A DNA stretch of 60,949 bases, the filler included, from Dimargaris cristalligena (lineage: Eukaryota), in the NCBI GenBank assembly GCA_003614675.1. It is 2 parts of 2 records of this genome, joined end to end, with 100 filler letters (N's around TTAATTAATTAA, not from the genome) between each part and the next. Parts side by side here need not be neighbours in the genome. Positions count along the whole stretch, not along the records: positions 1 to 30,433 come from ML002458.1; 1 more part is not named here. The stretch is one strand, 5' to 3'. Positions 1 through 60,949 of this stretch are shown piece by piece. The notes below the pieces were generated by a model. That model did no database searches. It worked only from the letters and a program-made list of their open reading frames with translations, and was not told where the DNA came from. Within the stretch, counting starts at the first letter, position 1, and every line of letters starts with the position of its first letter. The translations under genes were made by a program, and so were the position numbers.

Positions 1-175
1 CCGATATGGGACATATATAGTGAATCAATAGTCAATCAATAAACGTTGGTCTTTTTCTTTCCTTACACTTGTTTTAATGCTAACACAATCGAATAACGCA
101 AGCACAGAGCCCAGCCAATTCAAAGTTTAAAGTGCACAAGTGTAGTGCTGGGCGACGGCGTCCCCACGGCACTAG

Positions 176-432
176 TGTTAGAAATTCATTTCTCCCGCCC
201 CTCCGAATCTACTCTGATTGGTCCGTCCTAATACCCGGGACTATTATCTATTTATGATTATATCACCCTATACCCGGAACAACGTTTTTATCATCATAAC
301 TGCTATTTCCAATACAATAAAACCAACCGCAGGCATCTAGCTTTGCCCCTTGCGGTTCTTTCTCTCTTCTTTAAATTATTTTAGTTGTATCCGAAGGCAC
401 TTGCGTTTACCATCAAATCTATATTTTCAACA
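176..432. mobile_element. Solo LTR (257 bp, TGTT...AACA) with 5-bp target-site duplication
   Basis: Starts TGTTAGAAA (176) and ends TTTTCAACA (432), an imperfect terminal inverted repeat. Flanked by identical ACTAG at 171-175 and 433-437. Internal AATAAA at ~317. Unrelated to the LTRs at 12568/17850. Confidence 0.7.
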
Positions 433-929
433 ACTAGGCCTAGGAATGCGAGTAACGAGTCCTGGCTTTCATTGAAAATACTCTAGCCTTAGAGTGGCTG
501 GCTCCCGGTCGATAGGAACAGCTGTACTTGTGGGACTGTCCAGCGAAATAAAAGATAGGTAATTCCTAAGGATAATTATGAATCGTTGAACTCCTTTTAA
601 TGACAAGCTTCTGACGTTTTTTAATGTCAACTCACTATAAAAATTGGGATAATAGCCACTAAAAAATAATGAATTAAGTATTACATGTTCTAATTAATTA
701 TTATGAGTGTTTTGGCAGTCAAAGTGTACTATTATCTTTTGACACTCATCATATATATTTATCATGTATTTGCCAGCTTGATAAAATGTAACTTAACGCA
801 TTTAGTTTGCTTAGCTACCACTGGATACCAATGCCTATAGCTCAAAGCTAACCATATCATTCTGAAGGGTACTTCATATGTGGCACCATGATAGCAACAA
901 AGTATGACATTGTCCCCAAACCCAACGAT

Positions 930-2040
930 TCTTTCTAATGTAACAGAAAGACTTGAACCCCACCCTTTTCCAATTGACTGGTTTGGAACAACTACTAATG
1001 GCTCTTACTGCTAATACTCCCTACCTGATTACACTAATTGTAACTCAGAAACTGGGTAGACTTAACATTCTACCTCTACAGTATTAAAGTGTAAAATAGT
1101 ACAATATTAATCTGTATCCACTATTGAGGGTATCACCTGAGTTAATCACTCTTAGTCCATCAAGAGTCCTGAGGAAAGGCTTCTAATGGTAGGTGGGGCT
1201 TAAACTCAGCCAAGTGGGCTACTAGTGTCAGGTACAGGCATAGTACTAGCTAATAAAGGCTAAGTGCAGGTTATAAGTAAGGGATGTGCAGTAGGCACAC
1301 TTACTAGTCAGTACAAGGGGAGTGAGTATATATAGGGTTTATTAGAGGTAAACCAGTGGGTAAGAATAAGCTGAGGGATCTAACTGGCCCCAATGGGGCC
1401 CAGTTATATATATATAGGGATAGCTCTAGAGGGAGGTCCTGGGGGAAGGATACTACTAAGACTAAGGTATAGGTAAATAGGCTAACTGGATGGCTGCTAG
1501 TTTCTGGAAGACTCTAATGGTAACCAGAAGAGTCTTTGGATCAGCATTTGAGTGATTAGTGTAAAGAGACATTGTCCATAAGGGGAAGGGTTATATAATA
1601 TAGGATGATCCCATAGTTCCAGAGGTGACCATGGGAAGGTTAATATGGTGCTATAAGGCCTAATAGTGATGGATACTAAGGCATCTGGATTAAGGAGGAT
1701 TAGATAGTCCAACAGCTCTATTTAATGAAGGGTGTCCACTTACTAAATATTTACTAGATGATGGCTTAATAGCATGAACTACTATATCCAGTTTATATAC
1801 AATATTTAATATTTGTCTGTGAGTGGAATAATAGGTACAGGAATATTGGGGAAAAATGTAAATATAAGCCTGTTGCAGTATCCAACTCAGCTACCATTTC
1901 TTCAAGACCAATAGAACCTGCATGGAAATGCCAGATAAACTGTATGGCATTTATTTGGGTCAGATGTACTTTTACTATAATTTATTTAGTTACAATTAGC
2001 AAAAAATCATATTTCCTTTAGTTAATACACCTCATCCAAA
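930..2040. repeat. CpG-free, TAG/CTA-rich decayed sequence (probable degenerate repeat or gene relic)
   Basis: No CG dinucleotide seen by eye over ~1.1 kb. A minus-strand frame at ~960-1260 is repeatedly broken by TAG stops. Origin not identifiable. Confidence 0.45.
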
Positions 2041-3810
2041 CCGGCAATGGACCTGATTTTGGTGAGTGTATGATGATTCACCTAATCATATTGGCATAAG
2101 CCCCAAGCAGCATGCTCACCTCGTAAGTGGCAGTCGGTAATAGTCAGCCAATTTTGATTGGCTTCTATGCTCACGAGTACAAGAATCTATTCCAAAATGT
2201 TTCACCAAACCCCTATTGGACTTCAGTGATAATAGGTTGCACGCCTGGGCAGCGGGGCCATATGATCTCTTTACGGGGATCCGCCGCCAAAGCCAGACAT
2301 TTGGGTTTGATTAAGGTCACCCGGAGATGGCTAGGCGGGACACTTTTGCCTAAGTTGTTGGAACTCAATATATGCAGTACCATAGCTGCCAAGGGTTGCC
2401 TTTACTCATGTCACTTTGCTGATCATAGTACCATTTAGATGATATTTTAGTTTGTTCATTAGCCCCTCAGATTATATTACACGTGAAGGATGAAATGGCA
2501 AGTACTTGTACTTGGCTTTCCAAAGCCGATATCCATGAGTTTCGGATGATAACGGGGGGGGGGGATCTTTTTAGTAAACTCCTTCAGAATGTCCATTGGC
2601 CCTTTTGATTTGGGTTTCCCTTGACCTATGCACTATAGACGTTATAGTTTTGGTGGGGGGAGGACAGGCATGCACCGGTGTTTTTTCCTGGTCAAACGCA
2701 GTGTGATACAAGTGACCGCTCACTTATCGCCGCGGTTTATATGATATGGCTCGAATTATTGATGAATGGATAGGGATTTTTTTTTCAAGAACACTTTAGG
2801 ACCACATTCAATTGAGATAGGAAGGGACTTTCAAGCCAATATGGATTTCGGTCATGCTAATAAATTGTTGGCCGCTTCAACCTTTTCCACCTGTCAGTTG
2901 GTGCTGTCAATCGAAGTTGTAATTCCATAAAAGGGACCAGGACCAGTTGGTTTTGCACTTGAGGGCGGTTACTTACACATGGTATAGTTAAATGGCGTTT
3001 CCTTGAGCAGGCATATACCCAGGGGCCGATTCCTGTTGTTCAACGGCTTCCTACTACTCCTTTGGTATATCTGTGGAACTACACAAGCCGCCTCCGTCCC
3101 TCTCCCAATGAATGTGCTGAGCTTTACTTAAAAAGTATTACACTATGGTTTCCCCGTCTGTATAATCGGGTTACATTTGCCCCAATTTACTTCTATAAGT
3201 AATCCTCAACTACTAGTAATTACAAAATCTATACTGTGAAAATTACTTTCCTTTTTTTCAATTGGAGGTGGAGGGGGAGGGGATATTCCAAATCTTCATT
3301 AGGGTTAGAGGCTTAAAAAATGGTTACACTCCCTATTGACAGAGTCGAATCGATGGTGGACTTGTCCGACCGCCACGCTTAAATAGCACCGTTGGATTCT
3401 AATCTAGCCCACTGAGAACCGAAAGATTGTATATTAGTTACTATGGTCTTAGTAGCACAGCAGGCTATCTATAGAGTCTGTTTTTTTTTCTATAAAAAAA
3501 TACTCGATAATGTTTTGCTCCAAAGTCTTCGCCATCGCCCCTATCAGGAAGCTACTGGTTGACCGATTCCCACTCTACGCCGGCCCTCTATGGCCAGCCA
3601 CTATAATTGTACTTCCCTCTGTGATAACATACCTTTTTCTCGGATATAAATATTAGTGTGTTCTCCATCTTAACTTCTCTATGCAGGGTTTTTATACCTA
3701 TTAGTTCATTATCCGACCATTTAATGTGCCGCCCTGTAGCCCACCACTAACCGCGTTTCGCTGTTTACCATTTCTACTCTGGAATTACCTACCTGGTCTT
3801 TCAACCAAAA

Positions 3811-5309
3811 ATGAGGTTATATTCCGTATATATTGCCTTGATTAGCCTGGTGATAATCAGCTCAACCATTGGGTATCCCCAACCCGGAAATACAGCATCC
3901 AACTTACGGAGTGAATCGGAATTGTATCCAACCGGGCATACCCGAAATGGGGCCTCAACTCACACCGACTCTCACGTCGATTCGGATCTCGATAACGGGT
4001 ATTTGGAAACCATATCCACCGAGGAAGGGTCGAGTGAATGTTTGAAGGTGATTTATGCTCCGCAATTTGAATTCGAAGATATGGTGAGCGAGATGTCTCT
4101 AAGTGAATTCCGAACTATGGTCGAGATTTGTGATAAATACAGTAGCGACGTGTTAAATACCCACCGATTCCAAATACTTATACAGGTTAGTAGGCCAACC
4201 ACCTCATTTATTGATATTCGAAGCGTACCCATATCACTCTGGCACATGCTATCCTTTATTCGCCAGACCCAACAATTAAAGGTGTCTGCTCTACTATACA
4301 TCTGTTCAACGCTTACTTCCCCGTTTTCGGAGTACAGCTGGCTCCTATTCTAGGCGTAAGTGATATCGATGCCCATGTTCTCCGCTCCCTACTTCCCGTA
4401 CACCTCCAAAGCCTGATGCTAATGCACGGATGGATGTACACCCAGCATGAAGTAAGACACGAGTTGGCCTCGATATGTCCCGACGGAAGATGTACGATCC
4501 AGCAACTCGCCGGGTTCCGCGACTCGAGTTTCCATATGAAACGGCTTAGCCACCTTTATCGCGAGATCGCCTACGTCGACTATACCCGGCTCAACGGTGA
4601 CCAGCGACGCGTTCTCTTTCCGCTCGTCGACGCCCTGGCCCAACTGCCCGCCCGCTGGATTCTACAATTATTGGACCGACTCCGGGCCGCCATCACCAAC
4701 CACCCCGGTTTACTTCTGGCGGCGTCGGGGGTCGAGAAAAACGATCCCTTGCTGGGACCCCTGGTGGCCGGTATCCGGGGCGTCGGATCTAAAGCCCTCC
4801 ATGACGGTTTGATCAACGAACTGCTGGTCAGTACCAGTGCCGTCCTAGCGGTCACGGGCCAGTTTCCTAAACTGCAGCAATTGGCCGGGCTTTTAAAGCG
4901 GTGGAACCCCGGACATCCCCTCCCCGGCGCCCATTTCATCGGGTTGCTCGTCTTGGAGTACGGCGGTCCCGCCTTCCGGGACTGGGCCGTGGCCTGGTTG
5001 GGTCGGTTCTCGGGGTCCCGGTACGCTGCCCGGCAATTAGGCTGGGACCAGGCGGCCGGGTGGTTGCCTCCGGACCATCACCCCACCGGGGGGTCAACGG
5101 CGCAGTGGCTCCTCCGGGATTTAACCGCAGCAATGTACGTCTACCCCAGCCGGCATCGCAACGGCGCCGCAGCCCTGTGGATTCGCGTACGCCGATCCCC
5201 CACCCAAGGACTGCTCCGGAAAGATAGTCAACTGTTGTTTGATGACGTTTGGTTTCCCCAGGACAGGGTCCAGTCGTTACTGGATTCGGTAGGACTTATT
5301 CTTCCCTAG
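3811..5309 (+). CDS. Secreted orphan protein with F-box-like motif (~448 aa; exons 3811-4185, 4338-5309)
   Basis: Hydrophobic signal peptide MRLYSVYIALISLVIISSTIG. Phase-0 intron CAG|GTTAGT...TACAG|CTG joins ORF 3811 to the frame of ORF 4416. PQFEFEDMVSEMSLSEFRTMVEICDKY has F-box spacing. Confidence 0.6.
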
Positions 5310-5805
5310 CGGCTAAGCGTTGGCTTGCTATGTTTGTATTACATTCGGCAGTTATATTAAGTGCCGGCTGCCCCCAACAATGGTCTATAAATCGGAATGG
5401 GGTATAACGTATGTGGGTGGGTGTATATATAGATAATGAATAGTCGCATTGGATACAAGTGGACAAATCATTAACGGCAGATTCCGCGGTGGGGTTTGGT
5501 GTGGACCGGAAATGTGATTGATTCCAGAAGGTGGGTGGGAAACACGGTCTCCTTTTCCCCCACACTTGTGACCTGTAAGGTGCCGCTGGATGGTGGTTAC
5601 CCAAAGGTGCCACTCCCTCACTCCTCCCCTCTCAGCCTGTTGACCTGTCATTATTTACCTTTCTGGAGTCCGCTGCCGGTTTGTACCTTTCATATATATA
5701 TATTTTTCACCTTTCATTCCACCTATTCTACTACTCTTGCCCATTTCACCTTACTTTGAACCCCATTCCCCTCCCCTTCATTCAACCCTGGTTTCGTCTA
5801 GCACT

Positions 5806-7556
5806 ATGAGTCGAGGCACCGGAGCTTTGCGTCGCTATTTGTCCGTGGGGTCGACCACTCCCCAGGCCCTGGCAGGGGGAAAACCTGACCTGTCTGGCCG
5901 AATGAGTGACCCGACCACCGTCCCTCCGTTTCAAGTTAAAGGGGTCGTCTTCGACGTAAGTGTGAGCGCTTCCCAAAAAGGGCTAGAATACACCCCCCCT
6001 TTCCCCCCTATTATTTGTGATTTTCGTCACGCAAAAGCTTCCCACCAAACTAACCACCGGGATATTTGGGACGGTCAATCGGCTATATATCGCCTGGACC
6101 CTTTATACCCTTTTTTGGTCGTGTGCCAATGTATTGTTAACTTCTGCTGCTCCTCTCGTAAAATAGATGGACGGTACCTTGGTGACGCCCATGACGGTAA
6201 GTGCCTTCGATAATTTTTATTTAAAAATACTTTATTTTATTTGGTATAGTTTAATATGCTGTGTATTCGGCGAGACTACCCATCTCCTGGAACTTGAACA
6301 GTGGTGTGGTCTTGCGCTTGTTAAACTCTGAACGACACCTCAGGAGTATAGTTAGTATAGCCAGCCGTCGATACAAGTACTAATCTATGTATATTAATTA
6401 TCGACACCATTTATTTTACCCATTCCCAGGCGTACTTGCGTGAAATGAAGACCACCCTCAATATCCCCGAAAATCAGGACACGCTGGGCTACATCCACAG
6501 TCTGTCCGAACCCGCTCGTTCGAAGGCCGAGGCTGTCATTGTGGAAATCGAAAATCGGGCCCTGGAGGAAATGCAACTCCAGCCAGGTAATATCAATGAT
6601 GGATTTTACGACCTTAGTTAAACTATGGAGCTTCAACCTGCAGTGCTATATCTCTCAGCCATACCGGGAATCTCCATGACCTTTTTTTAACGCGAGTGCA
6701 TATTGAAACATGTTGCCTCTGACTGCACATACATATATATATTAGGTCTCCCCGAACTACTCAAGTACCTCACGCAGCAGGGCATTCATAAGGTAATTAT
6801 TTCGGGGGTTTTATATCTCCTATCGGATTTGAGCGGGGCTACTATGGCATGTTGATTTCATTTTAGGAGCTAATTAGCCTAAAAACGTAGTTTAACACTG
6901 ACCTCCTCCTCTCCAACCGATAATTTGGACTAATATACTAAGGCACTCCCCACTCCTCTGCCCACCACATACCTGCTCACTCTTTGGCATATTTTTACCA
7001 ACAACTCTACTATTTGACCATTAACTTGTCCAGGCCATCTTGACGCGCAACAATGTTAACTCGGTCAACCATATGGCCGACAATCTGTTCCCGCTCCCGG
7101 TCCCTGGTGAGCCGCATCCCTTCCACTTCGACCCTATTCTGACTCGATCATTCCAGCCCATCAAACCCGATCCCGCGCCGCTCTATCATATCGCTGAACA
7201 ATGGGTACGTTTCTTTAATTTATACACCCTATGGTAGACAATGAGGTTGGATAGAGATGTTATACCCAGTTTTCTTATACCTCAAAAGTACTCAACATAC
7301 CGACCACTCTTTTAATATATATAAATGCATCCTTTTGGTCATATTAAAATTACAGGGAATACAACCCGAAGAACTTATGATGGTGGGCGACCATGCCGAC
7401 GATCTCAATTGTGGAAACAACGCCGGCGCCGTGTCCGTCCTCCTACTCGACCAAGTTAACCGTAAGTTCGTCCCGCTGGCCGATTTGGCCGTTTGCTCCC
7501 TGGACGATATCATCGACTTTCTTCGGGACGGATTTATGTTGCATCACAAAAAGTAA
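5806..7556 (+). CDS. HAD-superfamily hydrolase, YOR131C-like (exons 5806-5955, 6167-6196, 6430-6586, 6746-6792, 7034-7204, 7356-7556)
   Basis: Spliced motif I VVFD|MDGT, motif II ILTRN, KPDPAP, motif IV MVGDHADDL. All introns GT-AG and in phase. Confidence 0.85.
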
Positions 7557-7855
7557 ATATGATTAGGAGTGTATCCCGTGGATGCCCGGTATGAAATAAT
7601 GGCCATCGGAAGGGGAATGGCGAACTTTCGCTTATATATCGATATCTATAAATATAAATATCCCGCTAGTGGGTATTTGATTCGAAAATGTCACTTGGGA
7701 ATGATCGCAGTGGTAAATATAGTACCATAGAGTGCACCTTTATAGAATTATTAGACATGGTACCCTATTGGAGAAGGCGAAGTAAGTATCCCAACGTCGC
7801 AGCGATTCCAAGAAGGGAAGAAAAAAAAAGGGAGGGGGGGCTGAAAGTCGGACTA

Positions 7856-8888
7856 TTATTTCTGAGTATGAGTAGGTTTGGAAGGGTGTTTGGTAAAGGC
7901 CACGGTACAGATTTTCTGGCCCTGTACTCCGCCAAAGGTGAAGGCCCGGTAGGGAACGTGGTCGTGATAAACCAAATGGTCGCTGAAATGGCGCTGTAAT
8001 TCAGCCTGGGTCCAGTTACACGACGTTATGAGTAGCACGCCGTCGTCCTTGAGGAGACGCAGTACCGCTTCGACGTAAAGCTGCTTAGGATCGCGTAATT
8101 CGACCTCCGCGGCCGCCGAGACCGAAACCGGAAGGGGTTCGCCTAGACTGATAGCATCGAAAGTACCCTTGTCGAGCACCACATCGGCCAACCCAGTGGA
8201 ATTGGTCGTACCGGCAGCGGCGCTGCTGGTGGTGAACGACGCCGAGACTTCCGCAAGGAACCGATCCAAATCCGCCCTTTGCAGCATATCCACTTGATGG
8301 TATTGAATAGGACTTAACTGGCCCAGTTGGGTCGTGGCGATGGTCCGGGCCAATGCCACGGCCCGTTCGGAGTAGTCCAGGCCGTGTAACTGGGTATAAT
8401 CCCGGTCGGCTAGCTCGAGGAGTAGGTGGCCATTACCGCAACCGAGATCCAGGATCGTAGGGGACGTTGCTTGGTTAGGGCGGTGGGTTTCGAGCCATTC
8501 GACCATCTTTTCGACACTTTCTTCGCCGAACCAAACTTCACCAATGTCACCGTGGTCGTTGAAGTTGGTGACCTCCCGGTCGTAGGCATTATCCCAGCTG
8601 GTAAACGAGCGAGAGAGGGGTGCGGGGAAAATACACGAATAGAGCGGTTAAGAGGGGATATAGTGGCATTTCAGGCAGCGGTGTTCCGAGAAACGGGTAA
8701 GCAACCACCGCCTGGTTGGCCTGGGTATTAGACCCTTCCCGCCCTCGACCGCTTTCGGACAGAAATATAAGACGCGGGGGGTGAAGTAGAACAAGTAAAC
8801 ACCCTAAAGGTGCTTTATTGAAGTGCACTTACTATTCCCGGGTACCTAGCTCGGAAGGACCGAAATCGCTCGAGTCTTCGAGGGACAT
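7856..8888 (-). CDS. EFM4: Protein-lysine N-methyltransferase Efm4/See1 (EEF1AKMT2) (exons 8888-8833, 8597-7856)
   Basis: Spliced N-terminus [33 protein letters not shown], SAM motif ILDLGCGNG, LDKGTFDAISL, ITSCNWT, FTFGGVQG. Confidence 0.9.
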
Positions 8889-9835
8889 GGGTTGGAAGCG
8901 GGGGTAAGGAAGTATTAGAGAGAGGGGGTAAGGCGGCTCGGGTTTGTGAATGCGGGCAACAGGACACGAAAGAGGGCAGAAGGAGAGATTCCGAAGGAAT
9001 AAAAGTAAGTCCGAATAGAATTGACGAGAAGGCCTGGAGAGTTTGCAGAAAAAAAACACGTCTCTTTCAAGGATACTTCTATGTCTTTTAGTGGAAGAAC
9101 GCGATGTATCTAGACGGTCCTTCTCCTTATAATCTCAGGTTATGTCAGTGTAGGCTTTTGGGTTGTCGTCATGGGAAAAGCTCCTTTGGCTCCACTCCGA
9201 GCCTATTCTTTCCGAGTCCATTAGCTAACCCCTTCCAGGGTCCGGTGCCACTGCTATGCTGCCAAAGTAAAGTATACATAGGGATATGTTGACGGAGTAC
9301 CGGCACTAGTAGGCCGATGTACTTAAACTAGCCCTCGGACAAAAACTACTAGGGCCAAATAGCGACTAATGAAAAATGACCCGAGTCTAGCCTAACAAAG
9401 GTGCTTTTATTCCCAAGGACTACTATTATAGTATGCAATGGGGGGACGCAGCCGTGGCACTGACAGTAAAAGGTTCCCACTGAAGGAAGGTCACGAACGC
9501 GTTCCCTAGTTCAAAAAAAGAAATCACCATCCTTCCCATACAACCCACCCACGAAACGACAGCTCCTTGCAGCAAAGGTAGGTTAGTGGAGACACCTCTA
9601 TTCTTTGGTTGAATCGCAGTCTCATTGGCTCTCCTTTCTACAACAAGAGTCGTGCTTGGCTTATTTCACCTAAACTATATACTCCTCCTCCTTCTCATTA
9701 TTACCTTTGGCATTTCCTTGTTCATTGGCTTTACACATTCCTACTTCGTTTATCTTCACTGTTTATTAGATTCACTCCTCTCCATCTACCCCGTTTTTCC
9801 CACACCACGCGGTCCACCAGCCCTAATAGCCCAAG

Positions 9836-12430
9836 ATGGATGACGATCTAAACGACGAAATCCTGGCCCTTTATGATGGTGGCGATGGTAACCGTCACCG
9901 CTCGCGTTCGTCTAGGTAGGTTCATTGGCCTAGTCTTACTACAGCTGCATCGGAAGATTGCTTTAACTAGTCCGCTATAGTTCATACCCAGAAGAGCCGC
10001 TTGCCCTCGTCATCACTCCCTACTGAAGGCCAACCAACGGTGTTGGCAATGTAAAACACTACCAATAACCCAGCTATTCCAGACCCCCCCCTACCCATCA
10101 TATACATATACCCTCATGTGTATACCCACCATGATAAGTACTATCCCCTTCTTTACTTATTCCCAACCTTTCCTCGACTTGTTTACCCCTACTCTGGCGA
10201 TAGGCAACACCGCCATTCGGATTCCGGCCCCGATGGGGCTGATTCCGGATCAGGCCGTGACGGGCATCGCGACAGACATCGCCACGCCTCCTACGACGAC
10301 GACGATGATGACGATATGGATATTGATATCGGGATGGATGATGGTCCCCGAGGCCATGGTCATGGCCATGACGACCTAGACGGGTATGGCCCCGACCTCA
10401 TGGGGGACGAAGCCGACCGTCGCCACCTGTTAAGCTTACCCGAAGTTGAACGTGAGCGAATCCTTCATGAACGCGCGGAACGCCAACAGGAACTGCAGGA
10501 ACGCGCTGAAGTGCGTCGTAAACTGCGGGAAGGTCAGCAACAACAGCACCACCATCATCGCCACCACGACAATCTGGCCTATGGGGGTGAGGACGAAGAT
10601 GATGATGATGATGATGATATGGGTGGGGCCGGCTCCTCTACCCGGCGGTCCTCCCGTACGGCCGGCGGGAAAACTGGTACCCGGGCTTCGGAAAAATCCA
10701 GGGGCCTGTCGGAACTCAAGCGGCGTCGGGAGGAACAGAGTCATGATGTCCGACGACAGCGACGTCGGTCCCCTTCTTATTCCGGCCGGGACTCGGATCG
10801 GGAGGCGGATTACCGTGACCGCGACCGGCGTTCGGGAAAATATAGTTATGACGATAGTGATCCTGAGGATGATCGGGATCGGCATCACCATGGCCGACCC
10901 TCCCGGGGAAGTGGCGGACCGACTTCGACTGGTCGAGACGGCGACGGGGGTGAGCGCCACGGACGGCGGGACAGAGAGGCCGAGACCACCCCGGCCAATC
11001 TGCGGGAGCTCAACGACATCACCCTCTCGCGGGACACGCTGGTAGATTGGGCGCTCCGCCCGTACTTTGATGACACCGTGGTGGGCTGCTTCGTGCGCCT
11101 CGGTCTAGGGATGGACACCCACGGCGAACTGCAATACCGGGTGTGCGAAATTGTCGGGGTCCAGGTCGCCCGCAAACCCTACCAAGTGGGCTCGGCCGTC
11201 ACCAACAAGCGACTGGTCCTGAAACACGGGGCGTCCATCCGACCCTTCCCCATCACTACCGTCTCCAACCAACCCATCAATCACCGGGAATTCGACCGCC
11301 TGATCAATACCTGTAAAATCGACGACCTCCCCCCGCTCGATGTCGCCCAGGTCGAGCGTAAGCGCCGGGACATTGAAAGTGCCCGTAATTATGTCCTCAG
11401 CAACGCCGAAGTCGAGGCCATGGTCCAAATGCGCCAGGAACTGGCGGGGGCCCCGTTGAACTACACGGTCGAAAAGGAACACCTGACCCGACGGTTGGAA
11501 ACGGCGGAACAGGACCAGAATTGGGTGGAAGTGGACCGGCTCCAACTGGAAATCGACCGCCTCAACGACTTGATCGCTAAAACGGCGTACGGGAATACGA
11601 GTCAGGATCTCGCGGCACTGGCGGAAATCAATAAACGGAACCGGCGACTGAATCAGTCGGAGGGGCGAAAACTGGACGATGGGCCGAATAGTGGTAACCC
11701 CAGCGGGGGTGGTACGCGCACCGGCGACCTAAAGGGGACTGCTACTACTACTACTTCGGGAGTCGACGGACATGCTAACGGGGGAGGTGGCCGGGCGAAT
11801 CATAATAAGAATAGTCATCACCATGGGCGTGGAAATGCAAATGGAGGGGCGACAACTACCGGCTCCACTACTACTACTACTACTACTACTACGACTACTG
11901 CTGCCTCTACTACTCACCCGACTTCGAACGGCCCCCACACTCCCGCCCATCGGAAACACCACCTACCACTCCCGGCGGGGATGGGCGCAGCAGCGGCGGC
12001 AGGCAACGTCGTGAATTCTAGTATTGATATTTTGACGGCCAGCCAATCGGGGGTGAAACCCCCCGTTCCCTTGGCCGCGATCCAGGACCAATTGCATAAT
12101 CTCGATGACCTGTCATCCCTCAATAGCCCACGGACCCAGCAAGTGCAGAGCCAATTGGTACAGAAGATGATGGAGACTGGAAAAGCCGCGCTGGCCCAAC
12201 TGAAAGAGTTACAGCGGACCCGCAAGTCGCTGGCCCCGTCAGGATCAATAGTGGCGACCACTACCAATGGAAAGGGGGCCAGTGAAACCGATCAACCGGC
12301 TCTACCACCACCAACAACAACAACAGCAGCAGCAGCAACATCCCCCCTCTGTGCTTACGAACGCCATTTTGCTAGTGCGCAGTTCGAAACGCCGGCGGAT
12401 TTCACCGGGTTTTTGGCCGAATCGAATTAA
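9836..12430 (+). CDS. RTF1: Paf1 complex subunit Rtf1, Plus-3 domain (exons 9836-9915, 10204-12430)
   Basis: HMD motif DGYGPDLMGDEADRRHLLSLPEVERERILHER. Plus-3 domain YFDDTVVGCFVRLGLG..YRVCEI..VSNQP. Exon 1 MDDDLNDEILAL joined through a phase-2 intron. Confidence 0.9.
11868..11899 (+). repeat. (ACT)n microsatellite encoding poly-Thr in RTF1
   Basis: actactactact... run in the coding frame. Confidence 0.75.
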
Positions 12431-12545
12431 TGGTGACATGGTGTGATACTCCGGGGGGTTTAAATTATTTTAACGATACATAAATATACATTTACCGGTT
12501 TTTGATTTTCTTATATATATATATATATATATTTGGAATACATAT

Positions 12546-12567
12546 GGGAGAAGTTCAATCAAGCTAT
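12546..12567 (-). mobile_element. Truncated MITE terminus interrupted by the LTR retrotransposon
   Basis: ATAT|GGGAGAAGTTCAATCAAGCTAT closely matches the MITE end ATAT|GGGAGAGGTTCAATAAGACTGTATAA at 44610. Confidence 0.55.
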
Positions 12568-12870
12568 TGCAACTGAGGGAGGTCACCATCACCCACCGGC
12601 AGGAGGCCGATCCTCCCCACAGTACCCCTCACCCGAGTGAGGAAGAACCACTAGACGAGGACATGGACTACCCGCTGGAAGAGGGCGCCTCTACCCCAAC
12701 AGCACTAAAACAACACCTCATCTCGGAGGGATAAAACAGACTGGCTGGAGCGGCCGACTATTTACACCTTGTCTTCGAAATAAATACTATACATTTATTA
12801 TCTATCTTCAACTCTTGCCCTACTCGGCGCGCTACTACTTTCCTGCCCTCCTCGGCCTAATCTGGTTACA
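12568..12870 (+). repeat. 5' LTR (303 bp)
   Basis: TGCAAC...GTTACA; direct repeat of 17850-18152. Confidence 0.95.
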
Positions 12871-12874
12871 AACT

Positions 12875-12888
12875 TTTATTTCGAAGAC
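12875..12888 (+). promoter_or_regulatory. Self-complementary primer-binding site (Tf1-type self-priming)
   Basis: TTTATTTCGAAGAC is the exact reverse complement of LTR 12771-12784 GTCTTCGAAATAAA. No TGG tRNA-type PBS follows the LTR. Confidence 0.8.
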
Positions 12889-12902
12889 CTATATATATAA
12901 CC

Positions 12903-13790
12903 ATGTCCTCTACTGATCCGACCCCTCATTCTCCCACCCAAAGCCGACTCAACAACCCCACTTTCTTCCCCCAACATGGCCTCCCCGCTGGAGCGCTAGA
13001 CACCCTGATGAAGAATGTGAAGCCCTTCTCTGGTAAACCACCCGGCCCCACCTGGGATTCTTGGAAACTCTCCCTTAACTCTACCATCAAGGACTACTAC
13101 CCTCAGATGGCCACCGGGGCCCAGTTCCGTCTAACGATTGCTCTCCTACAAGACGATATACGTGACTTGGTAATCAAAGCTGGCAAGGACACCACCGAAC
13201 ACTTTGAGGCCTTTATAAAGACTACCTACCCTAGTTCATTATGGGCGGAATACTACGACATGGCACTACACTCGGGTACCCTCTTCAAGGGAAAGAATAT
13301 CCATATCGCCTGCTCAATCGGCAACGACGCTGCCTGGCAACTGGGAGGTACAAGCCATTGGTGTACCCAGGTTACTAAAGCCCTACTTTCGGAGTTCTGT
13401 GCCCACCTAGAACAAGCACCCCACGAGCTGTGGAATTTCACCGATTATACTGCGGGAAAAATGACTGAACGCTTTAAGGCCATCACCCAGGCAGTACTAG
13501 CCAGTCAGGCCCGTCAGGCTGCCCTCCGAACTGCACCTGGACATGGTCCACCACCCTTGGAAACATGAGAAATCACACACAAGGGTACACAGAACTCCAG
13601 TCCCCCCTCAACTGAGTCCATTGTAGCAGCAGTGCTCGCGGCCATGCAAGAGAAACCCCCGGCTAGTAACACTAAAGGCTATAGCAAGAACCGCCATCGC
13701 AAGGATCATCAGGCCAAGGCAATGGCAGAACTATGGGCCGAAAATGTTCGCCTCCAACAGGCGATGAGTGATAAGTCGGGAAAAGCCTAG
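12903..13790 (+). pseudogene. gag: Retrotransposon gag, interrupted by an in-frame TGA at 13566-13568
   Basis: Capsid-like VKPFSGK..WDSWK motif. The frame stays open for 73 codons after the TGA, up to TAG 13788-13790 just past the slippery site. No CCHC knuckle. Confidence 0.75.
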
Positions 13791-16700
13791 AGGTGGTAGA
13801 GACTCCTCTAATACTAGCGGCAATTATTCCCAATAAACCTAGTATTGATACCTTTACCACCGACAATTTGACATCACATTGGAGACTACTACGTAACGCA
13901 GCCCTGGGCGGAGTCGAGGTCAAGGCTGCAGCGGACCAGGGAGCAGCTACCAGTATTATCACACTAAAAGCAGCTAGCCGCCTATGCCTCAAGGTCAACC
14001 ACCAAGTACGGCCTCACCTACGAGCATTTGGTGGCCATAATTATGCCCCATCCCTCGGCACTGCCCAAGCTCGGTTCTCAACTGCCGAATCTCCCAGGAA
14101 ACAATGGATTAGGTTCACCGTTATTGAGGTAGATGCTGAGATTGATGCTCTAATTGGTCGACATGACTTAGATGCCCTGAATCTGGACCTCCGAACTCCA
14201 CCGGGCCCAGTAACAGCTCCCATTATAGCTACCCCCCCAGAGCTACCAGAACTGCCCAAAGTAACCCAGAGGAAAACCCTGGAACCCAGGGGATTACCTG
14301 CGGGGACCTTCATCCGGACTAACCCAGCTACTGACCAGGAGTTTAAAAGGGCAGATCACCAATACCCCCCTCCAACTAAGGAAAGTATTAAGTCCCGGCT
14401 AAGGGAACAGCTACCCAATGCTGGTGCGAGAAGCCAACTCCTGAGAGAACTCATGACAGGGATACAATCCCTCCGAGAGTACCCTCCAAGTTGCCCACCT
14501 CCCTGCTTACTAAAGCCAATCACGCCACCCCTGAAACCTGACGCGAAACTCCTATATATCCCTCAAGCACCAAGGAGTCAAGCTGACTGGGAATTTATGG
14601 ACCACTATATTAAGACTCGCCTCCAATATGGAGTAGATGAGCCAGGTTTTGCCCATGCTAACCTGCCAGTCTACAGCTTGCCAAAGCCAAATACTGATGC
14701 CCGGCGAGTAATCCTGGATGATAGTCAGGGAAGCACGGTTAACATGCACTCACTGGGAATGCAACTCCCCAAGCTCCATGAGGTTCGCACCTTTGTTCGT
14801 GATGCCCAACTAATTACAAGTATTGACCTAGCCTCATACTTTACACAAATTAGACTGGCAACAGAAGTCCGAGACTTCTGGACCTTTGATGGGGGATCCA
14901 ATGGCCGGGTTCGAGCTACCCGCTTGGTCCAGGGCAATAGCCAAAGCCCCGCTATTGCCCACGCCCTCCTCATGCACGTCTTCAATGGCCTACCAGACCT
15001 GCATGGTTATCTTCTAGGGTATATTGACAATATCTACCTAAAGAGTACCACCGGAAGCATTAAGGATCATATTAGGGACATTGGCAAATTAATCCGGGGC
15101 CTTGCATCATGGGGCTTAACAATCAATATGCCTAAAAGTGAATTCGCCGGCATAGAGAATGTAGAAATCTTGGGTTATCGCTGGTCACAAGATAATTCTT
15201 GGTCTATCCCTGACCATCGGGTGGCTGACCTCCAGCAGCTACCCATGCCACAAACAGTAAAGGAAATACAACACCTAACTGGGGGCATCAATGCCATATC
15301 AGCCCACCTTCCATGGGCAGCAGCACTCCTTGCCCCCTTCTACGCCCTCACTGGATTGCGCCGACTGACCAAGGGACAATTACTTGAACTCCGACCATAC
15401 TGGGAGGGTTTAAAGGAAGCCCTCACTGACACACGATACCTCTATGAGCCAAAGCCTGGTGAGCCCTTAACACTTCGGGTAGATGCCGCAGAGGCAGGCA
15501 TAGGAGCAGTATTATTGGCCCATACTAACAACCAGGAGGACCGTGTTGTAGCCTATTTCAGTAAGGCCTTTGATGGACAACAGGGAAGGAGACACCCTGG
15601 TTTCCGTGAGGCATGGGGACTTGTCCGAGCAGTCCGCCACTTCTATACTTATCTAGATGGTGCAGTTAACCTCCGAATTGAGGTTGATGCTACCACTGCT
15701 TTGGGCCTCTTTAATCATAAAGATACCTGCCAGGCGGATGAGTTAGCAGGCTTCCGTGTGGAACTGGCGAAATTGGGGATTCATTCATATATGATTCATC
15801 ATCGCCCGGGGGAAACTCACCTTACAGCTGACTGGTTGTCCCGAGCACTTCACCGTCAAAGACCCCGCAAGACCACTAAACCAAAGGCCAATACCATTGC
15901 TGCCATCGAGTTACCCCCTAGGGAGAACACCATCAGTAGTGATGGGGGGGAGGCAATAGATATTTCCCTAACCTCCGATGAAGAAGACAACAATCAGCCT
16001 GTGGATACACCAGAACTCCGGGGTGAACCTACTATTAGGGCCGCACTCCCTACCGCGTGGCACTGGGCTATTGTTGCCGAGGACCAAAGGGGCGACCCAC
16101 AACTGGAAACCTGGTATAAATTATGTACCCGTAGGGACTCTGAGATCGGAAAGGAGGACCCCCTGTTTACAGAAGTAAATGGCATGGCTATTCACAACGG
16201 ACTTCTATGTCAACTTACTCCAGGCATACTACCGGGTACAATGGGCAGTTGGATACCCTTAGCCCCAACCTCCATGATGAAAGAATCCATAAAGCGCTGG
16301 CATGAAGAGCTATGTCATCCAGGCCGAGAACGGCTCTTGGCCTTTGCCCAATCCCGCCTATCACATCCGGCTCTCCGGGAAACCATAGATCAACTGACTA
16401 GGACGTGTCATGTTTGCCAAATTAATGCCATAGCTACGATTCGGAATACCCCACGGTCCACTTCTTATGGAGACCGGAAACCCGGGGAACATCTCTACCT
16501 AGACCTAGGCTATATTGGCCAAATTGGTAATGATGAAGAGTCCCAGTTCCTCATCATCGCGGATGCGGCCAGTCGTTTCTATCAGGCAATACCACTGTTA
16601 CAGTCTACAGCCTTGGACATAGTGGAAGGGCTGCGTGACGGGTGGATAGGCACCTTCGGAAAACCCCGCCTAATCACCACAGATAATGGCCCACAGTTTA

Positions 16701-18016
16701 CCGCAGAAATACTCAAAAACTACCTTGAGGATCAGGGGATCCGTCACATATTCTCATCTCGGAGCCACCCCATTTCTGAGCTGGCTGAACGGTACGTTGG
16801 CCTATTGAAGAATTCACTAAGAAAATGTTGGAGTCAACATGGCACTGCCAATGGGTGGATTCGCTACCTCCCCAGGATTACCGCAGCTCATGCAATCATT
16901 CCAGACCCCCACACGGGCATTTCACCATGGATGGCCCTTAAGGGTATCGAATCAACAGTAGATGTATCACAACTATTGCTTCATCCAGAAACTGAAGGAG
17001 GGCTGGAAGAAGTGGCGCGGTGGGCCATCAGTCAGGCAAAGGAGCGGCGCACTCGTGTAAGGAAACATGCCATGGAACAACATAACCAACATGTCACTAG
17101 AAGACAATACCTTGTAGGAGAGTTGGTCACGGTCAAGGTGATACCCAAACCACCCAACTTGGCGAGCCACCCAGAACGAAGAATGGGTCCTTTCCGAGAC
17201 TTAGAGAGAGCGGGACTTGCCTACAGATTAGCTGACCTCGATGGCAACCCCCAGGCCCGAAATGTCCATGGTGATCTCTTACTCCCGTATTATACAAGTA
17301 ACGAGGAGGGGGGAACTCAGCCAGATGGGATGGAGGCTGTTTCAATTGAGCGAGCTCCAATAATACCGACCACCGTTAATGAAAGGCACCAGAGTCATCC
17401 TATCGAAGAAACAAACGAGGTTAATCAATACCACGAAATCGGTGGAGACCAACCCATTGAGGGTGGCGAGACTCAAATTAGGGGGGGCAACGAGGTGAAC
17501 ACATTCCGGACAATAACACAATCCCCGGCAGATTACTCCTGGTGGGGAACTGATAGCGATGGCGATACCAATTCAGAAAGGGAAGAGTATACATGGCCAT
17601 CATCTGAGTTAAACTTGGATTATCTGTCTGATGAAAATCAAGAAGGGTCACTACCTGACGCGCATGCCCAGGGTACCAAGAGGCAAGCTTCACAGTCACC
17701 CCCTCAAACTGAAGCATCACAAATCATCCCCAAAAGGTTACGCATACCTTCCAGCCCTACACTGTTAGCGTTACCTCATCTCCGGGAAAAATTGGAGCAG
17801 GAATCAAATGTCATGAACTCCGAGGACGAGCAGTTGCCCTGGAGTATTGTGCAACCGAGGGAGGTCACCATCACCCACCGGCAGGAGGCCGATCCTCCCC
17901 ACAGTACCCCTCACCCAAGTGAGGAAGAACCACTAGACGAGGACATGGACTACCCGCTGGAAGAGGGCGCCTCTACCCCAACAGCACTAAAACAACACCT
18001 CATCTCGGAGGGATAA
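13775..18016 (+). CDS. pol: Retrotransposon Pol polyprotein (protease, RT, RNase H, integrase); RT catalytic motif reads YIDN
   Basis: PR ADQGA..LIGRHDL; RT SIDLASYFTQI, LVQG, YIDNI; RH VDAAEAGIGAVL, ADWLSR; IN HEELCHPG..CHVC, YLDL, TDNGPQF, LAER, GPF. The ORF ends inside the 3' LTR. Confidence 0.92.
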   Translation, partial: VGKSLEVVETPLILAAIIPNKPSIDTFTTDNLTSHWRLLRNAALGGVEVKAAADQGAATSIITLKAASRLCLKVNHQVRPHLRAFGGHNYAPSLGTAQARFSTAESPRKQWIRFTVIEVDAEIDALIGRHDLDALNLDLRTPPGPVTAPIIATPPELPELPKVTQRKTLEPRGLPAGTFIRTNPATDQEFKRADHQYPPPTKESIKSRLREQLPNAGARSQLLRELMTGIQSLREYPPSCPPPCLLKPITPPLKPDAKLLYIPQAPRSQADWEFMDHYIKTRLQYGVDEPGFAHANLPVYSLPKPNTDARRVILDDSQGSTVNMHSLGMQLPKLHEVRTFVRDAQLITSIDLASYFTQIRLATEVRDFWTFDGGSNGRVRATRLVQGNSQSPAIAHALLMHVFNGLPDLHGYLLGYIDNIYLKSTTGSIKDHIRDIGKLIRGLASWGLTINMPKSEFAGIENVEILGYRWSQDNSWSIPDHRVADLQQLPMPQTVKEIQHLTGGINAISAHLPWAAALLAPFYALTGLRRLTKGQLLELRPYWEGLKEALTDTRYLYEPKPGEPLTLRVDAAEAGIGAVLLAHTNNQEDRVVAYFSKAFDGQQGRRHPGFREAWGLVRAVRHFYTYLDGAVNLRIEVDATTALGLFNHKDTCQADELAGFRVELAKLGIHSYMIHHRPGETHLTADWLSRALHRQRPRKTTKPKANTIAAIELPPRENTISSDGGEAIDISLTSDEEDNNQPVDTPELRGEPTIRAALPTAWHWAIVAEDQRGDPQLETWYKLCTRRDSEIGKEDPLFTEVNGMAIHNGLLCQLTPGILPGTMGSWIPLAPTSMMKESIKRWHEELCHPGRERLLAFAQSRLSHPALRETIDQLTRTCHVCQINAIATIRNTPRSTSYGDRKPGEHLYLDLGYIGQIGNDEESQFLIIADAASRFYQAIPLLQSTALDIVEGLRDGWIGTFGKPRLITTDNGPQFTAEILKNYLEDQGIRHIFSSRSHPISELAERYVGLLKNSLRKCWSQHGTANGWIRYLPRITAAHAIIPDPHTGISPWMALKGIESTVDVSQLLLHPETEGGLEEVARWAISQAKERRTRVRKHAMEQHNQHVTRRQYLVGELVTVKVIPKPPNLASHPERRMGPFRDLERAGLAYRLADLDGNPQARNVHGDLLLPYYTSNEEGGTQPDGMEAVSIERAPIIPTTVNERHQSHPIEETNEVNQYHEIGGDQPIEGGETQIRGGNEVNTFRTITQSPADYSWWGTDSDGDTNSEREEYTWPSSELNLDYLSDENQEGSLPDAHAQGTKRQASQSPPQTEASQIIPKRLRIPSSPTLLALPHLREKLEQESNVMNSEDEQLPWSIVQPREVTITHRQEADPPHSTPHPSEEEPLDEDMDYPLEEGASTPTALKQHLISEG
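13778..13810 (+). promoter_or_regulatory. -1 programmed ribosomal frameshift signal
   Basis: G GGA AAA heptamer in gag phase at 13778-13784. pol is in the -1 frame, open from 13775. Downstream stem TAGAGG (13788-13793) pairs with CCTCTA (13805-13810). Confidence 0.75.
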
Positions 18017-18152
18017 AACAGACTGGCTGGAGCGGCCGACTATTTACACCTTGTCTTCGAAATAAATACTATACATTTATTATCTATCTTCAACTCTTGC
18101 CCTACTCGGCGCGCTACTACTTTCCTGCCCTCCTCGGCCTAATCTGGTTACA
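17850..18152 (+). repeat. 3' LTR (303 bp)
   Basis: Direct repeat of 12568-12870 with 2 transitions; followed by TSD CTAT. Confidence 0.95.
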
Positions 18153-18466
18153 CTATAAGCCCGTCAATGATATTTCCAAAACCATATTTTCCTGTTTCAC
18201 TTTGCTGTATACCTAAAATTCTACTTTATGCAATAGCACAGCATTCACCTATAGAATCAATACCCGATTAAAACAACCGACTTCCTAATTTAACACCGCG
18301 TACTTTGCATGCCAACAATTTAAAGGTACTGATTGTTAAGGAGCCTGCCATTTCCTGCCGAACTACTCTGCTCTTACCATATGAATAATGCAGTCGACTA
18401 ATCTAGCAAGTGTATATAAATATAATTGTGACCGTCGCTTGCCTAGCATCTGGCTTATTCAACAGT

Positions 18467-19684
18467 ATGCCCATCTCTAACAGCACCAGCGGTGGTAGCG
18501 CTATAGAATGTGATTTCCCCGTCGCCGAGGTTCCGGAAAGTGACATTTATCGCCTCAAACTTTATGCCAGGTAGGTTAAATATTATCGTAAGTCCTGGAT
18601 TCGTAATTTTTAGCATCAATAGAATGCTAGGTTTGGATGATGACGACTAGTTGTATATTTACCATGATATTCTCCCCGGATCGGGATTGTAATTACATGG
18701 TACACTATTCCAGTTTCTAATACAATGCACTTTGGTGATTATATTCTTATTTAGCCTGGCTGCCTTGTCTTACCGAACCGTTTCAAAGTGGCAATGTCAG
18801 GAATGTGATAGAATCACTAATTCGGTAATGGTGAAGCGGTTTGCGACCAAGTACCAGCGCACCGTGGGCTATGTGGCCATCAATCACGATTTGCAATCGG
18901 TTAGCCTCGTTTTTCGCGGCACCCTCGATATTGCCCAAGTTCTAACCGATGTAAAGTTTAAAATGAAGCGATGGCCTAAATGGGTTCATAAGAGCCGCGT
19001 CCATGCCAGGTTTCTAGAGTCCTACTGGGAAGTTAGCGATTGTCTATTTAAGAAGATTGTGGAGCTGCTTCTCAAGTATCCAGAGTATCACTTAACTATT
19101 TCCGGCCATTCATTGGGTGCAGGTAAGCCGAAACTCATACCCTCACGACCCATTTTCGCGGTTTGCCCTACAGCAGAGGTTGCCAAGGTAGCATAGACAT
19201 ATCCATATAATGTTCGCCACTCATGGTTTCTAGTAAGTGCGGTTTGTCTAATTATTTTTCGGATCAATCTTCCACATTTATAATCATATGCTATTTATAT
19301 ATCTGTGTGTTTCTTTAGCCCTTGCCTCCATTGCTGCTGTCGATTTTATCCACCGAAACCAATGCTTGGCCGAAAAAGTACGTGTGGTGACTTTTGGTAA
19401 ACCCCGGGTTGGCAATGAAGCCTACATCCAGCACTACAACTCACTGGACCTCGATAGTTTTTCGGTGGTTAACAAGAATGACGTTGTACCTCACTTGCCG
19501 CCGCGTTTGCTAGGGTACCGGCACGAGAGTGGCGAGGTCTGGATCAAACCGAATTGTAGCGATTACGAGACGTTTTTTTTACCCCCAGGTGGATAATCGG
19601 CCCAATCCGGCCAGCATCCTAAGTGTGAAACCGAAAAATCCCAGCGTTAAGGACCACCACTGGGTCTGGGATGTAGAAATGTGA
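18467..19684 (+). pseudogene. Class-3 lipase copy 1, frameshifted at a T8 run (exons 18467-18570, 18755-19122, 19319-19684)
   Basis: LVFRGT, VHARF, GHSLG, TFGKPRVGN, DVVPHLPP. The paralogous C-terminus YPQVDNRPNP..KDHHWVWDVEM* lies out of frame after T8 at 19573-19580. Confidence 0.8.
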
Positions 19685-19831
19685 GCCTGCTATCCTACTG
19701 TGGAATAGCCATTGGCGAAAATTAACCTAACCAACTAAAATTCTTGGTACAGTCACATTAAGATTCCATAAATTGCTCCAATTAGTATGGCTAATGCTAT
19801 AGGTAAAATAATAGTTCTTTCATATTGATAT

Positions 19832-19967
19832 GGGCGATACTCGGCCCAGCTGTATAGAGATTTAAATGATAAGTGCACGAGAAAATGGGTGAGTGATCCA
19901 TTTCTAGCCAGTAGTATTTTCCTCATCTAATGGATTTTTCGTTATACAGCCTGGTTGAGCCTCTCCC
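19832..19967 (+). mobile_element. 136-bp MITE, copy 1
   Basis: GGG...CCC termini, ~25-bp imperfect TIRs, ATAT on both flanks. Confidence 0.8.
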
Positions 19968-20781
19968 ATATTGAGCAGGCTCTAGGTCTGCTAGCACTGG
20001 TTTTATTTGTTGTGGATGGTTATAGGCCATATTCGTCACCTCAGGATGGTTATCATATTCTGGCCTCATTTTTTCTTTCAATGCAGGTGTGGGTTTGGTT
20101 TTTCGTTTTGATGCCAGTATATCACCCAGGCTATCCAATACACAATTGGCTAGTAAATTATCGCCCATCCACTTAGCTAAAGAAATTGTTACAAATCACA
20201 AATATATAAATTAAATGTTCCTATCCTAGTCTTGGGTTTTGCATTTATAGTTAGGGCATGGTGATGGCTTTCAGGGCATAGTACTCAGATGAAACCGCCT
20301 GTTTTCTGAAGAAAAACTTGGTCTAAAGACCAATTAGCCAGTTAGAATGCTGCGCCGCTTATGATTGATCGCAATCAGACCTGTGTGTTTCAGATTGGAT
20401 CAGGCGATCTCAGCCCCCCAATGTTTACTGGGCATGCGTGAAAGAAAACGGCGTATCGATAATTGAACTATCCTTGCCTCAACTAACCACTTCCAATTAC
20501 ATTACCCATTACCCATTTCACATTGTTATTTTATTTTTAAGAGAGGGCTAACTTCCTCCATTCTTACCACTTATGAGCTTTCATCACTTCATTTTAAATA
20601 ATGTACTGATTCGCATTTTAAGCACCCTCTAACAAAGCACCGGTTATTTTCGCATAAGACATGCCATTTAAACCCCCCAATTCTTAATTTATTTTCGGAT
20701 AGTCCAACTCTTTTATTTGCTGTAGAATCGGTAGCCCTAAATTGGCGGAAAGATATCAAGCGCGCAATCTTAATCATTGGT

Positions 20782-22066
20782 ATGGCTCCGTCTATCAACG
20801 TCATTCCTCATATGGTAGGCAGATTTCCGGTCGCTGAAGTTCCCGAATGCGATATCCAGCGCCTCCGACTTTACGCCAGGTAGGGAAAAAATGTATTAAA
20901 CTAATCATTACCAAAAAACCGTAAATACTGTAGTTGGGGTGAATGGCCACCAGATGCGATCCAAAAGTTGTTATCATATAGTTTACCAGATCCGACACTG
21001 ACCTTGTTTCGATGGTTCGCTGTTTCCATCCCTTCCGTCCCTTTGACTTACAACGAGTATGTCTATCCAGTTTGGCCGCCATCTCATACCGAGCAGTTGC
21101 GCAATGGAACCATAGGGAATTTGATAAAATTACTAATTCGCAGATGGTAAGGCGTTTTGCATCCAAATACCAGCGCACCGTGGGCTATGTGGCCATCAAT
21201 CACGATTTAACATCGGTTTGTTTAGTTTTTCGTGGCACCACCGATATTGCTGAAGCCCTCACTGACATGAAATTCCTGATGAAGCGCTGGCCTAAATGGG
21301 TCAAGAACAGCCACGTTCATGCCGGATTTCTGGATTCATTTGATGATGTCGGCAATCGCCTGTATTGCAAAATCCGGGAATTGCTTCACATGTACCCCGA
21401 GTATCACTTAACTATAGTTGGCCATTCCATGGGAGCAGGTAAGTCAAACAGCCGCAAAATACGATCAGTTGAGTTATTAGGGCCGCCTTGCGCCTGAATC
21501 AAAGGAACCATATAATTTTACACGCCCCTACCCGGCAAATCAATCGAATCACCGAGGAGCTTAATGGAACATGTGTGCCCATCCTCTGTGGAGGAATACC
21601 CACCCCACACAGCCCTACCTTTGGATGCTGATTATTGAGATAGGGAACTAATGAATCGTGGTACCTACTATGTTTGCTCCTGTTTACAAAATCTCGCGTA
21701 GCCATAGCGTCTATAACAGCTGTTGATTTTGTCCATCGAAACCAGCATCTGGCCCATAAAGTACGCGTGGTGACGTTTGGTAAACCACGCGTCGGCAACC
21801 AGCCTTACATTGAACACTACAACTCGCTGAATCTCGACAGTCTATCTGTAGTTAACCAAAACGACGTCGTGCCCCATTTGCCACCGCGTTTGATAGGCTA
21901 CCGCCACGAAGATGGCGAAGTTTGGATCAAACCAGGCGAAAGTGGTCGCAAGGCGACTTACTACCCCCAAGTTGACAACAAGCCCAACCCGCATGGATTT
22001 CTAAGTGTGAAGCCTCGCGATTTTACTACCAAGGACCACCATTGGGTTTGGGATGTTGAAATGTAG
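20782..22066 (+). CDS. Class-3 lipase copy 2 (exons 20782-20879, 21071-21438, 21702-22066)
   Basis: LVFRGT, VHAGF, GHSMG nucleophile elbow, TFGKPRVGN, DVVPHLPP, C-terminal DH. Same intron positions as copy 1. Confidence 0.88.
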
Positions 22067-22380
22067 AACAGTTGGCCCATATTATATGCATTGTTCCAAA
22101 TATAGTTTATTGGTGAAGGGGCCCATTCAAGGTACTACTTAATAAATAAAGCTTATATTGCAATTGAAATCCTGGCAAATGGTGAAGTACTGGATTATAT
22201 CTCTCTTTAGAGGTGTCTTTGAGTTACAATTTGATTAAGTACATTTACTATACCTAATTCCAGGTGACAAACGCCCCTCTTCCCCAAGGGTTACTGATAG
22301 ATCTTGCACCACGTCCTCTTACTGGCCTTATCTCTGGCTTTTGGGTAGACAAGGTCAGTAACTATATTAACTCTTAATAT

Positions 22381-22516
22381 GGGTGAAATTCGACCCAACT
22401 GTATAAGCGTTTAAATGGTAGGCATATGAGGAAATGTGCGGGAGATTCATTATTAACCAATACTATTTGCCTCATCCAACGGATTTTATGTTATACAGCC
22501 TGGTTGAATCTTTCCC
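22381..22516 (+). mobile_element. 136-bp MITE, copy 2
   Basis: Collinear with 19832-19967; GGG...CCC; ATAT on both flanks. Confidence 0.8.
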
Positions 22517-22696
22517 ATATCCTTACCAAGCGATCCACTGCTAAGTCGTAACATCCACTAATGGCTAACTTTAATTATACAGATATTTTGGACAGTGGTA
22601 TGAGTATGTGAATAAATATGTAGCGTTTTTTTTAGAAAAAAAACCTCAAACACCCTTTGAGGGATAAAAGCGTAGATTAGCCAATACCCATCTGAC

Positions 22697-25474
<2,778 letters not shown>

Positions 25475-25575
25475 TTAAGTGGAAGAAAAAAAGCGCAGTC
25501 GGCACTACGAATTAATTAGCTTGGACCCAGGCGATATGCCAATAGGCGCTGCCCTGGCAACCGCTAGTTAATTGG

Positions 25576-25582
25576 TGAGTCA
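25576..25582 (-). promoter_or_regulatory. Candidate Gcn4/CpcA (AP-1-like) site TGACTCA upstream of ARG5,6
   Basis: ATGACTCA on the minus strand ~210 bp upstream of the ARG5,6 ATG. Confidence 0.45.
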
Positions 25583-37221: not shown

Positions 37222-40200
37222 TAATAAAATAGCAGTGCGAACTACTTTACCATGTATATCTTACGTAATTATCGCACTGGTAATACTGGTCTCCTGGATT
37301 GACCTGCCGAACCTTGGGCTGTCGTAATGAATTATTCAGTGGTGGTTCACCGAGTGTTCCGTCGAATACCGAGCGATTCTGATCAGCACCCCATCCCAGG
37401 TAACCCATTAAGTTGCCCAAAACTCAAACCAAGGTCCCGCCCGGGCATCCACTTCCTGCTATCTGTTTCTCAGTATATATATAGATGTATATACCCTAAT
37501 GAGTACCATTAGAACCAACCATGTATGTCCGACGTTTGCACACTCTCATTTTATATATTTACCCTCTTCCATTGCTCCACGATTAGGCGTCGTCGTACAA
37601 ATCGACACCCCTACTCAAGACTAATAGAGCCCTGGTAGACTGGCGTCCCTTGTTGAGTAGACTGCTATCCAACGAAGTCTAGTGTGGTTAGCTATTGTTC
37701 CAGTTGGTAGAATCTTTGCAAATAGGTAATTGAATGATTAGACTGATCCTGAATGGGGTTAGCAAGAATGAGAGTTGTGTACGACATGGCCATTCACAGC
37801 GAATAGTTAAAATATAAATGAATCTACTAGATTAGAGTTTGCACGTACATTTCGTTTGAATTTTTGAGCTGTATAGCCACGTCCTCGTATACTACTCTAT
37901 AAAAAATAGTATACGAAGAGAAGGAAACAAGGGGTCTGTTAAAATGGGTGGGTACCAAAGCCTGGCAGGCGGGTCAGTCACCTGAATGATAAATGGGCTT
38001 AGGTTTATTATTATCCTTGATAACTCAATTTCCAACGGCAATTCAGTTTTGCGGGCCGCTGTTATATAGTGGATGTCGAATGTTGCACAATTCACACTCA
38101 CTTGGGATTTTTTGATACGCCTTACGACGTTTATCCAGGGGCAACTCATTGATGACAATATGTATAGCATTTTTTATTGTATACTTAGGTTACACTATTT
38201 TCAGTATTGTAATCCTACGTCTACTTCCTCGTTGCGAAATTGAAATATCGTCTGACAAGAAATATTTATAACGTTAATATCCTTGGCCACATCCGCTGCT
38301 GTTTCTAAACCTGCCGGCTAGCTTTTTCACCCCCGCATTGGGCATAGCAGCTCAATATCAGGTAGCTCCGTCTACACCACTTTTATCTTGTAGATTGGGG
38401 TTATTTACTCTAACCCTTCATTACCTAAATCCTGCTAGAATATCATTGCCTGAGGAACTGGGGAATCTGCTCTGGCCGTGTCAGCCAATGAGGAAGTACG
38501 GTTAGACGCTTCCTTCGCTTAGCCGAATATCTTCTTTATTTCTATTCAGAAATCTTGTGCTGGGAAAAAATCAACTTTCTCTGGTTGTCGGGTCATCCGG
38601 AGTCCTGCATTTCCCGCCTCTTCATTATGAGGCTATTCTCTTGTTCAGCAGTGGCGCTCTTTGGACGAGGGGCTCCACCGATTAGTCGCCGCCTCCAAAA
38701 CGCCATTGTATTCCATTTTGTTAATGGCAGTTTATCAGTCACCGGGATCCAGCGAATCCGGTTCTTCCCGAAGGGATACTACTGCCAGCTCCTGGTCCGA
38801 TGTTCACATGTGTAGGCCCAGCGATGGCCATGAAGTTAAAGTCGAAATTGGCTAAAGTTGAGCGACCGCCCTGAATTCATTAATGTGTACTTATTCCAAC
38901 AGATGAAACACGCCCTGGCTATGCTTCCAATCTACTGAATTATTCCTTAAAAATTATTCGATCGCCTGTTTGTTTATAGCCCAATGTTTAATAATGGATT
39001 ATCCGGAAATTTAGTGCAACCATATGGTTATAGTGATCATTTTTATCAACCCATTGAGGTCTATATAATACCATTTCTAACAATTGATGGCAATAATCCC
39101 ATTTAAAAACCCCATATTACCCACGACAACCAATGACTGTGTTCCCATCCCTGTCAATAAATTATTTTTTCTGACTACCACAATATGCCCGTTTTTAGTT
39201 ATCATCGACGCTATTCTTGGATCAAAATGAATTGCGGTGGCTGCCAATATATCCTTTTTACGGGGGGTTTGGCGTTTTAGGCCATTGGTTCGGCAAAGCT
39301 GTTCCTTAGAACCAATATCAAATAAGTAATGTCCTTCTCCTTCGTCCTCAAAACAATTAAGCCCGGCTGGGTTTGTCGGTACTGCGACCAGAGGCTACAC
39401 TAAAATACTACTTAAGCCACAAATAGGAAGAACCAGTGGTTGCTAAACAAATACATCGGTCTTGCTTTAAAGCTCAACCAATTGTATTGAGAATAGCCCA
39501 TTGAGTGCAATACATACCCGTTTCTCGGTATTATTAGATAATAGAGTGTCCATGGGTTGGTTGCTAATGACCAACGGCATAACAAGTTCCATGGCTGCCC
39601 CTCCAGCCAAATACCCACATACTCAGCCATTGCTGGACTGCCCCTAGCTGTAAATGCTGTAAACCTGGAGAAGTCCGGCTTCCGAATGCTTTCTTTGTTA
39701 TCCCCCAAATATACGGAACCTGATGTGATTTGCAGATCCCCTTGAAAACAAACGTACCCATTATGTTGTAAATGGTACATATTTAGCCGGATTAGCACTG
39801 AATACCCCGTAAACCCATTTTAGGCCTATCTAGAAGCAAAATGCCACACTATACCTGGTGTGTAGGTCCTGGTGCCACGGAAGCGGATTCTGGCTGTCCG
39901 ACTGAGAGCCAAATTGATGGTTGGTATCGGAAATCGAACAAACATCAGAGTGTTATATTTTTTTCATGACAGGTCCCGCTGTCCTCTTTGTACGTGGGTA
40001 GAAAAATGTCTTCCAAAAGCAAAAAAGTATGAAGAAAAACAACAACCAGTTGGCTACCACCGTTTGATAGGACGCACATTACTCATTGCGAAAGGATACA
40101 CCGGGTTTGCTGTCAGTCGCATCCTTCAGCGGAGGCTGAATAAGGCTTTAGCTGGTACCCGCGGTCTAGTCGAAATTAACTGAGACGGCTGCTGATTGGC

Positions 40201-42202
40201 TTTATGATTGCGAATGGTAACATATAGCAGTGGCTAGGGCCAACAATCCTGTTTATTGCTAACTGATCTTCAACCCGGCCATTCATTCCAATGGTCATTG
40301 TTAGACTCCATTAAGTAATATTGCAAGACATGTCTACTAGACTGTTTGGCTTATTTTTTTTTGGATCACTATGTGACTGAGGTATTCTATGATATTTTTG
40401 GCTTATTCCAATTAATGCAGAGACATGGGTCAGGCAACACTAAGGCGATATTTGTCATTCGCGACTTATGTCTTCTGTCCATCCCCTAATTTATTGCTTC
40501 AGGTTAGGGCATGGCGATGGATAAGGATATATACACGTGTAATAGATATTAAGAAAGAAAAGGTGGCAGTCAACATGCGGCAACGAAAGGGGACGGTGGG
40601 AGTAAATGTGGAACGAATAGGTAGTCGATCATGATTAATAGTGGCTATAAGTACACTGAGGGCAATAGGGCCAATAGTATGTCGATCTGTTTCGAAAGTA
40701 TTGCTCTACATAACTCAGGCTTGGGAACAATGGAGCCTAGAAGTATATTTATTCCACAGTAATAAAAATGGTTAAATGTCTGAATACTAACAATGGGCCT
40801 CTAGTTGTATTGAATGCGCCGTTTGACTTGGCCTGAGAAAAAAGTTATAAGGCCCATGGCGCTGGTCAAGTATGTGGTTTAATATAGCTCAGTGTGACAC
40901 AGACCTGTCCCATGTCAAACCGGCCTTCTTTATGCATACGTGTCAGGATCCAGCGTGGTAAATAACCCCTATCCCTCTTTATATTTTGGGAAAGGTGATC
41001 AGGTGTTTCGGGGGCAACTGTGAGCGAACATTGGGGAGGCAACTAAATCTGTAGTTTAATTGCGTAGCTCTATGCCTAGACCGTCAAAGTCGAATCTTGG
41101 CGCTTGGAAAGAGGCCGGAAGACACCGGTGTTCATCCGGAGACTTCCATTCCTAGGGTTAGATTGTGGACATGGACATCGTTAGTCCATTTGTATTTTAT
41201 ACATCCATCAGTTGTCGTTCGTAGCAGCTCCTCGACAAGACCAGGAGGAGAAAAAAGATAAGTCGGGTTTATCGATAACTACAGAATAATATGTAAATGA
41301 GGTGTCCCGGTATTGTTGTTTTGGTATACCGAGGGTTCTAAAGAATAATTGGAAGACTGGTGTCAAAAGGGAATAGGGTATGGGCCCCTATCCTAGAAAT
41401 AAAATACCCTCTAATGCCGTGCCTACTAAGCCAATAGTGGGAACTGTGGATAATGTGGGTTCAGCCAGGCCCCACATGAAAGCTACTGGGTATACACAGG
41501 CGGAGGTTGAAACAGTTCGATAGCACCGCTGTGGCAACCCTGGCCAGTAGCCCACACACTGGAGTGGCCTCTTATGTATTCACCAATGATTATAATTTTG
41601 CATTGGCGCTCCACGCAGACTCCGAGTGAGGCCAATCATATTCCCATGGCCATCATAACTTTGGAGTTACCCTAGCCAGTCGTTGATCCTTATTAATGGC
41701 ATCAACGGTTCAAGTGTTTCGGTTCTGGTCTACTGACTCTATTCTAGAGAATGTAAATCTGAAAAACGAGTGGATCAGTACGGCTTAACCGTATCGACGC
41801 CTTTTATTAAGGCCAAATTCAGCAGGTTATCAATCTCAGTGCCAGGAACCTGCTGCCAGTTGTAGAATAAAGCCAGTGCCTGGGTAATCCAAGTCAGTGA
41901 GGGAAGGGGGCTGTCATTTGTGATTGGGTCGCTCCACCGTTAGTATTGGTCTGATCCTGCCTAATCTGACCAGCAGCAATACATGTCCCCCGTATTCTTC
42001 TTCGAGGATTTGGATATGTTAGGTTCAGCAGCATCAAAGAGCCAGCCGGAGTCACCATGGGTATAAGTAGCCCCATGTCCCTCTCTAGCTGTCCATTATC
42101 CGCCTAAGTGATCCTGCAGCGACACCGACCGCATTGTTACGTTCATTCCCCATTCCCAAACTATACTTTATAACTCCACCACATTTCCTTAATTTACCCA
42201 CC

Positions 42203-44135
42203 ATGTACAAGTGCCTGGCTCACTCCCTACTGGTCCTGGCCGCCGCCAGCGTCTCCACTTATGCCGCACCCCAAAACATCGCCATTATTGGTAAGCTATG
42301 CCCTGAAAATAATCGTTTGACAGATATATTAATAGCTGACTATCATTTATCTATCAGTACGCCAAAACCATCCTGGGCCAGCGTAGTCTGGTGGTTTTTG
42401 CCCCACACCTCTATTTCCCCATAGTAATTCCTTTAATTTGACCTATATTGTTCTCATGGCGTCCTGCTCTTATTTCCGCATGATGTAGGTGGTGGTGCCT
42501 CGGGTACTTCTGCTGCCTATTGGATTCAGAAGGAGATGCAGAGTGTGGCTGAGCCGCCTAAGATCACGCTATACGAAAAGAACAACCGCCTAGGCGGCCG
42601 CGTGTATTCGATGCCCATCCCCGGTCTCAACATGTTCGTTGAGGCGGGTGCCTCCATCTTCGTTGATGTTAACCAAAACATGATGCAGTTTGCTGACCAA
42701 TTTGGCCTAAGCAAAGCCGATTCGGATACCGCAGGCTTGTCCAACCCCGCCATGGGGGTTTGGAATGGTACGAGCTTCACGTACATCCGCACGGGCAATA
42801 ATACCATCGACAACGCTGAGGCCGTCTCTCGCTTCGGCCTGTATACCATGGGACAGGTTAGTTGATTTTTGTATACTTGATTATATATCGCATGTTCGCT
42901 TAGTACATAGTGATGCTCTAGGTTAGGTCGGAGGGTATTACCATCACTTCCACTGGTCCTATACCGTGCTAAATTTGACCACTAGAAGAACATTGGTATA
43001 CTATCCCTTGATCCTGTAATTAACCCATCGTGTACCCGATTCGGTTTGACCCTTTGGCACATTTTCCCTTGATCATGCCTAGTTGAACACCTTTTTGCAA
43101 GGTTACCTGCAGCCATTCATGGGTATCTACGGCATCAGCTCCATTTACGAGTCGGTTCAGGGTCTGCTCTCCACCCTGGGCCTGAGCAGCTCCACCACCC
43201 AGACCGGCCGGGAATCCATGAACGCCATCGCTAACTTGAATGAAGACTATCTGGCCAACGTGGTTGAAATCGGTTGCCGAGTCAACTACGGCCAGGGTCT
43301 GGAGGAGCTCCACTCGATGGGTATGGCCATCAGCATGATCACCAGTGCTGCCAAGATCTACCAGATTGGAACCGGTAACCAGCGCATTTTTGAGAAGCTG
43401 GCCCAGGCCAGTGAAGCCACCATCAAGCTCAACACCGCCGTGACCACCATCACCAAGATTACCGGCGTGGGTGGCGGTGTTCAGTACACCGTGGCCACCA
43501 GCGGTAGCAGCGCCGTGGCCACTTTTGACGCCGTGGTCATGGCGTCGCCGCCCAACACCTACACCGATGCCCCCATTGTCTGGAACAACATCAATGCCAA
43601 CTCGTACTTCAAGACCCTGGCCCCCGTTGTGGACTACAAGACCGTTCACGTGACCTTCGTCGTGGGTCGTGTCAACCCCAGCGCCTTCTTCAACATGCCC
43701 TTCCCCAGCATGGGCCTGCTCCCCATCAGCATCTACACCCCGCAGTCGGCCGTCTCCCGGGTCCCCTTCACCTCGCTGTCGATTAACCGCGTGCTCACTA
43801 CCTCCGAGACCTTTGATATCTGCAGTGCCATCAGCGGTACCCCCTCGGATGTCGACCCCTATGCCATCCATACCGTGACCAAGCTCTTCTCCCCCACCGC
43901 CTTGACCAACGCCCAGCTGAACCAGTTCTATAGCTTCCGTCTCTGGACTTACAAGACGAGCTTCCAGGCCTACCCCGAGCTGGTGAGCCGCGCCCCTGAA
44001 GACTTCCCCCCCTTCACCGTTGACGAGAACCTCTACTTCCCCAACGCCTTTGAGCCTTTCGTCTCCACCATGGAAACCTCCATCGTTTCTTCCAAAAACA
44101 TTGCCAAGCTGGTTGCCCGCGATCTGGCTGCCTAG
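42203..44135 (+). CDS. Prenylcysteine oxidase/lyase family flavoprotein, secretory pathway (exons 42203-42290, 42489-42856, 43083-44135)
   Basis: Signal peptide, IAIIG|GGASG FAD motif, YEK..RLGGR, VEAGASIF..N, RVNYGQ, GN..IF, NAFEPFVSTMET. Confidence 0.88.
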
Positions 44136-44613
44136 TGGGATCGGTGAAACCCGAATTGAATAGAATCATTCGTTTAGTTTATGCGCTTTTTTAATTTTTA
44201 TTTTTTAATGGTAGTTTAAATTAGAGCATGGAGGGTGTATATGTGCGTGTGTGTCTAGAGTCTTTAGTGGTGACATGGCGCCGTGAAACTGTCAACATGA
44301 GGTAATTTCTCTGGTTGATTTGCAATCGCAACCTTTATCCCTGACTACATCTCGTTTTTGCACAGCATTTTATACCCTCCTATATAAGAAATATTATAAT
44401 TATTTAGTACCGACTATATCCCGACATCTTTTGTTATTCACCTACTACTGCCTTTCGTAATGGTACTGATCCCTAATTTATTGGCAATCTCATAAAATTA
44501 ATAAATCTAACGAGAAATTCCAATCAACTCTTTCTGTAGTGAAGCCACCTCTGCAGTTTATCGTAGGGGATACTCCTAGCAATCACTAGTGACCCTTTTA
44601 CTAGGAATCATAT

Positions 44614-44892
44614 GGGAGAGGTTCAATAAGACTGTATAATGAAGTACCTGTCGCATGAGGTAAATATTCCCTGATAGCAATGAATCCCTCCCATATGTGC
44701 CCCCTATTCATACCATCTGGGTGAAAATCGGCCCAGCTGTATAAGATTTTGAATGATAGGTGTACAGGATAATAGACGGGGTATCAATTTTTAACAAGTA
44801 ATATTCGCCTCATCCAACGGATTTTTCGCCATACAGCCTGGTTAAATATTTACCATCTATAGCCTCATATATAGCTGGGTCGAATTTCACTC
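44614..44892 (-). mobile_element. MITE copy 3 (reverse orientation, ~139 bp), split by nested copy 4
   Basis: Collinear with the reverse complement of 22381-22516 once 44719-44858 is removed; ATAT flanks at 44610-44613 and 44893-44896. Confidence 0.72.
44719..44854 (+). mobile_element. 136-bp MITE copy 4, nested, TSD ATCT
   Basis: Collinear with copies 1 and 2; ATCT at 44715-44718 and 44855-44858. Confidence 0.8.
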
Positions 44893-45310
44893 ATATGGTA
44901 GGAGGACGCTTAAAGTGGGACTGTGAAGGCTGTTTGACATATAGCAATACTACGGATATTTACATATAAGGGCGAATTTACTAGTAATGAGGGATAGCGC
45001 GCCTTCGGTGATTGGATTCCCGCGCCACCTCATTAAAATCAGGCCTTTCTCTCCCTTCACCAGCAAATATAATCAAATTGACAGAGTATTTAATAAAATA
45101 TTAGAAGCGGGCAAGTGACCCACATGGTACCAGAAACTTGATAAAGAATGCATTTAAGCAAAATCGATACATGATTTAAGAAATAATTGAAGGCAAATGA
45201 ATATGGACAAAGAAAAGAAATATCCAATGTGAAGAGCCGAACCGAGATTGAACGATCAATAGTGAGAGCCAGGTGATGCCTATATACGCGGTATGTCAGT
45301 TGGGCGATAG

Positions 45311-48300
45311 TTACTCGGCCGTCTGCTCTGACTGCTGCTGCTGCTGCTGGGTAGAAGGCAACGGTGGCGGGGGAGGCGCGTCCATAGAGTCATGGGCCTC
45401 CATGGCCTTCATCTTGTTAGTAATCATTCGGGCCAAGAGGGCACTGAGGCCGCCCTCCTGAATAATGGATGAGTCGCTATCGTAGCCATAGTCAAAGCCC
45501 GGGTCAACGCCCTGCGGCTCGACGGGTATTCCAAAGGCCGCATCCGCTGTCTTTTTGACTTCGAAGGTGGAGTCCATCGGTGCGGGAATGCTGGTGCTGG
45601 TAGCGGCCGCAGTGGTTAAACGGGCGTCACGGTAGTTGGTACCATTATAGGCCTCAAGGCTAGAATCGGCACCAGCACCCTGGTCCTCGTCGTCACTGCT
45701 AAAGGCAGATGACGACGAATCGTCCCAGTCCTTCTCCAGACTGTTGGTAAAGGCCTGGCCCCAGGATGGCTGCGACTCGGTGGCGGCGTAAGCCGAGGGC
45801 TCTTGAGAATAGGCCACTGCTTCCGGTGCCACGGTTTCTGTTTCCGGGGCAGTGGTCACATTAAGGGCATTACTGGTATAGTCCGTCGATTGAGGTTGGT
45901 ATTGATCATAGGAGTAGTCGTATGCCTCATGCGACTCAGCGGGGGCTGCTGGCTCGTACGAGTGCGTAGTAGGCTCCGCCGCGGGCTCTGCAGAGGTCTC
46001 TTGGTGGGCATAGGACCATGATTCGCTTTCCTGGGTAGGGGTGGACCGCTCAGCCGGGCCAGGTTCGGCTGCGACAGGCTCCGTGGCAAAAATGTTATCG
46101 AATGCATCCGTAGATGGGGCCTCCGAAGTCGGCGCCACAGAGGCAGGTATTTTTGCAGGGGTGGAAGCCTGGTAGTAGGGATTCGTGGCACTAAATGGGG
46201 AGTTGGCTGCAGGGGCCTGGGCAGCGGGCTGGTTAAAGCGTTCACGGGCTTTACGAATACGGTCCTGCACCTCGCGGTCAGCGGCTTCCCGAATTTGTCT
46301 ATCCCGGTCCTCAGCAGACGGGCCGGTTTCCTGATACTGCGGGGTAGGTTCAGCATGGGGTTCCGATCGGGGTGTTTCTTGTACGGGGTAGGCGGCAGGA
46401 GGCGGCGTTGGGGTATAGGGTACAGGTTCACGCTTCCCGGGCGATCCCAGCCCGAGGGCGCGGTCGAATCGGGCGGCCAAGTCAGCCGTGGAGGTGGGTT
46501 TGTAGCTGGTCGAGGAGGGGGCCGGGGAATGTACACTCAGCGGGCTGCTGCAGGCAGCAGTGGTATTGCTTCTGGCGGGTAGCGGGTGCTGCTGTTCGAG
46601 TTCCTCCACAAGTAGACGAACCTCCTCGGACTTAATGCCCACAGAACCCTGCCACATTTCGCGGGCGGTACGCTCGCCCTTGTAGGTCCGAATCAGGCGC
46701 TCCAGGGTGGTCGTGTCGGGCCAGGCCATCGAACTGGCATCAAGACGCTGCTGGCGCTCCTGTTGGTTCATGTAATCACGCCACTGACGCAGGGTGGCCT
46801 CGATTTGGGTAAAACGCCCTTCAATACGTGCACGCTCCTGCTCTACCTCGGGATTGCCCGAGCGACTCTGGGGAGAAGCCGGAGAAGCGGTACTAGATCC
46901 ATAACTTTTACCTGTAATACTCTGCATTCTTTCGGCCAGCAAGGCGGCCGCCCGCTGTGAGATCGCATCCTGACGGGAACTAGGGCTTCCTAGTGCGGAC
47001 GCAGTCGGGGTACGATCAGCGCCGGCCCGTTTGCTAAGCTCTTCAATCTGACCAGCGAGAGTGCGGCCCTCGGCCAATCGGGTGGGAAGCAGGTAAATCA
47101 AGTCCTGTAGGTCGCGTTGTAGGCGTTTACGCTCTTCTAAGGCCGATACTAAGTCGTCACCAACCTGGTCACGGTGGGCTGCTATGGCCATACCATCGGG
47201 TTCCGCCAGGAGAGCGCTGTGGGCGCTTCTAATCTTGGACTTAAGTTCAGCAATTCGGTGACCCGCAGCTCCTCTAGTGGTGCTACTGCTCCCGGAGCGG
47301 CCCTGGGCCCGTTCTTTAAGGGCATCCAGTACAATTCGCTTCTCTTTGATTTTCTTACGGAGTGCCTCCAGATCAGCGGCGGTCAGGGCCCGGGCAGGAT
47401 TCTGGGCATTGAATCTGGACTTGTAGCGGCTCTTGGACACATACGCTGGCGTATCATCCTGGTCCTTAAACCGCCGGGAGGAGGACGCAGCACTCTCGCT
47501 GGAAGGGGCGTTGGATGCAGAGCGAGTGAATTCGGTGGCCCCTAGCGCCGAATAGGCACTGGCCAGCACGGGGTCCGACTCCAGTAAGAATGAAGGGGCC
47601 AGGTGGTTGGGTCCACCGCCGGGCTGGACCTTTTTGGTCACCACATCGGTAAGAATCGAGTCCTTCAGGGCACTTACGCTATCCGATAGATCCCGAGTCG
47701 ATTTGGGAAGCAAGGTGTCCGGCAATTGGCCGGGAAGCTCTACCCCGGATAGCTTTTTGAAAATGAGGTGCATGGCCACGGCAAACTCATCGATATTTAG
47801 TTTGCCGTGGTTGTGCACATCAGCCAGAGACCATACTCTCATCAGGTCACGCTGATTGAGCCCGGATTGCGAGAATACCTCGCGGGCCTGTTGACCAGAC
47901 AAAAACTGGGTTCCGTCCTTGTCCCATTGCCGGAAGATTTGGTTGTACTTTTGGCGTTCGGCAGTGGTTATCACCCAGTGGGAGTTGGCCGTGTCATGGC
48001 CAATTGCGGGAGCCGGACCAGGGGTAGTCGTGTGGGGGACGCCCCGGGGGACCAGGCCGGTGGAATAGCTTGGCTGAGGGGGGCCATACTGAGACAAGGG
48101 TGCAACATTGTAGGATGGCATCATGGCTCCGTTCTGGGGGGCTTGGGCAATCGGTGCCGCTGGGACGAGTGCGTTGTAATGGGAGGCGGTAAACATTTGT
48201 TGAAGCGTACGATTAGCTGCCTGAATCTCCGAGCGGACATTGTCGGGTAAAGTGGTCGGCATGGGCTTACCACTCAACTTGGTCTGGGTTAGAAACATGG

Positions 48301-48958
48301 CCAAGGCGAACTCGGGAAAACTGAGTGTCCCCTGATGATCAATGTCACTTAGATCCCTATAGACGCGCGGAAGAGCCGCCCGGTACGCCGTAATAATATT
48401 ATCAAGGCCCAGTCAAGCAACGATTAATTAGTTTGAGAAGGGGAGAATGGGGGGGAGACGGTGGTATATATAGGCAACGGGCTCTACTGCCAGTACTTAT
48501 GAGCCCATCGTAGCACATTCTTAAATAAAATAAGGTAACTTACCATAAATCGGCAAGGGCTGAGCTAGGTAGACCTGATTGGGTCAACACATTTCGAACA
48601 GCAGCACCTAATGTCATGCCGTACCGATACCAAAATATCGAGGAGTGATAAGTACATCGATAGGGGCAATATCTACAAGTTAGCAAAGGGTCACATATTT
48701 TACGGTTCCCGGGTACAACGCATAAACGTCATATGCAGCTGATACCCCCTACTTGGGTCAGGCGGGTTATTGGCAGCTTATGCAGTCTAGGTCTCACACT
48801 AGCTCGGGTCGTTTGAGAGGCCGTAATAGCGAGATGGAGGAGGGCTACTTACCACTGATGCGGTCTTGAAGAGAGCTGACATTCTGCTTGAAGATGCCCT
48901 CGAAGCGGGTTAGGTCAGCCGGGGTGATGAACGAAATTTGGATAGTTGAGGCGGACAT
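45311..48958 (-). CDS. PAN1: Pan1-like EH-domain endocytic scaffold (exons 48958-48853, 48607-48544, 48356-45311)
   Basis: EH1 ISFITPADLTRFEGIF..GAAVRNVLTQSGL..LWDLSD..FPEFALAMFL; EH2 WVIT..YNQIF..QSGL..VWSLAD..DEFAVAMHL; coiled coil; C-terminal poly-Pro. Confidence 0.82.
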
Positions 48959-49662
48959 GGACTTGAGGGCCAACGAATGGGGGAATTCTGTTACTGTGGG
49001 GGGAAAAGATATATTTTACGGAATAAACCCAAAACGACAAAAGAGTAAAGGCAAGGGGGTCTCTGGTCAGATGGTTCAGAAAGCTTTAAGGGTTTGCGTC
49101 AGACGGTCCTTCGAGGGATGAAACCAGGTGGTGTTGCCGGGCGGAGGGGAGGTGAGGCAGGGCGCTTTATCATACGAGTCCCACTTGGTTCCAAAAGCTG
49201 GGCTGTGCAGCACAGCCGTATGACTGGATTTGTAACTCCACCTGCCACTGTGTATTGGGCTCCCATTGGGAGCGGCGCTTGCGGATAGCTATGCAACCAT
49301 TAGGGGCGTTTAAGCTCCATAGGGATCGCCAAACAATCTGAATATTGACACATTCCAGTGCCTTTGATTTTGCTCTCTGATCCACTCCATCCACTCTTAC
49401 ACTGTTACTTGTTGTGCCTAAACTATCAAGTGCACCGGGACACTTATCGCATACCATTCCCATTCCTCCACGTTAACTTACGCGTCACTTCCCCGTTTTC
49501 TACCCATCTATATCCAAGTCCCGTCTCCTTCAATCCAGCTTCGTCGTTATTCCTTCCCGAAACCCATGCTACCCAGAGTTCCCCCGCCTAAACGCTGCCA
49601 GTGTAAAGCTTAATTCTTAATTGTGCACCGGACTCCCGTCTCCTCCGCCTTGCGTGTTCGAG

Positions 49663-52600
49663 ATGAATCCGAGGGACGGCCACAATAAGGGCCCTGGGCC
49701 GTACGGTAATAGCAAGGGCACGTACGGTCCTACAGGGGGTTACTCCGCGCCCATTTCTCAGTCTAGCAACCCTGGGACCAACTACCACATGCCCCATGGC
49801 ACTTCCAGCCAGCACCATTCCGGTGTGCGCACTGGGACCGGTCCGGGATTCCCCAATGAAGGCTACGGACATAACCACAGCCGCAATAACCATCGAGTAC
49901 CGGGTCATCTTCACCCCTCGTCACCTTACATGTCCTCCCGGACCCACAGCTCCAGCAATAGCGGGGGCAGCCACCCCCATAACCTCACCGCCCGCCGGTC
50001 GGCCAGCCATACGGACCCCTTACTCCAGCGCTACGTTATGCGACCACCAGACGACCTGCCCCGGCTGTGCTCCAACACCAGTGTGGGCTATCCGGACTAC
50101 TTTCCCCAGGACCCCGCCCAACCGGAGGATCAGCTGATTGATACGTATGTCCGTAATGGGTTGGCTGACCAGCCCCTTATCTCGTCCGAAACGTCGTCCA
50201 TGCACGATTCGATTATCGACCGCTTGCAGGACCAGGGTGTCATGAACCAGTTGGCGAAATTCGCCGTCGAAATCCTGGAGCAGCAGCAGCGTTTGGCCGT
50301 TGATAGCCGCCTGATACACTCCCAGGAGACCGGCGAACCGGTGGATCCTTCATTTATACCATCCGTTGGCGATGTTGACTCGTCGACCGCAACGTCACCC
50401 TTTAGTGGGGCTTCTCCCCGCTGGCATTTAGCCACGCCTATTCCGCCTAAATCCTTTTTCCACCCGCCACCCGTCCGGCCTGTCACCGAGCTTTCGGACC
50501 GGGAAACCTGGTGGAAACATCTAACCGATCCTGCAGCCCAATTGTCCACTCTAGCCCGGTCGGTCCCCAGTCTATACGGTAAGGATCGAACCGACCGGCT
50601 CGAAAGCTTGCTGAAGAATATATGCCAGCGGTCTATCCCGATGACCAGGGCCTTATGGGCCATTCGGGTGTTCGGGTGTGATGAAATTCAAACTGCGCTA
50701 CAATCCCAACCACAGCTAAGTCCGAGTCAGGCCTCTGACAGTCTGACCACCGATTGGACGCGTCTCGTCCTAAACACTTTGCGAAGCGTCTTGACTGAAG
50801 TACCAGGCCGTGACCCCAAAACGAGTGAGGTGGGAGCCGACCCCCGCCGCCTATTCCCCGACCCCGATGCCCAACTGCAGTGGATCGACCGCTGGTCCTA
50901 CCTTTGGCGCCTGGTTCGAGTTCAGTGTGACCAGGAGTTAGTTGATATACGCCATCTTCTGCGCTGGCTAATTGAAGTCATTTCAACCTGTTCCGTGGAC
51001 CATTTCGTACTCCTTTTGCCCAGTTTATACGAGTATATCCCTGATATCAAGCGTGCGAGGTTCCTGCTCCGCCTGCTGGTGTCGGCCCTAACCGACCGGG
51101 CGCTTGGTTTCGCCTCTCAGTTTATCTTACCAGCTTCTTTAGAAACCACATTAGTGGACCTGCACCGGTCCTTATTTTTCAGTTGTCCTGATGTGTTCAT
51201 GGACCCCAGTGCCTGGGCCGACCGGCGTCCGGTGTGGGAGGCGATTATCTTTGGTCGCAAGCTCCCCACAACCAACGACCGAAATGCCAGGCGGTCTGGG
51301 CCATCCCCACTGCCTTCCACCGACGACTGGTCTCCGGAGCGTGCTCTTTGGGAGGAAGTAAACCTACGCAATACTATATTCCACATGCCCACCGCCACTC
51401 CTCCGACATTGGATCCCCCACCGCTGGCCTGGCCGGACTACCACCGACCCGCCCAAAACCCCAATCCGAGTTGCAACCAAGAACCGGATGGTCCAACCAT
51501 GTGGCATAAATTAGTGTGTTCCCGGCCGGAAGTTCCTGAATCAATCTCGAACCATCTCCCGTTCACCCATTACCCCATCGCTACCCTAGCTAATTGGTTC
51601 CGGACTGCGTACCACACCTATTTCAAACTTTACCCGCCACGGGGCCAGACCGGCCCTATCAGTCCCGCCCGATTGGATCAATTCACTGACAATCTGCCCA
51701 AACGGTCCCAGACTGCGCAATTTCTTAAATTTTCCCTTGTTTATTGGCTCCACTGGGTCATCCACACCGATCCACGGCCGTCCCAATACCCGGATGCCGC
51801 GCGAGTTCTCTCAAATGAGAATCCAAATCTTTCAACTATGCACACCATGGTCCTTTGTTGCTTATTAAACGTGCTTAAATTAGTGGGAATCCGAACCCTC
51901 TTGAACTGGCCCGCTGCCCCGTCCACGGACTCAACCCTGGGCGGTCTGACGGACGTATCTAATCGGGCTACCCCCTCCCGGGGAGACCTGGGCTCGGCCT
52001 TAGATTCAGCCACGTCAGCCACCGAGACCCTTCACTCTGCCTACACCTGCCGTTGGGTCGAGGAACTGTTCGAGCAAGTTCGTCTCGCCGGCGAAACGGA
52101 TATCCAGGTCCTTGTACGAATCGGCCAGCGTCAGGATCTTATCCAAGAGGTGCTTGAATCCTTCATGGCCGATCCTTGGCCGACACCATGGCCTCCGTTG
52201 ATTGCCCGAGTATTGACCGAACTGACTCGGGCCAACCTTTTTTCCTACGCCCATTATGCACAGCGCATTATTGCCCGGGGTGAACTTTCCCCCGATAAGA
52301 CCGGCTCGCTCACGCCATTAGACGCCAAATTTGCTCATCAGCCCTATTTGCAGCTTCTAGGCACTCTCAGCGAAGGGGAGCTGCAGGCCAGGCAAATCGC
52401 CCTCTACAAGGCTAACCACCTCAAATTCGACCACCCCGAGTCGGTGTTGGACCCGACTCTCCACACGCCCGAAGAGTACCAGGAGTTCCGCACCATTCTT
52501 CAATGGCAGCACCATATTGCCAGTCGGCTGCCCTGGCTAATTACCCACGACGCCCAAACGCGTTCGGGTCAAGTCTTATCGTCCGCCCTGCTCTTCCGGT

Positions 52601-55600
52601 TGTTACCCGCGCCTTCTAAACCCACCACGTTCGAGCGATTGCAGGCGGATACATGGGCCCCCGTACACCTGTTTCCGCACTGGGAGCCCGCGGCCACTAC
52701 CGCTCACCCGTTGGCTATGACTGGCCTAAGTGAACAGGTATCGACGGTTGCGGAGACTGTGGTGCAAAGCTTTGCTCTCTCACGCCTAGGCCAGTCCCCA
52801 AAGTCGGCCCTGGTCCACAGTCTCGGCTGGTCCACTATATTCGGTCCGGCCAATAACCACTCGACAGCCCCATTGGCCCCTCTCACCCCCTATACTGCAT
52901 CTCGCCTACTGGAAACGTGGTTGCTCCCCATGGCTCGCCTTTATACCGTCCGGGATACCGAAATCGGAGTCGACAATTGGAAGATTATGACCCAGCCGGG
53001 CGCCTCCCTTTTGAATGCCCGCCAGCTGGCCTCCCTGTATTATACGCTGGCCCAGATTGACGGTGCCATGAGTCCTCCTCCCTCACGCGGTGGAGCAGAA
53101 TTCCCCAACATGACTACTCTGGCGGTCTCCACCCGATGGGAAATCGACCAGTGGCTTCTGCGCAAGGGGGTCGACCGACGGACATTGGCCATGGTTATTG
53201 ATGACTTCTTGACCTGGCGTTCCCTTCTGCCATGGGTTAGTGACGATCGGTACGTCTGGAAACTCCTGCTAAGCAAACTGCATAGCCTATTGGAGACCGG
53301 TTTGCTTAATGTACCCCTCATTCGGTATCTGGTTACTTTCGCACCTCAGGATGGAGTCAGTGACGGGGGGACTGGATCGTCCATGTCGCCGAGTAATGCT
53401 CTCCAGGACCTCCGCGGGCAGTGGCACCAATGGCATCAGCAGTTTCTTCGGCGCAGTGCTGCTCTTGCCACCGTCTGGCCCCTTGACACACTGTGGCAGT
53501 TGACCTTTGATTACATTCCACTGGGGGGCACCCTGACCACGGCCGATACTTCTTCGAGTGACACCCATCTTCTGACCGGCGACCAGCTGGCCCAGAGTGT
53601 CGGCCAACACTTTACCAAATGGACCGTTGCCTATCCGGACCAACCCCCGCTTCAGTTCTATCGGCAAATGGCCCAACACTGCGGCGCCACTCTCGTGGCC
53701 TGGGCTAATACGGCTCTAGGTTCGGACCCCGCGTCTTTGGCCGCCCGACTCCGGCAAGTCACCACGATTTACGCCGATTATATGTCGGTTGTCGGGGTGG
53801 TCGTGAACCAGGAACCGCCCGCCTTTATAACGGGCGGGGAGGGGGCCCACCCGTTCGTTCTGGGGGCCCAGCAAATGGTGGATGAATTATCCACCTGTAT
53901 TCAAGAGCTTTGGGTCGCTCTATTAGCCCAGGGATTGGCCGAGGCGAGTGACTCCCGTGTCACTTCGACTGACCACCCGCGAGTCCGCAACTGGGCCCTC
54001 GTCGCAACCACCTTGGCGCAATGGGTTATTCAACTCACTGCCCAGCATCAGCTTACCCATCAGGCAGTAATTACCCGCATCCTCTCCCCCCTTGTGGCCC
54101 TCGGCCCGACCGATCTGAGCGTCAAATCCCCTGCTGATATAGGCCCGGCACTGATGTACCACACCCAGCTGATCCAGTGTCTACGGGACCTCGTCCGGCT
54201 CCTCCTCGGGGACGCCACTGGCCTTCGGGCATCGGCGCCCAATACAGCACCGGGTTACTTGGGACCCAGTCTCGGCGACCTCCACTGCACCATGGATCAC
54301 CTTGCCCTGCAAGCCGAACTAGCCCTGCAGTTCGACCAGCCCCACTCCACCCATAGCCTATTGCCCATGGTCGTACCCTTAGTTCGCTCAGCGTGCTTGA
54401 TGCAATACGAAGTACTGACCCGCGGGGTGGACCCATCGACATCTGGTTCGCTGGAGCCAACCCTGGTGATCATTAGTGCTGCGCTTTCCGACCTGACGCT
54501 GGCCTTGGCCCGTAGTCCATGGGTTCATCGTCACTCGGGACCCATCATTCACCAGATATATGACACGGGAATCCACCCGCAGGTGGCTCCCCTGGACCGT
54601 ACGGACAATACCCTTGCCTCAAATGAGGCATTATCCTCGACTCTTCCTCCAGTGGCCCAACTTTTTCTCCTAGATTGGTTTGGGCGCCTATTGTTTCCCC
54701 TGGTAGGCCCTTTACCCTCACCAAGCAGCGATTCGTCCATCGCCCTTGCCCAAGTCCCTGTTCACAAACATACCAATATGGACTCATTCTTAGCCTCAGT
54801 ATCTTCGGTAGCTATCCCATTAACCTCACGGGTACCGCCCAGCATCTTCCAAGGGTTAGGCCTCGTGGTGATGCGAGACACTAGACGCTCCCGCCTACCC
54901 TTGGATTTGGCCCGGCTATCGTGGCTCCTAGACGCCCACGCCCTCCAGGCGAGTGACCAATTGGTATCTTGGTGGCGCGGAAAGAGGCCCCTCTACCACC
55001 GATGGGTACGGTGTGCCTATTTCCCCGATCGCCTTGACGATCTCCCCGCTCTATCGCCTGCGGCGAATTTTCTCGTTTCTCCCGAGCAGGGCGAGGTTGA
55101 AGATAACCAGGCCTCATATCCCGGCTGGCTCTTACGGGCCTTACACTACTACGCCCTCCGGACCACTCCCTACGCTGAAGACCATGTGAGCTGCCTCGAA
55201 CACTTCATCGCCAATTTCAATATTCAGGCCCTGTCGGAACTTATTACCTACCATCGGACATTCACCATCCTGCCTGACCAACCCAGCGGGGGTTCCCATC
55301 AGGTGGTGGGGGATCGCAGTTTCTTGCTATGCCATCTCAATTCGCTGCCCGTGCTCAGTTTCCCGGGCCTAGAGATTAATTCGAGCGGGTCGGTGCTTAC
55401 TACGGCCGTCGTTTCCGCTTCCGATTTTCAGCACCGCACTCATTATTTGGGTAATATAGTAGGCTGGGCCCTCCATCGATTGGTAGGCTTTGCGGGCTAC
55501 CCCCAGCGGACCATGGAGAGTGCCGACCCCCTTCAGCACCCGGCTACGGGCCCTGTACCGGCACCCCTTCCTGAGGGCCAGATCCAGCTCCTGGCCCAGA

Positions 55601-56667
55601 CCTTGACCGGTTGTCTGGACGCGAGTCTCGACCAACTGGAATGGTTCATTGAGCGTGCCCCTACCTTTGCTACGATGCAAACACTGGGGCAGTGCTACGC
55701 TTACGCCCGCTCCCCACAGCTCTTGTCCGCGGCGGCCTCCCCGCCTCGTCAGCAAGGCGTGTACATCGATCACGTGTATTGCAGTTTATGGCTGCGTCTG
55801 CGTACCCTCGTCCCACTGCTCCCGCACCTCATTAAATCGTCCCCACCCGCTAAGTTCATCTGCTGGGTCACTACCCTGATCCAGCTCCTCAATCGCGTCC
55901 TGGGCCCGTTAGTTCGGGGCCATAGTCCCTTCGCCCCGGCACTCTTTAATCTAGCGTTGGACATTGTATCGGTCTGCCTCGATGTTCAACCGACCGAAGT
56001 CCGGCAGGCTCTCATCGCTGAACTCCGCCAGCTTACGGGGCGGATTGTTCTAGAGCCCCGCAGTTCCGTGAGGCTCCGCCGCATTCTACCATTCGAGATT
56101 TATAACATCTATACGGCGGACTGGAAACCCAACCCCCATATCACTCTGAATCCCTGGCAGTGGCTCGAAACGGCCCCCTCGGCGCCTGCCGCTGATAAAA
56201 CGGATGACCCCCACCATCCTCCAGGTGTCTTCGCCAACCTCAACTGTACGTCTGTTTCCCTGGCCCTTTTCAACGCGAAGCGCTACCGGATTCTGGATGA
56301 CAATATCTTCATCAAATACGCCCGAAACCAATCCCAGACCTTGGCCCTTCTCTACGGAATTGCGGAAAGTTCGGCCTCTAACTCGGCGGACCACCAACGA
56401 CCCGTCGGACCCGGGGGAATGGGGCTCGCTTCCGGCCAATCGGCTACACCGTTTCATTCTACACCCGAGTCCGCAACATTAGGGATTTCTCTCCTTAAAA
56501 CCACCCCCAAGACCTACCGACACTCGTCTAACACCCCGGCTGCCCCATCCTATCGTGCGCCCACCTCTTACTCCACCCATCGGTCCCTGCACTCCAACGC
56601 ATCCGTCAATTCTGCTGATACCCAGGAAGAAGGGGAGATTCCTCTCAAGCGAAAGCGTAGCCCATAG
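49663..56667 (+). CDS. MED12: Mediator kinase-module subunit Med12/Srb8
   Basis: YVMRPP..GYPDYFPQ..QPEDQL..VRNG; Med12 domain WWKHLTDP..LSTLARSVP..IPMTRALWAIR; LFSY..Y..RIIARGE; C-terminal LWLRL..L.PLLP. Single 7-kb ORF. Confidence 0.85.
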   Translation: MNPRDGHNKGPGPYGNSKGTYGPTGGYSAPISQSSNPGTNYHMPHGTSSQHHSGVRTGTGPGFPNEGYGHNHSRNNHRVPGHLHPSSPYMSSRTHSSSNSGGSHPHNLTARRSASHTDPLLQRYVMRPPDDLPRLCSNTSVGYPDYFPQDPAQPEDQLIDTYVRNGLADQPLISSETSSMHDSIIDRLQDQGVMNQLAKFAVEILEQQQRLAVDSRLIHSQETGEPVDPSFIPSVGDVDSSTATSPFSGASPRWHLATPIPPKSFFHPPPVRPVTELSDRETWWKHLTDPAAQLSTLARSVPSLYGKDRTDRLESLLKNICQRSIPMTRALWAIRVFGCDEIQTALQSQPQLSPSQASDSLTTDWTRLVLNTLRSVLTEVPGRDPKTSEVGADPRRLFPDPDAQLQWIDRWSYLWRLVRVQCDQELVDIRHLLRWLIEVISTCSVDHFVLLLPSLYEYIPDIKRARFLLRLLVSALTDRALGFASQFILPASLETTLVDLHRSLFFSCPDVFMDPSAWADRRPVWEAIIFGRKLPTTNDRNARRSGPSPLPSTDDWSPERALWEEVNLRNTIFHMPTATPPTLDPPPLAWPDYHRPAQNPNPSCNQEPDGPTMWHKLVCSRPEVPESISNHLPFTHYPIATLANWFRTAYHTYFKLYPPRGQTGPISPARLDQFTDNLPKRSQTAQFLKFSLVYWLHWVIHTDPRPSQYPDAARVLSNENPNLSTMHTMVLCCLLNVLKLVGIRTLLNWPAAPSTDSTLGGLTDVSNRATPSRGDLGSALDSATSATETLHSAYTCRWVEELFEQVRLAGETDIQVLVRIGQRQDLIQEVLESFMADPWPTPWPPLIARVLTELTRANLFSYAHYAQRIIARGELSPDKTGSLTPLDAKFAHQPYLQLLGTLSEGELQARQIALYKANHLKFDHPESVLDPTLHTPEEYQEFRTILQWQHHIASRLPWLITHDAQTRSGQVLSSALLFRLLPAPSKPTTFERLQADTWAPVHLFPHWEPAATTAHPLAMTGLSEQVSTVAETVVQSFALSRLGQSPKSALVHSLGWSTIFGPANNHSTAPLAPLTPYTASRLLETWLLPMARLYTVRDTEIGVDNWKIMTQPGASLLNARQLASLYYTLAQIDGAMSPPPSRGGAEFPNMTTLAVSTRWEIDQWLLRKGVDRRTLAMVIDDFLTWRSLLPWVSDDRYVWKLLLSKLHSLLETGLLNVPLIRYLVTFAPQDGVSDGGTGSSMSPSNALQDLRGQWHQWHQQFLRRSAALATVWPLDTLWQLTFDYIPLGGTLTTADTSSSDTHLLTGDQLAQSVGQHFTKWTVAYPDQPPLQFYRQMAQHCGATLVAWANTALGSDPASLAARLRQVTTIYADYMSVVGVVVNQEPPAFITGGEGAHPFVLGAQQMVDELSTCIQELWVALLAQGLAEASDSRVTSTDHPRVRNWALVATTLAQWVIQLTAQHQLTHQAVITRILSPLVALGPTDLSVKSPADIGPALMYHTQLIQCLRDLVRLLLGDATGLRASAPNTAPGYLGPSLGDLHCTMDHLALQAELALQFDQPHSTHSLLPMVVPLVRSACLMQYEVLTRGVDPSTSGSLEPTLVIISAALSDLTLALARSPWVHRHSGPIIHQIYDTGIHPQVAPLDRTDNTLASNEALSSTLPPVAQLFLLDWFGRLLFPLVGPLPSPSSDSSIALAQVPVHKHTNMDSFLASVSSVAIPLTSRVPPSIFQGLGLVVMRDTRRSRLPLDLARLSWLLDAHALQASDQLVSWWRGKRPLYHRWVRCAYFPDRLDDLPALSPAANFLVSPEQGEVEDNQASYPGWLLRALHYYALRTTPYAEDHVSCLEHFIANFNIQALSELITYHRTFTILPDQPSGGSHQVVGDRSFLLCHLNSLPVLSFPGLEINSSGSVLTTAVVSASDFQHRTHYLGNIVGWALHRLVGFAGYPQRTMESADPLQHPATGPVPAPLPEGQIQLLAQTLTGCLDASLDQLEWFIERAPTFATMQTLGQCYAYARSPQLLSAAASPPRQQGVYIDHVYCSLWLRLRTLVPLLPHLIKSSPPAKFICWVTTLIQLLNRVLGPLVRGHSPFAPALFNLALDIVSVCLDVQPTEVRQALIAELRQLTGRIVLEPRSSVRLRRILPFEIYNIYTADWKPNPHITLNPWQWLETAPSAPAADKTDDPHHPPGVFANLNCTSVSLALFNAKRYRILDDNIFIKYARNQSQTLALLYGIAESSASNSADHQRPVGPGGMGLASGQSATPFHSTPESATLGISLLKTTPKTYRHSSNTPAAPSYRAPTSYSTHRSLHSNASVNSADTQEEGEIPLKRKRSP

Positions 56668-56878
56668 CGTGGGTCAGATTAGGTCGATGTTGTTCACACA
56701 TAGTTATATATACGCCGCTCTTGTGTTTTATTGTAAATAAACATTCTGGTTATTCCCGATTCCCGGTGATTATGGGGGAGAATGATGAAGTTTATTTATT
56801 ACACTATTTATTGGTGACGTTATTCCGATATTTGGATTCTGGCCCCCGAACTTGGGGGTCAGGCCATCCGTGCAATAT

Positions 56879-59111
56879 TCACTGGGTCTTGATTTTAGAC
56901 TGATTGCGTAGTTGCCGCCACTCCTTAATTTCTTTCAAGACAGCAATGATGATCGGCACGAGAATGGGGACAAATAAAGGCATGTATACGCCAAACTTGT
57001 GATCGTTGGGGAAATAGAGCATCGAGACCATGGAGGGATCGAAGAAGGCCGACTCGGCCAGAGCAAGGGCCTGTCTGGAATGGGTGTAGGCCTCACCGAA
57101 ACGGCCCTTCTGGATACTATCATCAAACTGTGTATACAGGCAAAAGATAATCGAAAACGTATAAACATAATTGGCGAAACTAAATTAGAATCTCCCCAGC
57201 TGTGAATAGAATGTATATTGAAATACAGCAAAAGAGTTGCCCCGCGACGGAAAACAACAACCACAACAGTTCAGGTATACAACCGCTAATTCCCAATTGT
57301 TACAAAGTGACCTATTGCATGCCTCTTCTGAAAACAAGTTGGTAAAAATTAACTTACCATCTTAATGTGGTCTAGGGCCAGTGAAATCTAATTGAAGGTA
57401 TAAATAATAATCACAAGGGGCGGGGCATGTATGAGATTAGTTGAGCAGACGAGAGGTGTGAATTGATAACCAGATGGGAGGTTGGCATAACTCTCCTTAG
57501 GCCAATATCATTTGGATTGGCAGTAGTTTTACTTCGGCTTGGAAATAAAAAATGTGCCATTTACCTTTTCTTGAATACTATCCTGGACCACCATATTGGG
57601 AATCGACTCCACGAGACGATCTAGTGAGTTCAGGGTGTTGATGGCCTCGGCTACATTTTCGACATTGCGCTTGGCCTGTAACAGATCGAATTCCCAGGGC
57701 GAAATTCCGGGGCCTGAGTTTGGATCGGATTCCACTATCCACTCGTTTTGGAGTGGGGATACAATGTCAGCGAAATCAGGTACCCCCAGGAGACCACGCA
57801 GTTGGCTTACGAAAATCCGAGAAGGGCCTAGCAAATCACCTCCGGATAACTGGGCGATGGGCCGATGCGGGGGGTTATTTACAACAATACCGCCCCAGCG
57901 CGGGGCTAAGAATGCATTATAGGGCGACGGGGTGCCATCCGCCTCCCGAACCACCAAAGGGGAGAGGTGAGCGGGAGGAACATAGAGAACAAAGTTTAGC
58001 AGAGGCATATTTGTTTCGGTCGAGTCCAGATTCCAGTCCTGGGTATTGACGAAGTGAGGCAAATCCCGAGGATAGAGAGCGTATTCGGTGGTCTGGCTGT
58101 CGATTTGGATCGGGGTAGGGCGAATGGGAAGGGTCGAATAGTACTGGATTTGGGAATCGACGGTGAAGTTAAATAGAGGTCCAAGGCGGGTTAAAAAGGG
58201 CCGGATCGTAGCCTGCAGCGCGGATTCAATGGCCCAGTCGGTAGGGCCGCTGCTAGCATCCCCGTTGAATAAACTAAAGGACAATTGATAGGCACTGGTA
58301 TGTCGAACCGTGCGCTGTTCAACCTGCCGACCAGCCGATGGAATTCGGGCGGAGTCCAGATAGTTGTTGATTTGGCCAAAGAAGGCGGACAGAAACCATT
58401 CCACGGAGTAGGCCAAACCAGTGTCGCTGACCCATAAATCGATGCGATGGTTGGGTCCAAAGCGAGCCCGAGGGCGGGCGAGCTGAGAAGGGTGGACTAC
58501 CACTAAAGGAGATCCTGGGGGCACAGGCTCTCCATGCAGCAGCGGATGGACAAGGAATTTGAATTTAATAGTGGATGGGTTTGATTCGGAGTCCGGAAGT
58601 GGGCGAGATTGATCTAAATTGAAATTGATTTCGCGGGCAAGCTGGGCGGTATCGGTGGCTAGGCATTTGTCACTAGGAGTTGAATCGACTTGGAGGTAGA
58701 GGTCTAAGGGGAATATAAGGGCGGGCTATATGGAATACGGGCCCAACGGGGTTTATTTGCAGACATCCGGTATTAGAACCATATATAATGTATTCAATAA
58801 GCCATATTTCTAAAAACACGAATTAGGGCACCCTGTTGTCGCCGAACATTCCATGTCCGCATGGGATGGTTCGGATTCTGCATAGCTCCGTAAATTAACC
58901 AAGGGCCGCCAGACCCATCAGCGACAGTGAATGTATTTGCACTCACCCTCTCCTGGCCAAGTTGTCGAATAGCGGTCGAAGGTAAAGGGGCACGGTAGAC
59001 TTCGGTGACTTTCCACCATATGGGCAGGCCCACGGCGAAAAAGAGAATAACACTAAGGACAATGGCCCGTCGACCAGGTGCCAACTGCTTATTAAGTCCG
59101 GGAATGTCCAT
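56879..59111 (-). CDS. GPI17: GPI transamidase subunit Gpi17/PIG-S (exons 59111-58947, 58725-57565, 57387-57358, 57127-56879)
   Basis: GLPIWWKVTEVYRAPLP, NFTVDSQIQYY, LNFVLYVP, FLAPRWGGIVVNN, AFFDPSMVSMLYFPNDHKFGVYMPLF, C-terminal KIKTQ ER-retrieval-like tail. Confidence 0.92.
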
Positions 59112-59419
59112 CAGTCAGGAATGGCAGAAGGGGGCAAATTAGTGGTAAGATTCAAGGGGGATGCAATTAACTGTGGGTAAGGTCGTCAAAGTAGTCAAAA
59201 GATGAGTAAGGTACTTCGTATTCTGGAAACCCATGAACATAGTCTACATGTCATACAAGATGGAAACCAAGAAATTCATTCAGTCAGTCCAGACTTACTG
59301 CCAATCGGTAGGCCATCCATTTACCCAATACCTGCTTCCAAGTTTTAAAGGCGGTGGTAATTCATTTAAAGCACCCCCGCTACCCATTTAAATACCAAGA
59401 AAGTATCTTAATAAATGCG

Positions 59420-60578
59420 ACTCACCACTAGTAATATAGTTGCAATAGATGATTTATGCTGTACTGATATGAAGGTGTATGTTAAGCTGATGGCTGACAT
59501 TCCAATTCACACTGGTTGTTGGATACACACAAATTAATCATCAAATTTATTTGGTCTACATAAAAAATAGCAAATTTCAAAACCATGGACTTATGTATTA
59601 TATAATATATAATACTGTTAATTCAAACTTTCTGTTGTAATTTGGCCAAATGACTATAGTGATATTGGACATTGTCCTATTTATTTTTCCTCTTTTATTG
59701 AAATCACCATCCATATTTAGGTAATTAGTCAAGGAATTGAAGCTACTAGCCTAAGTTTTCCCTTTTATAAGTTGTTATTATTATATAATGATTATAAGTT
59801 TATTTTTGATTGGATTATTATTCTGAGTATCACATTTATACCCTTACTATGCTCTATTAATGAGTATCAGCTATTCCTTTAGCCTATTATAAGTTCATTT
59901 ATACCTGTTACATCTTTATTTTTATTATACCAACAGGTATAACTTTAGCCCTAGCCAATTATTAGTTCAGGTATCTTTTTAATGATGTTGTTTTTATTAT
60001 ACCAATGGGTATAATCATTTTTATTCATCTAATTATTAGTTCAAAGTTCCCTTTTTTCACCATTGTTTTGGTGATACTAATGAATGGTTTACCATATATA
60101 ACTAATGATATAATTCAAAGACCCTTGTCTTTACTTTTGTTTTAGTTATATGAATGGGTCTAACCCTTTTATTATCTTTTACCATTAGTCCAAATTTAGT
60201 TCTTTAGTCCTTAGCATTTATTATTTTATAATCCCTGAGTTTTAGTATAAATACATAGTGGAATATCTTATTAATAAATACAACTTTTTAGTTAAGGCTG
60301 AAGAATTCACCTAGTAGTACTTCTGCAGAAGTTTGATTTTGTTTTAGTTATTTCTGAGTACCCAAGGGTATTATTTCTTTTATATTTTATATTTTATTAC
60401 TATTTATGTTACCCAATATTGTAATAATTATGTTATGTTATTTTCAGATTGAGCTTAATACAATATAGTTATATTAATGATTATAAATACCTAAGTATAA
60501 AATCAGAGTTGTATGTAAGATAATAACTAAGTGTTGATTCTATAAAAATGAGTTCAAGGGATATCCTCCTGAGGAGGC
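59420..60578. repeat. AT-rich, CpG-free decayed sequence containing a degenerate ~72-75-bp tandem repeat
   Basis: No CG seen between 59420 and 60578. TTATTATACCAA recurs at 59922 and 59994, AATTATTAGTTCA at 59957 and 60031, with weaker copies at ~60069 and ~60144. Confidence 0.45.
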
Positions 60579-60949
60579 CGAGGTCTGTTGGTTTTAATCA
60601 AGGCCCAAGGAATAATAACATTATGGGTACAAACATCAGTTGACTGGGTGTATCATTGGGATCTGACATTATTGACAAACTTGAGGGCCAGGACCAGGTG
60701 ATGTCAGCGGCATCAGGGGTGATTTCATAACAATTTGTTATGCTGTTAATGGCTTAATATGGTAATAGAGATAATTATATTTATTTCAAGTAATAGTAAT
60801 GGATATAATTATAATAATAGTTGTAGTGAACTTACCACATTTTTTACTAACTTTTATTTTTAATCCATTTTTCGCACTTATTGGAAGTATGCCCCTGATG
60901 AGTGAATGAGCCCCTGCCCCTACCCCTGATGAGTATAGTCATTTTTCCT

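Follow-up and report, generated by a model that had tools for sequence, protein, structure and literature searches.

The excerpts available from the sources cited here attribute self-priming of reverse transcription almost entirely to chromoviruses of the Tf1/sushi type; beyond these, it is predicted for one lineage of plant copia elements and for the Tcn1 clade (PMC6317226; PMC4600332; PMC7175516). In Tf1, the primer-binding site (PBS) pairs with the first 11 nt, and RNase H cleaves the RNA directly behind them, between nt 11 and nt 12 (PMC7175516). In Tj1 of S. japonicus, a segment within the LTR complements the PBS and self-priming has been proposed; a gag stop codon lies between its gag and pol, and the element has been expressed in S. 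pombe (PMC4600332). For the Tcn1 clade, found in Cryptococcus, mosses and lycophytes, and for the sushi elements of vertebrates, self-priming has been read, as in the present case, from LTR/PBS complementarity alone (PMC7175516; PMC6317226), whereas one study of SM-Tcn1 reported support neither for a tRNA primer nor for self-priming (PMC2864245). Self-priming is likewise predicted for the TAR elements of plants (Houba, Osr-1), which belong to Ty1/copia, so that, as far as this excerpt goes, it is not limited to one superfamily (PMC6317226).

Here we describe an element of the Kickxellomycotina fungus Dimargaris cristalligena, contained in a stretch of DNA of 60,949 nt, filler included, that was analysed as a whole (hereafter the window). 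From its sequence it appears to be a recently active LTR retrotransposon of the Ty3/gypsy type, and the best explanation for the arrangement at its 5′ end, to which we assign a probability of roughly 0.8, is that it starts minus-strand synthesis by Tf1-type self-priming. The mechanism is already known; what is new is a lineage that probably uses it. The domain order PR-RT-RH-IN is common to the window element and to Tf1, Tf2 and Tj1, but the element differs from all three in having a 4-nt spacer between LTR and PBS, no chromodomain and a YIDN sequence at motif C of the reverse transcriptase (RT), and in falling into a clade separate from the sampled fungal chromoviruses, in a tree that does not include authentic Tf1. 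Tf1 is a single ORF with a target-site duplication (TSD) of 5 bp and an arm of 11 nt, whereas the window element has a frameshifted gag-pol, a TSD of 4 bp and an arm of 14 nt (13–16 nt in its relatives). The gag stop codon described in the excerpt on Tj1 contrasts with a -1 frameshift here. Tcn1 and sushi elements are Tf1/sushi-related and bear chromodomains, which the window lineage lacks, and TAR elements have the copia domain order and belong to another superfamily and another host kingdom.

Results

The window element is a Ty3/gypsy LTR retrotransposon of 5585 bp (12568-18152; all features are on the + strand except the TSD, which has none). Its two LTRs (12568-12870 and 17850-18152) form a direct repeat of 303 nt, both TG...CA, with mismatches at 2 of the 303 positions (12574 and 12635), and the element is flanked by a 4-bp TSD, CTAT (12564-12567 on the left, 18153-18156 on the right). 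Together with a pol in the order PR-RT-RNase H-IN, the TG...CA LTRs and short TSD are the features by which it was assigned to Ty3/gypsy. A TATA-like motif, GATAAAA (12730-12736), lies 35–41 nt upstream of 12771, the likely transcription start; if the U3/R boundary coincides with the start of the complementary arm described below, U3 would span 12568-12770 and R-U5 12771-12870. No polypurine tract abuts the 3′ LTR: the final 12 nt before it hold 6/12 purines, and the nearest purine-rich box (17822-17833; 10/12 purines) lies 16 nt upstream of it.

The gag frame (12903-13790) runs from an ATG at 12903 to a TAG at 13788-13790 and carries one in-frame TGA (13566-13568). No Pfam family was found in it, and the sole matching protein, P0053 (39% identity to gag), ends before the TGA and offers no comparison for its copy-specificity. 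The pol frame (13775-18016; 1413 codons) is in the -1 frame relative to gag, and a slippery heptamer, G GGA AAA (13778-13784), marks the probable site of a -1 gag-pol frameshift. An aspartic protease region (13898-14158) is a weak match (Asp_protease_2, E 0.011, below the Pfam cut-off) with DQGA from 13934. It is followed by the reverse transcriptase (RVT_1; 14726-15181), in which motif C reads YIDN (15020-15031) and not YxDD, by RNase H (RT_RNaseH_2 / RT_RNaseH; 15404-15724) and by the integrase (16265-16771), made up of an H2C2 zinc domain (16265-16426) and the catalytic core rve (16475-16771). The 413-residue tail after the integrase contains no chromodomain and matches 0 Pfam families even at E<=1; nor did Pfam find a chromodomain in the related proteins P0031 and P0032 or in the pol of a metagenomic relative (L003). 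The pol frame extends 167 nt into the 3′ LTR, and its stop codon, TAA (18014-18016), falls within that LTR's copy of GATAAAA.

Between the end of the 5′ LTR and the putative PBS, TTTATTTCGAAGAC (12875-12888), there is a 4-nt spacer, AACT (12871-12874). The putative PBS complements the element's own LTR: it is the exact reverse complement, at 14/14 nt, of GTCTTCGAAATAAA (12771-12784), which would form the 5′-terminal 14 nt of the transcript and serve as the self-primer, and likewise of the copy of this arm in the 3′ LTR (18053-18066). The match is not extendable at either side, and AATAAA lies within the proposed primer arm (12779-12784). A complement of at least 14 nt between LTR and downstream sequence was obtained with none of 5000 shuffled LTRs (maximum 11 nt) and in none of 2000 shuffles of a second run (maximum 12), and among 1484 real segments of 32 nt from the rest of the window 0 reached 14 nt (maximum 12). 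When <=2 mismatches are allowed, the window contains four occurrences of the 14-nt pattern, where 0.44 would be expected. The TGG with which a tRNA-type PBS starts is absent from the 25 nt after the 5′ LTR, and a tRNA scan detected 0 tRNA genes in the window. An independent contig (X2 record 11) covers 12657-13400 with 0 differences.

A sequence-only reading of this DNA had reported the LTRs, the 4-bp TSD, GATAAAA and the exact 14-nt complement, all of which the sequence contains at the positions given. It had also set the element apart from Tf1/sushi by its 4-bp TSD, -1 frameshift and lack of a chromodomain and of an abutting polypurine tract, and these differences are borne out. A further pairing proposed there, 7/8 between 12863-12870 and 12896-12903, does exist in the sequence; it lies outside the predicted minimum-energy fold, however, and has no clear counterpart in the relatives (by inspection in L002), and we dropped it as evidence. 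The arm/PBS pairing, by contrast, is the closing helix of the fold predicted for the inferred 5′ leaders of the window element and of both related lineages described below (z-scores -4.4, -3.6 and -2.6; 0, 0 and 4 of 200 shuffles, respectively, folded equally well).

Assembled contigs of four DNA runs from two studies were compared with the window; these contigs break inside the LTR. Because the LTRs differ at so few positions, and because the four runs contain further copies of the element as well as families related to it, the element appears to have been active recently. One family of ~80% identity aligns over 12864-13396 with 102–103 differences. The first of the differences listed are at 12901/12902, so that, as far as the listed differences go, 12864-12900, a stretch of 37 positions that contains the PBS, seems to be free of change; at this divergence the probability of such a stretch is ~2e-4. 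No contig among those listed spans both arm and PBS besides the window's own copy. A variant LTR, with T for G at 12777 within the arm, is represented by one contig in each of two of the four runs and belongs to a 3′ or solo LTR. If an element with this LTR kept C at 12882, the pair would break.

Relatives outside the genome were sought by a metagenome scan with a 4-row alignment as query, which yielded four loci representing two elements; a scan of viral contigs yielded no relatives. Pol identity to the window element is 31–32% for L003/L004 and 29% for L001/L002. Directly after the LTR of L003/L004 (0 nt gap) stands TATTTGAGAGCTT, which is exactly complementary to a stretch within the same LTR. 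In L003 the complement is 16 nt long and was matched by 0 of 2000 shuffles; in L004 it is 13 nt long and was matched by 29 of 2000, in a region that is AT-rich. The arm begins ~50 nt into the LTR of these loci, which makes for a very short U3. In L001/L002, where LTR boundaries were deduced from a one-LTR circular assembly and not from flanks, a 13-nt post-LTR sequence exactly complements L002 3288-3300 (0 of 2000 shuffles); it sits 2–3 nt past the presumed LTR end and overlaps the gag ATG. A TATA-like motif lies ~30–36 nt upstream of the L002 arm, and, as in the window element and the other relatives, a pyrimidine run stands immediately 5′ of that arm. The PBS sequences of the three lineages (window family, L001/L002 and L003/L004) are mutually unrelated, as self-priming would predict and the use of conserved tRNAs would not.

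In a 41-row tree, the window lineage forms a clade with support of 100*, on the opposite side from four fungal chromoviruses (P0297, P0199, P0020 and P0311); the branches separating it from these have support of 85–93, unstarred, in a tree built without authentic Tf1, Tf2, sushi or Tcn1 references. Members of the clade are Kickxellomycotina and metagenome sequences that lack a chromodomain, have a -1 gag-pol frameshift and carry Y[IV]DN where an RT would normally read YxDD. D-N occurs at the RT motif column in 27 of 182 sequences, a set of protein records to which the translated pol of the window element, of L001 and of L003 had been added, and those entered in trees form one clade, except P0113 (YFDN), which is placed elsewhere. 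A search seeded with the chromodomain-bearing P0020 led to basidiomycete chromoviruses with automatic 'Tf2-like' names; none of the 120 matches listed was named as an S. pombe or sushi sequence. Matches in the protein atlas were to generic RT/IN clusters only, and cluster look-ups of sister rows in the tree returned no names. Among the literature matches listed for Kickxellomycotina gypsy elements, no title or abstract deals with LTR/PBS structure.

An affinity with BEL/Pao, suggested by the occurrence of YVDN, was considered and rejected: the Pfam assignments were RT_RNaseH_2, Integrase_H2C2 and rve, which we take to be Ty3/gypsy-type domains, with no other family. The likeness to the nematode BEL/Pao elements Cer7-Cer12 and to Atlas virus is confined to the RT motif, in which, according to the excerpts available, the second aspartate is likewise replaced by asparagine (YVDN; PMC554778; PMC9094657). 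Those elements belong to Belpaoviridae, whereas the window lineage has RNase H and integrase of the Ty3/gypsy type, and given such different families and domains the YxDN substitution is parallel and not due to common descent.

Discussion

The course of priming that we infer for the window element follows that of Tf1. Transcription would start at 12771 or close by, ~35–40 nt past GATAAAA, and the RNA would pair through its 5′-terminal 14 nt with the PBS at 12875-12888, with the remainder of R and U5 looped out. The element's RNase H would then cleave past the paired stretch, and the 3′ OH so freed could be extended across the 4-nt spacer, U5 and R before the product is transferred to the 3′ R. 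The primer would presumably be copied again by the plus strand, so that the 5′ end of R would supply the PBS sequence anew in each cycle. Such rewriting would keep the arms perfectly matched while they drift together between lineages. Consistent with this, complementarity is kept in the related elements despite sequence change, at 16 nt in L003, 13 nt in L004 and 13 nt in L002. The distance of the PBS from the LTR end varies, being 4 nt in the window element, 0 nt in L003/L004 and 2–3 nt in L002. With the PBS 4 nt off the LTR, minus-strand-initiated DNA would carry four extra nucleotides past the terminal CA, which the integrase would need to trim; retroviral integrases usually remove 2 nt, and 4 nt is longer than that.

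The arm/PBS helix could alternatively be an RNA structure selected for some other purpose, for instance one that folds the leader for dimerisation or packaging, regulates the translation of gag, or circularises the RNA by pairing the 3′ R with the leader, as the 5′-3′ complementary sequences of Ty1 do, while a host RNA such as a tRNA fragment acts as primer. The presence of the 14-mer in the 3′ R as well (18053-18066) makes a 5′-3′ interaction possible, and in L002, where PBS and gag ATG share nucleotides, pairing would block the start codon as well. A role of this kind, however, gives no account of why the downstream arm should lie at the very place required of a PBS, 0–4 nt past U5, in all three lineages, or why a TATA-like motif should precede the upstream arm at a spacing suited to a promoter. 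In the window element, no alternative PBS candidate and no TGG follow the LTR. A conserved host primer, moreover, should have kept the three PBS sequences similar, and they differ completely. We consider this explanation unlikely.

It is still more improbable that priming occurs in trans, with the PBS bound by RNA transcribed from a different copy, either its 5′ end or a fragment, and no intramolecular fold-back. The many genomic copies, and at least one diverged family apparently with the same PBS region, make a shared primer pool conceivable, and cis and trans pairing look identical at the level of sequence. The present data lend trans priming no specific support, though; the minimum-energy prediction has the intramolecular helix as its closing stem, and in the Tf1 precedent, as the available excerpt describes it, pairing takes place within the RNA and is followed by RNase H cleavage (PMC7175516). 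A functionless complementarity, produced by chance or by misassembly, is effectively refuted by the shuffles and real control segments (0/5000 and 0/1484 at 14 nt), by the independent contig (X2 record 11, 12657-13400, 0 differences) and by the recurrence of the same arrangement in two unrelated metagenome elements.

Self-priming from the element's own 5′ end thus stands as the preferred reading. The sequence-only reading had arrived at it from the window alone, and it now gains support from the pairs of three divergent lineages, the closing helix and the TATA-like motif in both the window element and L002. Covariation, which had been named as a check, is seen among the relatives, in that each divergent lineage pairs its own post-LTR sequence with its own intra-LTR site. 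The suggestion that the lineage is undescribed is strengthened by its strongly supported separate clade. Whether that clade amounts to a deep, unrecognised Ty3/gypsy lineage of Kickxellomycotina and soil eukaryotes, self-priming throughout and lying outside the Tf1/sushi/Tcn1 chromoviruses, is a more tentative matter, and we would rate this broader reading somewhat below even odds. As proposed, such a lineage would combine a Y[IV]DN RT and a -1 frameshift with the lack of a chromodomain, and its pol frame would reach up to the LTR or into it.

Annotation pipelines that seek a tRNA-type PBS would detect none in elements of this kind. Three divergent members carry the signature and so provide natural material for studying how primer and PBS covary, and the RT, with asparagine for the second aspartate of its catalytic motif in an apparently recently active element, provides a second natural experiment. 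Self-priming makes a retrotransposon independent of host tRNAs, and a third, well-separated lineage would show how easily this mode arises or persists. If the deep-lineage reading were true, fold-back self-priming would have at least two origins within Ty3/gypsy or else predate the chromovirus radiation.

Structure of the element

A complete Ty3/gypsy LTR retrotransposon occupies positions 12568–18152 of the window (5585 bp), 137 nt downstream of a Plus-3 (Rtf1-like) gene and in otherwise ordinary gene-dense fungal surroundings. Its 303-nt LTRs (12568–12870 and 17850–18152, both TG...CA) differ at only two positions (12574 and 12635), and both flanks carry the 4-bp target-site duplication CTAT. 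The gag frame (12903–13790) matched no Pfam family and contains one in-frame TGA (13566–13568), 73 codons ahead of the frameshift site, which could be a nonsense mutation of this copy or a read-through codon. The pol frame (13775–18016) encodes, in order, an aspartic protease that is weakly recognisable (DQGA from 13934; E 0.011, under the Pfam cut-off), RVT_1, a Ty3/gypsy-type RNase H, an H2C2 zinc domain and the rve integrase core, followed by an acidic, Ser/Pro-rich C-terminal tail of 413 residues without a Pfam match even at E ≤ 1. This frame enters the 3' LTR for 167 nt (17850–18016, corresponding to 12568–12734 in the 5' LTR), and most of U3 is therefore coding. A Dimargaris cristalligena protein of 75% identity, P0026, retains the tail that U3 encodes, and the TAA stop sits within a TATA-like GATAAAA, which we confirmed in the 5' LTR at 12730–12736.

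Three unusual features proposed in the sequence-only reading were borne out. A heptamer for a −1 gag-pol frameshift, G GGA AAA, lies at 13778–13784, one codon ahead of the gag TAG; no chromodomain was detected with Pfam; and no polypurine tract directly precedes the 3' LTR, where six of the final 12 nt are purines and the nearest purine-rich box (10/12) lies 16 nt upstream. Pol is in the −1 frame in the metagenome relatives as well, with unlike slip sites: in the contig loci L003 (906–912) and L002 (~4066–4072) the site reads T TTT TA(A/G), a Phe codon immediately preceding the gag stop. Elsewhere in the window, two direct-repeat pairs just downstream of the element (18748–19047/21064–21363 and 19825–19971/22374–22520; 73–76% identical, spaced 2.3–2.5 kb) possibly represent a diverged tandem duplication, and two 44-N runs (30434–30477 and 30490–30533) are assembly gaps or masked stretches.

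Complementarity between the LTR and the primer-binding site

No TGG occurs in the 25 nt after the 5' LTR, in line with what was previously noted. Instead, after the spacer AACT, the 14-nt primer-binding site (PBS, 12875–12888) forms the exact reverse complement of an arm within the LTR (12771–12784), which recurs in the 3' LTR at 18053–18066. A 14-nt complement to the 32 nt between LTR and gag ATG arose in none of 5000 LTR shuffles (maximum 11), in none of 2000 shuffles in a repeat run, and in none of 1484 real 32-nt segments from the rest of the window (maximum 12). The match is far beyond chance. The additional 7/8 pairing proposed between the LTR end and 12896–12903 is present in the sequence but absent from the predicted fold, and it gained no support. 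AATAAAT (12779–12785) and ATTTATT (12793–12799) are a 7-bp inverted repeat without mismatches, separated by 7 nt; they could form a hairpin that would take in the poly(A) signal together with the proposed primer's 3' end.

The genome contains further copies of the element and families related to it (contigs, four DNA runs, two studies). A family of ~80% identity shows 102–103 differences over 12864–13396, the first at 12901/12902; among the differences listed, the LTR's final 7 nt thus appear unchanged, as do spacer and PBS, for which the chance at this divergence is about 2 × 10⁻⁴. Possible counter-evidence comes from a variant LTR with T for G at 12777, inside the arm, which occurs in one contig in each of two of the four runs (X2 and X3), has 20 differences from the window LTR, and is a 3' or solo LTR.

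Recurrence of the signature in relatives

A metagenome scan yielded four loci representing two elements. L003/L004 derive from an AT-rich organism, with pol 31–32% identical to that of the window element. Once the LTR end of L003 had been fixed by comparing its 3' LTR with the flank, the 13 nt straight after the LTR, with no spacer, proved to be the exact complement of a site within the same LTR. The match reaches 16 nt in L003 (0/2000 shuffles as long) and 13 nt in L004, where 29/2000 shuffles were as long because the region is AT-rich. A partial copy of the PBS sequence lies just upstream of the arm in the same LTR (L003 ~4408–4438), and the arm could also form a local hairpin there. L001/L002 are one GC-rich unit of 4708 nt assembled as a one-LTR circle (29% identity). 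The 13-nt PBS of L002, which overlaps the gag ATG and is located 2–3 nt past the inferred LTR end, is complementary to 3288–3300 at every position; this is the only 13-nt inverted pair in the 800 nt searched, and 0/2000 shuffles gave one as long. Contigs of the relatives are one-LTR circles or hold more than one unit (in L001 and L002, 1–123 equals 4709–4831; in L004, 437–677 about equals 4953–5193), so their LTR starts are not fixable from flanks.

The three PBS sequences are mutually unlike, each matching its own LTR, and the pairing is the closing helix in the predicted RNA folds of all three inferred leaders (z-scores of −4.4, −3.6 and −2.6). In the window element and L002, the arm is preceded by a pyrimidine run and has a TATA-like motif 30–41 nt upstream.

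Placement of the lineage

An exhaustive protein search returned 31,805 RT/IN relatives of the window pol at E ≤ 0.001, of which few are close: proteins of D. cristalligena (75% identity), D. verticillata (53%), Coemansia reversa (44–52%), Ramicandelaber brevisporus (33%) and unnamed metagenome proteins (about 31%), with all others, many from arthropods, at about 23–30%. Judged by these homologues, the host would be a member of the Kickxellomycotina, probably close to Dimargaris. At RT motif C, Y[IV]DN replaces YxDD in the window element (15020–15031), Kickxellomycotina proteins and metagenome relatives, including proteins P0027, P0028, P0031 and P0032 and the L001 and L003 pol; D-N occupies this column in 27 of 182 sequences examined. 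YxDN is described in nematode BEL/Pao elements (PMC554778, PMC9094657), and no case in Ty3/gypsy was found among the literature matches listed. Despite this motif the window element appears to have been active recently: its two LTRs are unlike at 2/303 positions, and more copies and families occur in the four DNA runs.

The 12 D-N rows included in a FastTree analysis (80 rows, 691 columns) formed one clade with support 1.0. In a quick IQ-TREE PMSF tree (41 rows, 715 columns), subject to a short search, long branches and some rows of unusual composition, the 10 D-N rows formed a clade (SH-aLRT 100, stem length 1.27) comprising Kickxellomycotina (99) and metagenome (100) subclades. Its sister is a pair of unnamed Logan proteins with YVDD/FVDD (support 93, unstarred), and P0113, a YFDN protein, falls elsewhere. 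Four fungal chromoviruses, three of them named (Berkeleyomyces, Lyophyllum with the automatic name 'Tf2-like', and Mycena), form a 100-supported clade on the opposite side, across branches of 85–93. The lineage is therefore distinct, as had been suspected, among the rows sampled, which include no authentic Tf1, Tf2, sushi or Tcn1 sequences, and it has no chromodomain.

Proposed priming mechanism

Tf1-type self-priming is the best explanation for these features and is probably correct (probability roughly 0.8). The anatomy, the shuffle statistics, the recurrence in relatives and the predicted fold are shown by the analysis, whereas initiation of the transcript, RNase H cutting and priming are inferred from them. 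The transcript would start at about 12771, as the sequence-only reading proposed, with R including AATAAA at 12779–12784 and U5 ending at 12870. Cleavage would leave a 14-nt primer, whose extension would cross the 4-nt spacer. This spacer is odd; 4 nt at the U5 end would need removal before integration. In Tf1, the first 11 nt are described as pairing with the PBS, with an RNase H cut between nt 11 and 12 (PMC7175516), whereas the arm of the window element has 14 nt. By analogy with general retroviral PBS inheritance, the plus strand would copy the primer again, and the PBS may be rewritten from R in every cycle, which would fit arms that match perfectly inside a lineage yet differ completely from one lineage to another.

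Self-priming is described as established for Tf1 and proposed for Tf2, Tj1, sushi and Tcn1 (PMC7175516, PMC4600332, PMC6317226), in Tj1 from LTR/PBS complementarity (PMC4600332), and is predicted for a plant Tcn1 clade and the copia TAR lineage (PMC6317226). Among the literature matches listed, titles, abstracts and passages described neither self-priming nor the LTR/PBS structure of elements from Kickxellomycotina. The mechanism is thus already known, and the apparent novelty lies in the lineage with which it is associated here.
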